DNA of 64,000 bases from Candidatus Aminicenantes bacterium (GCA_050115915.1 JASFPP010000001.1:3116-67115), one strand, 5' to 3'; numbered from the stretch's first letter, positions 1 through 64,000 are shown. Numbers and translations are program-made. Notes: a model not told the origin generated them from the letters alone.

Positions 1-672
1 GATCTGCTGGAGGCCCAATACATTGATATTCGCCATAGACCTTGCTGACAGCCTTTGCACTGGCCAGATATCGAGTACGATCCGAGACTCATCATCATAT
101 TCGATCGACCTGTACGCGTAATTTCCGTCAATACCGATCTTGACCTGGAGTTTGCCGTCGGCTCTTCCGTATACGATTGATTTGAGATGTGTCTCGGGCT
201 GGGGTGTCGGGGGGATCGTTTCTTCGGGAACATCCTCCTTTAAAAGAACTGGGGGTTGGGCTGTCGTCCTTTGCTGGGGACGGAAAATCACTTTGATTCC
301 AGTCTCCACCTGGATGATCTCATAGGAGGGGATCGCCTCCGCCAAGTCGAATACAACTCTCGCAGTTTGGGGCTGGAAACGGCCCACACGGATCGCTTTA
401 ACGTTAAACGCATCAACTTCCTGGGATTCACCTGCCAGGATATCTCCGACGGGTGAGAATTCAACGACAAGCCGTGAAGGATCTCTCAACTCAAAATGTT
501 GATATCCAAATTCTCCATCCACTTCCAGTATCACCTCCAAAAATTCGGGGGATCTCCGGACTTCTACGCTTTTAAAAACAGCCAGGTTTTCTTGGGATGT
601 ATCTGGCCATGTTACAGGTGCCATTACCAGAATGAGAACCCACACTAGGATTATATTTCTCGCTTTAATCAA
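1..672 (-). CDS. AMIN-domain envelope protein, N-terminal part (3' end lies outside the window); likely amidase- or secretin-associated
   Basis: My own translation of the minus strand is open from 672 to base 1 with no stop. It is absent from the ORF track because it runs off the edge. TTG at 672-670 overlaps the upstream stop (TTGA); an alternative ATG is at 624. The N-terminus IKARNIILVWVLILVMAP looks like a signal peptide or anchor. Two AMIN-like beta modules (LEVILEVDG..RLVVEFSPV..ARVVFDLAEA and KLQVKIGIDG..RIVLDIWPV) are separated by a Pro-rich linker. Confidence 0.6.
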   Translation of the reverse strand, partial: MIKARNIILVWVLILVMAPVTWPDTSQENLAVFKSVEVRRSPEFLEVILEVDGEFGYQHFELRDPSRLVVEFSPVGDILAGESQEVDAFNVKAIRVGRFQPQTARVVFDLAEAIPSYEIIQVETGIKVIFRPQQRTTAQPPVLLKEDVPEETIPPTPQPETHLKSIVYGRADGKLQVKIGIDGNYAYRSIEYDDESRIVLDIWPVQRLSARSMANINVLGLQQI

Positions 673-2798
673 TGTTCTCTACCTCCTTGAGATGTATCTT
701 GACCTGTGTTTGAAGGGGGGCCTTCAACGCCGTCTTTTCGAACCATTGTTACAGTATATTTATAGTTTAACGAATATTCAATATTTATGTCTAAATATTG
801 CCGATCGAAATTGTCGAAATTTGGAAAGCTAATGACACCTGGGGCGAATACCTCTGGAACTTTGAGGAGAAGTGTTTTTATCACTTTGAACAAGGAAGAA
901 CTGCTGCCGGCCTTTTTACGATAAATCCTGTAGGTTCTGAATTCGGATCTATCCTGTATCTTGTGTGAGTCCCGCCAAGTGAGGTTGTTGGCTTCTCTCA
1001 CAGAATCCCCGACTTGATCGTGAAGGCGGACAACCCAGAGTCCCTCAGCCGGGAATGGAATTCTGTGGATCTCCTCCGACCAGGATCTTGCCATGACCTG
1101 ATAGCCCTTTTGGTTAGGGTGAACCTTGTCGGTGGAGAGAAGCGATCTCCAGCCCCCATCATTTTGGGGCCAGTCAAAGTAGATATCGAACATATCGACA
1201 TAAGCGACTTTAATCCGCGTCGCCAGATTCCTGATCTTATCATTCAGATCAAAGATTCTTTGTTTGTAAAAAGCATTATCCCATCTGTGATCCTTCCTGG
1301 GGATGATCGTTGAGAGAACGGGGAAGACTTTTCTACCCCGGCATATCCGGAGCATTTGCTCAAGGTTATAAGCTGTTGTATTCATGGAGATATGATTAAA
1401 TATCACATCGTTCGTTCCCTCCATGAGAAGAAGATATCTGACCTGATGCTTATCGAGAACAGCGGGCATTCTTGCCAGTCCCTGATGGGTTAACTCGCCC
1501 GGCCAGCCTTCATTTAAGACAAAAGTAGGACCATAAGATGTCCAGAGAAGGGATTCCAATCGGGGGATGTATCCGAGCTCAGGAGTGTATTGGTAGTCCA
1601 TCATGCCGTAAGTGATGCTGTCACCGAAGCCAATGTACTTACTCTCATCCAGAACGGCCTGTTGTCTGGTCTTGATCCCGGTTTCATCGGATCGGAAATC
1701 GTTTTTTTGAAGGAGTTCTGCGAGCCGCATAACCTGTGAATGTATCTGCAGGCCTTCTTGCCACGTGAGGCCGATCTTGTCTCCTTGGATCGTGATCCTG
1801 GGAGATCCTGCGAGTTGTGTCTTCCCGGAATAAAGGAGGATCTCTTGACTCCAAGTGCCTTCTCGTTGATACCGGCAGGAGAGGAAGTTTTGACTTCCGC
1901 TTGATTGGCTCCAGACGACGACAGGAATTCCGCCCGATACAAAAGACAGGCTGGGATGGACATCCGTGTCTGTATTGTCGGTTATGCGTTCCTGTTCCGA
2001 CCAAGTATGGCCGTTCCAGACGGAATAAAAGATCTCATAATCGTGGCCATCATGCGAACACCATGTGACCCACGGGAGTCCGTTCGCATCCAGGTCGGCA
2101 TCAGGGAGGATATGAGGAGCATCACTTGTTCTGTTGATCTGGAAGGGGGTTGACCAAAGGTTCCCATCCCAGTAGACGGAGAGAATTTTGTCCTTGCCGT
2201 TGACATTGCCAGACCAAAAGATCCAAATTTTCCCCGTGGCATCTGCTAAGATTTTTGGCTGGTAAACACCATCGAAGGAAGGGGAATTGACGAGCCACGA
2301 TGACTCTGTCTTCATCTCTTTGACCAGAAGCTGAAATTGTCCCTCTGTGTAACGAACCCAGGTCAACCATGCAATATTTGAGAGGTCAAAGCAAAAATCC
2401 GGCGCAAAGTGGTAGCCTTTTGGGGGGCTAATGATCATCGGAGATAGACCGGATTTCCCATCCAACCTTGAAAAGAGAATAGCATTATCGTTATCTGCCC
2501 CCTCCTCCCAGATGGCCCAGGTCATTCCTTGACGGTCCATTTTAGTCACGGGGGCCGAAACGCTTGTGCTTGAGAAAATTTCCTCGACCGTGTATTCCCC
2601 GGAGCTGGAATTCTGCCAGGCTTTACTCAACCCGCCTCGCTGATTTTTAAAGAAAAATACCAAATCCCCCGATTTATATATGACAGGCGAGGCCGATTCC
2701 CCCTTTATCCGATGTGTCTCAGGAGTTGTCCCTCGAAGCAGAAAAGGAGGGATGGTCGTCAACAGTACGAGCAACAGAAAATATTGTGTTTTCTTCAT
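669..2798 (-). CDS. Secreted multidomain SGNH/GDSL-family hydrolase (Trp-rich beta-propeller-like N-terminal repeats, SGNH esterase core, Ig/Fn3-like C-terminal tail)
   Basis: 709-aa ORF with signal peptide MKKTQYFLLLVLLTTIPPFLL. SGNH block I is GFGDSITYG and block V is DKVHPNQKGY. About 9 repeats contain conserved Trp (TWAIW, WLTWV, IWIFW, PWVTW, VVVWS, GLTW). Confidence 0.85.
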   Translation of the reverse strand: MKKTQYFLLLVLLTTIPPFLLRGTTPETHRIKGESASPVIYKSGDLVFFFKNQRGGLSKAWQNSSSGEYTVEEIFSSTSVSAPVTKMDRQGMTWAIWEEGADNDNAILFSRLDGKSGLSPMIISPPKGYHFAPDFCFDLSNIAWLTWVRYTEGQFQLLVKEMKTESSWLVNSPSFDGVYQPKILADATGKIWIFWSGNVNGKDKILSVYWDGNLWSTPFQINRTSDAPHILPDADLDANGLPWVTWCSHDGHDYEIFYSVWNGHTWSEQERITDNTDTDVHPSLSFVSGGIPVVVWSQSSGSQNFLSCRYQREGTWSQEILLYSGKTQLAGSPRITIQGDKIGLTWQEGLQIHSQVMRLAELLQKNDFRSDETGIKTRQQAVLDESKYIGFGDSITYGMMDYQYTPELGYIPRLESLLWTSYGPTFVLNEGWPGELTHQGLARMPAVLDKHQVRYLLLMEGTNDVIFNHISMNTTAYNLEQMLRICRGRKVFPVLSTIIPRKDHRWDNAFYKQRIFDLNDKIRNLATRIKVAYVDMFDIYFDWPQNDGGWRSLLSTDKVHPNQKGYQVMARSWSEEIHRIPFPAEGLWVVRLHDQVGDSVREANNLTWRDSHKIQDRSEFRTYRIYRKKAGSSSSLFKVIKTLLLKVPEVFAPGVISFPNFDNFDRQYLDINIEYSLNYKYTVTMVRKDGVEGPPSNTGQDTSQGGREH

Positions 2799-2810
2799 GT
2801 TAAACTACAA

Positions 2811-2819
2811 TTTATACCA
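2811..2819 (-). promoter_or_regulatory. Extended -10-like box TGGTATAAA, 12 nt upstream of the SGNH hydrolase ATG
   Basis: The minus strand reads TGGTATAAATTGTAGTTTAACATG. The same TGGTATAAW box occurs at the equivalent position downstream of T1 copy B. Confidence 0.4.
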
Positions 2820-2867
2820 TAGCAAATCCCTAAAAGCAATCTGGCGCACGGGGCCGGGAGCATCCCG

Positions 2868-3084
2868 AAAACCTGATGCTTGCTGCCTGATTGATCCCAT
2901 TAGGGATTCGAAAACAAAATTCCTTCTGGTTTCCCCTGCGAGGAAAATTCGTTCGGACGCGGGCGCTTTCCTCACATTTCCCATTGGGAGATGTCTCCTG
3001 CCCCATAAGCTCTTTTCACGGTTTTCTCCACCACACAATGGGCCCCCCTATTAGTGCAACAAGAATTCATGTCGTCACGGTTTT
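2868..3084 (-). repeat. T1 structured intergenic repeat, copy A (about 217 bp), oriented toward the SGNH hydrolase gene
   Basis: The reverse complement aligns along its length with copy B. It shares the identical 22-mer ATTGTGTGGTGGAGAAAACCGT (plus-strand 3018-3039 as reverse complement) and the blocks ACATCTCCC-N3-GGGAAATGTGAGG, TTTTCCTCGCAGGGGAAA and GTTTTCGAATCC. The termini are inverted (AAAACCGTGACGACATGAATTC ... AAGCATCAGGTTTT). Confidence 0.75.
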
Positions 3085-3139
3085 AGGATCCTAGCCATCG
3101 GGGAATAGGGGGTGTTATCGAAAGGAGCGAGGAAGAAGA

Positions 3140-4117
3140 TCAAGGCATCCTTTTAAAGATAAATTTCCAGAGATATTCTTTGGGGATTCCGAAAATTTTA
3201 TCCCTCCAGACACGGTCGCATTGACTGCAGGTTTTTAGATCATCGATGTCTTGTGCGAGCGCTTTTTTCCGCAGGCGCTGCATTTTGTCGTTATTCCAGA
3301 TCTCTCGGATGAGGGTATCTTTGACGTTTCCTAAAACGTAATAGCCAAAGAAGTCCTGCGTACACGGGAGCACAGCACCGTCCCAGAAAATGATCAGAGC
3401 GTGCCAGAGAAAAGTGCATGGAGAATAATTTTTGCGGTTTCTCTGACCCTCCACTTCCCCTGCCCAGTTGTGAAATTCTTTGATCTCCAGCCGGTTTAGC
3501 GGGAGTCCCTTGAATGTGTTAGTAAAATCTTTCCTTTGGCTTTTGTTGGCGCGGATCCGGTGCTCCGGGAAGTTTATCAGTTCTAAAATGGTGAAGGGTT
3601 TTTTGCTCTTTAATTCTTTCTTAATTTCCAAAAACCGCACGATATTTCCAACGGTTTTATTAAAATCTCCGTTGATCCGGATGCTTTCATAGGTGTCTTT
3701 ATCATACCCATCGAAGGAAAACGAGAATTGATCGATTCCGGATTCGATGAGCTTGTACGCTTTATCCTCATCCAGGAGTGTCCCGTTCGTGTGGAACTTG
3801 ACGATCAGTTTTTTATCGTGGGCGTACCTGGCCATTTTGAAAAAATCCGGATGGAGAAGCGATTCGCCTCGGTGAAGAAGATGCACATCTGCTGCAAATG
3901 CGGACACCTCGTCGATGATCTTCTTGAAAAGGTCGAACTCCATGAATCCCTTATCCTCTTTTTTGAGATCCTTGTTCGGACACATCACGCATTTTAGATT
4001 ACAGTGATTTGTCGGTTCTATCCACAGACGCACGGGCATCTGTTTCAGCACCACCTTCTGTCTTTTATAACTGATAAAAAGCCCTAGCAACCTGTTGTAG
4101 TATTCAAACTTATTCAT
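3140..4117 (-). CDS. Radical SAM enzyme with C-terminal SPASM/twitch-type auxiliary cluster domain
   Basis: 325 aa. CxxxCxxC motif in EPTNHCNLKCVMCPN. C-terminal Cys set CTFLW..LPCTQDFF..CSQCD. Confidence 0.85.
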   Translation of the reverse strand: MNKFEYYNRLLGLFISYKRQKVVLKQMPVRLWIEPTNHCNLKCVMCPNKDLKKEDKGFMEFDLFKKIIDEVSAFAADVHLLHRGESLLHPDFFKMARYAHDKKLIVKFHTNGTLLDEDKAYKLIESGIDQFSFSFDGYDKDTYESIRINGDFNKTVGNIVRFLEIKKELKSKKPFTILELINFPEHRIRANKSQRKDFTNTFKGLPLNRLEIKEFHNWAGEVEGQRNRKNYSPCTFLWHALIIFWDGAVLPCTQDFFGYYVLGNVKDTLIREIWNNDKMQRLRKKALAQDIDDLKTCSQCDRVWRDKIFGIPKEYLWKFIFKRMP

Positions 4118-4150
4118 TCGATTAGAGTTCTTATAGCATTATTGCTGGTA

Positions 4151-4969
4151 TCAATCAATAGGGGATGATGAAGCCATGAGTGTTTCGAACAGGGAATGAA
4201 AACCTTTTATGGAAAGCTGTTCAGGCCTTATCTTTTTTTCGATGTCAAGATTTTGAAAAACAGTATCCAGATGGTCGCGATGATAGCCGCCCATGATCAG
4301 ATTATTGAAGAGCGTTTTTCTGCGGCTCTGAAACGAAGTCTTTAAAAAGCGCCGGAATTTATCCTCGTCTGTGAGTTCATAAAGAGGCTTTTCTCTTTTC
4401 TTCAGGGAAAGAAGAGCGGACATGACCTTGGGTGGCGGACTGAATGACTGGGGGCCGATCCGCGCGCGGATGTGCGTCTCGAATTCGTTCTGGAAGAGGA
4501 TCGAGATGGGGGCGAATTTTTTGGATCCTGGGGCTGCGCAGATCCTCTCGGCGACTTCCAATTGAAGGAGAAATACGCAGAACGAGAGGAGCTCTTTGTG
4601 TTCGTAGATCTTGAAAAGAATGGGTGACGATATGGAGTAGGGAAGATTTCCGACGATTTTTGGCTTATCCTGAAGAGGTTTTTTTTCGCTGATCAGGCTT
4701 TTGAAATCGACTTTGAGGAAATCTCCTTCGCGAATGGACAGATTGGGGATTTTTTTCTCTTTGAGTAGAAAAGCCAGCGCTCTGTCCTTTTCGATGGCGA
4801 CAACCTCTCCTGCCCATTCGGTTAACGGGATGGTCAAGGCTCCTTTCCCTGGTCCGATTTCTATAATGACATCTTCGTTCTGGGGAGAGATGCAGGCGAT
4901 GATTTTTTTCAGGACATGCGGATTTTTAAGAAAATGTTGGCCCAGTATTTTTGTCTTTCTGTGAGTCAT
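4151..4969 (-). CDS. rsmA: 16S rRNA (adenine1518/adenine1519-N6)-dimethyltransferase
   Basis: 272 aa. KILGQHFL signature near the N-terminus and the SAM-binding loop EIGPGKGALT are typical of KsgA/RsmA. Confidence 0.9.
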   Translation of the reverse strand: MTHRKTKILGQHFLKNPHVLKKIIACISPQNEDVIIEIGPGKGALTIPLTEWAGEVVAIEKDRALAFLLKEKKIPNLSIREGDFLKVDFKSLISEKKPLQDKPKIVGNLPYSISSPILFKIYEHKELLSFCVFLLQLEVAERICAAPGSKKFAPISILFQNEFETHIRARIGPQSFSPPPKVMSALLSLKKREKPLYELTDEDKFRRFLKTSFQSRRKTLFNNLIMGGYHRDHLDTVFQNLDIEKKIRPEQLSIKGFHSLFETLMASSSPID

Positions 4970-5161
4970 GTCACATGAGTGGATAAGCCTAAATTCGCGA
5001 TCTTCTTCCGGATCTCTTTCTCTATGATTACTTTTTATTCTAACGTATCAAAGATTTCTCTATGGAGCAACTTACTATCCATTTCAATCTTCTGTCCCAT
5101 GGAAATTTTAACATATCTTCCGTATCGATTTCAGGGGAAAAGTACGCAGAAATCTCCATAC

Positions 5162-5189
5162 TTGACAATATATATAAAATTTATATAAT
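5162..5189 (+). promoter_or_regulatory. Sigma70-type promoter TTGACA-N16-TATAAT upstream of the cysteine desulfurase gene
   Basis: TTGACA at 5162-5167 and TATAAT at 5184-5189, about 30 nt upstream of the ATG at 5220. The surrounding spacer is AT-rich. Confidence 0.5.
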
Positions 5190-5219
5190 AAATAGACTAA
5201 AAGGCGAAAAACAGTCGAT

Positions 5220-6443
5220 ATGTCTATTGATACCGATAAAATAAGAGAAGATTTTCCTGCGTTGCAAAAATCTTATAATTCGAAGCCCATCATCTATCTC
5301 GATAATGCCTGTATGACTTTAAAGCCAAAGCAGGTCACGGATGCCGTTGTCGATTACTACCATAATTTTCCAGGATGTCACGGAAGAACGAACCACCATT
5401 TTGGTGTGGAAACCACAAAAAAGATCGAGGATTCCCGCCAGAAAATACAGAGATTTTTCAACGCCTCATCCAAGGAAGAAATCGTTTTTCTGCGCAACAG
5501 CACCGAGGGCCTCAACCTCCTCGCCAACACGATCGATTTCAAGCCGGGCGATATTGTCGTGTCCTCTGATATCGAGCACAATTCCAACCTGAGACCCTGG
5601 CAGATCATGGAGCGGAAGAAAAATATCAGCCGGGTCATCATCCCGACTCATGAAGACACCATCTTCGACCTCGAAAAATACAAGGAGATAATGTCCTCCC
5701 GGGTGAAGCTGGTCACAGTGCTTGCCACTTCGAACTTGACCGGCGTGTCCTTCCCTCTGGAGGAAATTATTCAGCACGCCCATAAACATAGAGCCCTGGT
5801 TTGTGTTGACGCCGCGCAAAGCAGCCTTTACCAGCCTATAGATGTTCAAAGGATGGATATCGATTTTATGGTCGCCTCCATCCACAAGATGTGGGGGCCC
5901 ACAGGAGTGGGGATCCTGTACGGTAAAAAACAGCTTCTGAATGAGCTCCCTCAGTTTCTGGCAGGCGGAGAGACCGTCGAAGACACGACCTACACCGGTG
6001 CAACTCTTGCACGGCTTCCCGACAAGTTCGAAGCCGGACTTCAGAATTACGCGGGAATCATCGGTGCTGGCGCTACGATCGATTACATCAGACAGATTGG
6101 CCAGAAGAACATCCACGCACACTTACTCGATCTGAATTTCTACGCCACGTCTCAACTTTCTACCATCGATGGCATAAGCTTTATCGGTCCTGAGAATCCC
6201 GGGCTTCGTTCCGGCATTGTGAACCTCCTTGTCGATGGGATCAGCACTGGCGATGTGTCCCGAATCCTGAATGAATCGGAAAATATCATGACACGCTTCG
6301 GGAAACATTGTGTCCATTCCTGGTATAACAGCCGGAAGGTTCCTGAATCACTGAGAATATCCTTCAGCGCTTACAACACCTTTGAGGAGATCGATGTTAT
6401 GACAAATTCCATCAAAAGCATCCTGAAATTCTTCAGGCATTAA
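5220..6443 (+). CDS. sufS: Cysteine desulfurase, class V aminotransferase (SufS/CsdA-like)
   Basis: 407 aa. N-terminal IYLDNACMTLKP, PLP-lysine motif SIHKMWGPTGVGILYG and active-site Cys loop RFGKHCVHS. Confidence 0.85.
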   Translation: MSIDTDKIREDFPALQKSYNSKPIIYLDNACMTLKPKQVTDAVVDYYHNFPGCHGRTNHHFGVETTKKIEDSRQKIQRFFNASSKEEIVFLRNSTEGLNLLANTIDFKPGDIVVSSDIEHNSNLRPWQIMERKKNISRVIIPTHEDTIFDLEKYKEIMSSRVKLVTVLATSNLTGVSFPLEEIIQHAHKHRALVCVDAAQSSLYQPIDVQRMDIDFMVASIHKMWGPTGVGILYGKKQLLNELPQFLAGGETVEDTTYTGATLARLPDKFEAGLQNYAGIIGAGATIDYIRQIGQKNIHAHLLDLNFYATSQLSTIDGISFIGPENPGLRSGIVNLLVDGISTGDVSRILNESENIMTRFGKHCVHSWYNSRKVPESLRISFSAYNTFEEIDVMTNSIKSILKFFRH

Positions 6444-6459
6444 AGGAGACAAAGCGACT

Positions 6460-6837
6460 ATGGCCTGCTGTGCACTTAAAAAACAAAAAAAGCAACTCAT
6501 GATTCTTCCTGTTTTTCTTTTTTTTCTGAGTGTGATGTTCGGTGGCTCGCTCATCCTGTGCCTATCCCTGGGTGGTGTGTTTTCTCGCAATCTTGCCGGG
6601 AAAAGGGACAAAGCTCAAGGCTTGCTCAAAGAGCTCCTCAGAGGTCTGAAGACAAAAATTTTGAACCAGCCCTTTCTGTTCGATTCCAGCGTCCGCTGCA
6701 AGATCAGCGGAAGGATGATGCGCCGCTCCACTCTGTTGGCCGGAGCCGTCTACCGATATTTCAACTTGATCGTTCTGGCTGTTCTCCTGCTTTCTGTTCT
6801 CAGCTTAGTCCAAGGCGCAAGAGCTCTGGGAATCTAA
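6460..6837 (+). CDS. Hypothetical small membrane protein (two predicted TM segments)
   Basis: 125-aa ORF between sufS and the PP-loop gene. AAGGAG lies about 11 nt upstream. Hydrophobic stretches are ILPVFLFFLSVMFGGSLILCLSLGGVF and YFNLIVLAVLLLSVLSLV. I recognise no family. Confidence 0.35.
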   Translation: MACCALKKQKKQLMILPVFLFFLSVMFGGSLILCLSLGGVFSRNLAGKRDKAQGLLKELLRGLKTKILNQPFLFDSSVRCKISGRMMRRSTLLAGAVYRYFNLIVLAVLLLSVLSLVQGARALGI

Positions 6838-6888
6838 AATCGTGTTTTCGACAAGAAATCTGTTATACTGTTCCTTTTGGAGTCACCA

Positions 6889-7698
6889 ATGAAAAAAGAG
6901 ATCATCGTCGAGTTTTCCGGAGGTATCGACTCTCTCTATGCCGCCCATTTCCTGGCACGGCAGTACGAAAAGGTCCACCTTCTGACCTTCTATAAAGGCT
7001 ATTTGCATTTTGCTTTGAAAGCCAGCCGCCCCAATGTTGACCTGTTGAAAAAACTGCATGGCGAGGACAGAATCGTCTATAAGATCATCAATATTCGAGA
7101 TATATTTAGAGAGATGGCCGTTAAAAGCTACAAGGAAACCAGCAAGAATTACGGGAACGAAGTCGCCTGGTGTATCCCCTGCCGGGCATCGATGGCCATC
7201 GGCAGCATCATTTACGCCCTTGAGAACGAGATCTCTGAATTTACGGATGGTGCCAACTGGGAACAGGCGCCCGACGGAGAAAAACTCCTTGTGACTGCTG
7301 ACAATTATCCGGAGTTCTTGGAATCCGTCAAAAGTTTCGCGGAGGAATACAGCGTCCGTTACCTCCCTATACTCTACGACCTGAACACTCGGGAGGAACG
7401 GAGGGACGAACTCCTGAAGCTGGGTGCCAAAATTGACTTCAACAGTATGGACAGGAAGAAAAAGTCCGTCCTGGATGTGTTCGACCGTGATTTTTACAGC
7501 AGAGTCCAGCCCATCTGCCTGTCCGGTTACCTCGTCCATTGGAAGAGAAATTTCTTCAACGTCAAGGAAGATGTCACGCCCGAAAAGGTGGTGGAATCCA
7601 TCAAACCTAAACTCGATGGGGTGGGGAGAAAAATGATAGAGCTTTACTTTGAGAAAAAGAAGATCGATCTCCAAGACATCCTCAGCCACCGCAACTGA
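6889..7698 (+). CDS. PP-loop ATP pyrophosphatase family protein (adenine nucleotide alpha-hydrolase; probable sulfur/amide transferase)
   Basis: SGGxDS PP-loop in VEFSGGIDSLYAA and a Cys pair in WCIPCRASM. The ATG at 6889 is preceded by GGAG; the ORF track begins at TTG 6877. Confidence 0.75.
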   Translation: MKKEIIVEFSGGIDSLYAAHFLARQYEKVHLLTFYKGYLHFALKASRPNVDLLKKLHGEDRIVYKIINIRDIFREMAVKSYKETSKNYGNEVAWCIPCRASMAIGSIIYALENEISEFTDGANWEQAPDGEKLLVTADNYPEFLESVKSFAEEYSVRYLPILYDLNTREERRDELLKLGAKIDFNSMDRKKKSVLDVFDRDFYSRVQPICLSGYLVHWKRNFFNVKEDVTPEKVVESIKPKLDGVGRKMIELYFEKKKIDLQDILSHRN

Positions 7699-7831
7699 CC
7701 CTTTTCGTTTCGTAGATTTTCTTATTTTTCCAAAAGAACATCCGATTTCTTCTTTTCGCCAAAGGATAATCCGGTCTTGATGTCCAATTGAAGGGTGCGG
7801 CCCAATTGTTTACAATGGAGACGAGGTCAAA

Positions 7832-8797
7832 ATGAAAAAAAAGAGTGTATTTATTCTTATATGTTTGTATTCAGCTTTGCTGGTGTTCTGTCAGCCACAC
7901 AATGACAGCCAAGTGGCAGAACAGGTTGCGGGCAACTTCGAAGATTATATGCCCGAGATTGAATTCGAAGGAAAAATTGTTTTCCAGTCAGATATGGATG
8001 GCGACTATGAGATCTATCTCCTGACAAAGAATGGATTGGCAAAGCTGACGGATAACGATTGGAACGACGAAAATCCCAAGTGGTCTCCGGATGGGACAAA
8101 GATTGGGTTTACAGCAAATCCAGACGGGAAATATGAGATGTTCGTCATGGATAGCAATGGTCAAAATGTCGTCCAGCTCACGACAGACCTTCGCAATCCC
8201 ATCGGCCATGCCGGCCATAACTGGCATCCTGACGGAAAAAGGATCGCCTACACGGTCGAACGGAGGAGAGGATTCAGGAAGAGCCACAACATGAAAATAG
8301 TGGATATCCAGTCCAAAAAGATGGTCGCGCTGGCCCCTCAATTGAAGGGGAAGGCGGCGATTCCCGATTTTGCACCCTCAGAACCATTGCTGGGGATCAC
8401 TGCCAAGCGAACGATCGGCTGGGAAGTCGCTGTGTTCGATCTCCGCACTAAGGAACTTTCCATCCTTACAGAGGGAGGAGATAGCTGCCGCCCGCATTTT
8501 TCTTGGGATGGAAAACGCATCGCCTATGTCTCCTCAGAGGCCGATGGAAAGGGGGATATCTGGTTGATGAATCCGGACGGAAGCGATAAATCCCGGCTGA
8601 CCCAGAGAGATGAACACCATGATTATTTTCCTGCGTGGTCTCCCGATGACAGGTTCGTCGTCTTCAGCTCGACCCTCAAATATAACAAAAAATTAAAAGG
8701 GGATTGGGGGCTTTACTTGGTCCGGGTAGATAACAAGGAGATCACCCTGTTGCTGGATACTCCTGGGGGGGATCTATTTCCTGATTGGTACCGATGA
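7832..8797 (+). CDS. TolB-like periplasmic beta-propeller protein (WD40-like repeats)
   Basis: 321 aa with signal peptide MKKKSVFILICLYSALLVFC. Repeated PxWSPDG motifs (PKWSPDGTKIGF, HNWHPDGKRIAY, FSWDGKRIAYV, PAWSPDDRFVVF). Confidence 0.8.
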   Translation: MKKKSVFILICLYSALLVFCQPHNDSQVAEQVAGNFEDYMPEIEFEGKIVFQSDMDGDYEIYLLTKNGLAKLTDNDWNDENPKWSPDGTKIGFTANPDGKYEMFVMDSNGQNVVQLTTDLRNPIGHAGHNWHPDGKRIAYTVERRRGFRKSHNMKIVDIQSKKMVALAPQLKGKAAIPDFAPSEPLLGITAKRTIGWEVAVFDLRTKELSILTEGGDSCRPHFSWDGKRIAYVSSEADGKGDIWLMNPDGSDKSRLTQRDEHHDYFPAWSPDDRFVVFSSTLKYNKKLKGDWGLYLVRVDNKEITLLLDTPGGDLFPDWYR

Positions 8798-8890
8798 TCT
8801 CATATTCCCCTGATTTTACAGGATCTTCCAAAAAGGTTTTTTTGATCTTATCTTTTGCCTATTCGAGAGGTTTCGCTTCTGGATGAATGG

Positions 8891-9679
8891 TCAGGCCGTG
8901 CGTTTCACGTTTGATTTTGTGTAGCGTTTTTTGAACAGCAGGGCCATGACGAGTGTATCGAGCAGGATTAAAAAGTTCAGTTTGGTTTTCCCCCGGGTCC
9001 GGTCGATAAACTCGATGGGAACTTCTTTGATCGTGAAGTCCAGGAGGTGGGCTTTGTACAGGATCTCGAGCACAATGGAGGGATTTACGGATATGAGGTC
9101 ATCCAGGTCGATCTCCTCGAGGACCTTTCGTTTGAAACATCGAAAGCCCGAGGAGACATCGCGCACGGGAATGCGGAATTTGCGCCGGATGAAGCTGCGT
9201 ACAAAAAACGTGATGATCCGCCGCACTAGATTCCTGTCCTCATCCTTCCCGCCTTTGACAAACCTGGAGCCGATGACGAGGTCGTAATCCTTGCATGCCT
9301 CGAGGAGCGAAGGAATGTGTTTGGGCTGATGGGAGAGATCCCCATCCATTTCGACGACAAAATCAGGCCTGAGCTTGAGTGCTTCTTTGAATCCGTCGAT
9401 GCCGCCGGCCCCCCGGCCCTTGCGTTTTTTACGGATGAGGGCGTGGATTCTGTTGTCTGTCTCCCCCATCTTCCGGACGATTTCACCGGTTCCATCAGGA
9501 GAGTTGTCATCGGCGACCACAACAGAGAGATCCACCTCAACATCGAGCGCCAGAATCTCTTCGATGAGATCCTCGATATTCTCCCCTTCGTTATACGTTG
9601 GGATCATCACAACGGCTTTTCTTTTGAGTGAGTCTTCCATCGGACGGTCAGATGAGTTTTTGGATCTCTTCAAAGACAT
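8891..9679 (-). CDS. GT2 polyprenol-phosphate mannosyl/glycosyltransferase (DPM1-like)
   Basis: VVMIPTYNEGENI, ADDNSPDGT and EMDGDLSHQP motifs. An alternative ATG at 9640 (MEDSLKRKAVV) would remove the 32-nt overlap with the GT9 gene. Confidence 0.85.
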   Translation of the reverse strand: MSLKRSKNSSDRPMEDSLKRKAVVMIPTYNEGENIEDLIEEILALDVEVDLSVVVADDNSPDGTGEIVRKMGETDNRIHALIRKKRKGRGAGGIDGFKEALKLRPDFVVEMDGDLSHQPKHIPSLLEACKDYDLVIGSRFVKGGKDEDRNLVRRIITFFVRSFIRRKFRIPVRDVSSGFRCFKRKVLEEIDLDDLISVNPSIVLEILYKAHLLDFTIKEVPIEFIDRTRGKTKLNFLILLDTLVMALLFKKRYTKSNVKRTA

Positions 9680-10742
9680 GCTTTGGAGTGGTGGCCTCCA
9701 TACACTTCATGTCGTCACACGTCTGTTTGTAACACGGAGAGCAGTCCACTCCCGCATAAAGCTTGACTCCCCGGTCGTAGAGGTCGATCTCCTGCGGGCA
9801 GGTCGGCCCGAAGAGGGCGACGATTGTCTTCTCCTGGGCGATGGCCAGATGCATCCCCAGTGTATCCGAAGTAACGACTATGTCCATAAACGATAAAAAA
9901 CCAGCGAACTCGAGAAGAGAGTTGTCGGTCCCTGTGTTGTAGATCTTGTGTTTTGAGTTTTTTTCGATGAATTGGTTCAATTCTCTTTCTCTTTGTCCAC
10001 CCAACAGGAAAATATTGGCTTCGACGTTCTCGCTTAAATAATCGACCAGTGTTAAGTAGTTCAGAGGCGGCCACTGTTTGGTCTCGAACTTCACTCCCGC
10101 ACCCGTATTGAATCCTATGGCCACTCGTCCCTCGGAGATGTCATGCTTTTTAAAAAAATCTCTGGCTCTCGTTTTATGGGAATCCTCGATTGCGAACACA
10201 TAGGGGTCTCTTTTGTATTCGATCTCCGCAGTTTTAGCGATGATCTCCTGGTAGGTCATCGTGTTCTCTTTGAACTTGAGGTCGTCATCGATGCCCAGTT
10301 GATAGGCATATTCCGCCTCTGCATTAAGTGGAATAAGATTTCCCTGGGCATTCATCCCGAATCCGAATTTGTGCGGGCATTTGATAAGGGAGGCTACGGA
10401 GGTAGACGGAGGTTCCTTGTCGAGGGAGATGAGGACTTCGAACTCTTCGACAAGCAGCGGTATAATCGACTCCAGATTGTAGGACAACACCCTGTCGATA
10501 AAGGGATTGTTAAGCAAAAGATCCACACTTTCCTCATCCACAAGCCAGGAGATGTGGCTCTCGGGATATTTCCTCTTTACTCCATGGAGCAGAGCTGTTG
10601 TCCGCAGGACATCCCCCTGCGCCCGGCATTTGATGATCAGAATTTTTTTGGGGAAAGGTGTGTAGTGTGAGCATCCATCACAGAGAATCTTGAATTTACA
10701 GGGTTTGTCTCCTTTAAAGTATAAACAGTCGGCTTTGATCAC
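9648..10742 (-). CDS. Glycosyltransferase family 9 (heptosyltransferase-like) with extra N- and C-terminal Cys clusters
   Basis: 364 aa. GT9 signatures ILIIKCRAQGDVLRTTALL and VTSDTLGMHLAIA. Cys clusters DCLYFKGDKPCKFKILCDGCSHY and DCSPCYKQTCDDMKC. Confidence 0.85.
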   Translation of the reverse strand: MIKADCLYFKGDKPCKFKILCDGCSHYTPFPKKILIIKCRAQGDVLRTTALLHGVKRKYPESHISWLVDEESVDLLLNNPFIDRVLSYNLESIIPLLVEEFEVLISLDKEPPSTSVASLIKCPHKFGFGMNAQGNLIPLNAEAEYAYQLGIDDDLKFKENTMTYQEIIAKTAEIEYKRDPYVFAIEDSHKTRARDFFKKHDISEGRVAIGFNTGAGVKFETKQWPPLNYLTLVDYLSENVEANIFLLGGQRERELNQFIEKNSKHKIYNTGTDNSLLEFAGFLSFMDIVVTSDTLGMHLAIAQEKTIVALFGPTCPQEIDLYDRGVKLYAGVDCSPCYKQTCDDMKCMEATTPKHVFEEIQKLI

Positions 10743-10832
10743 GTTTTTTCCTTGGGGTTATATTTGATTCCTATTTATGCCACAAATCCACCGTAAAAAC
10801 AACTCTCCATCGACCAAGGGAAAGTTATCCCT

Positions 10833-11522
10833 TTATCGCAATTTGGGATTTTGAGGGATTGGTTTTTTATGATTTTCAGGAGCTTTGATACAGGTATAAG
10901 CGATATGGGGATACCAGTAGCCCGAATGTTGGGGTATAGGCTCAACGGAAAAGCCGATACTTTGAAGCATGTCCAGATACTCTTTCTGGCTCCGGAAATA
11001 AAATCGTTCGCCCAGTGTGAAGCCGATCAGTTTGACGGCCAGAGTTTCCTGGAAGAGATTCCAGGCGTATTTCCACCGCGGCCTGGTGTCCATTTCTTTG
11101 ATGATAAGGATTCCTCCAGGCAGCAGGGATTGATAACATTTCCGGATGATGAGCTCATGTTTGTCATAGGGGATTAAATAGAGGACGTCGACGAGTGTGA
11201 AAACGTCCCCTTGGGGATAATCCGCCTCGACGACGTTGCCGATTTTATAGGTAATTTGGCCGGCATTGGTTTTTGTTGCGTTAGCGATTTCGATCTTTTT
11301 TTCGTCCAGGTCAAGCCCGATGATCTCTCTTTCAGGCGATCCCAAGCTCAAGATGTTGGGAAAAAGCCCATTGCCGCAGCCCAAGTCGACGATCGTTCCC
11401 TCTTTGGGAAAAAGTCCCTCTAGCTGGAGAAGAGGACAGATCTTCAGCTTGATCTTGAGATAGGCCCGGGTGATGGATCCAGCCTTGCTGTAGTGTTCGA
11501 ACAGCTCTTTTTTATCGATCAT
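10833..11522 (-). CDS. Class I SAM-dependent methyltransferase
   Basis: 229 aa. Motif I is IVDLGCGNGLF. Confidence 0.8.
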   Translation of the reverse strand: MIDKKELFEHYSKAGSITRAYLKIKLKICPLLQLEGLFPKEGTIVDLGCGNGLFPNILSLGSPEREIIGLDLDEKKIEIANATKTNAGQITYKIGNVVEADYPQGDVFTLVDVLYLIPYDKHELIIRKCYQSLLPGGILIIKEMDTRPRWKYAWNLFQETLAVKLIGFTLGERFYFRSQKEYLDMLQSIGFSVEPIPQHSGYWYPHIAYTCIKAPENHKKPIPQNPKLR

Positions 11523-11628
11523 GAGACGATTTTTGGTGAGACTCTTAGGTCGTTTATTGGAAGTTTTTGGAAGCGCATCCTTGACTGCTCAATGTTTGCA
11601 CAGTAAATGTTCATGGTTGATTAATCCC

Positions 11629-13515
11629 TCAATCCATGTAGCGGTTGTACCAGAACTGGAAAATGACAAGCGGCCACAACAACTGCCGGTGGTTGTGTGC
11701 GCCCTGGAGGTGCTCTCCCAGGATTCTTTCGATGGCAGCCGGATTGAAAAATCTGTGCTTGTTTAAATTTTCCGGGGAAAGGACATCCGTGACAAAATCC
11801 TTGAGTTCCTTCCTGATCCAGATGCCCAGGGGAATATCGAAACCGATCTTTTTTCGTGTCAAAATTTCGGGCGGAAGATAGGGGGCCATCGCTTTTTTCA
11901 GGATGTGTTTGGTCGTCAGCCCCTTGAGTTTCAAAGAACTGGGGATGGCCCTGGCATATTCGACGAACGTGTGGTCGAGGAAGGGCACGCGGATCTCCAG
12001 GGAGTTGGCCATGCTCATTCTGTCCGTTTTAACGAGGAGGTCGTCCTGGAGGTAGAGCTTGAGGTCCAGATACCCGATCCGGCTCACAGTGTCATTTGCC
12101 GAACAGTTGTCGAGATGGAAGGAGATGGGAGCGAATACGTCCTGGCTCAATTTTTCATGGACATCGGCCGCAAACAGTTTTTCCCTCTCCGAGGGTCCAT
12201 AAGCCCCCCACCAGATGAAGTTTGCAATTTCAGGAGGATAGTCGATACCCGATATGAATTTTTTAGCTTTGAATTCAAAGCTGAGCCTTTTTCTCGAAGC
12301 AGGAAGGATCTTGACGATGTTTTTAACGAGTCCGTCTCTTATGAACTTCGGCACTTTTCTGTAGAGCCGCGCCACCTGATAGGCTTTGTAGGTGTCATAC
12401 CCGGCGAAGAGCTCGTCCCCACCCTCACCAGCCAGCGCGACTGTGACATACTGACGGGCCAGTTTCGAGATCAAATAAGTGGGGATGACCGATGCATCGG
12501 CCAGCGGCTCATCCATATATTCGATCAGCTTGGGAACCAGTTTTCTCACGAGATTCGACTCCACGACAAATTCCTGGTGGTCGGTCTGGAAGCGGTCGGC
12601 CACGATCTTGGCGTATCCCAGCTCGTTAAACGTCTCCTCTTTGAAGCCAATGGAAAAGGTTTTAATCCTCGTATCCGCCACCTCGCTCATGAGCGCTGTA
12701 ATGGAGCTCGAATCCATCCCCCCGCTCAGGAAAACTCCCAGAGGCACATCGCTGATGAGTCGTCTCTTCACCGATCCTTTCAGCCGCGTGTAGATCTCCT
12801 CCATTATCACGGTTTCGTTTTTTGAGGAACCTAAACCATTGCCCTGTTGGATATCCCAGTATTGTTTGATCTGGACCATTCGATCGTTGACGATCATCAT
12901 ATGTCCTGGCAAGAGTTTTTTTATTCCCTTGAAAATCGTCTGGGGGGCAGGAATGTACTCGAAGCTGAAGAATCGCGACATCCCGTCAAAATCCAGTTCC
13001 CGGGGATAACCGGCCTCGAGGATGGATTTGATCTCGGAGGAAAAAACCAGGGAGTTGTCCGACTGCCAGTAGTGGAGCGGTTTTATCCCCAGCCTGTCCC
13101 TTACGAGAATGAGTGTGTTCGTTTTAAGATTCCAGAGAGCAATGGCGAACATGCCGTTCAACCGGGAGATAAAACTCTCCCCTTCCTCTTCGTAGAGATG
13201 GACGATCACTTCTGTGTCGGACTTTGTGGCGAAAGAGTGCCCCTTCTGGATGAGCTCTTCCCGTAATTCAGGAAAATTGTAGATCTCCCCATTATAGACC
13301 ACCCAGACGCTTTTATCCTCGTTCGCAATGGGCTGGTGTCCTGTAACAAGATCGATGATACTCAGGCGCCGCATCCCTAGAGCGACTTTGTTATCTCTGT
13401 AGTAGCCCTCATCGTCCGGACCACGGTGCGTCATCACAGCGCACATCTTTTTTGTCGTGTCCTCTGCTTCAGGACCCAGGCCGTTGAATCCATAAACGCC
13501 GCAGATGCCGCACAT
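11629..13515 (-). CDS. asnB: Asparagine synthase (glutamine-hydrolysing) family amidotransferase
   Basis: 628 aa. N-terminal nucleophile MCGICGVYG and PP-loop SGGMDSS. Confidence 0.9.
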   Translation of the reverse strand: MCGICGVYGFNGLGPEAEDTTKKMCAVMTHRGPDDEGYYRDNKVALGMRRLSIIDLVTGHQPIANEDKSVWVVYNGEIYNFPELREELIQKGHSFATKSDTEVIVHLYEEEGESFISRLNGMFAIALWNLKTNTLILVRDRLGIKPLHYWQSDNSLVFSSEIKSILEAGYPRELDFDGMSRFFSFEYIPAPQTIFKGIKKLLPGHMMIVNDRMVQIKQYWDIQQGNGLGSSKNETVIMEEIYTRLKGSVKRRLISDVPLGVFLSGGMDSSSITALMSEVADTRIKTFSIGFKEETFNELGYAKIVADRFQTDHQEFVVESNLVRKLVPKLIEYMDEPLADASVIPTYLISKLARQYVTVALAGEGGDELFAGYDTYKAYQVARLYRKVPKFIRDGLVKNIVKILPASRKRLSFEFKAKKFISGIDYPPEIANFIWWGAYGPSEREKLFAADVHEKLSQDVFAPISFHLDNCSANDTVSRIGYLDLKLYLQDDLLVKTDRMSMANSLEIRVPFLDHTFVEYARAIPSSLKLKGLTTKHILKKAMAPYLPPEILTRKKIGFDIPLGIWIRKELKDFVTDVLSPENLNKHRFFNPAAIERILGEHLQGAHNHRQLLWPLVIFQFWYNRYMD

Positions 13516-13590
13516 CGTCTTCCTCTGGTTCCCTAATGTATCTGAACACCGTTAGAATATCAATCCCCAACTCGGAGAGCGGAATTTCTG

Positions 13591-13801
13591 AAACTGTGAC
13601 GGTGATGAATCGCGTCGCGCTTTTGGAAGTTCCAATTGTGTGGTGGAGAAAACCGTATGGAGGGCCGGACGGGCATGGTACATCTCCCCAAGGGAGATGT
13701 GAGGGAGGCCCGGAATCGAGTGAAATTTCCTCGCTGGGGAAATTGAACGTGTTTTCGAAATCAACAATTGGAGCTTTCGGAAAGTCATTCATCACAGTTT
13801 T
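13591..13801 (+). repeat. T1 structured intergenic repeat, copy B (about 211 bp), oriented toward the B12-radical SAM gene
   Basis: Termini AAACTGTGAcggtgATGAAT (13591-) and ATTCATCACAGTTTT (-13801) are inverted repeats with a 5-nt bulge. Core 22-mer at 13635-13656. Perfect 9-bp hairpin ACATCTCCC-caa-GGGAGATGT at 13680-13700. Blocks shared with copies A and D. Confidence 0.8.
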
Positions 13802-13849
13802 GGAAAAGTTAGAGACGCGGAAGGAAAACGTGTGCGGGACATTGAGGTG

Positions 13850-13858
13850 TGGTATAAT
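13850..13858 (+). promoter_or_regulatory. Extended -10 box TGGTATAAT upstream of the B12-radical SAM operon
   Basis: TGnTATAAT match exactly 48 nt after the T1-B terminus, the same spacing as at T1-A. It lies 29 nt upstream of the TTG start at 13888. Confidence 0.45.
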
Positions 13859-13887
13859 TTGAGCCAAATTTTAAACGGACTGTTATT

Positions 13888-15276
13888 TTGAACGCAAACG
13901 AAGTCATCCTGCTCAACCCGCCGGGGGATAAACTCTACATCAGGGACTATTACTGCAGCTTTTCCTCCAAGGCCAACTACTACTGGCCGCCCCAGGACCT
14001 CATCTACCTCAGCGGAATTCTGGATGGAGAGTATAACGTCCGAGTGATCGATGCTATTATCAATAAAATGTCGGAGGAAGCTGTATTCAATGAGATCGTG
14101 GAATCCAGCGCCCGGGCTTTGATTTTCACAACCGGGACGGCAACGATGCAATCGGACCTCCGGTTGATGGAGCGGATCAAAGCCAAGACCGGTATAAAAA
14201 TTGTGGCCAGTGCTGGGATTTTGCCTTTTGTCGGGGAAGATCTTCTCGAGCGGCATCCCTATGTGGATGCCGTCATTCTGGATTTCACGAGCCCGAATAT
14301 TCGTGTTTTTCTCAAAGAAAACGGACAGATGGATTCACCTCTCCTGGGGCTTATCACAAGGAAAAATGGACAGTTTCTGAAGAGCACAGAGATGCCGCCG
14401 CGGACTTATGCTGTGCCTGTCCCCCGCCACGACCTCTTCGATTTTAAAAAATACCGGATCCCGATCGCCCGGAGATTCCCGTTCACTGTTGTTGTGACGT
14501 CGCTCGGCTGCCCTCACAGCTGCGGATTCTGCACGGCTGGTGCTTACGGTTACAGAACGAGGGATGTGGATGGAGTGATCGAAGAGCTTCGTTTGCTGAC
14601 TCGACTGGGTGTCAAGGAGATCCTATTCCAGGATCCCACGTTCACAATCAACACAAACCGTGTGGTCGAGATCTGCAGCAAAATGGTCGAAAACGCGTTC
14701 GATTTTACATGGAGCTGCAACGCCCACATCAAATCTTTCAACGAGGATAAGATCAAACACATGAAGGCAGCGGGATGCCATACGGTGTCGTTGGGCATCG
14801 AGAGCGGGAGCGATGAAATCCTCGAGAAGTATTCCAAAAAGATCACGACAGACGAGATTAAGAGTACGATTCGCATGCTGAACGCTTATAAGATCCATGT
14901 GCTGGGCTATTTTATCATCGGGCTTCCGGGGGATGACGAGGAATCCATCCGGAAGACGATCGATCTGGCCAAGGAGCTGGATATCGATTTTGCTTCATTT
15001 GCCATCGCTACTCCGGATGTGGGCACTCCACTGAGAGAAGAGGCCCTCCAGAAAGGATGGATGCGTCCCGAGGAGGATGTGTTCGACAGCACGGACTTCC
15101 CTGTGCTTGAGGCCGGAACTCTGTCGAAGGAGGAGGTCTGGAAGCTCAGAAACCAGGCAGTCCGGGAGTTTTACCTCAGGCCTTCTTATCTGTTCAAGAT
15201 GATCCGCCAGATCCGGAGTTTGCGCGATATCCAGGTGGCCGTCTCGAACGCCCTATCGCTTTTCCGAAAATCATGA
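13888..15276 (+). CDS. B12-binding-domain radical SAM enzyme (class B; HpnJ-like size and architecture)
   Basis: 462 aa. The N-terminal VILLNPPG.. region looks like a cobalamin-binding domain. CxxxCxxC motif in SLGCPHSCGFCTAG. TTG start. Confidence 0.85.
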   Translation: MNANEVILLNPPGDKLYIRDYYCSFSSKANYYWPPQDLIYLSGILDGEYNVRVIDAIINKMSEEAVFNEIVESSARALIFTTGTATMQSDLRLMERIKAKTGIKIVASAGILPFVGEDLLERHPYVDAVILDFTSPNIRVFLKENGQMDSPLLGLITRKNGQFLKSTEMPPRTYAVPVPRHDLFDFKKYRIPIARRFPFTVVVTSLGCPHSCGFCTAGAYGYRTRDVDGVIEELRLLTRLGVKEILFQDPTFTINTNRVVEICSKMVENAFDFTWSCNAHIKSFNEDKIKHMKAAGCHTVSLGIESGSDEILEKYSKKITTDEIKSTIRMLNAYKIHVLGYFIIGLPGDDEESIRKTIDLAKELDIDFASFAIATPDVGTPLREEALQKGWMRPEEDVFDSTDFPVLEAGTLSKEEVWKLRNQAVREFYLRPSYLFKMIRQIRSLRDIQVAVSNALSLFRKS

Positions 15277-16121
15277 AAAAAGTCATAATCAATGCCGATG
15301 ACTTCGGACTTGTCCAGGGAGTGAACGAGGGAATAATCAAAGCCCATAAAGAGGGCATCCTGACAAGCACAACACTTATGGCCAACATGCCGGGATTCGA
15401 TCAAGCCGTTGAATTGGCGGGGGCCCATCCGAATTTAGGCGTGGGTGTCCATCTCAATATCCTGAGAGGACAGCCCCTCTCACCGGTCGAGAAAGTGGAG
15501 AGCCTTCTCTCCAAAGACAGATGTTTTGTTCCAAGTGTGCCGCACCTCCTCCGTCGAATCTTGCTTAAACGTATAGGCATCGATGAGGTCGAGCGGGAGT
15601 TCAGGGCACAAGTGGAGAAGGTGAAGAATACCGGTCTCTCCCCCAGCCACATCGATAGCGAGAAACACATCCATATGATCCGGCCACTTTTCCGGATTGT
15701 CCTGAAGATAGCAAAGGAGTACAGGATCAACAGGGTACGGTTTATCCAGGAATGCTGTCTCTTCTTACGGCCCGGACAGATGTTGAAATCGATGCTCATC
15801 TCCCTGTCTTCAGCCTCCTTGAAAAAGAGGATGACGAATGAGGGGGTCCGATCACCTGACAGGTTTTATGGCGTTTGCGACAGCGGCCGGATTACCGCCG
15901 CTAAACTTAAAAAGGTCCTTCACAGAGTGAAGGAGGGTGTTACGGAAATTATGGTTCATCCTGGATTTATCACACAAGACATGTTAGAGTTAGAAACGAG
16001 AATCGGGCCTTATTACATCAATAAATACAGAGAGAAAGAGTTGAGTGCATTGCTCGATGAACGTTTGCCAGATGTCATTGCTGATCTGGGGATTCGGTTG
16101 ATAAATTTTAGTCATTTATGA
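15273..16121 (+). CDS. YdjC/ChbG/HpnK-family carbohydrate de-N-acetylase
   Basis: 282 aa. The N-terminus MKKVIINADDFGLVQGVNEGIIKAHKEGILTSTTLMAN is the YdjC signature. The start overlaps the rSAM stop (ATGA). Confidence 0.85.
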   Translation: MKKVIINADDFGLVQGVNEGIIKAHKEGILTSTTLMANMPGFDQAVELAGAHPNLGVGVHLNILRGQPLSPVEKVESLLSKDRCFVPSVPHLLRRILLKRIGIDEVEREFRAQVEKVKNTGLSPSHIDSEKHIHMIRPLFRIVLKIAKEYRINRVRFIQECCLFLRPGQMLKSMLISLSSASLKKRMTNEGVRSPDRFYGVCDSGRITAAKLKKVLHRVKEGVTEIMVHPGFITQDMLELETRIGPYYINKYREKELSALLDERLPDVIADLGIRLINFSHL

Positions 16122-16136
16122 TCGGTCAAAGATCCT

Positions 16137-17129
16137 ATGGATGAAAAACATATAAATCCGCAGATTTCGATCGTTGTTCCGTTTTATAACGAAGAAGACA
16201 ACATCAAAGAGCTCTATGAACAACTCACCCGGGTGCTTGGAGTGTTGGGCGCGTCGTACGAGCTGATCTTTATCGATGATGGGAGCACGGACCGCAGTCA
16301 TGACATATTGATTAAATTGTTCGCATCGGATAAAACCGTCAAAGTCATCCGGTTGCGTAAAAACTTCGGTCAAACGGCCGCTCTTCAGGCCGGATTCGAC
16401 CATGCCAGGGGAAAGATCATTATATCTATGGACGGGGACCTGCAGCATGATCCCGCAGATATCCCTAAACTATTGGCTCCAATAAGTGAGGGATTCGACA
16501 TTGCCTCTGGATGGAGAAAAGAACGGAAGGATAATTTTCTCCTGAGACGTTTTCCCTCCTGGGTGGCGAACCGCATCATGCGCCTCCTCTCTGGAGTTAA
16601 AATCCACGATTTTGGCACAACCTTTAAGGCCTACAGGAGAGATGTCCTCGAGGGGATCCGGCTTTACGGAGAGCTTCACCGTTTTATCCCTGCCCTTATC
16701 AGCCGGACGGGCGTAAAGATCACAGAGGTTCCGATCAAGAATGTGGTCCGCCAGAAAGGGAGATCCAAGTACGGCCTTTCGCGTATCCGCAGAGTGCTCT
16801 TCGACCTGATAACGGTCAAATTCATCATCAGCTTCATCGATCGGCCGCTGCAGTTTTTCGGACTGATCGGTATGATCCTCGGAGGGATCGGATTCACCAT
16901 CGCTCTTATCCTGACAGTGGGGTTTTACTTTTTTGAGTGGTCGATCCGGGACAACCTGGGGAATTTAATACTTGGTGTGTTCCTGATGATCCTGGGGCTC
17001 CAGTTCGTAATGACCGGCCTGCTGGCAGAGATCATCTCGCGGATCTATTTCACCACACACGAGATGCGGATCTACTCTGTGGCGGAGTTGAAGTCCCACG
17101 AACCTCCCGGGAGTGAAGAAGGGAGCTGA
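16137..17129 (+). CDS. GT2 polyprenyl-phosphate glycosyltransferase (ArnC/GtrB-like, two C-terminal TM helices)
   Basis: 330 aa. ISIVVPFYNEEDNI, FIDDGSTD and DGDLQHDP motifs. C-terminal hydrophobic helices. Paralog of 24396-25385. Confidence 0.85.
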   Translation: MDEKHINPQISIVVPFYNEEDNIKELYEQLTRVLGVLGASYELIFIDDGSTDRSHDILIKLFASDKTVKVIRLRKNFGQTAALQAGFDHARGKIIISMDGDLQHDPADIPKLLAPISEGFDIASGWRKERKDNFLLRRFPSWVANRIMRLLSGVKIHDFGTTFKAYRRDVLEGIRLYGELHRFIPALISRTGVKITEVPIKNVVRQKGRSKYGLSRIRRVLFDLITVKFIISFIDRPLQFFGLIGMILGGIGFTIALILTVGFYFFEWSIRDNLGNLILGVFLMILGLQFVMTGLLAEIISRIYFTTHEMRIYSVAELKSHEPPGSEEGS

Positions 17130-17155
17130 CCCAGGCCCTGGAAGAGGATAGGCTG

Positions 17156-19267
17156 TTGAACACCATTTTGTCCAGAAACGTTCAACAGAAAGCGGATCTT
17201 TTAATTTGGGTGGGCCTCGTCCTTTTCTGTGTTTTTATCCTTTGTCTTTTTATCCAATCCCTGGATGCCCTCTCTCTATGGATGGATGAAGGATTCTACT
17301 ATCTCGCCACTGAGAGGATCTTGGAACTGGGTTATCCTCTATTTCCTTCCGGACACATCTATTACAAAGCCATTTTGTATGCGTATGTTTCGGCTCTTTT
17401 CACCAAGATCTTTGGGTTCACAGTGTTCAATCTTAGGCTGATCAGCGTCCTGTGCACGATCGGTCTGATCCCTGTGCTTTATCTAGCGGGAAAAAAGCTG
17501 TTCAATCGAACGGTGGGTGTCGGTGCTGCCGTTGTTTTTTCTCTGTGTGTGTGGGTTGCCGAATACGGGCGCGTCGACCTCTACTTCGCCCCTCTTCAGC
17601 TTGTGAGTTTTGGCGGGCTTTATCTTTTTTACAGGGGATTTTTCGAGGAGAAAAAAACGTACAAAATATTTGCGACAGCGGTGTTTATCGCGGCACCCCT
17701 CGTCCATCAGCTGGGAATGAGCGTCTGGTTCTGTTATCCTGCTTTTTTCCTCGTCAAAGGGATACGAAGATTTGTCCGCAGGGATGTGCTTCTGAGTTTT
17801 TCTTTGACAACGGTGTTTTACATTCTTGTCCAGCTCCATGAGTATTTCTTCTGGGAAGTGGGGTATGTGTATGCCAAAACCGATCAGAGCATGCAGGGCA
17901 TGATCGAGTATTTTTTTGCCAGTTTTTCGCTCGACTATTTTTATGAGTTCTACGGCAGTTTTCCCCGAATGAGCCTGATCATCGGGGCCGGGAGTCTTCT
18001 CCTCCTCATCACCTTGTTTCGAGAAAGAAAAGCACAAGAATCCCGTACGCAATCCTTTTCGAAAAACTGGCTCTTTTTGTATCTCTGCCTGGTGTTCCCC
18101 CTGGTCTTCCTCGGCTTTTTCAGGACGCACGTCCAGCCCCGCTACCTCTACCAGCTGTATCCTCTTTTTGTTGTTCTCTATGCTGTTTGCCTTTTTCAGC
18201 TGTCACGGATCCTGATCGAGGTCTTGATGCTGCCTTACAAACAAAAAAGAGGCGCCGGTTTTTCGGTGGCAGCAGGAGTCCTTTTTGTGGCTCTTCTCTT
18301 TTTGACCGCAGAGGGCGTGGGTATCGGGAGGGTGAAGCGGATCGTCGATCGGCAGTATGGCGACTCCATCCAGACAGATATCGTCAACAGGTCGGGGAGA
18401 CATCAGCACTATGATCATAGAGGGCCGGGAGAGTATGTCCGGTACTTTCTCCGGGAAGATGACCTGGTTGTCGCCATCCATGTGGTCTTCCAAAACATCT
18501 ATGCAGGGAGGGTCGACTATTGGCTGTGGTCCGGGGGGCCCGGGACCTGGGATGCATGGGAGGAGACATCCGAGGGATGGAAGGATTTTTATATCGGAGC
18601 CAGGTGGATCAATAATCTGGAAGACCTGAGACAGGTGCTGGAAAAGGATCCCCAAAGGAGGGTTTGGATCATCGCATCTCCCTCTATCCTTCGCAGGGAT
18701 CACATCAACGCAAACATCGCTCGGTTCATCCAACGAGACCCGGAGAAGCTCGTATTTCGGGGCAAAGACGGTATGTCAGAGGTTTATCTATGGAATGACG
18801 CGACAGGGGCTCTAACAGGGCCCCCGTGCACGATGGAGGGAGAATGGATGCCTGCGCTTTTTGGGAAGGCCGTTTTCGAAGAAAATGCTTCAAGAGGCTG
18901 TGCTTTTTATATGCCCAAACAGAAGGAGGGCGGGAAACTCAGTTCCTACAAGACGGGGCAGGCATATTTTCCCGGGCGTTATTCGGTGTCTTTACGGGTT
19001 AAGGCCGAGGATTTCGAACGCGCTGGTGACCGATTGTTGGGCGTTGCCCTTCTCGACAGGCCTGGGGGAGACGAAGTGGTCTCTTACTTTATTACCGGAG
19101 ACAGGATCCAGGAAGGAGTGGATTACCAGGTTTATAGCTTCGATTATTATCAGAACAAGGAAAGTCAAATATATCTGAAGTTTTTATTCACAGGTCGAGG
19201 GAATGTGTGGCTCGATTATGTGGACATAAAGCCAGTGATTGAACCTCCGGCGGATAAATTTCCGTAG
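17156..19267 (+). CDS. GT-C fold membrane glycosyltransferase (ArnT/PMT-like, GT39/GT83-type) with C-terminal soluble domain
   Basis: 703 aa with about 11 hydrophobic segments. The first-loop acidic motif LWMDEGFYY is typical of ArnT/PMT enzymes. About 250 aa of non-membrane C-terminus. TTG start preceded by GGAAGAGGA. Confidence 0.75.
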   Translation: MNTILSRNVQQKADLLIWVGLVLFCVFILCLFIQSLDALSLWMDEGFYYLATERILELGYPLFPSGHIYYKAILYAYVSALFTKIFGFTVFNLRLISVLCTIGLIPVLYLAGKKLFNRTVGVGAAVVFSLCVWVAEYGRVDLYFAPLQLVSFGGLYLFYRGFFEEKKTYKIFATAVFIAAPLVHQLGMSVWFCYPAFFLVKGIRRFVRRDVLLSFSLTTVFYILVQLHEYFFWEVGYVYAKTDQSMQGMIEYFFASFSLDYFYEFYGSFPRMSLIIGAGSLLLLITLFRERKAQESRTQSFSKNWLFLYLCLVFPLVFLGFFRTHVQPRYLYQLYPLFVVLYAVCLFQLSRILIEVLMLPYKQKRGAGFSVAAGVLFVALLFLTAEGVGIGRVKRIVDRQYGDSIQTDIVNRSGRHQHYDHRGPGEYVRYFLREDDLVVAIHVVFQNIYAGRVDYWLWSGGPGTWDAWEETSEGWKDFYIGARWINNLEDLRQVLEKDPQRRVWIIASPSILRRDHINANIARFIQRDPEKLVFRGKDGMSEVYLWNDATGALTGPPCTMEGEWMPALFGKAVFEENASRGCAFYMPKQKEGGKLSSYKTGQAYFPGRYSVSLRVKAEDFERAGDRLLGVALLDRPGGDEVVSYFITGDRIQEGVDYQVYSFDYYQNKESQIYLKFLFTGRGNVWLDYVDIKPVIEPPADKFP

Positions 19268-19337
19268 GGAATGAATCAAACAATCGAAACTTATCAATAT
19301 GAATGAGCGAACGGAGAAGAAACGAAAGGAGGGTGGG

Positions 19338-20090
19338 ATGAACAACGATTTTCGGGGGAGTGTGCAGAAGGAGCTCATCGATAAAAGGGGATCTTTTTTT
19401 TCCAAGTATTCCTCACTGTTTCTTGGCAGGAAAAATCTCTTTTCGTTTCTCAGGTATGAGTGTGTGCTTCTGCTCTTCTCAGGGGTGCCCGGGGCGCTGG
19501 GCTTCTTCCTACGGAAAGTTTTCTACCCTGGCTTATTCAAACAGGTTGGGAAAGGCGTGGTCTTCGGACGGAACATTACCCTACGGCATCCCAAGAAGAT
19601 CTCTATAGGCGCGAATACCTTCATCGACGACAACGTGGTGCTCGACGCGAAGGGCGAGGAAAACCAGGGGATAATCATCGGAGAAAATGTCTATATCGGC
19701 CGGAATACCATCTTGAGCTGCAAAGAGGGTTCGATATCCCTAGATGATTTCTGCAACATCTCGGCCAACTGTATGCTCCTCTCAGAGACGGATATCCGTT
19801 TAGGAAAATACTGCTTTTTAGCGGGGCAATGCTACCTCGTGGCCGGCGGGAATCACACATTCGATGACATATCCGTTCCGATCATGTTCCAGCCCTCCTA
19901 TTCCAAAGGGGGAATCACCGTCGGTGAGGATGTTTGGCTGGCAGCCGGCGTTATTGTCCTGGATGGGATCAATGTCGGCAAAGGGACCGTTGTTGGCGCA
20001 GGATCCGTAGTCACCGAATCCCTCCCTGAGTATTGTATTGCTGTCGGAAGTCCCGCCCAAAAGATCAAAGACAGAAAGATTGCCGTTTAA
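19338..20090 (+). CDS. Hexapeptide-repeat (LbH) acyl/acetyltransferase with N-terminal membrane anchor
   Basis: Hexapeptide repeats (ISIGANTFIDDNVVL, VYIGRNTIL, WLAAGVIVLDGINVGKGTVVGAGSVV). The ATG at 19338 is preceded by AAGGAGG; the ORF track start is 19299. Confidence 0.8.
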   Translation: MNNDFRGSVQKELIDKRGSFFSKYSSLFLGRKNLFSFLRYECVLLLFSGVPGALGFFLRKVFYPGLFKQVGKGVVFGRNITLRHPKKISIGANTFIDDNVVLDAKGEENQGIIIGENVYIGRNTILSCKEGSISLDDFCNISANCMLLSETDIRLGKYCFLAGQCYLVAGGNHTFDDISVPIMFQPSYSKGGITVGEDVWLAAGVIVLDGINVGKGTVVGAGSVVTESLPEYCIAVGSPAQKIKDRKIAV

Positions 20091-20111
20091 ATCAATTTCG
20101 ACGAGAAAGAA

Positions 20112-21350
20112 CTAAGATTTTTTTGTGTGAGTTTTTTCTTCCAGTTCCTGTATGACAACCGAGCAGGCCATGTTCCCCACCACGTTGACACATGTCCGGA
20201 CCATATCGAGTAGCCTCTCGACACCCAGTATGAGGGCGATCCCCTCGAGAGGGATGCCCAACTGCTTCAGGACCAGAGCCAGGGCGATAATCCCGGCCAT
20301 GGGGACGCCGGCTGCTCCGATGGAGGCCATAACGGCCATGAGAACGATCGTGACCTGACCGGTTAAGCCCAAGGGGATGCCGTATATCTGGGCGATGAAG
20401 ACCGCAGACACTCCCTGGTAGAGCGCTGTGCCGTCCATGTTGACAGTCGAACCCAGGGGAATCACGAAGCTGGAGTACTCGCGTTTGACTCCGATGTGCT
20501 CGACACTCTCCATGGCAACGGGAAGGGTAGCCATGGAGCTGGAGGTACTGAAGGCGATGATGATGGCTTCTTTGACAGCTCTGAAGAAATAGAGGGGATT
20601 GGTCCGCCCGAGAACGCTGACAGCTAAGCTGTTAAAGGTGATCCCGTAGAGGATTAATCCCCCTATGACCACAGTGCAGTACTTGAGCAGGGTGAACAGG
20701 ATATCCATCCCGAATCGTCCGATCACTGCTGCGCTGAGGGCGAATACGCCGTAGGGTGCCACTTTCATGACCAAGTGGACGACTTGAATGAAAATATCAT
20801 TGAGGGCATCCAGCATCTTGACCAGGAAATCGGATTTCTCCGTCGGGATGAGCGTGAGAACGATGCCGAAGAGGATGGCCATAAATATGATCTGGAGCAT
20901 GTTGCCGTCGATGAAGGCCTTGACGGGATTCTTGGGGACGATATTGACCAGGATCTCGACGATGGATGGTTTTTCTTCCATCCGTTTGATCCCATCCTGG
21001 GCTCTGGCCTCATAGTTCTCCATGAGTTGGGTTTGGACCGTCTCGGGCAGGCCCTCGCCGGGATTGGCGGTGTTGGCCAAAAAGAGACCCACGCAGATGG
21101 CGATGATCGTTGTGATGACAAAATAAAGGGACGTCTTGGCCCCGATCCGGCCTAGCTTTTTGATGTCTCCCAGGCTGGCAGTCCCCAGCATCAGGGAGAC
21201 GAACACCAGGGGGACCACGATCATGGTGATCAGGTTGAGAAAGACGGTCCCGATGGGTTCGATGAACAAGACCTTTTCTTTAAAAATAAGACCGGCAATG
21301 ATCCCAAGGATGAGTCCGAGGAAGATTTTGGTGTGGAGTTTGATTTTCAT
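20112..21350 (-). CDS. Dicarboxylate/amino acid:cation symporter (DAACS/GltP family)
   Basis: 412 aa, polytopic. It has typical family segments, for example SSSMATLPV and NMDGTALYQGV. Confidence 0.9.
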   Translation of the reverse strand: MKIKLHTKIFLGLILGIIAGLIFKEKVLFIEPIGTVFLNLITMIVVPLVFVSLMLGTASLGDIKKLGRIGAKTSLYFVITTIIAICVGLFLANTANPGEGLPETVQTQLMENYEARAQDGIKRMEEKPSIVEILVNIVPKNPVKAFIDGNMLQIIFMAILFGIVLTLIPTEKSDFLVKMLDALNDIFIQVVHLVMKVAPYGVFALSAAVIGRFGMDILFTLLKYCTVVIGGLILYGITFNSLAVSVLGRTNPLYFFRAVKEAIIIAFSTSSSMATLPVAMESVEHIGVKREYSSFVIPLGSTVNMDGTALYQGVSAVFIAQIYGIPLGLTGQVTIVLMAVMASIGAAGVPMAGIIALALVLKQLGIPLEGIALILGVERLLDMVRTCVNVVGNMACSVVIQELEEKTHTKKS

Positions 21351-21371
21351 GGATACCGCCTGTTCTCCCTC

Positions 21372-22130
21372 CTATTGCTTCCGGGCCTTGTATATAAAAT
21401 TGGATGTGCTGTCGAATCGGCCGGATGCCGGGAGAAACTTTTCTATCGTGAATCCCCTCTCCTCCAGGAATTCTTTGATCTCTTCCGGGTAGTAGTGATG
21501 CCGTATCGGAACAAAATACCAATCCATGATAAGCTCTTCCAGCTTTTCCCCCTTTCGGGATTTTTCCCGTTTTTTGAAAAAGAAAACGACGGGAGAGAGA
21601 AACACGGCAAGGATTTTGGAGAGTGCTTTCCATGATTTTTTTGGCGTCCGCAGCAGTGTTTTCCGGATGATCTCGTGGATAAAGGTCGCTTTGGTTTTGG
21701 TGTAGACGGCAAGGAGTAGGGAGCCCCCCTTTTTCAGGACTCTGATCAGTTCTTCGATTGCGCCGAAAGGGTCGGTGGTGTGGTGGGCCGTACCCCAGGC
21801 CCAGACTATATCGAAACTCTCATCCGCAAAGGGAAGCTCGAGCATGTCCTCTTTCTGGAACTGTGCTGTTTCCAAGTTGAATCTGTCTTTTAAGGTCTTT
21901 GCTGTTTCGAGGCTTCCCTCGCTGATGTCGATCCCGGTGACATTGCCCGCACCGTTTTTTGCGAAAATGATACTGAATATGCCTGTTCCGCAACCCGCGT
22001 CGAGAACTTTTTTCCCGGCCACCTCTGTGCCGGAATAAAAGATCTTCCAGTGATTTTCCGATTCCTCATATTCGGGAATATACTCCGTCCAAACGACGTC
22101 ATAGAATTTACTGACTTTTTCTTTATCCAT
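21372..22130 (-). CDS. Class I SAM-dependent methyltransferase
   Basis: 252 aa. Motif I is VLDAGCGTGIF. Confidence 0.8.
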   Translation of the reverse strand: MDKEKVSKFYDVVWTEYIPEYEESENHWKIFYSGTEVAGKKVLDAGCGTGIFSIIFAKNGAGNVTGIDISEGSLETAKTLKDRFNLETAQFQKEDMLELPFADESFDIVWAWGTAHHTTDPFGAIEELIRVLKKGGSLLLAVYTKTKATFIHEIIRKTLLRTPKKSWKALSKILAVFLSPVVFFFKKREKSRKGEKLEELIMDWYFVPIRHHYYPEEIKEFLEERGFTIEKFLPASGRFDSTSNFIYKARKQ

Positions 22131-22223
22131 CTGAGCTTGTCTCTGCCTTTTTAGCCTATCGATTCATGTTTTAAAATAGAAGATATCTTATAGACTTATC
22201 TCTTGCAAGTCAATCGGGATGAG

Positions 22224-23231
22224 TTAAAGCCAGTTGTGGGCTTTCGACCACTCCACGGTTTGTAAAATTCCCTCCGCAAAGCTGATCTTTGGGGAATAGC
22301 CAAGCTCTTGTTTGGCTTTTTGGATCGCCAGCGGTTTGGGGTGGATGAAAAAGCTCAGTCTCCCTCGGGTAAGAGGCGCTTCTTTTTTAAAAAGGGCAAA
22401 GGTCCTCTCCAGGACTGATGCAGCCATTATCACGGGAAAAAGGGGAAGGGAGATCGGCGGGATCTTGTTTCCCGCTGTCGATGCGATTGTGGCTACGATA
22501 TCCTTCACACTTAAGACTTCGCTCCCGGCGATGTGATAAATTTGGCCCTTCCGCCCCATCTCTGCGCACAGGAAAACGCCCTCCACCAGGTCGTCGATGT
22601 GGACGGGCGTCTGCTGCGCATTCCCCTTTGTCACGAGCAAAAATCTTTTTTTGGCGATAGCTTTTATGAGTTTAAATGTTCGCCGATCCCCGGGCCCATA
22701 GGCCCACCCCGGCCTGACGATGGCGATGTCCATTCCCTCTTCTGCAAATTGCCGAGCGATGTTCTCTCCCTCGAGCTTGCTCCGGTCATAACTGTTTTGG
22801 GGGTTTGGAACGAAGTCCTCGTTGGCCGCTTCGCCCCCTTCAACTGATCCCAAAACACCCGCAGAGCTGAAATGGACAGTTTTTGGGATACCGGCTGCTT
22901 TTGCAGCTTGGAGCACGTTTTTTGTCCCCTCAGCGTTTATACGAAAAAATTCGTTTTCTGAGAGGATCGATGCGCCCAAGGCGGCTGCACAGTGGAAGAG
23001 AAGATCCACTCCCTCAAAGATTCCTTCCAGAGTCACCGGGCTTGTGATGTCGCCTTTAACGACCTCATAGCTTTGACTGTTTGACCCCTTTCTTCCCATT
23101 GGACGTGTGTGCTGGAAGACACGGACATTCCATTTTTTTCGAAGACATCCCTCGATCAGGGCACGGCCGATGAATCCCGATGCTCCTGTGATAAACGCTC
23201 TCATCGTGATAAGACCCTTATCCCTTCGCAC
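22224..23231 (-). CDS. NAD-dependent sugar epimerase/dehydratase (SDR family)
   Basis: Rossmann motif FITGASGFIGRAL. The likely true start is ATG 23204 (MRAFITG..); the ORF track start at 23231 is GTG and overlaps the GT4 gene. Confidence 0.85.
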   Translation of the reverse strand: MRRDKGLITMRAFITGASGFIGRALIEGCLRKKWNVRVFQHTRPMGRKGSNSQSYEVVKGDITSPVTLEGIFEGVDLLFHCAAALGASILSENEFFRINAEGTKNVLQAAKAAGIPKTVHFSSAGVLGSVEGGEAANEDFVPNPQNSYDRSKLEGENIARQFAEEGMDIAIVRPGWAYGPGDRRTFKLIKAIAKKRFLLVTKGNAQQTPVHIDDLVEGVFLCAEMGRKGQIYHIAGSEVLSVKDIVATIASTAGNKIPPISLPLFPVIMAASVLERTFALFKKEAPLTRGRLSFFIHPKPLAIQKAKQELGYSPKISFAEGILQTVEWSKAHNWL

Positions 23232-24384
23232 CCATAGCTGTATCGAGAACTTGAGCTATTTTATCTTTATAACGGGGATACGTGTAGTCACGGTCGGCAT
23301 TTTCCTTAGCTGCCCTCGCCCTTTCTTGAGCTCTGCTGTCAAAAAGGGCATAGGCGATTCCCTCAGCCATACACTCCGCATCGGGCTCGACAAGGACGGA
23401 TATCTGGTCGTTCAGGACCTGCGTGTGTGTCCAGAGGTTCGTGGCCACGAGCGGCTTTCCTGATTTGAGAAAGGAGTAGATTTTGAGCGGGGTGTTCGTT
23501 CCGGATAGACGGGGCGAGACCAAGACATCAGCCAGGCCGATAAAGAGAGGCATTTGTGCGGGAGGAACCTGTCCTGTAAAAAAGACTTTCTCAGCGATCC
23601 CCAGTTCGCGGGCCTTTTCCTTTTCCCTCTCGACAGCAGCCGGACTCTCTCCCACGAGCAGGAAGACGACTCTGTCATTCTGGAATTGGGATGCGGCCTC
23701 CAATAAAAGCGATATCCCCTGGTAAGGCTGGAAATTACCCGCATAAAGCACGATTTTTTTATCCTTGGGGACAAATTCTTCACGTTTTTGTCTGATCTCC
23801 TCTTGAGTGAATTCCTCTGTTTCGAAATCGATGAAATTTTCGAGGAGAATTGCCTTTGCAGCATAGCCCTCTTTTTCGACCTGTTTGAGGAGATCGAGGC
23901 AGATCACGATGATTGCCCGCGAATTCTTCAGGATGAACCGCTCCATGCTTATAAAGATTCTTTTCAGAAGCCTGGATCGCGAAAAATTGAAATTCTCCAG
24001 CTGTTGGGGAAGACTGGAATGCATATCGTAGATGTGGGGTGTTCGCGATAGCTTGCTCAGGATAACTCCAAAAAGAGCCCCCTCTTCATGAGAGAAGACG
24101 AGATCGTACCTGTTTCGCAATAGCAATCCGCTTGCCTTGAGAAAAAGGAGAAAATCGAGGGGTATCTTTTTGAGCGAAGGACCGATCTTGATCTTTTTTA
24201 TGAAAAAAAGATTGGGGATCCTGGAGATCTTAAGGTTTTTGATCTCTTTGTCCTCTCCCAGGTGATAGGTCACAAGATCGACATCGTGTCCGAGGTCGGA
24301 GAGGGCCCTGATTCTTTGGTAAACGCTGATGGGTGTTCCCCGTGGCTGGAAGAAGGGTTCCGGGGCGAGCATTAGAATTTTCAT
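23218..24384 (-). CDS. Glycosyltransferase family 4 (GT-B, RfaG/WcaL-like)
   Basis: 388 aa. N-terminal MKILMLAPEPFFQPRGTPISV. The C-terminal GT1/GT4 core contains LVSPRLSGTNTPLKIYSFLKSGKPLVAT. Confidence 0.85.
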   Translation of the reverse strand: MKILMLAPEPFFQPRGTPISVYQRIRALSDLGHDVDLVTYHLGEDKEIKNLKISRIPNLFFIKKIKIGPSLKKIPLDFLLFLKASGLLLRNRYDLVFSHEEGALFGVILSKLSRTPHIYDMHSSLPQQLENFNFSRSRLLKRIFISMERFILKNSRAIIVICLDLLKQVEKEGYAAKAILLENFIDFETEEFTQEEIRQKREEFVPKDKKIVLYAGNFQPYQGISLLLEAASQFQNDRVVFLLVGESPAAVEREKEKARELGIAEKVFFTGQVPPAQMPLFIGLADVLVSPRLSGTNTPLKIYSFLKSGKPLVATNLWTHTQVLNDQISVLVEPDAECMAEGIAYALFDSRAQERARAAKENADRDYTYPRYKDKIAQVLDTAMGAKG

Positions 24385-24395
24385 TGATCTTCAGC

Positions 24396-25385
24396 TTATT
24401 CGGATGACGGATCTCGTTCAGAGTCAAAGATCTCCCGTACGAAATAGATCCTTTTGTCTACCGACTCGTGGTAGGCGCGGACCATGATCTCTGCCAAAAG
24501 CCCCAGAGTGATGAACTGGATCCCGATAACAATGAGCAATATGGCCAACAGCAGCAAGGGGCGTCCTGAGATGCCCACCTTGAGAATGAGACGCTGATAG
24601 GAGAGGTATAAGCCAATGAGGAATCCGACGATACCGCTGGCCAGCCCGAATACGCCGAATATCTGGAGAGGTCGTGTGGAATAACTCAAGAGAAATTTGA
24701 CTGTGAGAAGGTCGAGGATGACTTTGACGAACCGGAACACCGTGTATTTGGACTTTCCGTGCTTCCTTGGCCGGTGGTTAACTTCAACCTCAGCTATAGA
24801 AACCCCGATATTGCTGGCAATGGCTGGAATGAACCTGTGCAGCTCTCCGTAAAGATTGATGTTTTTGATGACCTCTTTTCGGAAAGCCTTCAGAGTGCAC
24901 CCAAAATCATGAAGCTTGATGTGCGTGATCTTGGAGATAAGCCAATTGGCCATGGCCGAGGGGATGCGACGTGTCAAAAGGCGGTCCTTTCTTTTTTTCC
25001 TCCATCCGCTGACAATATCGTAACCCTTGTGGATCTTTTCGAGAAGAAGAACGAAGTCTTGAGGATCATTCTGAAGGTCTGCATCCAAGGTGATGATCAC
25101 CTCTCCTTTGGCATAATCGAAACCAGCGGAAAGGGCTGCCGTTTGGCCGAAATTTTTTCTCAGCCGGATAACTTTCACCTTGGGATCCTCCTTTTGGATG
25201 CCCCGCAACACCGGAAAAGTCAAATCCCAGCTTCCGTCATCGACAAAAATGATCTCATAGGAGAGGTTCAGTCCTATTGAGGCTTTCGTGATCTCTTCAT
25301 AGAGGTCTGGCAGGTTTTTCTCCTCGTTAAAAACCGGCACTACGATGGAAAGTGCAAGAGGCTCCTTGGGATTCATTGCGGTCAA
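24396..25385 (-). CDS. GT2 polyprenyl-phosphate glycosyltransferase (paralog of 16137-17129)
   Basis: 329 aa. LSIVVPVFNEEKNL and DADLQNDP motifs. It shares the identical peptides RLRKNFGQTAAL and LYGELHRFIPA with the other GT2. TTG start at 25385, with an in-frame ATG at 25376. Confidence 0.85.
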   Translation of the reverse strand: MTAMNPKEPLALSIVVPVFNEEKNLPDLYEEITKASIGLNLSYEIIFVDDGSWDLTFPVLRGIQKEDPKVKVIRLRKNFGQTAALSAGFDYAKGEVIITLDADLQNDPQDFVLLLEKIHKGYDIVSGWRKKRKDRLLTRRIPSAMANWLISKITHIKLHDFGCTLKAFRKEVIKNINLYGELHRFIPAIASNIGVSIAEVEVNHRPRKHGKSKYTVFRFVKVILDLLTVKFLLSYSTRPLQIFGVFGLASGIVGFLIGLYLSYQRLILKVGISGRPLLLLAILLIVIGIQFITLGLLAEIMVRAYHESVDKRIYFVREIFDSERDPSSE

Positions 25386-25416
25386 TATATCACATTCACC
25401 ACTTTAACGTAAATAG

Positions 25417-25611
25417 GCTGAATTATTCATAAAAGTTGCTGCCAAATTCCTATTTAAAAAAATATTTCATTTCATATTGGCAGCATCTTTTACCTTACAG
25501 GCGAGCTGATTTTGCCGCATCTGCTTCGTTACGGCCCATTCGAAGTGGACGGCCACGTCTTCATACGCCGACGCCTTGCATCTGCGACAAACTCAACTCG
25601 TGAATAATCCA
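25417..25611 (-). repeat. T2 structured intergenic repeat, full copy F1 (about 195 bp), oriented toward the GT2 gene at 25385
   Basis: The reverse complement aligns with copy E. It shares the identical GGATTATTCACGAG (25597-25610 as reverse complement), TCGCCnnnARGGTAAAAG and CTTTTATGAWTAATTCAG. Internal hairpins are 25431-25445/25477-25491 (14 of 15 bp) and 25502-25519/25583-25600 (17 of 18 including 2 G-U on the minus-strand transcript). Confidence 0.75.
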
Positions 25612-25618
25612 TCCTTCG

Positions 25619-25690
25619 CCTGAATTATTCATAAAATCTGTGGTCAAATTCCTATACAAAAATCATTTCTTATCGATAGCATCTTTTACC
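25619..25690 (-). repeat. T2 repeat, partial tandem copy F2 (terminal palindrome plus degenerate P3 arm)
   Basis: CCTGAATTATTCATAAAA...ATCTTTTACC parallels F1 positions 25417-25494, including a similar loop (AAATTCCTAT..). The second hairpin and distal terminus are missing. Confidence 0.6.
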
Positions 25691-25697
25691 AGGGGAA

Positions 25698-25726
25698 TTG
25701 ACAACATTGGATTTATCCTCTAAAAT
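25698..25726 (+). promoter_or_regulatory. Sigma70-type promoter TTGACA-N17-TAAAAT for the receiver-domain gene / accD-folC unit
   Basis: TTGACA at 25698-25703 and TAAAAT at 25721-25726. A GAGGA Shine-Dalgarno sequence precedes the ATG at 25749. The promoter starts 8 nt after the T2-F2 copy. Confidence 0.5.
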
Positions 25727-25748
25727 CTAAGCCGACCTGAGGACAGAT

Positions 25749-26228
25749 ATGTCTGAAAAAAAGATATTAATCGTAGATTACGACGCAAAGAACCTCGAGC
25801 ACATGACAGAGCTTTTTGTCCCGCATAATCTTACTGTCGTCACTGCGAATGATGGACAGATGGCCTACGAGAAGTACCAGGAGGAGAAACCCGATCTGAT
25901 CGTACTCGAGGCCATGTTGCCCAAGCTCCACGGTTTTGATTTGACGCAAAAGATTCATAGCGAAACTAAGGGAAGCGTTCCCATCGTCATAGTGACGGGG
26001 CTTTACAAAGGGGCCCAATACAAGAATGAGGCGCTGCGGTCATTCGGCGCTGCGGACTATTTTGAAAAACCCTTCGATGACAACCAACTGGTCAGTTCTG
26101 TCATGAATCTCTTATCCGATGAGATCGATATCGAAGAGGACCTTCCGGACCCTGACACGGTCCTTTCCTATCTTTCTCAGATGTCCAAAAAAACCGCTTC
26201 TCCTTCAAAAGAGGAAAAAATCTCTTAA
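25749..26228 (+). CDS. Single-domain CheY-like receiver protein with Glu at the phospho-acceptor position (atypical/pseudo-receiver)
   Basis: 159 aa. The receiver fold is KILIVDYDAKN...DLIVLEAMLPKLHGFDL...IVIVTG...YFEKPF. The canonical DxxxLD(acceptor)xxMP reads LEAMLP here. Confidence 0.8.
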   Translation: MSEKKILIVDYDAKNLEHMTELFVPHNLTVVTANDGQMAYEKYQEEKPDLIVLEAMLPKLHGFDLTQKIHSETKGSVPIVIVTGLYKGAQYKNEALRSFGAADYFEKPFDDNQLVSSVMNLLSDEIDIEEDLPDPDTVLSYLSQMSKKTASPSKEEKIS

Positions 26229-26251
26229 AACCTCAATCATTCAAAAGGAAT

Positions 26252-27061
26252 ATGGATAATCCAGATAAAATGGCGAACCTGTGGACGCGTTGCAACAGTT
26301 GCCGTCGCATTCTCTATAAACAAGATATCCTGGACAACCTCTATGTCTGCCCTGAGTGCTTTTTCCATTTTCGCATGTCTGCGAAAGACCGCCTATCCAT
26401 ACTCTTTGATGAAGGAAGATATGAACTTTTCGATGAAGCCATCTCTCCAGAGGATCCTTTGAATTTCAAAGATCAGAAAGCCTATTCCAGCCGTCTTAAA
26501 GAGAACAAGGGAAAGACCTCGCTTCCCGATGCTGTGCTCAATGCCATCGGAACCATGGATGGCCTGAGTGTCGTTGTTTCAGCCATGGAGTTTTCCTTCA
26601 TGGGTGGGAGCATGGGATCTGTTGTGGGAGAGAAGATCACACGCGCGTTCGAGAAGGCTCTCTCGGAAAAGATTCCTGTTATCGTTATTTCCTGTTCAGG
26701 GGGGGCAAGGATGCAGGAGGGCGTTCTCTCCCTCATGCAGCTCATGAAAACAAGCGCAGCGGTCGCCAGACTCGATGATGCGGGGATTCCGTACATCTCT
26801 GTAATGACAGATCCCACAACGGGTGGAGTTACGGCGAGCTTCGCCATGCTGGGCGATATCAACATCGCAGAGCCAGATGCTCTCATCGGCTTTGCAGGGC
26901 CCCGAGTTATAGAGCAGACAATCAAGGAGAAATTGCCAAGGGACTTTCAACGCTCTGAATTCTTGCTCAGCCACGGCATGCTCGATGAAGTTGTTAAGCG
27001 CCTCCACCTGCGAGACTATCTCATCCGGGCGCTCAGGCTTTTCCTCGACAAACCTCAATGA
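26252..27061 (+). CDS. accD: Acetyl-CoA carboxylase carboxyltransferase subunit beta
   Basis: 269 aa. N-terminal zinc ribbon CNSCRRILY...CPECFFHFRMSAKDRL, plus GGSMG and GGARMQEG motifs. Confidence 0.9.
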   Translation: MDNPDKMANLWTRCNSCRRILYKQDILDNLYVCPECFFHFRMSAKDRLSILFDEGRYELFDEAISPEDPLNFKDQKAYSSRLKENKGKTSLPDAVLNAIGTMDGLSVVVSAMEFSFMGGSMGSVVGEKITRAFEKALSEKIPVIVISCSGGARMQEGVLSLMQLMKTSAAVARLDDAGIPYISVMTDPTTGGVTASFAMLGDINIAEPDALIGFAGPRVIEQTIKEKLPRDFQRSEFLLSHGMLDEVVKRLHLRDYLIRALRLFLDKPQ

Positions 27062-28377
27062 ATTATGAGCAATGCCTCGTTTATCTGGACCAGATACAGA
27101 ACCTGGGCATAAAATTCGGGCTGGATAATGTTCAAACGATCCTGTCCGCCTTGAACAATCCCCAGAATCATTATCCTTCGGTTCACGTGGCCGGGACCAA
27201 CGGAAAAGGCTCGGTGTGTGCCATGCTGAGTTTTATCCTCATGGAACACGGCCTCCGTCCTGGACTCTTTACTTCCCCCCATCTTGTGACTGTGCGGGAG
27301 CGCATCCAGATAGCAGGAGAGCCCATCTCCAAAGAGGATTTTAGCCGGCTTCTTACCGTCCTTAGGGATGTGATCGAAGAGCTTATCGCCTCGCAGGTGC
27401 TGTTGGCCCCACCTACATATTTCGAGATGTTGAGCTGCCTGGCCTTTCTGTATTTTGCCGAAGTGCAGACAGATATCGCCATATTGGAAGTGGGGATGGG
27501 AGGGCGGTTCGACGCCACGAACGTTGTTGTACCCGTAGTTGCGGCTATTACCACCATCTCTCCCGAGCATCAGAAGTTTCTCGGTGAGACTCCAAGCGAG
27601 ATCGCTTCGGAAAAGGCCGGGATCATCAAGCCCGGCGTCCCTCTGGTATGTGGAGTCGAAGAGAAGGACGCGTATAAAACCATAAAGAATAAGGCGAAGG
27701 AACAGAATGCTCCTTTCCATCCGGTGTTTGCCAAAGACAAAGATCTAAAGAAGACAAAAACCGGCCGGAACTTCCGGTTTGTGTACAGATCGGGGCGAGA
27801 GGAATACGCGTTCGCGCCCTCTATGCTCGGAGAACACCAGGGAAAAAATGGGGCCATCGCCATTGCTGTGGCGCATAGACTATCCAAAGATTGGAGGCCA
27901 TTGGAAAGATCGCGGATTATCCGGGGAATCGATGCGGCCTATTGGCCTGGTCGTCTTGAGGTTGTATCCGATAGACCTCTTGTCCTTGTCGATGGCGCAC
28001 ACAATGAGGAGGGAGCGAAGGCTCTGAAAGCTTACGTCCAGGAGTTCATCTCTTTACCCTGCGTGCTTGTCTTCGCGGTCATGAGAGATAAGGACATCGC
28101 TAAACTGTCCGAGATTCTCTTTCCCCTGGCTGACAAGGTGATTTGCACCAGGTTTCCTTACTTCAAGGCCGCTTCACCCGAAGATATCCAAAAACAGGCC
28201 TCTCGATTTGAAGGCCGGATTGTTGTCGAACCGGATGTGGAGAAGGCAGTCAGGGCCGCTCTTCAAGCCGCAAAATCCGAGGGCACTGTCCTTGTGGCGG
28301 GATCCCTCTTTCTCGTCGGCGAGATCAAGAGAATATTTGCAGGCCATGCGGACATTTCCCAATCAGTGCTGTCATAG
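27058..28377 (+). CDS. folC: Bifunctional folylpolyglutamate synthase / dihydrofolate synthase
   Basis: 439 aa. P-loop VHVAGTNGKGS. Mur-ligase family layout. ATGA overlap with accD; accD-folC linkage is known from E. coli. Confidence 0.9.
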   Translation: MNYEQCLVYLDQIQNLGIKFGLDNVQTILSALNNPQNHYPSVHVAGTNGKGSVCAMLSFILMEHGLRPGLFTSPHLVTVRERIQIAGEPISKEDFSRLLTVLRDVIEELIASQVLLAPPTYFEMLSCLAFLYFAEVQTDIAILEVGMGGRFDATNVVVPVVAAITTISPEHQKFLGETPSEIASEKAGIIKPGVPLVCGVEEKDAYKTIKNKAKEQNAPFHPVFAKDKDLKKTKTGRNFRFVYRSGREEYAFAPSMLGEHQGKNGAIAIAVAHRLSKDWRPLERSRIIRGIDAAYWPGRLEVVSDRPLVLVDGAHNEEGAKALKAYVQEFISLPCVLVFAVMRDKDIAKLSEILFPLADKVICTRFPYFKAASPEDIQKQASRFEGRIVVEPDVEKAVRAALQAAKSEGTVLVAGSLFLVGEIKRIFAGHADISQSVLS

Positions 28378-28386
28378 ATCCATGCA

Positions 28387-28542
28387 CGCGGTACGGGATG
28401 TCCTCATTGTTTAATGGAGAAAACCGTTTGAAGGGATAAACGGGCGCGTGGCGTCGCCCATGGGAGGTGCCCCATGTTTGAAGGAAGTTACTTCGCAGGG
28501 GAAAGGGATCGGAATTTCGTTTTCGATATCATACTACAGGGG
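28387..28542 (+). repeat. T1 structured intergenic repeat, copy D (shorter, about 156 bp), oriented toward the atp operon
   Basis: ATTGTTTAATGGAGAAAACCGT (18 of 22 match to the A/B core), CTTCGCAGGGGAAAGG and CGTTTTCGATATCA blocks occur in the same order as in A and B. The termini are degenerate, so the boundaries are approximate. Confidence 0.6.
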
Positions 28543-28597
28543 CACTTGAGATAACCGTGGATCTGATTTGGTTTTGCGAGGGACTTTGGAAGTTGGG

Positions 28598-28626
28598 TTG
28601 CATTTTAGTGTGATAAGTGTTAAATT
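28598..28626 (+). promoter_or_regulatory. Sigma70-type promoter TTGCAT-N17-TAAATT upstream of the atp operon
   Basis: TTGCAT at 28598-28603 and TAAATT at 28621-28626, about 40 nt upstream of the ATG at 28667. Confidence 0.45.
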
Positions 28627-28666
28627 TTCCTCTAATTTTAGCGTCAGATTTGTGTGAAATTTTGCT

Positions 28667-29083
28667 ATGTTAACTGTAGATGCAACTCTCCTCATCGTGT
28701 TCTTCATCGTATGGATCCTTCTATTTGTTTTGAAGAGGATTTTTTTCAAACCTCTAAAGGATATCATGGCCAGGCGGGATAAGACCATTGCGAACAATCT
28801 TCGAGCGGGAGAAGAGGCGAAGACCCGGTATGAGGCAAGTATCGCTAAGATCGAAGAAGACTTGAAAGCTGCACGTCTCCGAGCCAAGGAAACCCAGGAG
28901 AAGTTCACAGCAGATGCTCTGCGCGAAAAGGAGAGGATGCTGTCCGCAGTAGGGCAGGAATGTCGGGCGAGGGTCAATGAAGCCAAGGAGCAGCTGGAAC
29001 AGAAGGTGGATGAACTCAAGGAGGACCTGGCTGCCGAAAGCGGAGTGCTCTCTGAGAAGATCGAAAAGAGGCTGCTCAACTGA
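28667..29083 (+). CDS. atpF: F-type ATP synthase subunit b' (b-type paralog)
   Basis: 138 aa. A single N-terminal TM segment (LLIVFFIVWILLFVL) is followed by a long charged helix (KPLKDIMARRDKTIANNL..), the classic b-subunit layout. Confidence 0.8.
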   Translation: MLTVDATLLIVFFIVWILLFVLKRIFFKPLKDIMARRDKTIANNLRAGEEAKTRYEASIAKIEEDLKAARLRAKETQEKFTADALREKERMLSAVGQECRARVNEAKEQLEQKVDELKEDLAAESGVLSEKIEKRLLN

Positions 29084-29664
29084 TGAAACGCAAAGTCCCT
29101 TTTGTCCTTATAATTATTGTGCTTCCCTTTTTCCTCTTCATGTCCGTCGAAGAGGAACATCATGGATCCGATCCCATGGCCTTTATAGCCAAGGTGTTCA
29201 ATTTCCTTATCCTCTTCGGAGGGCTGGCTTACCTGTTGCGCAAGCCGATCCAGCGTTTCTTGGCCGAACGAGCGGTCGAGATCGATACAACCATAAAAGA
29301 TGCTGAGGAACTGCGGCATGGCGCCGAAACTGATTTGGAAAAAGCCGAGAGGCGGCTGAGCGAATTGAGTCGAGAGATCGAGGAGCTCAGGAAAAAAGCT
29401 GTCCTGGACGGGGAGAGAGAAAAGGAGCGAATAATCCGCGCAGCTCGTGAGGAGGGAGAGAGGATGAAGGGGACTGCAGAGCAGGAGATCGAAATGATCT
29501 CCAGGGCCGGGATCAAGGGGCTTAAGGAATACGCTGTGTCTCTTGCCGCCGCTGAGGCTTTGAACAGGATCCAGGCTCAACTCTCTCCCGAAAAACACAC
29601 GCAGCTCATCGACGACTCCATCGAAAGGTTAGAGGATCTGTATGAAACATCGCGTTCTCGTTAA
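29083..29664 (+). CDS. atpF: F-type ATP synthase subunit b
   Basis: 193 aa. TM segments are followed by a long Glu/Arg/Lys-rich helix (LRKPIQRFLAERAVEIDTTIKDAEE..). It lies directly upstream of atpH. Confidence 0.8.
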   Translation: MKRKVPFVLIIIVLPFFLFMSVEEEHHGSDPMAFIAKVFNFLILFGGLAYLLRKPIQRFLAERAVEIDTTIKDAEELRHGAETDLEKAERRLSELSREIEELRKKAVLDGEREKERIIRAAREEGERMKGTAEQEIEMISRAGIKGLKEYAVSLAAAEALNRIQAQLSPEKHTQLIDDSIERLEDLYETSRSR

Positions 29665-30184
29665 AAGGTATTCTCAGGGCCTCATAAGCGCTATCGGGGA
29701 TGAGGAGGAGTTCGCCGCAATCCACGGGGAGCTCCGTCACTTCTTGGGTCTACTCGAGTCTCGTGAAAAACTGAAAGAGGTCCTCCAGAGCCCTTTTCTG
29801 CCGTTGACAAAAAAGAAAGATTTGATAGATGAACTCCTGAGAACTTTGTCCTACAGTCCCAAAACGGCTCGTTTCATCGGTGTGTGTGTGGAGAATGATC
29901 GTTTGGAGTTCTTTGCTGATATTCTGGATTATTTACCGGAGCACTGGAATGAAGAAAAGGGCGTGTCCACATTCGAGGTGTCCTCTGTTGTTCCTTTGAG
30001 CGATAGCCAGAAGGAGAGGCTTCAGAAAAAATTGGAGCAGCTCGAACAAAAGCCCGTGTTTCTAAAGTTCCAAACCGATCCAGATCTGGTCGGGGGGCTC
30101 TCGATAAGACGGGGTAACCTCGTCTATGACATCTCTATCCGGGGAAACTTAGACAGGCTTAAAGAAAATATCATTGAAGGGTGA
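29642..30184 (+). CDS. atpH: F-type ATP synthase subunit delta (OSCP)
   Basis: 180 aa. Position between b and alpha. N-terminal VKRYSQGLISA and C-terminal GGLSIRRGNLVYDISIRGNLDRL are typical of delta. Confidence 0.85.
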   Translation: MKHRVLVKRYSQGLISAIGDEEEFAAIHGELRHFLGLLESREKLKEVLQSPFLPLTKKKDLIDELLRTLSYSPKTARFIGVCVENDRLEFFADILDYLPEHWNEEKGVSTFEVSSVVPLSDSQKERLQKKLEQLEQKPVFLKFQTDPDLVGGLSIRRGNLVYDISIRGNLDRLKENIIEG

Positions 30185-30190
30185 GGCGAA

Positions 30191-31711
30191 ATGGATTTAA
30201 AAGCCGACGAAATATCAAAAATCATACAACGCCAGATCGAGGGTTATGAAACAGGTGTAGATATCAAAGAGGTGGGTACGGTCACTTCTGTAGGGGACGG
30301 TATTGCCAACGTTTATGGACTGGACCACGTGATGTATAACGAACTTTTGGAATTCCCGAACGATGTCTATGGCCTTGCGCTCAACTTGGAGGAAGAGAAT
30401 GTGGGAGCGGTCCTTCTGGGAGAAAGCCATCTCATCAAGGAGGGCGATCTTGTCAAGAGAACGCACAGAATCATGCAAGTGCCCTCGGGGCCTGCTCTTG
30501 TTGGCCGTGTTGTCAATCCTCTGGGGATCCCCCTCGATGAAAAAGGCCCGATTCAGAGCGATGTCAATATGGTTGTCGAGCGTCTTGCTCCTGGAGTTGT
30601 CGAACGCCTTCCCGTTAAGGAACCCCTGCAGACAGGGATCAAAGCGATAGACAGTATGATCCCGATCGGGCGAGGACAGAGGGAGCTGATCATCGGGGAC
30701 CGTCAGACCGGAAAAACAGCGATCGCCATCGATACCATCATCAACCAAAAGGGAAAAGACGTCGTCTGTATATATGTCGCCATCGGGCAAAAAAACTCGA
30801 CCATTGCTTACATTATCAAGGTGCTCGAGGACTACGGAGCCATGGATTATTCGATCATCGTGGCTGCCGCGGCCAGCGATCCTTCCCCGCTTCAGTATCT
30901 GGCCCCCTACAGCGGTTGCGCCATGGGCGAATATTTTCGAGATAACGGGCAGCATTCGCTTCTTGTCTATGACGACCTCTCTAAGCATGCCGCCGCCTAC
31001 AGGGAGATCTCACTCCTCTTGCGGCGCCCTCCCGGGCGAGAGGCGTATCCCGGAGATGTGTTCTATCTTCATTCGCGGCTGCTGGAGAGAGCGGCCAAGC
31101 TCAACGAACAGAACGGCGAGGGATCGCTCACAGCGCTCCCCATCATCGAAACGCAGGCTGGAGATGTCTCGGGTTATATTCCGACAAATGTGATATCCAT
31201 CACCGACGGACAGATCTACCTCGAGCCCGAATTGTTCAATGCCGGCATCAGGCCAGCCATCAATGTGGGGATATCCGTTTCCAGGGTGGGTGGCAATGCG
31301 CAGATCAAAGCGATGAAACAGGTGGCAGGAAAGCTGCGTTTGGACCTGGCCCAATACAGAGAGCTCGTCACTTTTGCACAGTTCGGCACCGAATTGGATA
31401 AGTCGAGCCAAGCGCAGCTCGATAGAGGAGAAAGATTGACAGAGATCTTAAAGCAGGACCAGTACGTTCCCCTGGATGTCGTCAAGCAGATCTTGATCAT
31501 TTTTGCAGGGAATAGAGGTTATCTGGATGAATTCGGAGTTTCCCAGCTCCGTCTTTATGAAAGCAAACTTTACGATTATTTTAACGAAAATTATCCCGAT
31601 CTGCTGCGGAAAATCAAAGAGACAAGGGCTATTGATGCTGACGCGGACGAAGCTCTCAGTTCGGCCTTCGAGGAATTCAACAAGACGTTCAAGGAAGATG
31701 GAGGAGAATAG
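30191..31711 (+). CDS. atpA: F-type ATP synthase subunit alpha
   Basis: 506 aa. Walker A GDRQTGKT, plus the conserved SVSRVGG..AQ and [26 protein letters not shown] segments. Confidence 0.95.
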
Positions 31712-32605
31712 ATGCCGGCTCTGATAGACCTGCGGAAGCGTATCAAAAGCGTGCGCAACACGCAACAGATAACGCAGGCCATGAAAACGGTGTCCACCGT
31801 CAAGTTCCAGAAGGCACAGCGGATCGTCTTGGAGTCGAGGCCCATGTGGCACGACTTCCCTGATCTTGTCTCCAGCGCTGCGCTCTGGGCGCCTTCCACC
31901 GCTCATCCTCTGCTCTCTCGAAGGGAAGAAAAGAAAGTCGTGGGGCTCGTTATCACATCGGACAAAGGATTGGCCGGTGCCTTCAACGCCAATCTTTTAG
32001 AGAAGGCCTCATCCTTTTTCGCAGAGAAGGCAAGGACGAGTGAGGTCCAACTTATACTCGTCGGTAAAAAAGCCGTCGATTTTTTTAAAAAGTCCGCGTA
32101 CCGAGTGCTCCGATCCTATTTCGGACAAGTTCATAAAACCACAGCCGAGGATTGCCGCACATTGGCTCGGTATCTCACTGATCTTTACACGCTGAATAAG
32201 ACCGATACGATTTACGTGGCCTATAATGAATTTAAATCCATCCTCGCTCCCCGTGTGGTTATCACAAAATTACTTCCTGTTGAGTTTTCAGGGGAGGATC
32301 AAAGATCAGAAGATACAGGAGGAGATACAAGTCCATCGGGACAGCGTCCGGATTGGGATCCCTCAGCACTCATGCTGGTCCAAACGCTCCTCCTCCACCA
32401 TGTGGAGAACCAAATGGTCCATTTTTTCTTCGAATCGCAAGCCGCCGAGCACGCAGCAAGGATGATGGCCATGGATAATGCCACAAAAAATGCGGAGGAG
32501 CTGATCGAAGATCTCACACTGGTGTTGAATAAAATCAGGCAGGCATCGATCACAAAAGAGCTTCTGGAGATCATGTCTGCTGTTGAAGCCTTAGCGAAGA
32601 AATAG
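31712..32605 (+). CDS. atpG: F-type ATP synthase subunit gamma
   Basis: 297 aa. N-terminal LRKRIKSVRNTQQITQAMKTVS and C-terminal NKIRQASITKELLEI signatures. Confidence 0.9.
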   Translation: MPALIDLRKRIKSVRNTQQITQAMKTVSTVKFQKAQRIVLESRPMWHDFPDLVSSAALWAPSTAHPLLSRREEKKVVGLVITSDKGLAGAFNANLLEKASSFFAEKARTSEVQLILVGKKAVDFFKKSAYRVLRSYFGQVHKTTAEDCRTLARYLTDLYTLNKTDTIYVAYNEFKSILAPRVVITKLLPVEFSGEDQRSEDTGGDTSPSGQRPDWDPSALMLVQTLLLHHVENQMVHFFFESQAAEHAARMMAMDNATKNAEELIEDLTLVLNKIRQASITKELLEIMSAVEALAKK

Positions 32606-34471
<1,866 letters not shown>

Positions 34472-34485
<14 letters not shown>

Positions 34486-35224
34486 CCAACTAAAGGGTGA
34501 AGACGAAACTCTTGATACCTTCTACCATGGACGCATCCGTGTCTTTCAGAAAAAGAAGGGATACCGGTTTTCCATCGATGCACCTCTTCTCGCAGACTTT
34601 ATCCAGACAAAGGAAACGGACAGAATCCTGGAATTGGGGACAGGAAACGGGATTGTATCGCTGCTCTTGAGTATCAAGCCTTTCTCAAGCTTGACAGCTG
34701 TGGAGATCCAAGCATCTTTGGCAGATCTAGCCAGAAGGAATGTCAGACTCAACAACTGTGAAGACAGGATCCATGTTATCCACACCGATCTCCGTGTTTT
34801 TTCTGAGAGAGAGAAATATGATGTGGTGTTTTCCAATCCGCCTTACATAAAACGAAACACAGGGCACTTGAGCGAATCGGACGAGAAGTCCGTGGCAAAA
34901 CATGAGTTAAAATGCACTATTTCTGATATAATGCAGAAAACTGAAGAATTATTGGCAACGCAGGGAGTGGCTTATTATATCTATCCTGCAACGAGAGAAA
35001 AGGATTTTATGCGAACGATGGAAGAGATGCAGTTGAGGATTCGGAACATCCGCTATGTCTATCCCCAAAAAGGCAGCGCTCCCAATTTTTTTCTTGTGAG
35101 CATGGACTTTGACTCTCTGGGGGCCCAAAAGCTGCGCCCGCTTATCCTGTATGAAAAAAAAGGCGATTACACCGCTGAAGCGCAGGAAATATTCACGGGA
35201 AGGATCCATGATCCGGCTGATTAA
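34472..35224 (+). CDS. N6-adenine-type SAM methyltransferase (TrmN6/YfiC-like, NPPY motif)
   Basis: FQKKKGYRFSIDAPLLADF, ILELGTGNGIVS and FSNPPY motifs. The ATG at 34472 (MSLDDQ..) is the likely start; the ORF track start is 34448. Confidence 0.75.
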
Positions 35225-36029
35225 GAACCTGGTGAGCCTGTACAAGTACAGGGTTCTCATCCAAAACCTCGTGAGCCGCGAATTGAAAGCCCGCTATCGG
35301 GGAACGGTGTTGGGATTCTTTTGGTCTTTTTTTAATCCGTTCCTTTTGCTCGTCGTCTACACGGTTGTGTTCGGTTTTATCATCATGCCCAGAGATCCTG
35401 CTTTCGAGGGCTCGCCCTGGTTGTATGCGCTCTTCCTCTTCTGTGGGTTGCTCCCCTGGCAAGTCTGGTTCGTTGCCTCGTCCCTCGAATCGGCAAATGT
35501 GCTGATCATACAGGGAAATCTGATAAAGAAGATTCTGTTCCCTGTGGAGATCCTCCCTGTCGTTGTGGTCTCGAGCAATTTTATTCATTTCCTCTTCGGC
35601 CTTCCCATCCTGCTCATTTTTGTTCCGATCCTGGGCGGACACTATTCGCCCTATCTCCTCCTCTTGCCGGTTGTCGTTTTAGTCCATTTTGTATTCACAC
35701 TGGGATTCAGTTTTCTCGTCTCCTCCTTAACAGTGCACTTTAGGGATATCAGGGATATCCTTGCAAATCTCTTGACCTTCTGGTTTTTTGCGACACCCAT
35801 CATCTATCCCATGACCTTTTCAACTGTCCAGGAATCCTCTGTTCTTAAAAATCTCCTCAACCTGAACCCCATGACACACATCATGCAGGGATATCAATAC
35901 TGTGTGTTTTATGGGGATCTTTTTCACTGGAAACGCTTGGGCGTCACCTTTATCGTATCGCTCATTCTGCTGTTCGTCGGATACTCTATCTTTGACAGGC
36001 TGCGGGATTCTTTTCCCGAGGAGGTATAG
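35208..36029 (+). CDS. ABC-2 type polysaccharide/teichoic-acid export permease (Wzm/TagG-like)
   Basis: LVSRELKARYRGTVLGFFWSF signature and 6 hydrophobic segments. The start at ATG 35208 is preceded by GGAAGGA; the ORF track N-terminus from 35109 is an upstream extension. Confidence 0.85.
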   Translation: MIRLIKNLVSLYKYRVLIQNLVSRELKARYRGTVLGFFWSFFNPFLLLVVYTVVFGFIIMPRDPAFEGSPWLYALFLFCGLLPWQVWFVASSLESANVLIIQGNLIKKILFPVEILPVVVVSSNFIHFLFGLPILLIFVPILGGHYSPYLLLLPVVVLVHFVFTLGFSFLVSSLTVHFRDIRDILANLLTFWFFATPIIYPMTFSTVQESSVLKNLLNLNPMTHIMQGYQYCVFYGDLFHWKRLGVTFIVSLILLFVGYSIFDRLRDSFPEEV

Positions 36030-37310
36030 TTGGTTGCCATAGATGTGGATCATGTGACACGCATATATCAGAAGTACTCTGCCCAGCACCGCTTCAAAAC
36101 CTTCAAGAGTGCGATCGTCAAGGGGGATTTTTTCAAGTCCCTCCGACCGGATGAACTCGTCACAGCATTGGATAATGTAAGTTTTCAAGTCGAAAAAGGC
36201 ACCACGTTCGGCGTGATCGGAGAGAATGGCTCGGGGAAGAGCACTCTGCTCAAGGTGATCACCGGAATCGCCAAGCCCACATCCGGCTCTGTGAGTGTCG
36301 ATGGAAAAGTCTCTGCACTCATCGAGCTAGGGGCGGGTTTTCATCCGGAGATCTCAGGGCGGGAGAACATCTTTATAAACGGCATCATGTTGGGTCTTTC
36401 CAAAAAAGAGATCACGGAAAAATTCGACGACATAGTCCGGTTTGCAGAGCTCGAAGAATTCATCGATGCCCCCGTCAAAACATATTCGTCAGGAATGCAT
36501 ATGCGCCTCGGATTTTCCGTCGCCATCAACGTTAATCCCGATATTTTGCTCATCGATGAGGTCCTGGCTGTAGGGGATGCCTCTTTTGTGCCCAAGTGTT
36601 TGGATCGGATCGATGATTTCCGCAGGAGGAAGAAAACCATCCTTTTCGTCAGTCATGATCTATCTACGGTCGAAAAGATTTGCGATCGAGTCGTCTGGTT
36701 AAAGCACGGGAAGATCCAGACGATGGGGGAGCCCAAGCGGGTTGTGGATGCCTATCTCCAGGATGTTGCTGAAAAGCAGGAAGAGGAATTCGAGAGGCGC
36801 CAGCAGGAGGTCGAGGTCGAAGAGAGTTTCGCGGAGGAGCGGAGGGAAAACCGCTGGGGCAAAAGAGAGATCGAGATCAAAAAAGTGAGGCTGAAGGATC
36901 TGGATGGCACCGAGAAACATGTTTATTCCCCTGATGAGGGAATGATTATAGAGATGGATGTCATGGCCTATTCTCGGATCGAGGATTTTGTGTTCGGGAT
37001 CGGAATATACAATCCGAAGGGCATCAGTTGTTACGGGACAAACACACATCTGGAAGAGTTTATACCGCAGATCATCGAAGGGGAGGGCCGCGTCAGCTTT
37101 CGGATAGAAAGGCTCGGCCTCATCAACGGGACCTACTATTTGGATGTAGCCGCGCATAAAAAAGATGGCTACCCCTACGATTATCACCGCAATCTGTATT
37201 CATTCATGATCTCCTCTACCAAAAAGGATGTGGGGATCCTGCGGCCGGAACATTCCTGGGAGTTCTCCTCCAGGATCAAGATCAAGCCCCCCACCGAAAA
37301 GGGAGAGTGA
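36030..37310 (+). CDS. ABC transporter ATP-binding protein (Wzt/TagH-like) with C-terminal glycan-binding-type beta domain
   Basis: 426 aa. Walker A GENGSGKST, signature YSSGMHMRLGF and Walker B LLIDEVL. About 170 aa of extra C-terminal domain. TTG start immediately after the permease stop. Confidence 0.9.
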   Translation: MVAIDVDHVTRIYQKYSAQHRFKTFKSAIVKGDFFKSLRPDELVTALDNVSFQVEKGTTFGVIGENGSGKSTLLKVITGIAKPTSGSVSVDGKVSALIELGAGFHPEISGRENIFINGIMLGLSKKEITEKFDDIVRFAELEEFIDAPVKTYSSGMHMRLGFSVAINVNPDILLIDEVLAVGDASFVPKCLDRIDDFRRRKKTILFVSHDLSTVEKICDRVVWLKHGKIQTMGEPKRVVDAYLQDVAEKQEEEFERRQQEVEVEESFAEERRENRWGKREIEIKKVRLKDLDGTEKHVYSPDEGMIIEMDVMAYSRIEDFVFGIGIYNPKGISCYGTNTHLEEFIPQIIEGEGRVSFRIERLGLINGTYYLDVAAHKKDGYPYDYHRNLYSFMISSTKKDVGILRPEHSWEFSSRIKIKPPTEKGE

Positions 37311-37400
37311 TCAAATTCGAAACAGGAATATTTGCGATGGAGTACGGAAAAATGTTGCAATCGTGCGGGGTATTTGTATAATGTTCGCCAGGAGTTTGTA

Positions 37401-37724
37401 ATGGCCACCAAGAACAAGAAACATGGACGGGAAGCCCATTCGCGGACAGTTGCCAAAGCGATCAGCTGGCGGATCATCGCCACTCTAACGACGATGACGG
37501 CAGTGTATATTTTTACAGGAGAGTGGTTGATCACCATAGGTGTGGGCGTCGTAGAAGTGATCGCGAAGATCACATTTTACTATCTTCATGAAAGGGTGTG
37601 GCACAAAATTTCCTGGGGAAAAGAAAAACATCCCCTCTCTACCATTCCGGTCAAAGGGGAGATCACGCCCGATGACATGGATAAAATCAGGGATCAACTC
37701 CGCGAACTGGGTTACCTTGACTGA
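37401..37724 (+). CDS. DUF2061-like small membrane protein
   Basis: SRTVAKAISWRIIATLTT..ITFYYLHERVWHKISWG resembles the DUF2061 pattern. The ATG at 37401 is preceded by AGGAG. Confidence 0.6.
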   Translation: MATKNKKHGREAHSRTVAKAISWRIIATLTTMTAVYIFTGEWLITIGVGVVEVIAKITFYYLHERVWHKISWGKEKHPLSTIPVKGEITPDDMDKIRDQLRELGYLD

Positions 37725-37804
37725 GATAAAACCAGACTCTTATCAATCATTTCTGGACTTGGCTGAGGGATGAACCGCTAAAGGGAACAAAACTTCTATC
37801 CAAT

Positions 37805-38290
37805 ATGAACACGAAGGTGAAAAAGCTCAGTGAGCTGAAAAAACTCAGGGTGAAATATAAAAAAGAGGGAGAGACGGTCGTTTTTACAAACGGATGTTTC
37901 GATGTGCTTCATAGCGGCCACATCCATCTCTTCAGACAAGCTAAGAAGCGGGGGAATATCCTTATCGTTGCAGTTAACGATGATCTGTCTGTTCGAAAAC
38001 TGAAAGGACCGGCCAGGCCAATTTTCCCGCTCGAGGAACGCTTGGAGGTTCTGGATGCCGTGGAAACCATCGATTACCTGATATCTTTTTCCCAGTCAAC
38101 ACCACGGGAACTCATTCAGGCACTCCTTCCCGATGTGCTTGTTAAGGGGGGGGATTGGAAACCCGATGAAGTTGTGGGGAGGGAAGAGGTGGAGGGGGCG
38201 GGGGGAGAGGTCTTCATTATCCCCTATCTGCCCGGGATATCCTCCTCCGAGATCCTCAGTAAAATAAAAGGCCCGCCGTCTGGATCATAA
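37805..38290 (+). CDS. hldC: D-glycero-beta-D-manno-heptose 1-phosphate adenylyltransferase (RfaE domain II as a standalone protein)
   Basis: 161 aa. Cytidylyltransferase-fold motif VVFTNGCFDVLHSGHIHLF. Its length equals the HldE C-terminal domain. Confidence 0.85.
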   Translation: MNTKVKKLSELKKLRVKYKKEGETVVFTNGCFDVLHSGHIHLFRQAKKRGNILIVAVNDDLSVRKLKGPARPIFPLEERLEVLDAVETIDYLISFSQSTPRELIQALLPDVLVKGGDWKPDEVVGREEVEGAGGEVFIIPYLPGISSSEILSKIKGPPSGS

Positions 38291-38303
38291 CAGACAGCAG
38301 GCC
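38261..38303 (-). terminator. Rho-independent terminator for the minus-strand unit (C26 hydrolase plus small ORF), embedded in the 3' end of hldC
   Basis: The minus strand has GGCCTGCTGTCTG-ttatgatc-CAGACGGCGGGCC, a 13-bp stem with 2 G-U pairs, followed by TTTTATTTT. The same positions are C-A mismatches on the plus strand. Confidence 0.55.
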
Positions 38304-38346
38304 TTATAATTCCATATTCAATTATTCGAGCAGTTTTGTATCTTGC

Positions 38347-38409
38347 TCAGGATTCCTGTAGACAGCCTTCTGAACAATGAGCGATTCTGGGTACAGCATA
38401 TCGTTTCAT
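38347..38409 (-). CDS. Candidate 20-aa small ORF (MKRYAVPRIAHCSEGCLQES)
   Basis: Strong Shine-Dalgarno GGAAGGAGG 5 nt upstream of the ATG (38415-38423 as reverse complement). It lies between the C26 hydrolase stop and the terminator at 38261-38303. No homology support is possible by eye. Confidence 0.25.
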   Translation of the reverse strand: MKRYAVPRIAHCSEGCLQES

Positions 38410-38492
38410 TTTGGCCTCCTTCCCTATTCGGGAGCACTATTGTTTATTTAGTATATAGTATTACTCAGATATAGTCAAGTGAGTTTGTCCAG

Positions 38493-39671
38493 TTATCGTT
38501 TATCCCGGATGTTCCTCTTCTCCTGTTTGGCCGTGTGATGGGTTTTGACCTGTCCGAAGAACCATGCCCAGATTTTTTTGTTGAACTCCAGGCTTGGGGG
38601 ATTTTTCTTAAGGAGGGAGAGGAAGCTGACCTCCTCTGTGTCTTCTGGTGTCCATTTGAATGTGTAGTCAGTGTTCCAGAGTTCAGGAAAGTCGGGGTGG
38701 AATTGAACGCCGAGAACGTTCGGATATTTCTCATGCTCTATGCCCTCGACCACACGTCCATCGGCGGATGTGGCATTGGTCTTGATCCCTTTCCCCAATT
38801 TCCCGAACGCCTGGTGGTGTGCGCTTATTACCAAGGGACGGTCCCTCTCTCTGAACCCCAGTTCGGCTGTGAATTTGCCCCCCTTGCAGAGAACGATCGG
38901 ATGCAAAAGGTAGGGATAGAGCTTGAGTTCCGGATGAATCCTGCTGTATGGATTTCTGTGCCAGTCGTTTTGTTCCGAGTGGATGACATCCTCGATAAAA
39001 TTCCTCCCGTATAGTTGAGACTGAATATCTTGGATCAAGGTCCCTCCGGTGCCCACGTTCAGACTCTGGGCTCCGAGACAAATACACAACACGGGAAATT
39101 TTGGAGCGGACTCCATGAGCCCCACAAAGCCAGGGTTCTGCAATCCCCCGAAAAGATGAAAGATGAATGAGACCTCAAGGAAATGGCGATAAGGGGTATG
39201 GATCGAGGTCAAGAGCCTTGTTTTTTCGCCATAGACATAGGGGGGGATGTCTGCACCTCCAAAAAAGATAAGGCCATCCGCATTTTCGAATATAGTCTTG
39301 AATTCTGCTGTCATTTCATTCTTCTGGAAAAGGGAATGGACATCGATTGTCCCTTTAATCGTGTGGAATTTGATCCAATCGATATTTTTCTCTTCAACTT
39401 GGGTTTTGGCCTTTTCGAAATCTGTCATTTGTTTCTCATGCAGGATTCCCACAACGACTAGACCCTTCGGGGAAAGAAGCTCTTGTTTTTTCAACTCCAT
39501 GAGAGATTCGATGACAAATGGGGCCGGGTGGAGGATAGCAACGACTACCCGATCATTGTCTTTTTCCGCCGAATGGAAATACGGGTCTTGGGCAAACACA
39601 AGAGTGAATGGACTCAGAATTAGAGAAACACAGAGGAATATTAAAACCCTTAGAAAGTCCGTCTTTTTCAT
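38493..39671 (-). CDS. Secreted class I glutamine amidotransferase-like hydrolase (peptidase C26 / gamma-glutamyl hydrolase type)
   Basis: 392 aa with signal peptide MKKTDFLRVLIFLCVSLILSPFTLVFA. Nucleophile elbow VLCICLGAQSLN, HHQA and His motif GVQFHPDF. Confidence 0.8.
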   Translation of the reverse strand: MKKTDFLRVLIFLCVSLILSPFTLVFAQDPYFHSAEKDNDRVVVAILHPAPFVIESLMELKKQELLSPKGLVVVGILHEKQMTDFEKAKTQVEEKNIDWIKFHTIKGTIDVHSLFQKNEMTAEFKTIFENADGLIFFGGADIPPYVYGEKTRLLTSIHTPYRHFLEVSFIFHLFGGLQNPGFVGLMESAPKFPVLCICLGAQSLNVGTGGTLIQDIQSQLYGRNFIEDVIHSEQNDWHRNPYSRIHPELKLYPYLLHPIVLCKGGKFTAELGFRERDRPLVISAHHQAFGKLGKGIKTNATSADGRVVEGIEHEKYPNVLGVQFHPDFPELWNTDYTFKWTPEDTEEVSFLSLLKKNPPSLEFNKKIWAWFFGQVKTHHTAKQEKRNIRDKR

Positions 39672-39762
39672 TTCTCAATCTCCAATAGACATTTCTAGGC
39701 TTGGATTATATTTTTTAAGTGCATTTTTGGCAAGTATTTATAGAGAGTAACGAGTTTCACTC

Positions 39763-39825
39763 AAACCGTGAGGACATGAATTCTCGATGACAGTATTGAG
39801 TAACACAGTGTCTTCTGTCACGGTT
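39763..39825 (+). repeat. T1-related mini element, copy C (terminal inverted repeats only, 63 bp hairpin)
   Basis: AAACCGTGAGGACATGAATTC matches the T1-A terminus (AAACCGTGACGACATGAATTC, 20 of 21). The 3' arm TCACGGTT pairs with the 5' AACCGTGA. The internal core is missing. Confidence 0.45.
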
Positions 39826-39962
39826 CTTGAAAAACATTTAAAGGCACCCCAATTAATGAATTTAAATCCAGGCTAAACCTTTTCGTGATGCGATGCGTTT
39901 ATATAAGGTGATGCCTCAATTAAAGGAATGAGGATGGTTTTTTTCAAGGAGCTGCAAAAATA

Positions 39963-42101
39963 ATGCCGATACGAAAAATTCCGGCCCTGATGATCTTAAT
40001 GCTCCTCTTTGTGTGGCCGGGATTTGTCTTCTCTTCCAAAGAGGAGATTGTCACTATCCCTCGGCTCACTAAAACGCCGAAGATCGATGGGGTATTGGAT
40101 AATCCGATTTGGGATACTGAGGCCCTCAAGATCGTAAATTTCCATCAACTGTCCCCCAAGGAGATGGCTGATCCATCGGAAAAAACCGTGGCTTATATCG
40201 GTTATGATGAAAAAAATCTATACATCGCCTTTAAATGCCACGATTCCGACTCTAAAAAGATTTGGGCTTCAGTGACCAGCCGCGACGGATGTATCGAAGA
40301 TGACTGGGTGATCCTGTTTCTCGACACGTTCAATGAAAAACGCCGAGCTTTCGGATTCATCCTGAATCCGTTCGGTATCCAAATGGACTGTATCCGTATC
40401 GAAGAGGGAGGCAGCGAAAACATGGACTTCAGCTGGGATGCGGTTTTTTCGAGCGAGGGGAGAATAGATGATGAAGGCTATGTCGTGGAAATGGCGATTC
40501 CCTTCAAAAGCATCCGTTTTCCTGACACTGAAGAGAAGGTTTGGGGGCTCACTCTCGGCCGCAACATCCCCCGCAAAGGGGAACTCCTCCTTTGGCCAGA
40601 ATTCTCACGAAAGATCTCAGGATTGATCAGCCAGAGTGAGGAGATCAGGATCCAGGGGCATGTCGAAAAAGGGAAAAATTTCGAGATTATGCCTGTCGTG
40701 ACTTCTCTCAGGACGAAGGACTCGAAGATCGACCCCGAAGCCGGCTTGAACCTTAAGTGGGGTGTCAGCTCCGATCTTACTCTGGATGTCACTGTCAATC
40801 CTGATTACAGTCACATAGAGGCCGACGCTCCAAGAATAGAGGCCAACCAGAGATTTGCTCTTTACTATCCGGAGAAGCGTCCTTTCTTCCTCGAAGGGAT
40901 GGAGATCTTCCGGTTTCCCGAAGTCAATCTTGTCTATACGCGCCGCATCATCGACCCGGCAGTCGGGGGGAAGGCGACCGGAAAAGTCGGGCGATTCACC
41001 TATGGATTTCTGACGGCGTATGACCTCAATCCCACAGAAAGCCTCTGGGATGTCTCCGAGAGTGAGGAAGCGCGGGAGGAAAACGCCCTTTTCAACATCT
41101 TCAGGATGAAATCGGATATCGGACCGGGATCCTACCTGGGATTTTGCCTCACAGATAAAAAAATCAACGGCTCTTTCAATCGCGTGGCTGGAGTAGATGG
41201 ACAGATTAAATGGAAAAACAACTTTTTTTTCTCCTTCCAGGCAGTAGGATCGAAGACGAAGTACGATGACCGGGAGACGGATGTCGTCCCCGCCCTAATG
41301 GCGGAAGCATCCTATTTTTCGAAGTACTGGGGGGCCGGTGTGTCCTGGCAGTCCATGCATCCCGACTTCGAAGCTTCTGCGGGATTTGTCAATCGTGTGG
41401 ATTACAGGCAAATCCTGGGTTATTCCTTTTTGAACTTCTATCCAGAGAAAAACTTTCTGAACCAGATCAGGTTGAGTATGAATGCCGGTCAGATGTACAC
41501 GTATTTTGGGAACACTCTTTCCGACCAGTGGGTGACAGGAAACATTCATCTCCGCTTCACCGAGTTCAATCACATGAACATAACCTATAGAAATTCCATG
41601 GAAAGGTACGGAGGGATCGATTTCCACAAGAATAGCGTTACCCTCAACATCAATTTCAGTTGGGTCGGGTGGCTTCCGTTCGGGGCTTATTTCCGGACGG
41701 GAGATAGTATTTACTATGATGAAGACGATCCATACTTGGGATTCAGCAACACGTATTCGGTCTACTTGACATTTAAACCGAGCAGGAGGCTCCAGTACTC
41801 CATTGATTTTACGAAACAGACTTTTTGGGAGGAACGTGGTGGAGACCAGGTCTATGATATCAATGTCGTGCGCAACCGCTTGACCTACCAGATCTCAAGA
41901 ACCCTCTCTCTGCGCGGCATCCTCGATTACGACCACTCCGACAGAGCTGTTTACGGAAGTTTTTTGGTGAGCTGGGTCTTGAAGCCGGGCACCGTATTCT
42001 TTTTTGGCGTGGACAACAACCTGCTGAAGAACGAGTTCGGCAACTATACCCAGGACGACTATAGCGTGTTTGTCAAGTTTTCCTATTGGTGGAGAATTTA
42101 A
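39963..42101 (+). CDS. Secreted/outer-membrane protein with N-terminal carbohydrate-binding family 9 (DOMON-like) domain and large beta-rich C-terminal domain (DUF5916-like)
   Basis: 712 aa with signal peptide MPIRKIPALMILMLLFVWPGFVFS. The pattern PKIDGVLDNPIWD...YIGYDEKNLYIAFKC is typical of CBM9-like modules. The C-terminus is alternating and aromatic-rich, ending FVKFSYWWRI. Confidence 0.7.
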   Translation: MPIRKIPALMILMLLFVWPGFVFSSKEEIVTIPRLTKTPKIDGVLDNPIWDTEALKIVNFHQLSPKEMADPSEKTVAYIGYDEKNLYIAFKCHDSDSKKIWASVTSRDGCIEDDWVILFLDTFNEKRRAFGFILNPFGIQMDCIRIEEGGSENMDFSWDAVFSSEGRIDDEGYVVEMAIPFKSIRFPDTEEKVWGLTLGRNIPRKGELLLWPEFSRKISGLISQSEEIRIQGHVEKGKNFEIMPVVTSLRTKDSKIDPEAGLNLKWGVSSDLTLDVTVNPDYSHIEADAPRIEANQRFALYYPEKRPFFLEGMEIFRFPEVNLVYTRRIIDPAVGGKATGKVGRFTYGFLTAYDLNPTESLWDVSESEEAREENALFNIFRMKSDIGPGSYLGFCLTDKKINGSFNRVAGVDGQIKWKNNFFFSFQAVGSKTKYDDRETDVVPALMAEASYFSKYWGAGVSWQSMHPDFEASAGFVNRVDYRQILGYSFLNFYPEKNFLNQIRLSMNAGQMYTYFGNTLSDQWVTGNIHLRFTEFNHMNITYRNSMERYGGIDFHKNSVTLNINFSWVGWLPFGAYFRTGDSIYYDEDDPYLGFSNTYSVYLTFKPSRRLQYSIDFTKQTFWEERGGDQVYDINVVRNRLTYQISRTLSLRGILDYDHSDRAVYGSFLVSWVLKPGTVFFFGVDNNLLKNEFGNYTQDDYSVFVKFSYWWRI

Positions 42102-42142
42102 TCCCGCGCGAAGGCGACACCGGCTTCATACCGATTCTCTCG

Positions 42143-42406
42143 CTAATCAAGATCGACGAGCTCGCTCTCCCCGGAGCTGAAAATCTTCAGGATCGCTTTT
42201 TTGCTCTTCATTTCGATCGTGTATTCTTCGTGGATTTCACCTGTTTTTGGATCGAGGATCTTTTTTCTTTCGCATAGGCGATCGATCGCTCGTTCTTCAT
42301 CATTAATGAACACAGACCGAGGAGTCTCCTCCCCCTTATATCCCGAATAAAACTTAACTTTGACTTTGCGGTAATCGCTTTGCTTGGATTTATTATCCAA
42401 CGACAT
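42143..42406 (-). CDS. Hypothetical small protein (87 aa)
   Basis: AGGAG lies 4 nt upstream of the ATG. I recognise no motif. Confidence 0.5.
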   Translation of the reverse strand: MSLDNKSKQSDYRKVKVKFYSGYKGEETPRSVFINDEERAIDRLCERKKILDPKTGEIHEEYTIEMKSKKAILKIFSSGESELVDLD

Positions 42407-42482
42407 TTATCTCCTGCGAATTCTGGCTTTTAAGCCATTCACATTGTGGGACCTTGATGGCCGCAACTTTTCCAATGGGAAA

Positions 42483-43082
42483 TTATGCAGGATTGATGTT
42501 CCTCTTGAGCTGTTTAAGTCCCTCCTCACGGGCATGAAGGATTTGCTGGATATCCACTTCCTTCAGCTCCTTTTGCTTCAGAATGTGATCCTTTAGCGCT
42601 CTCCTGTATAAGAGGTATTCGTCTTTAGCGGAGATGTTCGGTTCCACCCGTTCCGTGTACAAAAAATCTTCGATCGGCCGGTTTTTGCCGTTGTTGTTGC
42701 CTTCGCTCAGATCAACCCTGTATTCGCCGTAGACTAAAAAGCAATGGATCATCGGCACATAGGGAAGTCTGTATTTTGTCAAAATTTTATCTGTGCCGGT
42801 GACGATCTCTTCGGTCATGGCGTATATGCCGACGGTCTTTACGATCGGGAGGTCCAGTTCCTGCGCCAGTGTGGCGATCACAGCATGTTTGGTCGTGCAG
42901 GTTCCCTTGTTTTCCTTGAAGAGGATCATCAGATCGTCTCTGTTTGTGTTATACCCGTACGGCAATTCATGGACATATCGACAGGCATCAGTGAAAAGAC
43001 TGATCCCTAAACTCAAAAACTTGGCCGATATTATTCTGGCTTCCGAGAGGAGTCTATTTGGGAAAACCGTTAGTTTGTCCAC
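42483..43082 (-). CDS. Hypothetical protein, possible transglutaminase-like (papain-fold) Cys-His-Asp core
   Basis: 199 aa with a GTG start. GTCTTKHAVIATLAQELDLP .. MIHCFLVYGEYRVDLS resembles the Cys / His / Asp spacing of transglutaminase-like domains. This is a weak, by-eye call. Confidence 0.5.
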   Translation of the reverse strand: MDKLTVFPNRLLSEARIISAKFLSLGISLFTDACRYVHELPYGYNTNRDDLMILFKENKGTCTTKHAVIATLAQELDLPIVKTVGIYAMTEEIVTGTDKILTKYRLPYVPMIHCFLVYGEYRVDLSEGNNNGKNRPIEDFLYTERVEPNISAKDEYLLYRRALKDHILKQKELKEVDIQQILHAREEGLKQLKRNINPA

Positions 43083-43126
43083 AGAATTTTTCTAACATAG
43101 CAGAAAGCTTTTAGTCAACATTCAGG

Positions 43127-43132
43127 TATAAT
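43127..43132 (+). promoter_or_regulatory. TATAAT box 6 nt upstream of the mfd ATG (possible leaderless transcript)
   Basis: GGTATAATaaggccATG. No Shine-Dalgarno sequence and no clear -35 element. Confidence 0.3.
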
Positions 43133-43138
43133 AAGGCC

Positions 43139-46100
43139 ATGAGCTTAAAATTTCTTGCGGAGACAGATGAGTTCAAGAAATTGAAGTCTGCTCTAGATCA
43201 GGGAGCGAAAGGGTTTCACGTTACAGGAATCGTGGATGCGGCAAAGGCCTATTTTCTTGCAACTTTGCTCTTGGATACAGATAAAAAGGTCGTATTTATC
43301 CGGCCTTCCAGTTTTTCCCTCACCAAGGTTCTGGAGCAATGCCAATTCTTTTTATCGCGCTTTTCTGAAGATCTTTCGATCAGTGTTCTTCCTCCTCTCT
43401 CGGAGAATCCATACGCGGAGGTTCCTCCTTCACTCGGATCAATCTCTTCGCGGATGCGGTTCTTCTACTCCTTGACATACACCGAACCGCGGCTTATCGT
43501 GACCAATCTTCTGGGTCTTCTTAAGCCCTTCCCTCATCCCGAACACATAAAGGGTTTTTTCACCGAGGTCGGTGTGGGTCAGAGGATAAATCGTGACACG
43601 CTGCTCGAGATCCTGACCGAATATGGATACACACAAGAGGACATCATCAATGCGCACGGAGAATATTCTTGGCGGGGTGGGATCGTGGATGTGTACTCAC
43701 CCTGGGAAGCTTTTCCTTTCCGTATCGAATTCAGCGGCAATGAAGTTGTCTCTCTTCGAACGTTCGACCTGTCTTCGCAAAGGTCTAAAACAAAAATCGA
43801 CAGACTCCTCTTCCCCTCACTCCGTGAGTTTGTTGGAAATTCTGTCTTCCTCGAAGAGTGGATCCGATTGGCTCAGCAAGAAGCGGACCAGCGTTTTTTA
43901 AAAGACCTTAAGTCGAAAGCAGAGAATCTCGAAAGAGGAGAAATCTTCCCATCCTTTTCTTTTTTGTCGCTGCTTCACAGTGAGCGTTTCTCCACATACC
44001 AGGCCTACCTCAAGGATTATCTTTTTATTATCGATAATCCTGAGGATGTCACCAAAGACCGGGAAGAGACCTATGCGGAACTCGAGGAACAGTTCCATGA
44101 GATATCTGCTCAAGGGAAGTATGCTCTTTCCCCCGCAAAGATTTATCCCCCGGCCTTGTGGGATCTAATAAGGGAGAACGCCATTAAACTGGATGAGCTG
44201 GCAACGCCGGATAACGGGCAGGCGTTTCGTTTTCCTTTTCAATCCACCACGCGGTTTGCCAATAAGATCCCGTTCTTCTTGAAGTACATGAAAAAACTCC
44301 AAAAGGAAAGGGAAAGAAGTTATGTTTTTCTGGCCAATGAAGGTTTGCGTCAGAAATTCGCCGGCCTGCTCTCCCAGCACATGATCCCCTTTGTGAAGGC
44401 CGAAGATCCTTTGGCCTCTCCTCGCGAAGGAGAAGTGAGCCTTTTTATCGGAGACCTCGAGCGAGGATTCCGTTATCCCGGAGAGAAGATCTCCTTCTTT
44501 TCTGAAAAGGATATTTTCACCGAGGAAAAAGTTCTAATCAGTCGTCCTCGGGTCAGAGCGTTTGTCTCCCACTTCCAGGATCTCAAAGCGGGGGATTTTG
44601 TGGTTCATACGGATTATGGGATCGGAATCTTTACCGGTTTGATCAAGCTCAGTGTCGATAAGAGGAAGAGAGAATTTATTGAAATTCACTACAAGGATGA
44701 GGATAAACTGTTCGTTCCGGTCGAGGACCTTAACCTCGTCCAAAAATATGCCCAGTTGGGAACATCTGCCCCGAGCCTGAACAAGCTGGGGACGCCTCAG
44801 TGGGAAAGGATAAAAGCTCGAACAAAAAAGGCCATAGAAACCATGGCCAAAGAGCTCCTCGAGCTCTATGCCAGGCGGAAGGCGCTCGAGGGATTCAGCT
44901 ATAGCCAGGGCGGGGAGTGGCTCTCTGATTTCGAGAAAACTTTCGAGTTTCAAGAAACCGAAGATCAACTCAGAGCGATCCAAGAGATCATGATGGACAT
45001 GGAATCCGAATCTCCGATGGACCGCCTGCTCTGTGGGGATGTGGGATACGGCAAGACAGAAGTGGCCATAAGAGCGTCCTTCAAGGCCGTTATGGATGGG
45101 AAGCAGGTGGCTGTTCTCTGCCCGACAACAGTTTTGGCCAGCCAACACCACAAAACCTTCCAGACGAGAATGCTGCTCTTCCCCGTTCGGGTGGAGAGCC
45201 TCACAAGGCTCCAAAGTCCGACAAAGCAAAAAAAAGTCCTTGCGGACCTCGAAAAAGGATTGGCCGATATCGTCATCGGCACTCACCGTCTCCTCTCCAA
45301 GGATGTGGCGTTCCGAGATCTCGGATTGTTGGTCGTCGACGAGGAGCAAAGGTTTGGTGTCAGCCACAAAGAGAGGATCAAAACTTTAAAAAGCAATATC
45401 GATGTATTGACCATGACTGCCACTCCGATCCCGCGGACCTTGAACCTCTCCCTCTCCGGGTTGAGGGACATCAGTTTGATCGAGACGGCACCCAAAGACC
45501 GGCTGGCGATCCATACGGTTGTCACCACCTTTCGCTCGAGTCTTATCGTATCAGCCATTAGGAAAGAGTTGGGCAGGGGAGGACAGGTGTACTTCATCCA
45601 CAATAAGATCGACGATATCGACACCATTGCCCGCACGATCGAAAAATGGGTGCCGCAAGCTAAAATTGTTACCATTCACGGACAAATGCCAAGCACAAAG
45701 CTCGAGCGCCGGATGGTTGATTTTATCGAGCACAAGTATAATGTCCTCGTTTCAACAACGATCATAGAGAACGGGATCGATATCCCCCTCGTCAACACTC
45801 TCATCGTGAACCGGGCAGACCGATTTGGTCTGGCACAGCTCTACCAGCTGAGAGGAAGAGTAGGGAGGTCATCGCGGCAAGCCATGGCCTACTTTCTGGT
45901 CCCTCCATTCACAGAGCTGACACCTGTGGCCAAAGAGAGGTTGAAGGCCCTGCAGGAATTTACAGAACTGGGTTCCGGCTTCCGCCTCGCAGCTAAAGAT
46001 TTGGAGATCAGGGGGGCAGGAAATTTTCTGGGTTCTGAACAGCATGGGTACATGGAAGCCGTAGGGTTTAACTACTACATGAGTCTTCTCGAGAAGACTG

Positions 46101-46567
46101 TCAGAGAACTCAAGGGGGAGGAGCGGGATGAAATCAACAGTGAGATCAACATGAAGATAGACATGCGCATTCCCGAAAGCTACTTGCCCCAAATCAACCT
46201 CAGGCTCAACCTTTACAAGAGAATCTCTTCTGTGGAAAATCTGGAAGAGTTGAGCAGTATAAGGGAAGAGATCAAAGACCGGTATGGTCCCCTCCCTTCT
46301 CCTGTCGGCAACCTTCTCCGTTATGGAATAATAAAGTTTCTGGCTCAGAGGATCAGAGTCCAGAGGATAGACCGTATCGGCCGGAAGATTGTTTTTAAGT
46401 TCCTCCCTTCCTCGAAGGCAGATGTTGCGGGGGTGACAAAACTGTTCGAGGCATACACCGGATCGATCACGCCCCAGGGGACAATGAGTATTGAGCTCTC
46501 CTCGGATGGAGATGCCGCGCTATTGGATGAAACGATATCCATCTTGAAGGAGTTAAGCCAAGTGTAA
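43139..46567 (+). CDS. mfd: Transcription-repair coupling factor
   Basis: 1142 aa. Helicase motifs GDVGYGKTEVA and VVDEEQRFGV, TRG region, and a UvrB-homology N-terminal part. Confidence 0.95.
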   Translation: MSLKFLAETDEFKKLKSALDQGAKGFHVTGIVDAAKAYFLATLLLDTDKKVVFIRPSSFSLTKVLEQCQFFLSRFSEDLSISVLPPLSENPYAEVPPSLGSISSRMRFFYSLTYTEPRLIVTNLLGLLKPFPHPEHIKGFFTEVGVGQRINRDTLLEILTEYGYTQEDIINAHGEYSWRGGIVDVYSPWEAFPFRIEFSGNEVVSLRTFDLSSQRSKTKIDRLLFPSLREFVGNSVFLEEWIRLAQQEADQRFLKDLKSKAENLERGEIFPSFSFLSLLHSERFSTYQAYLKDYLFIIDNPEDVTKDREETYAELEEQFHEISAQGKYALSPAKIYPPALWDLIRENAIKLDELATPDNGQAFRFPFQSTTRFANKIPFFLKYMKKLQKERERSYVFLANEGLRQKFAGLLSQHMIPFVKAEDPLASPREGEVSLFIGDLERGFRYPGEKISFFSEKDIFTEEKVLISRPRVRAFVSHFQDLKAGDFVVHTDYGIGIFTGLIKLSVDKRKREFIEIHYKDEDKLFVPVEDLNLVQKYAQLGTSAPSLNKLGTPQWERIKARTKKAIETMAKELLELYARRKALEGFSYSQGGEWLSDFEKTFEFQETEDQLRAIQEIMMDMESESPMDRLLCGDVGYGKTEVAIRASFKAVMDGKQVAVLCPTTVLASQHHKTFQTRMLLFPVRVESLTRLQSPTKQKKVLADLEKGLADIVIGTHRLLSKDVAFRDLGLLVVDEEQRFGVSHKERIKTLKSNIDVLTMTATPIPRTLNLSLSGLRDISLIETAPKDRLAIHTVVTTFRSSLIVSAIRKELGRGGQVYFIHNKIDDIDTIARTIEKWVPQAKIVTIHGQMPSTKLERRMVDFIEHKYNVLVSTTIIENGIDIPLVNTLIVNRADRFGLAQLYQLRGRVGRSSRQAMAYFLVPPFTELTPVAKERLKALQEFTELGSGFRLAAKDLEIRGAGNFLGSEQHGYMEAVGFNYYMSLLEKTVRELKGEERDEINSEINMKIDMRIPESYLPQINLRLNLYKRISSVENLEELSSIREEIKDRYGPLPSPVGNLLRYGIIKFLAQRIRVQRIDRIGRKIVFKFLPSSKADVAGVTKLFEAYTGSITPQGTMSIELSSDGDAALLDETISILKELSQV

Positions 46568-46591
46568 TATAATGGATTGAAATTAAATCAG

Positions 46592-47587
46592 ATGGAGCGA
46601 ATGCGTTTGAAACGTTATGTTTTCTGGATGTTCTGCCTTGGACTTTTGTTTGCCTCCAACTTTGGCTGCAAGCACCAGGCATCCGAGGAAGGAGTGCCGG
46701 TCAAAGGAACATACTCTCCTCGAGAAAAGAATAGCATCATACTTAAAGTTGCGGATTCTTTTTACTTCAATTCCGATTTTGAAAAATATCTTCTGTCCAT
46801 CGTAGGGCAGGAATACAAAGATCTCTCTGTAAGCGCACTCAGCCGCCTCTTCGATGATTTTGTCGATGAGAAGATCCTCCTTCGTGCGGCCAAGGATCAG
46901 GAAACGTCGCTCACTGTCGATGAACAAAAAGAATATCTGGCCAAACTGACGAGAGAATCCTGGTCGAACGGGCGGAAAAGCTTATTGGATGAGCTCGAGT
47001 ATGAAACCCTCCTGGAAAAACTTGTGATTGAGAAATACTTATCACAAAAAATCGAGAGGATTGATGTCACGGATCAAGAAGTTAAAGATTACTATGAACT
47101 TCACAAGCGGGAGTTTTTGCGCCCCGAGAGAGTGAGGGTCAGTCAGATCTTATTGAAGACAGAGGGAAAGGCCGTCGAGATCCTGGAGAAAATCAAGGAC
47201 TCGAGCGGTGAGGCTTTCAGAGAGCTCGCCCGTAAGGAGTCGATCGGAGTGGAGGCATCGAAGGGAGGAGAGATGGGCCTTTTTGAAATGGGACAGCTCC
47301 CTTCCGAGATGGAAAAGGTTGTTTTCGCCTTAAAGGTCGGAGAGATCAGCCCTGTGGTTGAGTCGTCGTATGGGTACCATATATTCAGGCTGGATGAGAA
47401 ATTGGAACCGGAGCTTGTCCCTGAGGATAGTGCTCTCCCTGAGATCAAGATCAAAATATTCAACGAGAGGATTCAGAAGTTTCTTCGAGATCACATGGTG
47501 AGCCTCAAGTCCCGATTGGATTGGAATTCCTATCCAAACAATCTTTCCTTCAGCTATCAAAGGATTGATCATGATGAGAGCGAATAA
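46592..47587 (+). CDS. Parvulin-type peptidyl-prolyl cis-trans isomerase (PrsA/SurA-like), probable lipoprotein or secreted protein
   Basis: Canonical parvulin core GGEMGLFEMGQLPSEMEKVVFALKVGEISPVVESSYGYHIFRL. Signal peptide MERMRLKRYVFWMFCLGLLFASNFGC. The ORF track starts at TTG 46577. Confidence 0.8.
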   Translation: MERMRLKRYVFWMFCLGLLFASNFGCKHQASEEGVPVKGTYSPREKNSIILKVADSFYFNSDFEKYLLSIVGQEYKDLSVSALSRLFDDFVDEKILLRAAKDQETSLTVDEQKEYLAKLTRESWSNGRKSLLDELEYETLLEKLVIEKYLSQKIERIDVTDQEVKDYYELHKREFLRPERVRVSQILLKTEGKAVEILEKIKDSSGEAFRELARKESIGVEASKGGEMGLFEMGQLPSEMEKVVFALKVGEISPVVESSYGYHIFRLDEKLEPELVPEDSALPEIKIKIFNERIQKFLRDHMVSLKSRLDWNSYPNNLSFSYQRIDHDESE

Positions 47588-48545
47588 GATTATCGGAATT
47601 TTCTTAGTTCTTGTGGCTGCCGTAGGGTTGTTCGGGCAGGATATAGTCGAGGCGATCGTAGCTGTTGTCAATGACGATATCATCACTCTTTCTGAATACA
47701 AGCAAGAATATAACTCCCGGATGAGGATGTTGAGAGCGCAACTTCAGGGAGAAGAGTTGATTGAACAGCAGGAGATCATGAAAAATAACCTCCTGGAATC
47801 TTTGATAACGGATAAACTCCTTCTCCAAGAAGCGAGAAAGCTCGGCCTTAATGTCACAGAGCAAATGAGGATGACACTCGATAATATCAAGAGAGAAAAT
47901 AACCTGACATCTGATGAACAACTCAAAAGAGCCCTCGCCCAGCAGGGCATAGCTTATGAGGATTTTTTGAACCAGATGGAACAGAATATGCTGAAACAGA
48001 ACATCATTTTTAATAAGGTGGGGAGCAAAATTGTGATCGACGACTCAGAGATCGTGAGCTATTACAAGGTCCATCAGGAGGATTTTATCGAGCCTATCGA
48101 GTACACTCTCAAAATGATCTACATCGCCGGCGAGGGGAAAAGCTCTGAGGAGATTGAAAGCAAAAAGGGGGAGATCGACAACAGGCTCGACACGAATGGG
48201 GATTTCGGTCAGGTGGCGGGGGAGTTTTCCGAAGGCCCGGAAAAAGATGCACAGGGAGACCTGGGAAGCTACAAAGAGGGAGAATTACAGAAGGAGCTGG
48301 AACAAGCCGTAGAAAATCTGGAGGTGGATGCTGTAACGTCCTGGTTGAACATGCAGGGAGGATGGGTCAGGTTAAAACTTGTGGGGAAAAAAGACAGGCG
48401 CCTGAAAGAGTTTCAAGATGTCCGCAAAGAAATCGAAGGGATAATCTTCGAAGAAAGGCAGCAGGAAGAGTTGGATAAATATCTGCGTGATATCCGGTCT
48501 AAGAGTTATATTAAGGTTCTGATAGGCGACCCTTCCATCGATTGA
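47565..48545 (+). CDS. SurA-like periplasmic chaperone with degenerate parvulin domain
   Basis: 326 aa with a signal peptide. SurA N-terminal signature IVAVVNDDIITLSEY. The C-terminal parvulin-like segment lacks the GYH motif (GGWVRLKL). Confidence 0.75.
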   Translation: MIMMRANKIIGIFLVLVAAVGLFGQDIVEAIVAVVNDDIITLSEYKQEYNSRMRMLRAQLQGEELIEQQEIMKNNLLESLITDKLLLQEARKLGLNVTEQMRMTLDNIKRENNLTSDEQLKRALAQQGIAYEDFLNQMEQNMLKQNIIFNKVGSKIVIDDSEIVSYYKVHQEDFIEPIEYTLKMIYIAGEGKSSEEIESKKGEIDNRLDTNGDFGQVAGEFSEGPEKDAQGDLGSYKEGELQKELEQAVENLEVDAVTSWLNMQGGWVRLKLVGKKDRRLKEFQDVRKEIEGIIFEERQQEELDKYLRDIRSKSYIKVLIGDPSID

Positions 48546-48568
48546 TGTGAATTATTCATCTCATTATT

Positions 48569-49120
48569 CTAGGGGAGACAGACAGCGGCGGCGACAGCTG
48601 TTGTCCACAGTCCTTTTTTTCCTGTGGCGATCTGGGTGATGCTTTGAGTTCTGACGGAATGAGTGCTTGAGATATCGTAGCGATTTTTTTTCTCGTTCCA
48701 GATCTCCTTGGTGTCGAAAGACTCCCCCAGTGTTGTGGCCAACATGTATGCGGCTAAATCTGCGGCATATTCCCCTGCCTCCTCCTCGCCCATACCAAAG
48801 GCATGATGTTCGGCGAGATAGCCATGGTGGTTGGGATCGCTGGGCTGGGCCAGCCCGATCGAGGCAGAGATCAGCCTGTGTGCCTCTTCGGTGGCGGTAT
48901 CGCTCATCACCAGGAAGAGGATTTGTCCGGGTTGGAGAAGTTTTAGGCCCTCCTCTCTAGAAATGAGGGAACAATTAGGGGGAAAAATACTGGTGATCTT
49001 GACGAGATTGTATGGAGCAATCCCCGCCTCTCTTAGAGCGATCTCAAAACTGGCCAACTTCTCCCTGTGTTGCCCCATTCCTTTTGTCAGGAAAATCTTC
49101 GTCGGTAAAATCGTATTCAT
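48569..49120 (-). CDS. pdaD: Pyruvoyl-dependent arginine decarboxylase
   Basis: 183 aa. NLVKITSIFPP aligns with the self-cleavage motif NLIRISSIMPP of archaeal PdaD. The Ser that forms the pyruvoyl group is retained, but the preceding residue is Thr. Confidence 0.85.
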   Translation of the reverse strand: MNTILPTKIFLTKGMGQHREKLASFEIALREAGIAPYNLVKITSIFPPNCSLISREEGLKLLQPGQILFLVMSDTATEEAHRLISASIGLAQPSDPNHHGYLAEHHAFGMGEEEAGEYAADLAAYMLATTLGESFDTKEIWNEKKNRYDISSTHSVRTQSITQIATGKKGLWTTAVAAAVCLP

Positions 49121-49179
49121 GTTCGATTCCTGTCTGAAAAATTGAATAAATCTCGGATGATTGTGGTCAAAGTGGGGTT

Positions 49180-49776
49180 TTAATTCTCCTGTTTTTTCTC
49201 TTCTTTTTTGAGGCCTTTATCCTCTTCTGTCTCTTTTTTGTCGATTCCCACTGGCTCCGGTTCTACGAAGTCGATCCTCCTGGAGATCTCGTATTCTCCC
49301 AGAGGCAAAAATTGGGATCCTTTGGACTGGGCGAAGAGCCTGACCACTACAGTCTTCCAGTGCGGGTTGTCTTTGAAGGTAGCCAGCGATTTTCCTTCAA
49401 CACCATAGTTGCTCTTGAGTGTGATGACGTCGCTTTCCTCTCCTGGGGGAACGGGATCGTTTCGGATGGCGGCCAGGAAAGAATCCCCCAGGTTTTCAAA
49501 ATCGCCCATGAACCTGAAATTGGCGTTAAAATTGATATATTTGAGTGGTGAGTCAGTTGTGTTTTTCACGCGGAAAGAAATGGCGGGGACAAGAATCAGG
49601 CGCGGGGGCCATGGTTGATAATATTTGTCCGTCCAGAAAGTATCCACATCCAGAATTTCGATAGAAGACTCGAGGTCTTCAGCGGTAATTGTCTTCCACA
49701 GGCCGGCCTTCTGGAGGACAAAAACGAGAATAACAGCCAGGATGATCACTACAAAAAGAAACGCGTATCTTTTCAT
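49180..49776 (-). CDS. Hypothetical membrane-anchored protein with Lys/Glu-rich tail
   Basis: 198 aa. AAGGAGG lies 6 nt upstream of the ATG. N-terminal TM segment FLFVVIILAVILVFVL. I recognise no family. Confidence 0.6.
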   Translation of the reverse strand: MKRYAFLFVVIILAVILVFVLQKAGLWKTITAEDLESSIEILDVDTFWTDKYYQPWPPRLILVPAISFRVKNTTDSPLKYINFNANFRFMGDFENLGDSFLAAIRNDPVPPGEESDVITLKSNYGVEGKSLATFKDNPHWKTVVVRLFAQSKGSQFLPLGEYEISRRIDFVEPEPVGIDKKETEEDKGLKKEEKKQEN

Positions 49777-49866
49777 GAATCTCCTCCTTGGGACTCCTTC
49801 AATAATAATCTATATTGTACATTTATTCAATGGGATTATCTCACTCTCAAAGCCTGAAATCTGGGG

Positions 49867-51117
49867 TCAGGGCGTTTGGACGATCTGGGAGGCGAGAACG
49901 GGCTCAAGACCGTATTCGTCGACGAGGTGAAAACTCTCCTTGAGCACTTTGAGGGTCTCTTTGGTCGGGTGGCAGATCCCGAGAGCGAATCCGTTTTTTT
50001 GTGCTCGCCGGAAAAGTTCGATGAGCTGCCCCCGGATGTAGCTTTCATCCGGTTCTCCATCCAGAAAAACATGGCGATAAGCGGACGGGATATTCAGGCT
50101 TTGTGCGATATTGTAGGCAACAGAGCCGCTGGTCGTTCGACTGTCTATGAAGAAGAGATCCCTGTCTTTGAGACGTTCCAGAATGATGTTCATCAGTTTT
50201 GAATTGGCTGTGATCTTCGAGCCCATGTGGTTGTTGACACCCCGGATATAGGGGACTTGATCGAGGTTCTTTTCGAGGATCGCAATGATCTCCGCTTCGC
50301 TCATCTCAGAAGTGATCATGCCTTTGCTGTTGTTGCTGCCGTTGTTGTTGATCGCTTCCAGAGGAAGATGAAGGATGACTTCAAGGTCGTGCTGTCTGGA
50401 TATGGTGGCGATTTCTGAAGCCAAAGGACTGAAGGGGATGATGGCGATTGTAAGGGGCCTGCCGATGGCACATAACTCATTGATAGCCTCCAGGCTGTAT
50501 CCCATGTCATCCACAATAAGCGCCACCTTGCTCGCGCCCGGCAGCGGTGTGGTTTTTCGCGCAATCTTGACACCCTCTTTTGCGCACGAAAAAAGAACAG
50601 TGAGTCTGTGCTCCCGAGTATCCTGCGCTTGCCAGAGATAGTACTTTTTCTCATCGGTCTGTTGCTCCTCTTTTTCTGTGATCTGGATAGAGAGCTCATT
50701 AAATGTTTCGAAAAAGGAAGACTCCAACTCGCTGTATTTTTTGATGGGGATGTCGACTAATAAATGATCTACACCATCCTCATCCGTGAAGAGATTGACG
50801 GACTCATCGGGGATACCCGATTCAGTGACGGTCTTCAGAAGCGCTTGAGCAATAGAAACTTTTTCCCCGGCTTTTTTGGCCTCCTCGGCTTCCCTCAATT
50901 CCTTGGCTTTATCTTCGAGTGCTCTGATTCTGGCACTGCGCGCCATTGCGTACTTCGTTGGATATAGCACTGAAAAAACATAGGACTCCAGGCCGCGCTT
51001 CCATCCGATGTAGTCCAAACCCAGAGACGAGAGGATAACCAGGCATACAAGAAATATGTGAATTCCGGGGGAAAGTTTCTCTGGAAGGCTAGCTTTTTGT
51101 GATCTGGAAGCCCTCAT
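49867..51117 (-). CDS. Divergent polysaccharide deacetylase family protein (YibQ-like)
   Basis: 416 aa. N-terminal TM segment and coiled region. The core VALIVDDMGYS...PLTIAIIPFSP...LHLPLEA...VNNHMGS is typical of YibQ/DUF610. Confidence 0.8.
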   Translation of the reverse strand: MRASRSQKASLPEKLSPGIHIFLVCLVILSSLGLDYIGWKRGLESYVFSVLYPTKYAMARSARIRALEDKAKELREAEEAKKAGEKVSIAQALLKTVTESGIPDESVNLFTDEDGVDHLLVDIPIKKYSELESSFFETFNELSIQITEKEEQQTDEKKYYLWQAQDTREHRLTVLFSCAKEGVKIARKTTPLPGASKVALIVDDMGYSLEAINELCAIGRPLTIAIIPFSPLASEIATISRQHDLEVILHLPLEAINNNGSNNSKGMITSEMSEAEIIAILEKNLDQVPYIRGVNNHMGSKITANSKLMNIILERLKDRDLFFIDSRTTSGSVAYNIAQSLNIPSAYRHVFLDGEPDESYIRGQLIELFRRAQKNGFALGICHPTKETLKVLKESFHLVDEYGLEPVLASQIVQTP

Positions 51118-51123
51118 GGACGA

Positions 51124-52263
51124 TTAATTGGCAAGAAGTTCTTCGGTTGCTTTGAGATAGGCGTTTGAGGTCCTGTCCTCGCCATCGATTTTAACATCCG
51201 GTTCTATTCCCTTCTCCCAAAAATCCTTGTTCTTTTTCATATGAAAGACAGCAGAGGTCAGCAGGAGACCGCTTCCGTCATCCAAAGGTATGAACTGCTG
51301 CTTGGAGACGAGACCGGGAGTTTGGAGGCCGATCACTCTTGCTTTTTTGTTCACTTTGAGTACGGCGGCAATGGCCTCGGCCGCTCCGATTGTGGCCTCG
51401 TTTGTCCAGACGACGAGCGGCAAATTCGCCAGCTCTGTTTTGGATTGGAGCGCCAGAGTTTCCTTTTTCCCCTGGTTGTTCTCGAAGTACCCGGATGCTG
51501 AGTCCTCCAAGAAAAAATTGAGAAAATTCTCGGCTTCTTCGATATCTCCCTCAGCACAGTCTCTCAAGTCAATGATGAGCGGTTTTTTCTTCGTCTTTAG
51601 AGTGGGCAGCAACTCTTCCTTAAGGTTGTTTACACAAGGCGGATAGAGCCGCCTGATTTTTAATAGGCCACTCGTGCCCTTTGTCGCAGTGTAATGAAAG
51701 GTTTCTGTCGGTATCGCAACCCTTTCTAATCTGAGGATTTCAGAATCGCTTCCCCTCAGAATTTTGAGCATCACAGGATCTGTGGACTTGTCCTTCAGCA
51801 AAAGGTTCACCTCGATCATGCTCATGGGCAGTGTGGAGCGCCCGTTCATTATGCTGACTGATTCACCCAGCTTCAGTCCTGCCTTTGCGGCAGGAGAATT
51901 CTCCTTTATGCCGATGATAACGGGGAAGCTTCCATAGGTCTTATACAGTGTTATCCCGGTTTCTTTGAGGTCAGCATCTCTTCGCTGTTCGTACCTAGAG
52001 ACCGCCTCCTTGTCCAGATAGCTTGAGAGAATATCCAAAGAATCGACCAGACCCCGGAAGGCCCCGTCCATAGTTTTTAAAGGATTGGGCTCTTCGACGT
52101 ATTCGTCCCTTATAAGATACGCGACATTCCCCACGAGTTTGAATTGGTCATCGGAGGAGTTATTCCGGGACAATCCGGGAAGAAAATTCTTTTCGAGAAG
52201 AACGAACAGAAGGACGGTAAGAAGGGCGGGAATGAGTATAAACTTTATTCTTCCGATAGCCAT
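51124..52263 (-). CDS. S41 (C-terminal processing protease, Ctp/Prc) family homolog with PDZ domain; catalytic Ser/Lys apparently replaced
   Basis: 379 aa. PDZ segment GIKENSPAAKAGLKLGESV. S41 core LIIDLRDCAEGD .. PLVVWTNEATIGAAEAIAAVLK .. GLQTPGLVSKQQ .. GIEPDVKI. Confidence 0.8.
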   Translation of the reverse strand: MAIGRIKFILIPALLTVLLFVLLEKNFLPGLSRNNSSDDQFKLVGNVAYLIRDEYVEEPNPLKTMDGAFRGLVDSLDILSSYLDKEAVSRYEQRRDADLKETGITLYKTYGSFPVIIGIKENSPAAKAGLKLGESVSIMNGRSTLPMSMIEVNLLLKDKSTDPVMLKILRGSDSEILRLERVAIPTETFHYTATKGTSGLLKIRRLYPPCVNNLKEELLPTLKTKKKPLIIDLRDCAEGDIEEAENFLNFFLEDSASGYFENNQGKKETLALQSKTELANLPLVVWTNEATIGAAEAIAAVLKVNKKARVIGLQTPGLVSKQQFIPLDDGSGLLLTSAVFHMKKNKDFWEKGIEPDVKIDGEDRTSNAYLKATEELLAN

Positions 52264-52290
52264 TTTAACGAACCAAGACCATCAATTGTA

Positions 52291-53475
52291 TCATCTTCGT
52301 TTTAGCCATTGCAAGGGATTAAGGGGCTTTGTCTTGAAGCGGATCTCGAAATACAGGGTTGTTCCCTTGAGAGAACTGTAATCTCCCACCAACGCTATAG
52401 ATTGGTCGGCCTGGACAGGGTCTCCCTTCTTGACGAGAAAGTCAGAGCAGTGTCCATAGAGCGTGTAATAGCTCATCCCGTGATCGATGATGATGAGGTT
52501 TCCATAACCCTGGAAGTGGTCTGAGTACGCCACTGTCCCCGGATGGACGCACCTGACAACCATGTCTTTTCTGGGAGCAATTTCGATCCCATTGTTCATG
52601 GTTGTGGTGTTGAAACGCGGGTGCCTTTGGAGACCGAAGCGTGTCACGACCCTCCCCGTCAAGGGCCATGAGAGAGCCGCTTTTTTTTCATAGAGCGGGA
52701 TAAGCGTGATTGTGGGAGGGATCTTGCTGTTCAGGATCTTTTTCATCAATTTTTGGAGCTGTTCGGCCCGGTCTTCGAGCTCGCCCATTGTTTTCAAGTG
52801 GATTTTCTTATTCTGATCGATCTCACGGACGAGGTCCCTGTTCTTTTTTTCCTCGCCCTCGAGATCCTGTTTTTTTTGTTGGGCGGCCTGGATGAGTCCT
52901 GAGATCTCCTGTTTTTTTTCTGCGAGTTTTTTCTCTGCGGCATTGAGTTCATTCAGGATCTGGAGATAGTCTGCCACAATTTTATCCTGATGCTGGGCCA
53001 GGAGAACCAAATGCTTATTTCCCTGTAGAAGACTGCCCATGTCGTCGGCCTCGATGATAAAATCGATAAAATCGATCCTTCCATATTTGTAAAGGATTGT
53101 TAGAATTTTTCCGATGGATTCTTTTTCTTCCTCGAGCGTTGCCCTCAGCTCGGGTATCTTTCTATTGAGTGCCGACAGTTCCTTATTGGCTTTTCTCATC
53201 TGAATGTTATAGAGCGAGATCTCTTTTTTGATCAGTCTTTTGTTGGTGCTGATCCTGTCCAACTGAGTGAGGATCGACGCCTTTTTCCTCTCGTCCCTTT
53301 TGATCCGCGTTTTAAGGATCTCGATCTCTCCGGCGATCTCTTGCAGGCGCTTTTCGTAGTCTGCGATTTCCTCCTGGCCGGAGATAAGGGGAGAAGAAAG
53401 GATTGCCGGCAGACAAAAAACGATCAGGATAAAACACAAAAGATATCTAGCCATACGTCGATGACACCAAATCAC
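52291..53475 (-). CDS. EnvC-like murein hydrolase activator (coiled coil plus degenerate LytM/M23 domain)
   Basis: 394 aa. Signal peptide or anchor, then about 230 aa of Lys/Glu-rich coiled coil. In the C-terminal LytM domain HxxxD is replaced by NNGIE and HxH by TLY. Confidence 0.8.
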   Translation of the reverse strand: MIWCHRRMARYLLCFILIVFCLPAILSSPLISGQEEIADYEKRLQEIAGEIEILKTRIKRDERKKASILTQLDRISTNKRLIKKEISLYNIQMRKANKELSALNRKIPELRATLEEEKESIGKILTILYKYGRIDFIDFIIEADDMGSLLQGNKHLVLLAQHQDKIVADYLQILNELNAAEKKLAEKKQEISGLIQAAQQKKQDLEGEEKKNRDLVREIDQNKKIHLKTMGELEDRAEQLQKLMKKILNSKIPPTITLIPLYEKKAALSWPLTGRVVTRFGLQRHPRFNTTTMNNGIEIAPRKDMVVRCVHPGTVAYSDHFQGYGNLIIIDHGMSYYTLYGHCSDFLVKKGDPVQADQSIALVGDYSSLKGTTLYFEIRFKTKPLNPLQWLKRR

Positions 53476-53532
53476 ATTTCCTCATGCCCATAATACCACA
53501 CTCTATTGAGTCACACGAGTCGATCAAAAATT

Positions 53533-54477
53533 TTATTTTCTGAAGACATAGATGATCCCGCCCAGTAATCCAACGATCAGCATGAAAGCGAGGTCGATCC
53601 AGGAAAAGGAAATAGCGGCCGCAGATGAGATCCCGTAATATCTGAATATCTCCATGTAGGCACCCTCCCTCAATCCCAGCCCGTTGATGGTTATGGGGAT
53701 GAGCAGGATTAAGTGCACGATGGGGATGAAGATGAAATAATCCAGGAGGGCGATGTCCAGATGGAGGGCCTCTCCTATTAGATAGTAATGAATGATCACG
53801 TTGATCTGAAGGAGTGTCGCCCAGAAAAAAGCCTTGCCGAGAGCCCCTTTTCTCTTCTTGTAGTCAAGGATGGTCTGTCTGAATTGATGTGTCTTTTCTT
53901 TGATGGTGCCAAACGGCTTTTGTTCCGGAAGTTTCTCGAGAATGAGGTCCGCTAGAGGCGTGAGAAAGAGAGAGAGCAGGCCCAATCCGAAAACACTTAT
54001 GATGAGTGCCACCCAGATCACAGGAAATTGCCTGGCCATATCGAGCCGAATAAGGGATGCACAAAGGGCAAAGAGAAAAAGGACCAGAACGCCGGACAGT
54101 CGTTCGACAAGAACGATTGCTGAAGATTTTACGAGGGATTTGGAATAGCGGGAGCCGTCCCAGATGCGGACCACATCGCCGCCGATCCGTGTGGGTAGGA
54201 AGAGGTTGAAGAAGGATCCGACCAGGTAGGATTTTATCAGAAAGCCGAGGGGCACCCAGTCATCCTGGGCTTTGATGAGGATCTGCCAGCGGATGGCGCT
54301 GATCACGAGGCCAAGGGCATGGAGGGAAAAAGAAATTGCCAGCCAGAAATGATCGGCCTCTTTGATCGTGACAAAGATGTCTTTGAGCGAAGCTTGAGAG
54401 ATCAGGATATAGGCAAGGGCCGAGGCGCTAATAATGAATTTGAGCGTGAAGGCAAGGAGGTCCTTTTTTTTCGCCAT
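53533..54477 (-). CDS. UPF0104 / lysylphosphatidylglycerol-synthase-TM-region-like flippase-type membrane protein
   Basis: 314 aa with about 8 TM segments. The N-terminal pattern KKDLLAFTLKFIISASALAYIL and the RIGGDVVR motif are typical of the family. Confidence 0.75.
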   Translation of the reverse strand: MAKKKDLLAFTLKFIISASALAYILISQASLKDIFVTIKEADHFWLAISFSLHALGLVISAIRWQILIKAQDDWVPLGFLIKSYLVGSFFNLFLPTRIGGDVVRIWDGSRYSKSLVKSSAIVLVERLSGVLVLFLFALCASLIRLDMARQFPVIWVALIISVFGLGLLSLFLTPLADLILEKLPEQKPFGTIKEKTHQFRQTILDYKKRKGALGKAFFWATLLQINVIIHYYLIGEALHLDIALLDYFIFIPIVHLILLIPITINGLGLREGAYMEIFRYYGISSAAAISFSWIDLAFMLIVGLLGGIIYVFRK

Positions 54478-54495
54478 TCAAGCTACCCACAGGCT

Positions 54496-56223
54496 CTATC
54501 TATTTTTTTTAAAAAAGTAATCCCTAGTGACTTTTCCGAGAAATCCGCTTAACAGGATCAGGGACACAAGGTTGGGAAAGGCCATAAAGGCATTGGCGGT
54601 ATCTCCGATGAGCCAGACGATATTCAGGTGGACACCCTGCAGGATCGACCCAGCGAAAAGCAGACCGAGAAAGACCATTCGATAGGAATAAATGACGCCT
54701 TCGCCGAAGATATACTCAAGGCATTTTTCTCCGTAAAAACACCAGCCCAAAAGCGTGGAGTATCCGAAGAGGAAAGAACTAAGGGCAATGATATATCCCC
54801 CGTTTGGAATCACAGAATCGAAAGCGGCTGCTGTAAGTGCAGTTGAGGTCAATCCGTCTGTGGCGCCGAAAGCCGCGGTTTTGAGGTACATTCCTGTGAT
54901 AACAATCGATAGGGTAGTGAGAGTGTTCACAACTAAGGTATCGATAAATGTTCCCGTCATTGCGATCAGGCCGTTTTTAGAGGGATCCGAGGATTTGGAG
55001 GCGGATTGGGCGATCCCTGCGGATCCCAATCCCGACTCGTTGGAAAGCAGTCCGCGACGCACGCCGATCTGAATCACCTGTTTCATGGATGTGCCGACCA
55101 TGGCCCCACCCACGGCTTTGACCGAGAAGGCTGATTTAAAAATGACGGACAGAGCTGCCGGTAAATTTGTGATGTTCGATACAATGACCACAATGGCCCC
55201 GCAGAAGTAGAGGATGATCATGGTAGGGACTAAACGCTCGGATACGCCGCCGATTCTTTTGATCCCCCCCAGGATGACGGCACCGACCATGGTTGTGATA
55301 ACCAGACCAGTCAACCAGAAGGGGACGCCGAACTGGTCGTTGAACGCCAGGGCCATGGAGTTGGATTGCGCCATGTTTCCTGTGCCGAAAAGACAGGTGA
55401 ACGCCCCACAGATGGCGAAGAACATCCCCATGAACTTGGCTAATTTTTCCTTCTTTATGCCCATACGGGCGTAATACATCGGGCCGCCAGACATCTCCCC
55501 TCGTTTATTCTTCACTCGAAATTTGACTCCGAAGAACCCCTCTGCATATTTTGTGGCCATTCCGAGAAAACCCGCAATCCACATCCAAACCGGAGCACCG
55601 GGTCCGCCTGTGGCGATGGCTGTCGCGACACCGGCGATGTTCCCGTTCCCGACCGTTGCGGCAAGGGCGGTCATCAGTGCGGCATAGGGAGAGATATCTC
55701 CCTCCTCCTTATCGAGTTTATCCTTGTGGAGAGCACCTCTCAGGACCATTTTCAGGGAGAGGATAAGCCGGCGCACTTGGATCAAACGACAGATGTATGT
55801 CAAAAGGATGCCGACACCGAGAAGCAGAAAAACCATGACAGGGAACCAGACAAAATCACTGAAATCCTTGATGGAGATGAGAAACTTATCGAGGAACGAA
55901 AGGCTTATGGACAGGTCGATAACCAGAGCTTCATCACTGTCTTTGATATCGATCTCGCGCTCGACAGGTGTCAATCCATACAGATCCATCTTGAGGATAT
56001 GCCGACCTGGCGAAAGATCCGTGAATAGGTAGTTCCCCTCTTGATCGATCTCGGATTTGATAAAGACCTCTTCTTCGATGGGTCTAATCAATACAGAGCC
56101 TTTGGTGTACGGCTCGCCTTTGGGAGTCAGAGTCACCTTGCCTTTAACCTCCGCAGCTCGAAGGGTTGAAGGGCCGACGACAAGCAGGACCAAGATCAAA
56201 GAAACGATGAGTTTTTTTGTCAT
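54496..56223 (-). CDS. Alanine/glycine:cation symporter (AGCS family) fused to an N-terminal signal peptide plus carboxypeptidase-regulatory-like beta-sandwich domain
   Basis: 575 aa. AGCS signature LAATVGNGNIAGVATAIATGGPGAPVWMW. N-terminal residues 1-105 are a signal peptide plus VKGKVTL..GNYLFTDLSPGRHILKM. Confidence 0.9.
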   Translation of the reverse strand: MTKKLIVSLILVLLVVGPSTLRAAEVKGKVTLTPKGEPYTKGSVLIRPIEEEVFIKSEIDQEGNYLFTDLSPGRHILKMDLYGLTPVEREIDIKDSDEALVIDLSISLSFLDKFLISIKDFSDFVWFPVMVFLLLGVGILLTYICRLIQVRRLILSLKMVLRGALHKDKLDKEEGDISPYAALMTALAATVGNGNIAGVATAIATGGPGAPVWMWIAGFLGMATKYAEGFFGVKFRVKNKRGEMSGGPMYYARMGIKKEKLAKFMGMFFAICGAFTCLFGTGNMAQSNSMALAFNDQFGVPFWLTGLVITTMVGAVILGGIKRIGGVSERLVPTMIILYFCGAIVVIVSNITNLPAALSVIFKSAFSVKAVGGAMVGTSMKQVIQIGVRRGLLSNESGLGSAGIAQSASKSSDPSKNGLIAMTGTFIDTLVVNTLTTLSIVITGMYLKTAAFGATDGLTSTALTAAAFDSVIPNGGYIIALSSFLFGYSTLLGWCFYGEKCLEYIFGEGVIYSYRMVFLGLLFAGSILQGVHLNIVWLIGDTANAFMAFPNLVSLILLSGFLGKVTRDYFFKKNR

Positions 56224-56231
56224 ATTTTCCG

Positions 56232-57593
56232 TTATCCTGTAATGATTTTTTTAATGAATATGAGGATGATGATGAGCACGATGGGCGAGAAAAATTTGAG
56301 AGAAAACACCCAGAGGGGGCGAATCCGGAAGCGAGGATTCCCCTCTCGAACCTCCTCGACGGGTTTTTTCACTCCCCAAATCCAACCCACAAAAATACAG
56401 ATCAAAAGCGCTCCTACGGCAAGGGATATGTTAGCAAACAGGATATCGAATTTACCCATAAAGTCGATATCCGTGAAAAATTTCATTCCGCCCGATGAAA
56501 GCGCGGAGGGAATTCCGAGGAGAAAAGCGAAACCGCCGAGTAAAAGAGCCGCCTTTTTCCGCGACCAGTTCCGTTCATCGATGAAGTATGCCACAGAGAC
56601 TTCCAATAGAGAAATAGTGGAGGTGATGGCTGCGACGAGCAGGAGAGTGAAAAAAAGCGTTCCGAAAAAATTGCCGTTGGGGATCTTGGAGAAAATCAAA
56701 GGGAAGACCTTGAACACCAATCCGGGTCCGGCCGTCGGAGCGATGCCGGGTATGGCAAAAAGTGTTGGGAAAATAATGATTCCGGCCAGGAAAGCGATAA
56801 GAGTATCGGAGAAAGATACCCATCCTGCAGATGTCACCAAATTGTCGGATTTAGGGATGTAACTTCCGTAGGTGATCATGATCCCCATTCCTATGCTCAG
56901 CGAGAAAAAGGCCTGGCCGAAGGCGAAAAGGACCACAGTGCCGTTCAGTTTTGAAAAATCGGGCTTGAGATAGAACGAAACTCCTTCGCTGGCACCGGGG
57001 AGCGTCAGGGCCTTTATGGCCAGATAAATGATCAGAATGAAGAGAATGGGCATCAGGATCTTGGTCCACCTTTCGATTCCGCTCTGAACTCCCCTGGAGA
57101 TGATGAAAGTGGTGATACCGATGACAATCAAAAGGCAGACCAGGGCCATAAGAGGATTGGAAACAAAGCTCGTGTATATCTGGTCGCTCATCTGGCTGCT
57201 GACCTCTCCTCTGAATGTCCCGGAAACGGTTTTGACGAAATATCCCACGGCCCAGCCGGCGATCACAGCATAGTAGGACAGTATACAGATACTTGTCAGA
57301 AGGCCCAGGTAGCCGATGATCTTCCACGGTTTACGGGGTTTGATGTGTTCGAAAGCTCCGATTGCGTTTCGCTGTGTGTGACGGCCGATCGTCATCTCTG
57401 CCAGCATCACCGTGAATCCAACGAGAGCGACTGCCAGAATGTACACGAAAACAAAAACAGCCCCCCCGTATTTTCCCACGACCATCGGGAATCGCCAGAT
57501 GTTTCCGAGGCCTATGGCTGAGCCTGTTGCGGCGAAGATAAAGGCGATCTTCGAGCCCCAAAGGCCTCTTTGACCGGATTCTTGCCTGCTCAT
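56232..57593 (-). CDS. Neurotransmitter:sodium symporter (NSS/SNF) family transporter
   Basis: GSAIGLGNIWRFP signature. The ATG at 57593 is preceded by GAGGAG; the ORF track start at 57653 adds 20 aa. Confidence 0.9.
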   Translation of the reverse strand: MSRQESGQRGLWGSKIAFIFAATGSAIGLGNIWRFPMVVGKYGGAVFVFVYILAVALVGFTVMLAEMTIGRHTQRNAIGAFEHIKPRKPWKIIGYLGLLTSICILSYYAVIAGWAVGYFVKTVSGTFRGEVSSQMSDQIYTSFVSNPLMALVCLLIVIGITTFIISRGVQSGIERWTKILMPILFILIIYLAIKALTLPGASEGVSFYLKPDFSKLNGTVVLFAFGQAFFSLSIGMGIMITYGSYIPKSDNLVTSAGWVSFSDTLIAFLAGIIIFPTLFAIPGIAPTAGPGLVFKVFPLIFSKIPNGNFFGTLFFTLLLVAAITSTISLLEVSVAYFIDERNWSRKKAALLLGGFAFLLGIPSALSSGGMKFFTDIDFMGKFDILFANISLAVGALLICIFVGWIWGVKKPVEEVREGNPRFRIRPLWVFSLKFFSPIVLIIILIFIKKIITG

Positions 57594-57711
57594 ATCGTTC
57601 TCCTCGGATGCGAGTGCTGCTTCATCTCGCCTTATTTCACGTATTTGTACCACAACGGCACATCCAGGTAAAGCGGAAACTCCGTCTTTGTTGGTCGATG
57701 TTTGATAAGGG

Positions 57712-57740
57712 TTGCATATTCATGCTTCAGCCAGTAAAAT
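57712..57740 (+). promoter_or_regulatory. Sigma70-type promoter TTGCAT-N17-TAAAAT upstream of the flavodiiron gene
   Basis: TTGCAT at 57712-57717 and TAAAAT at 57735-57740. An AAGGAG Shine-Dalgarno sequence precedes the ATG at 57773. Confidence 0.5.
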
Positions 57741-57772
57741 CGTAGGTTAGCTGAACGAAGGAGACTGAAACA

Positions 57773-58966
57773 ATGCCGAAAGCCGAGATCAAGCCAGATG
57801 TCTTTTACATCGGCGTCAACGACCGCACGACCGACCTCTTCGAAGGTTTATGGCCCATAACAAAGGAGGGAGTCTCCTACAATTCCTACCTCATCAACGA
57901 TGAAAAAACCGCCATAATCGATCTGACCAAATCGATCAAAGGCGACGAATATTTCGACAAGATCGATCACATAACCGACATCAACAAGATCGACTATGTC
58001 ATCGTCAATCACATGGAGCCCGATCATTCCGGGCTAATCCGGACGCTCCGGAGGATCGCCCCGGATGTGACTCTGGTCGGATCGGCCAAAACTAAGGATA
58101 TGCTGGCAAAATTTTTCTCTATTACGGACAATGTTTTGGTGGTCAATGATGGGGATACTCTCCCTCTGGGAAAAAGAACCCTGAAGTTTTTCTCTACTCC
58201 ATTCCTGCACTGGCCGGAGACTATCATGACCTATGATACATCTGACAGAATCCTCTTCAGCTGCGACGCTTTCGGAAGTTACGGAGCCATTCGGGGGGCG
58301 CTCTTCGATGACGACTGCAAATCCAGGGATTTTTACCTCAGGGAAGCCCTTCGCTATTATGTCAATATCCTGGCGAATTTTAGCCCCCGAGTGTTGACTT
58401 CCATCGACAAATTGAAGGACCTGCCCACTGATATCATCGCCCCTTCCCATGGGCTTATTTGGAGGAACAACATTCCTCTTATCGTCAACCTCTATAAGAA
58501 ATGGGCCGAATGTGCCGATGGAGGCGATGAACCGGGAGTGACTCTTATCTATGGTTCCATGTACGGAAACACGGAAGTGGTGATGAATGCTGTTGCTGAG
58601 GGGATTGCGGCAGAGGGTATGGCGCTGGATATTTTTGATGTTTCCCGCAATCACGTCAGCTATATCCTTCCATCCCTCTGGACGAAACGCGGGGTCATGA
58701 TCGGCGCCCCCACCTATGAGGTCTCGCTCTTCCCCACCATGGCCGAAGTCCTCAACATGGCTGCACACAAGCGCATCCGGAACAAAAAGGCCGCCTATTT
58801 TGGGAGCTATGGCTGGAGTGGGGGAGCCCTGAAGGGCGTCAAGACGATCGTGGAGCCCTTGAGATGGGAGGTCGTCGATTCCTTCGAGTTTATCGGGAGC
58901 CCCACAAAAGAGGATATAGCCACAGCTAAGGAATTCGGGCGGAAATTTGCCCGGCTTTTCAAATGA
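57773..58966 (+). CDS. fprA: FprA-type flavodiiron protein (metallo-beta-lactamase-like plus flavodoxin-like domains)
   Basis: 397 aa. Di-iron ligand motif VNHMEPDHSG. C-terminal flavodoxin-like LIYGSMYGNTE. Confidence 0.9.
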   Translation: MPKAEIKPDVFYIGVNDRTTDLFEGLWPITKEGVSYNSYLINDEKTAIIDLTKSIKGDEYFDKIDHITDINKIDYVIVNHMEPDHSGLIRTLRRIAPDVTLVGSAKTKDMLAKFFSITDNVLVVNDGDTLPLGKRTLKFFSTPFLHWPETIMTYDTSDRILFSCDAFGSYGAIRGALFDDDCKSRDFYLREALRYYVNILANFSPRVLTSIDKLKDLPTDIIAPSHGLIWRNNIPLIVNLYKKWAECADGGDEPGVTLIYGSMYGNTEVVMNAVAEGIAAEGMALDIFDVSRNHVSYILPSLWTKRGVMIGAPTYEVSLFPTMAEVLNMAAHKRIRNKKAAYFGSYGWSGGALKGVKTIVEPLRWEVVDSFEFIGSPTKEDIATAKEFGRKFARLFK

Positions 58967-58973
58967 TGATCAC

Positions 58974-59900
58974 TTAATGATGGGAACCCGGGTATTTTTT
59001 CTCTCCGGCTAGAATGCGGATTTTGAGCTGATTTTGGGGAGGGGGCAGAGGGCATGTCGCGAATGGTGTGTAGGCACACGGGGGATTATAGGCTCTGTTG
59101 AAGTTCAGGTCTACCTTCCCGTTCTCCAGGATACGCGCATTCATGAAGCGGGAGGCCTCGTACGTTTCTTTGCCGTTTGTCTCGTCCCCGAAAATGAAAA
59201 AAAGTGTCTGGGGGTCAGCGGAGAATGCCTCGAGCCTGTAAAGCGTCCCATCGATCTTGAATGTCACATAACCCGGGGTGTCCATGACTGTGTTTTTACC
59301 GACGGCAGTTCCGACTTCCAGTTTTTTTGGCTTTGCAAAGGCCTGAAACTCCGCTTGCACCCTGTATTTTTCATTCGGCGTAAAGAAATCGAGGCCCGTA
59401 TAATTTTTGTAAGGCAAGTGATCGAGATCGCGCAATCGGATCGCATACATGTCGAATCGTTGGATCACCCACATGCGCAGGTTATTCAATTCGACGATAT
59501 CGGGTTTCCCCGTATCATCGGCTTTCAATTCGAACCGATGGATGGTTTTGCCATCGACCTTGAGCGGGATTCCTTGTTCGGCGATGACGCTAACCGTCCC
59601 GTTATCCAGATAGAATCTCCCCGCGACTTGAGGGGCCGATCCCTCGGGGAGCTTGATGGGATTTTTCCCTGATGTTCCGAAAGCGTTCTCTCCCTCTTCG
59701 AGCCAATACAGTCCGGCGATATTTAACCAGCTTGTGGGGGCTCTCATCTCTTTGTCGCGCTTTTTTCTCCATTCGGCCTCTTCCTGGAGAAAAGTCTTCG
59801 AGTCATCATGGGAGAGTGCTTCTGAATAAGCCGAAGGTGTGAGGCATAAGATAAACAGCCACAGGATCCCAAGGAAAGAGCACTGTGTTTTGGCTTTCAT
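58974..59900 (-). CDS. DUF1684 domain-containing secreted protein
   Basis: C-terminal FNRAYNPPCAYTPFATCPLPPPQN is typical of DUF1684. Signal peptide MKAKTQCSFLGILWLFILCLTPSAYS from ATG 59900 (GGAG upstream). The ORF track start is 59999. Confidence 0.8.
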   Translation of the reverse strand: MKAKTQCSFLGILWLFILCLTPSAYSEALSHDDSKTFLQEEAEWRKKRDKEMRAPTSWLNIAGLYWLEEGENAFGTSGKNPIKLPEGSAPQVAGRFYLDNGTVSVIAEQGIPLKVDGKTIHRFELKADDTGKPDIVELNNLRMWVIQRFDMYAIRLRDLDHLPYKNYTGLDFFTPNEKYRVQAEFQAFAKPKKLEVGTAVGKNTVMDTPGYVTFKIDGTLYRLEAFSADPQTLFFIFGDETNGKETYEASRFMNARILENGKVDLNFNRAYNPPCAYTPFATCPLPPPQNQLKIRILAGEKKYPGSHH

Positions 59901-60105
59901 GATTCGCTCCATTCGTCCTCTCGTTTTCCCTATGTTAGAGAAATCGTTGATTATGTCAATGTTTATGTGCAGCTTTCCCGAAACCGGGCTTACGGACATT
60001 GCGGAAGCCTCAACCGGCGATTTTAAAACTGAAATTCCCTTCAGTTTTCAAAGTCCCCTAAAAATGTGATAGAATAACGGTCACAAGATTAGCTCGAGGA
60101 TCACT

Positions 60106-60567
60106 ATGACAAAGGATTGGAAAGATAACTTAGCGAGTTTTTTTGATGGCTACAGGATCATCGAAAGAAGCAAAGAAGATACCATTAAGAACTTCGATCA
60201 GTTTTGTGAATTTGTGGCTGAACCCGCCTTCGAGAGCCTGGGAGAAGAGCTCGAGAATTACAGAATAACATCCAAAATAAAAAGAGATAAGGGAAAATCG
60301 GTCGCCTTCCAGATCAATTTTCCCAAGTCCAAAGTCGAAAACTTTCTTTACATTATCGTGTTCCCCAGAAATTCGCTCGAGCTCCAACTCAAGCTTTTGA
60401 TCAAGGGAAGGCCGGACATCAACAGCCCCATGGAGTGTACAGAAGGCCGATTTATGAAAGATGTCGCACCTGCCGAGATCTTAAAGCTGAAAAAAGAAGA
60501 CCTCATCCAGGATGTCATCGAGCACTACCGCAACTTCTGCTTCAAGGCCGCCACACAAACGGACTAA
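60106..60567 (+). CDS. Hypothetical protein (153 aa)
   Basis: GAGGA lies 7 nt upstream of the ATG. I recognise no motif. Confidence 0.5.
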   Translation: MTKDWKDNLASFFDGYRIIERSKEDTIKNFDQFCEFVAEPAFESLGEELENYRITSKIKRDKGKSVAFQINFPKSKVENFLYIIVFPRNSLELQLKLLIKGRPDINSPMECTEGRFMKDVAPAEILKLKKEDLIQDVIEHYRNFCFKAATQTD

Positions 60568-60578
60568 CACCCTCCCCT

Positions 60579-61802
60579 ATGAAAAAATCAATTTCGCGGA
60601 TGGAGGGGAGATCTTTACCCCGCGTCGTGCTTGGGATGCATTTTCTGGTGCTGCTGGTTTTTTCGTCTCTGGCTGTGTATCACCTCTTTCCTCTTTTCCT
60701 GGAAGACGTTGGGGGATCGCCTCAAGAGATCGGATTGATCGTGGGGCTCTTTTCCATCGCAGCCTTTCTCTCCAGACCGCTCACCGGTTGGTTCCTGCGT
60801 CGGTTTCCGCCAAAAAAAGTGTGTGTGGCTGGCCTTGTTCTGATGCTCGTTGTTTCTGCTCTCTATGTTTTTGTGGACCGGATCGACTGGAAGATCTTTG
60901 TGATCAGGATTCTTCATGGGTTCGGTTTTTCTGTTTTTGTCCTGGCCGCTTTGTTTATCACCATTATCGCCGTCCCCGCAAAGGTCCGGACATATGCCAT
61001 CGGCGTTGTGTCGACAGGATTTTTGCTGCCACTCCTCGTGGTCCCCTACATCGCCGAAATTGTTATTCAAAGCTATGGATACTTCGAGTTTTTTCTCCTG
61101 GCTGCAATTCTTGTGGCTATTCCTCTTGCTGTCGTGTTTTTTTTAAAGAGCCCTGCGCCTCGATTGGAATCTGAAACTGACTCCAAGCAAAAGGGATTCT
61201 TTCGTCTTCTGGCGCAAAAAAGAATCCTTGTTATTTCTCTGCTCGCCTTTATTTTCGAGACCGGATTGAGTTCCAGCCTTTCTTTTGTTCCCTTGCTCGC
61301 TCATGAGGGGAGCACGATGAAGGCCGGGTATTTCTACACGTTTCTCGGCTTGACAGCTGTCTCGCTCAGGATATTCGGAGGCAAATGGCTGGCTTTTTGG
61401 GGCGATTCCAGGCTGCTCTTTCCGGCATTCTGTTGTCTTTCGGGAGGAGCGATCCTGTTGTATTTTTCTCAGGGGAATGGGCTCCTCGCTCTCTCTGGCA
61501 TGATCTGGGGTGTTGGGACCGGTGTGCTCTATCCTCATTTGTCCGCACTCGCCGTGGAAGGAATTCCCACGAAGGAAAAAGGGATGGCGCTCAGTCTCTT
61601 TGCTGCGTTCGTAGATCTGGGTTTTGCCTTCGGGCCCATCCTTTTTGGTTGGATGTCTCACATCTGGGAGGTTCGGACAGCCTATATTCCCTTAGCTTTC
61701 ATCGTGTTTTTCTCTGCGCTGTTGCTGATCGTTATAGGACGGGATATTCTGTTTGATGCGTCTGAAAGACATGCAAATCATCGCATGGATGATAACCTCT
61801 AG
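60579..61802 (+). CDS. MFS transporter
   Basis: About 12 hydrophobic segments and the MFS loop motif LSRPLTGWFLRR. The ATG at 60579 (MKKSISRMEG..) is the likely start; the ORF track N-terminus from 60435 overlaps the previous gene. Confidence 0.85.
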   Translation: MKKSISRMEGRSLPRVVLGMHFLVLLVFSSLAVYHLFPLFLEDVGGSPQEIGLIVGLFSIAAFLSRPLTGWFLRRFPPKKVCVAGLVLMLVVSALYVFVDRIDWKIFVIRILHGFGFSVFVLAALFITIIAVPAKVRTYAIGVVSTGFLLPLLVVPYIAEIVIQSYGYFEFFLLAAILVAIPLAVVFFLKSPAPRLESETDSKQKGFFRLLAQKRILVISLLAFIFETGLSSSLSFVPLLAHEGSTMKAGYFYTFLGLTAVSLRIFGGKWLAFWGDSRLLFPAFCCLSGGAILLYFSQGNGLLALSGMIWGVGTGVLYPHLSALAVEGIPTKEKGMALSLFAAFVDLGFAFGPILFGWMSHIWEVRTAYIPLAFIVFFSALLLIVIGRDILFDASERHANHRMDDNL

Positions 61803-61831
61803 CGATTAATCAGGATAGAAGTTAAAAGGGA

Positions 61832-62755
61832 TCAATCGAGGCGGATGATTCCTGCTTTTTTTGCGATTGCGATAGCCTGGTTGTATTCAAGCTTGGTGAT
61901 CCTTCTGGAGAGAGGGGAGCCGGGTTTAATGTCGCCACAGGGATAATACTGAGCCATAATATTGACATACGTGTTCTTTGATATCTCTTGGGCGAGAAAT
62001 CGCATAACATCCTGTGTGCCCGCCAATCCCGAAGGAAGAACGAGATGCCTTATGAGCAAACCTCGGAGTGCAATCCCTCTTTCATCCATCGCAAGATCTC
62101 CCACCTGTCGAAACATCTCTTTGATCGCCTTCTTTGCCACTTGAGGGTAGTCCCGGGCTTGTGAGTATTCTTCAGCGGCTTCCTCCGAGCTGTATTTAAA
62201 GTCCGGCATATAAATATCGACCACCCCATCCAGGAATTGAAGCGTCTCTATAGCATCGTACCCGCCTGTATTGTAAACGAGCGGGATGGATAGCCCTGAA
62301 GCGATCGCATTGGGTAGGGCGGCCAGGATCTGCGGGACATAGTGTGTCGGGCTGACAAAGTTGATGTTATGGCAGCCGAGAGACTGCAGGGCCACCATCA
62401 TCCGGCTCAATCGGTCGATCGATATCTCCTCGCCTTCATCCAAGTGACTGATGGAATAGTTCTGACAGAAGCCGCATCCAAGGTTGCAGTGTGTGAAAAA
62501 GATCGTACCCGATCCGTAAAAGCCGACAAGCGGTTTTTCCTCACCAAAATGTGGGGAAGATGATGAGACTTTGGGCGAGAGGCCAGCCCGGCAGTATCCT
62601 CTTTCCCCCGCAACGCGATCGACTTTGCAATCACGGGGGCATACAGAGCAGCTTTCGAGTAGCTCCTGGGCCCGGGCGATTTTATCCTCGAGTTTGCCTT
62701 CTCTATGGGTCTTGAGGTAAACCGGCAAAAAGCCTTTTTGCGCCACCATCGCCAA
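61832..62755 (-). CDS. Radical SAM protein, PflX-like (pyruvate formate-lyase activase homolog, COG1313 type)
   Basis: 307 aa. N-terminal Cys cluster CSVCPRDCKVDR..GYCRAG and radical SAM motif FFTHCNLGCGFCQN. TTG start. Confidence 0.85.
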   Translation of the reverse strand: MAMVAQKGFLPVYLKTHREGKLEDKIARAQELLESCSVCPRDCKVDRVAGERGYCRAGLSPKVSSSSPHFGEEKPLVGFYGSGTIFFTHCNLGCGFCQNYSISHLDEGEEISIDRLSRMMVALQSLGCHNINFVSPTHYVPQILAALPNAIASGLSIPLVYNTGGYDAIETLQFLDGVVDIYMPDFKYSSEEAAEEYSQARDYPQVAKKAIKEMFRQVGDLAMDERGIALRGLLIRHLVLPSGLAGTQDVMRFLAQEISKNTYVNIMAQYYPCGDIKPGSPLSRRITKLEYNQAIAIAKKAGIIRLD

Positions 62756-62805
62756 GGATTATAGCACATATTCTGTCTTTTCTCGTAAATCAATGTGCCT
62801 CTCAG

Positions 62806-62890
62806 GTTTCTGAGCGTCATGAATCGACGAGGCGTTTGGATTGGATAATGGTTTGCTGTTTAAATAGAGTGAAATTTGGATCATGTCTTG
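62806..62890 (+). repeat. Possible degenerate, internally deleted T1 copy G upstream of pgeF
   Basis: GCGTCATGAATCGACGAGGCGTTTGGATTGG parallels the T1-B 5' end (GGTGATGAATCGCGTCGCGCTTTTGGAAGTT). It also shares the identical 11-mer GAGTGAAATTT (62867-62877) with B. The rest of the core is missing. Confidence 0.3.
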
Positions 62891-62969
62891 TTAAAATAGC
62901 AGTTTGTTAATGAGGTTTTATGAGAGGGCCCAAGGGAAGGTTTAATGAAGGGAAAGAGCGGCGGGTTTT

Positions 62970-63668
62970 GTGACTGATTCAGCTAGAAGATACAGAGTGG
63001 TGGAGGCGTTCCAGCGGATCCCTTCGCTTGTCCATGGTTTCGGGACCCGATATTGGGGGGAGGACGGTTTGAATTCATGTCCGGAGCTGGCCGGCTTTCG
63101 CCATGTTTCCCTCTGTCAGACTCACTCCGATATCGTCCACACCATCACAAGATATCCCCATGATAAGATGGAGGGGGATGCGCTCGTAACAGACCGTCCG
63201 GGCATCCTCCTCAACATAAAGACCGCCGATTGCCTTCCTGTGTTGGTCGTGGATCCTCAAAGGAGAGTTGTCGCTGCGGTCCATTGTGGTTGGAGAGGAA
63301 CCCTGAAGAACGTCATCGCTGAAACGCTCCGGACGATCATACAGAATTTTGGCAGCGACGTGTCATCTCTTCGTGTTGCCCTAGGGCCTTGTATAGACAA
63401 GTCTTGCTATGAGGTTGGGGAGGATGTGAGAGAACGATTTGAACGCTACGGAATTTCCAATGGAAATTTTAACCGCCATCCTTTCAAACGAGAGAAATAT
63501 TTATTCGATCTCAGAGGGACTAATCGGGCTCAGATCCTCGAGATGGGTGTCCCTCGAGAACAAATTTTTTCGGTTGACCTCTGCACGTACTGTGAAAAGG
63601 ACCTGTTCTCCTACAGAAGAGATAAGGCCCATGCAGGACGATTGATCAACTTTATTGGCCTATCGTAA
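62970..63668 (+). CDS. pgeF: Peptidoglycan editing factor PgeF (YfiH/DUF152, laccase-domain family)
   Basis: 232 aa. SLVHGFGTR, QTHSD and AAVHCGWRGT motifs. GTG start. Confidence 0.9.
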   Translation: MTDSARRYRVVEAFQRIPSLVHGFGTRYWGEDGLNSCPELAGFRHVSLCQTHSDIVHTITRYPHDKMEGDALVTDRPGILLNIKTADCLPVLVVDPQRRVVAAVHCGWRGTLKNVIAETLRTIIQNFGSDVSSLRVALGPCIDKSCYEVGEDVRERFERYGISNGNFNRHPFKREKYLFDLRGTNRAQILEMGVPREQIFSVDLCTYCEKDLFSYRRDKAHAGRLINFIGLS

Positions 63669-63670
63669 TC

Positions 63671-63899
63671 TCCTGGATTATTCACGAGCCGAGGCCAACC
63701 CACCCCACCCATTCACAAAGGTAGAGGCAGTGGCTTCCGAAGCAGCAGTGAACTACCACGAGGGGGCTACAACGAAGGCTTTGTAGTGAGATCGGTTCGC
63801 CCGAAGGGTAAAAGAAGCTAACAACAGGATGGGGAGTTTTCCTTTCAGATAAGTCTTTCTTAAATATATTTGTTAGCTTCTTTTATGATTAATTCAGGA
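63671..63899 (+). repeat. T2 structured intergenic repeat, full copy E (about 229 bp), oriented toward the gene starting at 63950
   Basis: The termini CCTGGATTATTCA / TGATTAATTCAGG pair (12 of 13 including 1 G-U). Perfect 14-bp hairpin AAAAGAAGCTAACA (63810-63823) / TGTTAGCTTCTTTT (63871-63884). Basal stem CGAGCCGA (63685-63692) / TCGGTTCG (63792-63799). Junction sequences are conserved with copy F1. Confidence 0.75.
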
Positions 63900-63920
63900 T
63901 CAACAGCTTTGTTGATTTTT
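63899..63920 (+). terminator. Weak terminator-like hairpin immediately after T2-E
   Basis: ATCAACA-gctt-TGTTGAT followed by TTTT. The stem is only 7 bp and AU-rich. Confidence 0.3.
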
Positions 63921-64000
63921 AAGGTATTTTTTCTTATCCTAGGGCTACTATGAAAAACACTTATTCAGAGATTGTGCTGCCGGATTTTCCGTTGTTTAAA

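Follow-up and report, generated by a model that had tools for sequence, protein, structure and literature searches.

T2, the element analysed here, is most probably a family of non-autonomous DNA transposons (MITEs) specific to Candidatus Aminicenantes, of which two full copies, E and F1, and one truncated tandem partial copy, F2, lie in the window, the 64,000-nt stretch of Candidatus Aminicenantes DNA that we studied. T2 is small and has no coding capacity, it carries terminal inverted repeats (TIRs) and a target-site duplication (TSD) of fixed length, and it is dispersed in multiple copies with a presence/absence difference. These features fit the definition of a MITE by TIR, TSD, small size and lack of a transposase (Delihas, 2011; PMC3184786). 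Inside the element sits a module, P2, that is held base-paired on one strand only, as seen in its compensatory changes, in GC<->GU<->AU paths and in its conserved purine-rich internal loops. The reading as a MITE and the reading as a structured element are not exclusive, as T2 can be a MITE and at the same time carry, in P2, an inner module that is structurally constrained on one strand. T2 is a previously undescribed MITE family; it adds to a known kind of element and is not a new kind of RNA gene. What appeared to be a new structured RNA becomes a defined mobile-element family of an uncultivated phylum. For annotation this matters in that intergenic T2 copies, hundreds in a genome, would otherwise be taken for candidate ncRNAs or assembly breakpoints, and for the evolution of Aminicenantes in that copies lying on stop codons, beside ribosome-binding sites and beside tRNA genes can alter transcript ends. 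For MITE biology the family offers a clean case of an inner module under strand-specific structural selection, with more than 170 natural variants as a test set for selection on RNA versus single-stranded DNA.

Copy E occupies positions 63672-63898 of the plus strand (227 nt), between a Cu-oxidase_4 (YfiH/PgeF-type) gene upstream and an ATG at 63951 downstream. Its left TIR, CCTGGATTATTCA (63672-63684), forms the 5′ strand of helix P1, and its right TIR, TGATTAATTCAGG (63886-63898), forms the 3′ strand. Between them follow, also on the plus strand, the P2 module, a long irregular hairpin of subfamily A with the base CGAGCCGA/TCGGTTCG (63685-63799), the mini hairpin CCC-GAA-GGG (63800-63808) and the P3 hairpin, TAAAAGAAGCTAACA ... 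TGTTAGCTTCTTTTA, with an AT-rich loop (63809-63885). A 16-nt C-rich segment within the 5′ side of P2, CCAACCCACCCCACCC (63695-63710, plus strand), appeared as an insertion relative to the model in the cmsearch alignment. Applying the 4-bp TSD rule of the family to the flanking sequence, we read the plus-strand 4-mers ATCT on the left (63668-63671) and ATCA on the right (63899-63902), which match in three of four positions, as a degenerate TSD. The left 4-mer shares the last base of the TAA stop of the upstream gene (63666-63668).

F1 lies on the minus strand at 25611-25419 (193 nt) and is a full element with a P2 of subfamily B, scoring 196.6 bits with the covariance model. Its parts are the P1 5′ strand (25611-25601), P2 (25600-25502), the mini hairpin (25501-25493), P3 (25492-25430) and the P1 3′ strand (25429-25419), and its neighbours are a response-regulator gene (25749-26228, plus strand) and a GT2 glycosyltransferase gene with its ATG at 25376 on the minus strand. 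Directly upstream of F1 is F2 (25618-25690, minus strand), a 5′-truncated partial copy that consists only of a P3 with a decayed stem and the 3′ TIR and is 84-86% identical to the P3 of F1. The linker between F2 and F1, gcgaagga (25612-25619, minus strand), is of a RRAAGAT type that recurs in partial-tandem copies. A profile search of the window reported E, F1 and F2 only. The shared blocks listed in the preliminary description are indeed present: the 14-nt block GGATTATTCACGAG has exactly two occurrences within the window, 63675-63688 (plus strand) and 25610-25597 (minus strand), and the 3′ block CTTTTATGAWTAATTCAG is found at 63880-63897 (plus strand) and 25435-25418 (minus strand), with a third occurrence, carrying one mismatch, at 25637-25620 as part of F2. 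The sequences between the blocks had been called unrelated, which is incorrect, as E and F1 are homologous from end to end, with 66% identity overall and 57% in P2. They look unrelated between the blocks because they carry two different P2 subfamilies, both of which recur across the T2 family, and because of the C-rich insert of E.

The evidence for mobility starts at the ends of the element. The TIRs are 13 bp long (CCTGRATTATTCA ... TGAATAATTCAGG), and the short form of T2 shows the TIR reaching ~26 bp (CCTGRAYTATTCATAAAAAATGYCGAT). A perfect 4-bp direct repeat was found just outside the TIRs in 16 of 44 solo copies, compared with 3.1 on average and never more than 10 across 2000 permutations, and a 5-bp match was found in none. 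The duplicated 4-mers, CTAA (6), TTAG (3), TTAA, CTAG, TTAC, ATAA, TAAA, TTTA and AAAT, are of a YTAR type. T2 copies encode no protein; 101 of 105 are intergenic, with no overlap with an ORF of at least 100 aa. In 34 of the 39 cases with a convergent downstream gene, the distance from the end of that ORF to the element is between -7 and +6 nt, a tight packing against gene ends that would be explained, after selection, by the stop codons contained in the AT-rich TSD 4-mers.

Derivatives of the element were found as well. Short forms with the same ends and only P3 inside are present at four loci (L031, 4785-4918; L063, 1857-2001; L070; L006), and internal-deletion forms at four others (L043, L168, L188 and L195). 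Solo-TIR remnants of 15 bp, CCTGGATTATTCAGG, have the same 4-mer on either side, CTAA at L060 and ATAA at L025. Where MAG JBATYS01 has a full T2 copy (L065, 960-1155), the window carries at the orthologous site only CTAGAATAAT-GAG-ATGAATAATTCAC (48523-48563, minus strand), which in this single comparison, not a clean one, can be taken for either an unoccupied site or a decayed remnant.

We scanned one genome per species, 185,579 species altogether, with an exact pattern. This yielded 97 loci, all of which, except for two chance matches (L015 and L072), belong to MAGs of Candidatus Aminicenantes/Acidobacteriota, some of them mislabelled. The six best-sampled MAGs hold ~9-20 exact-pattern copies each. 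Searching the 97 loci with an nhmmer profile gave 105 full and ~29 partial copies, and a scan of metagenome contigs by another part of the element gave at least 120 loci and at least 74 further full copies. The T2 family comprises hundreds of copies, which are 190-330 nt long. The window itself shares ~81-85% identity with contigs from two MAGs, CAZXJE01 and JBATYS01, which places its source among Aminicenantes genomes. Literature searches on Aminicenantes together with MITE and on the 12-mer ATTATTCACGAG returned nothing relevant, and blastn of F1 against plasmid and phage collections returned no match. Rfam gave no match over the whole window at the gathering threshold, and only chance-level matches around E and F1 at permissive E-values (E >= 1.2).

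As RNA, E and F1 adopt the same four-way junction, composed of P1, a long P2, a 3-bp mini hairpin and P3, in agreement with the preliminary description, in which the two fold alike. In both copies P1 is formed by the paired termini (GGAUUAUUCA / UGAWUAAUUC), and CGAGYYGA / UCRRYUCG closes P2, a long irregular hairpin; the mini hairpin reads CCC-NNN-GGG and P3 is UAAAAGA... / ...UCUUUUA, its stem in E being, as described, a perfect 14 bp. The basic unit of the element is a near-palindromic P1+P3 backbone (TIR and P3 hairpin), to which the long form adds a module of ~115 nt, P2 plus the mini hairpin, exactly at the P1/P3 boundary. Because the module sits exactly between the 5′ strands of P1 and P3, the four helices meet without unpaired linker nucleotides, and this perfect four-way junction is seen in E, in F1 and in the family alignment. 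No P2 was found outside a T2 backbone in the ~1.3 Mb sampled, save in copies cut by contig ends, and P2 as an independent element was rejected on this ground. Its two main subfamilies differ in their compensated helices, CUGCAAAG/CUUUGUAG versus CUGCA-GA-UGC/GCA-GA-UGCAG with tandem G-A, and have in common the invariant unpaired motifs GAGGC, GAAG, AACGAAG and GAGAUC.

The covariation claimed from the comparison of E and F1 proved real at the level of the family, with 58 pairs, compensatory changes at 23-38 of them and 95-97% of cells paired, the metagenome part being among the matches listed. The lower figure comes from an alignment of 23 non-redundant copies of ~192 nt, F1 included and E left out, in which RNAalifold predicted the 58 pairs, 23 with compensatory double changes. 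Standard pairs filled 96.9% of the cells of this alignment versus 89.5% after shuffling, with none of 500 shuffles as high, and when partners were slid by 1-3 columns as a control, 33-43% were paired. A covariance model trained without E recovered E at 113.8 bits (E=8.5e-24) and, elsewhere in the window, F1 and F2 only. In metagenome loci retrieved via an unrelated part of the element, the model matched at least 61 copies with 94.9% of cells paired and, among the matches listed, double changes at 38 of the 58 pairs, in an alignment that was fitted to the model and is biased towards the structure. P1 pairs are kept at 97-98%, and only 3-5% of cells are unpaired at a mean column divergence of ~22%.

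The structure is specific to one strand. Of 89 distinct copies, 87 had the lower MFE on the sense strand (mean -79.1 vs -57.7 kcal/mol, Wilcoxon p=3e-16), and the 23-copy alignment contains 98 G-U versus 13 A-C cells. By helix, these are 83 versus 9 in P2 and 11 versus 1 at one position of P1, while P3 is symmetric (2 versus 2). Some G-U pairs are conserved, for example at columns 23:100 in 21 of 23 sequences, and others follow GC-GU-AU paths. E alone shows no asymmetry in MFE (-71.8 vs -71.9), because the 16-nt C-rich insert interrupts its P2. The argument for orientation that had been drawn from G-U pairs is sound for the family as a whole; the numbers of G-U pairs given with it were too low, as the MFE folds contain 9 in E and 5 in F1. 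The sequence agrees with selection on P2 at the RNA level and at the level of single-stranded DNA alike.

We determined the orientation relative to neighbouring genes of 179 copies, the 105 full copies and 74 among the metagenome matches listed. In this set, with its metagenome part among the matches listed, 81 copies share their strand with the downstream gene and 67 lie opposite to it (p=0.29); for the upstream gene the corresponding numbers are 89 and 73 (p=0.24), and co-directional contexts are sense in 43 and antisense in 27 (p=0.07). That the element is read in the sense direction of its downstream gene, as had been noted, is thus true of E and F1, and as a rule it does not hold, the agreement at the two loci being a coincidence. 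No promoter-like site was found upstream of E, and F1/F2 lie between two divergent promoter-like sites, with that of the GT2 gene downstream of F1. The genes flanking T2 copies are heterogeneous and unrelated in function; those around the window copies encode Cu-oxidase_4 (YfiH/PgeF-like), GT2, GT1, a response regulator, AccD and a radical SAM protein. A cis-regulatory 5′ leader or riboswitch-like function was rejected on account of the near-random orientation, the promoter positions and the lack of a recurrent gene class. P3 as a terminator was also rejected, since a scanner reported no terminator-like site and the P3 loops are 20-80 nt long.

These results bear on the reading favoured in the preliminary description, a free-standing structured RNA (a small RNA gene or a 5′ leader in the sense of the downstream gene) whose repeats are paralogous RNA genes. 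The strong covariation with its G-U strand asymmetry and the conserved unpaired purine-rich loops of P2 speak for such an RNA, as do the ribosome-binding site and start codon found 4-30 nt past the 3′ end of many copies and the tRNA gene that some copies adjoin (L018 and L025). We nevertheless regard it as highly improbable in view of the TIRs and the 4-bp TSD, the mixed gene orientation, the promoter positions at E and F1, the unrelated functions of the flanking genes, the deletion derivatives and remnants, and a P2 that never occurs apart from the TIR backbone. The MITE, named at the time as the main alternative, accounts for the TIRs, the TSD, the hundreds of copies in both orientations and the derivatives. 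Clear TSDs together with an autonomous partner had been named as evidence that would count against the RNA; of the two, the 4-bp TSD was found and the partner was not, in ~1.3 Mb of Aminicenantes sequence.

For T2 as a MITE, we propose that a DDE-type transposase acting in trans would bind the TIRs and that insertion would duplicate a 4-bp YTAR-like target, such as CTAA, TTAG, TTAA or CTAG. With less certainty than the mobility, P2 would most likely act as RNA upon read-through from neighbouring transcription, perhaps as a structure that stabilises or processes mRNA ends; we suggest this because the same was proposed for bcr1, ERIC and Correia elements. Counting against it, of the 132 copies for which both neighbours were called, 27 have both genes on the strand opposite to their own, the metagenome part being among the matches listed. 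Selection would be blind to host transcription if the fold were instead used as single-stranded DNA during transposition or replication, for example in a single-strand circle, a rolling-circle form or a hairpin-guided form, and were recognised by the mobilising enzyme and selected for the element's own propagation. Strand-specific structure combined with near-random gene orientation is what this would produce, and the perfect four-way junction without linker nucleotides also agrees with it. Most of the mini hairpins have a G-N-A triloop with C-G as the closing pair, which as DNA is a very stable motif, although this argument is weak as the last triloop base was fixed by the search pattern. In the partial-tandem '1.x-mer' copies, the right-end / ~9-nt linker / left-end junction resembles a circle junction of abutted ends. 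TIRs and a fixed 4-bp TSD are, however, the signature of double-strand DDE transposition; HUH single-strand transposons (IS200/IS605, IS91) are not known to make either, and no HUH gene was seen near the copies, so that we consider a single-stranded DNA role decidedly unlikely.

It is also conceivable, and in our estimate very unlikely, that the fold of P2 is a relic, inherited from a single capture of a functional RNA or of the leader of a transposase gene, with a few selected masters and dispersed copies that decay neutrally. Many of the double changes do trace to the two main P2 subfamilies, decay is plain in some copies (the stem of F2, the insert of E), and orthologous copies differ by swaps of whole modules and not by point changes, which suggests replacement or gene conversion. 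Yet the helix-base combinations within a subfamily (UU/AG, UC/GG, CC/GG and CU/AG) all stay paired, the few unpaired cells contrast with the column divergence, A-C intermediates are avoided in P2 relative to G-U, and neither a master RNA locus nor a standalone P2 was found in ~1.3 Mb. More speculatively, the P2 module, a hairpin of ~100 nt with conserved GAGGC / AACGAAG / GAAG loops, a conserved G-U and the mini hairpin beside it, may be a functional RNA of a new structured class, for instance protein-binding or catalytic. A MITE backbone would have picked it up and carried it to hundreds of sites per genome, and the host or the element would use it in trans or in cis; the '1.x-mer' copies with their conserved end-to-end linker would then mark an unusual route of propagation through a circular or multimeric intermediate. 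We hold this to be unlikely.

The F1 ortholog in MAG CAZXJE01 (L084) has flanks and a P3 that are ~85% conserved, and carries a P2 of the other subfamily with a G-rich insert, and no F2. In three further orthologous sets the elements are kept across MAGs at a flank identity of 80-97%, mostly 85-95%, and the copies differ by whole P3 or P2 types with their stems compensated. Such differences speak for replacement or for gene conversion among the copies, point-wise evolution in situ being less likely. In about a third of the copies (roughly 25-30 of 88), 13-100 nt of the 3′ end recur upstream of the element as a direct repeat, with private variants shared between the two. The repeat is followed by a conserved linker of ~9 nt (consensus GGNGRAAGAT) and then by GGATTATTCA, and F2-F1 is one such case. 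With the upstream direct repeat taken as the true left end, no TSD was found at any offset for this tandem class. The class possibly represents tandem dimers, integrated end-to-end junctions or a distinct subfamily, and its upstream direct repeats are not explained by a simple cut-and-paste model.

We searched for the transposase that mobilises T2. All-against-all clustering of 485 ORFs around the copies revealed no transposase-like paralogue family, and no HUH or RAYT-like gene was seen near the copies. Orphan TIRs with long ORFs gave 52 candidates, almost all of them housekeeping genes; a screen for inverted TIR pairs separated by 0.6-4 kb and flanked by equal 4-mers turned up nothing beyond coincidences with T2 ends; and a TIR-bounded stretch of 2.3 kb in L185 held no long ORF. 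Altogether, no autonomous element with T2 TIRs was found in ~1.3 Mb of Aminicenantes sequence. The sole DDE transposase seen (L190, 712-2508) is distantly IS1380-like and scored under the NCBIfam and Pfam cut-offs. It was rejected as the partner of T2, as it has its own unrelated 34-bp TIRs (AACACCGATTTCCACAGT..) and belongs to a different IS that lies beside a T2-type end. The T2 TIR, CCTGGATTATTCAC (CCTAGATTATTCAT in L031), matches the IRL of ISEcp1, CCTAGATTCTACGT, at 9-10 of 14 positions. Both ISEcp1, of the IS1380 family, and T2 have ends that start with CC and short AT-rich target duplications, but ISEcp1 duplicates 5 bp and T2 exactly 4 bp, and no IS1380-type element with T2 ends was found in ~1.3 Mb. 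The IS1380 family as the source of the mobilising transposase is, on these sequence matches, only a lead.

The closest precedent for T2 is bcr1, a group A interspersed repeat of the Bacillus cereus group that has direct repeats, is transcribed and has a cruciform-like RNA kept by compensatory changes (Delihas, 2011; PMC3184786). Both are ~155-230 nt long, non-coding, dispersed within one lineage and flanked by short direct repeats, and both have a cruciform-like multi-stem fold with compensatory changes on one strand and an integrity that varies by copy (PMC3184786). They differ in the TSD (4 bp of YTAR type in T2 versus 5 bp in bcr1), in the fold (a four-way junction versus two stem-loops) and in modularity, T2 consisting, unlike bcr1, of a short backbone and a P2 insert. 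No sequence relationship between the two is evident, blastn of F1 having returned nothing from the plasmid and phage collections, and of the two it is bcr1 for which transcription was shown. With Correia/NEMIS, ERIC, RUP, Nezha and Chunjie elements T2 shares TIRs, a TSD, small size, the lack of a transposase, multiple intergenic copies and long RNA stem-loops (PMC3184786). While classical MITEs are mostly one long hairpin made of two halves, the inner module of T2 is asymmetric, with conserved internal loops of its own, a strong G-U strand bias and a nested insert of 16-17 nt.

T2 resembles REP/BIME and REPIN sequences in being an abundant extragenic palindromic repeat near gene ends, with tandem arrays and conserved linkers possible; however, REPs are ~35 nt long, G+C-rich, without TIR or TSD and tied to RAYT (HUH), whereas T2 is ~200 nt long and has TIRs and a 4-bp TSD, and no RAYT-like gene was seen near its copies. 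The preliminary description had found no support for a retron, an omega-RNA or an attC site, and our examination of each leads to the same view. Elements derived from IS200/IS605 (PATE, omega-RNA) have subterminal hairpins and neither TIRs nor a TSD, insert 3′ of a fixed tetra- or pentanucleotide and go with TnpA(Y1), TnpB or IscB. Such an origin is not indicated for T2, given the TIRs and the 4-bp TSD, the lack of a recurrent transposase-like paralogue and the lack of a match to HEARO/omega-RNA in Rfam. As to retron ncRNA (msr/msd), the flanking genes include no reverse transcriptase and T2 has hundreds of copies, where a single one is usual. The attC R-box consensus is R''/L''...L'/R', RYYYAAC...GTTRRRY, and attC sites form arrays beside intI, each with one cassette ORF. 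T2 has ends of the form CCTGRATTATTCA, a P2 base CGAG/CUCG and no R-box consensus, and its copies are single and lie between housekeeping genes.

The C-rich insert of E, CCAACCCACCCCACCC, is a variant of a 17-mer (CCGACCCAACCTAACCC / GGGTTAGGTTGGGTCGG) that is present at varied P2 positions and in both orientations in other copies. Overall, GGGTTAGGTTGGGTCGG or its complement was found inside the P2 of 18 copies, at no fewer than four positions. One instance of GGGTTAGGTTGGGTCGG lies outside any T2 copy, at L053 5992-6008.

A G-rich sequence of 16-17 nt, GGGTTAGGTTGGGTCGG or its complement, was found nested within P2, the inner long hairpin of the MITE family T2, in 18 copies. It occupies at least four distinct positions in P2, in either orientation, and at two of these positions it has apparently replaced a single T; outside any T2 copy, the sequence occurs once (L053 5992-6008). 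Inserts of this type lie at 63695-63710 in the window and, among other places in the loci collected by our genome and metagenome scans (numbered with L, mostly from Aminicenantes MAGs), at L021 275-291, L031 1996-2012, L075 3561-3577 and L084 6264-6280, as well as at 94-110, 2387-2403 and 44-60 of L022. In its behavior GGGTTAGGTTGGGTCGG resembles a tiny nested insertion.

In about one third of the T2 copies (some 25-30 of 88), the 3′ end of the copy also appears upstream of it as a direct repeat; this repeat varies between 13 and 100 nt in length and is accompanied by a conserved linker of approximately 9 nt, GGNGRAAGAT. This arrangement defines them as "1.x-mer" partial tandems, a class represented in the window at 25612-25690 (the 5′-truncated partial copy F2 plus linker) and also found in L057, L058, L062, L070, L091, L014 and others. 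We looked for target site duplications in this class, and none were detectable. Reduced forms were encountered as well: CCTGGATTATTCAGG is a solo palindrome of 15 bp in which the left TIR is joined to the final bases of the right end, and it was located in L060 (upstream of the copy at 621-819), L025 (122-136), L021 (4559-4573) and L041 (556-570). An identical 4-mer stands on either side of the palindrome in L060 (CTAA) and in L025 (ATAA). These palindromes look like remnants left after the interior of the element was deleted across its hairpin.

In some loops of P3, the backbone hairpin, the G+C-rich palindrome GGGGACTGTCCCC is present once or twice with a T-run after it (L010, L020, L067; also L175), which gives the MITE a nested terminator-like hairpin. 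In three MAGs (L018, L025, L066), 4-6 nt separate the 3′ end of an orthologous T2 copy from the 5′ end of the tRNA gene that follows it on the same strand (GGAGAGGTGGCCGAGTGGTTGAA...), and therefore this copy may be part of the tRNA precursor. An insertion sequence distinct from T2 (L190 478-2546), bounded by 34-bp TIRs (AACACCGATTTCCACAGT..TTTTAAGCGTCAT), has inserted into a T2-type end, about 90 nt inward; its DDE transposase (712-2508, 598 aa, with an N-terminal HTH) is distantly IS1380-like and scores under the family cut-offs.

Many of the T2-bearing MAGs (L002-L004, L008-L012 and others) are recorded as "uncultured Eubacteriales" or "Pirellulales". The syntenic flanks in MAGs so labeled are 80-97% identical to those of Aminicenantes MAGs, and judged by this similarity the labels look wrong.

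A second family of dispersed repeats, measuring about 170-220 nt and not related to T2, is present in at least three places in the window (2862-3084, 13629-13804, 28387-28526; also 45499-45529) and in the Aminicenantes loci L021, L024, L074 and L089. A pair of 30-nt inverted repeats (3057-3086 and 39760-39789), 87% complementary and separated by 36.7 kb, may represent another small repeat family.
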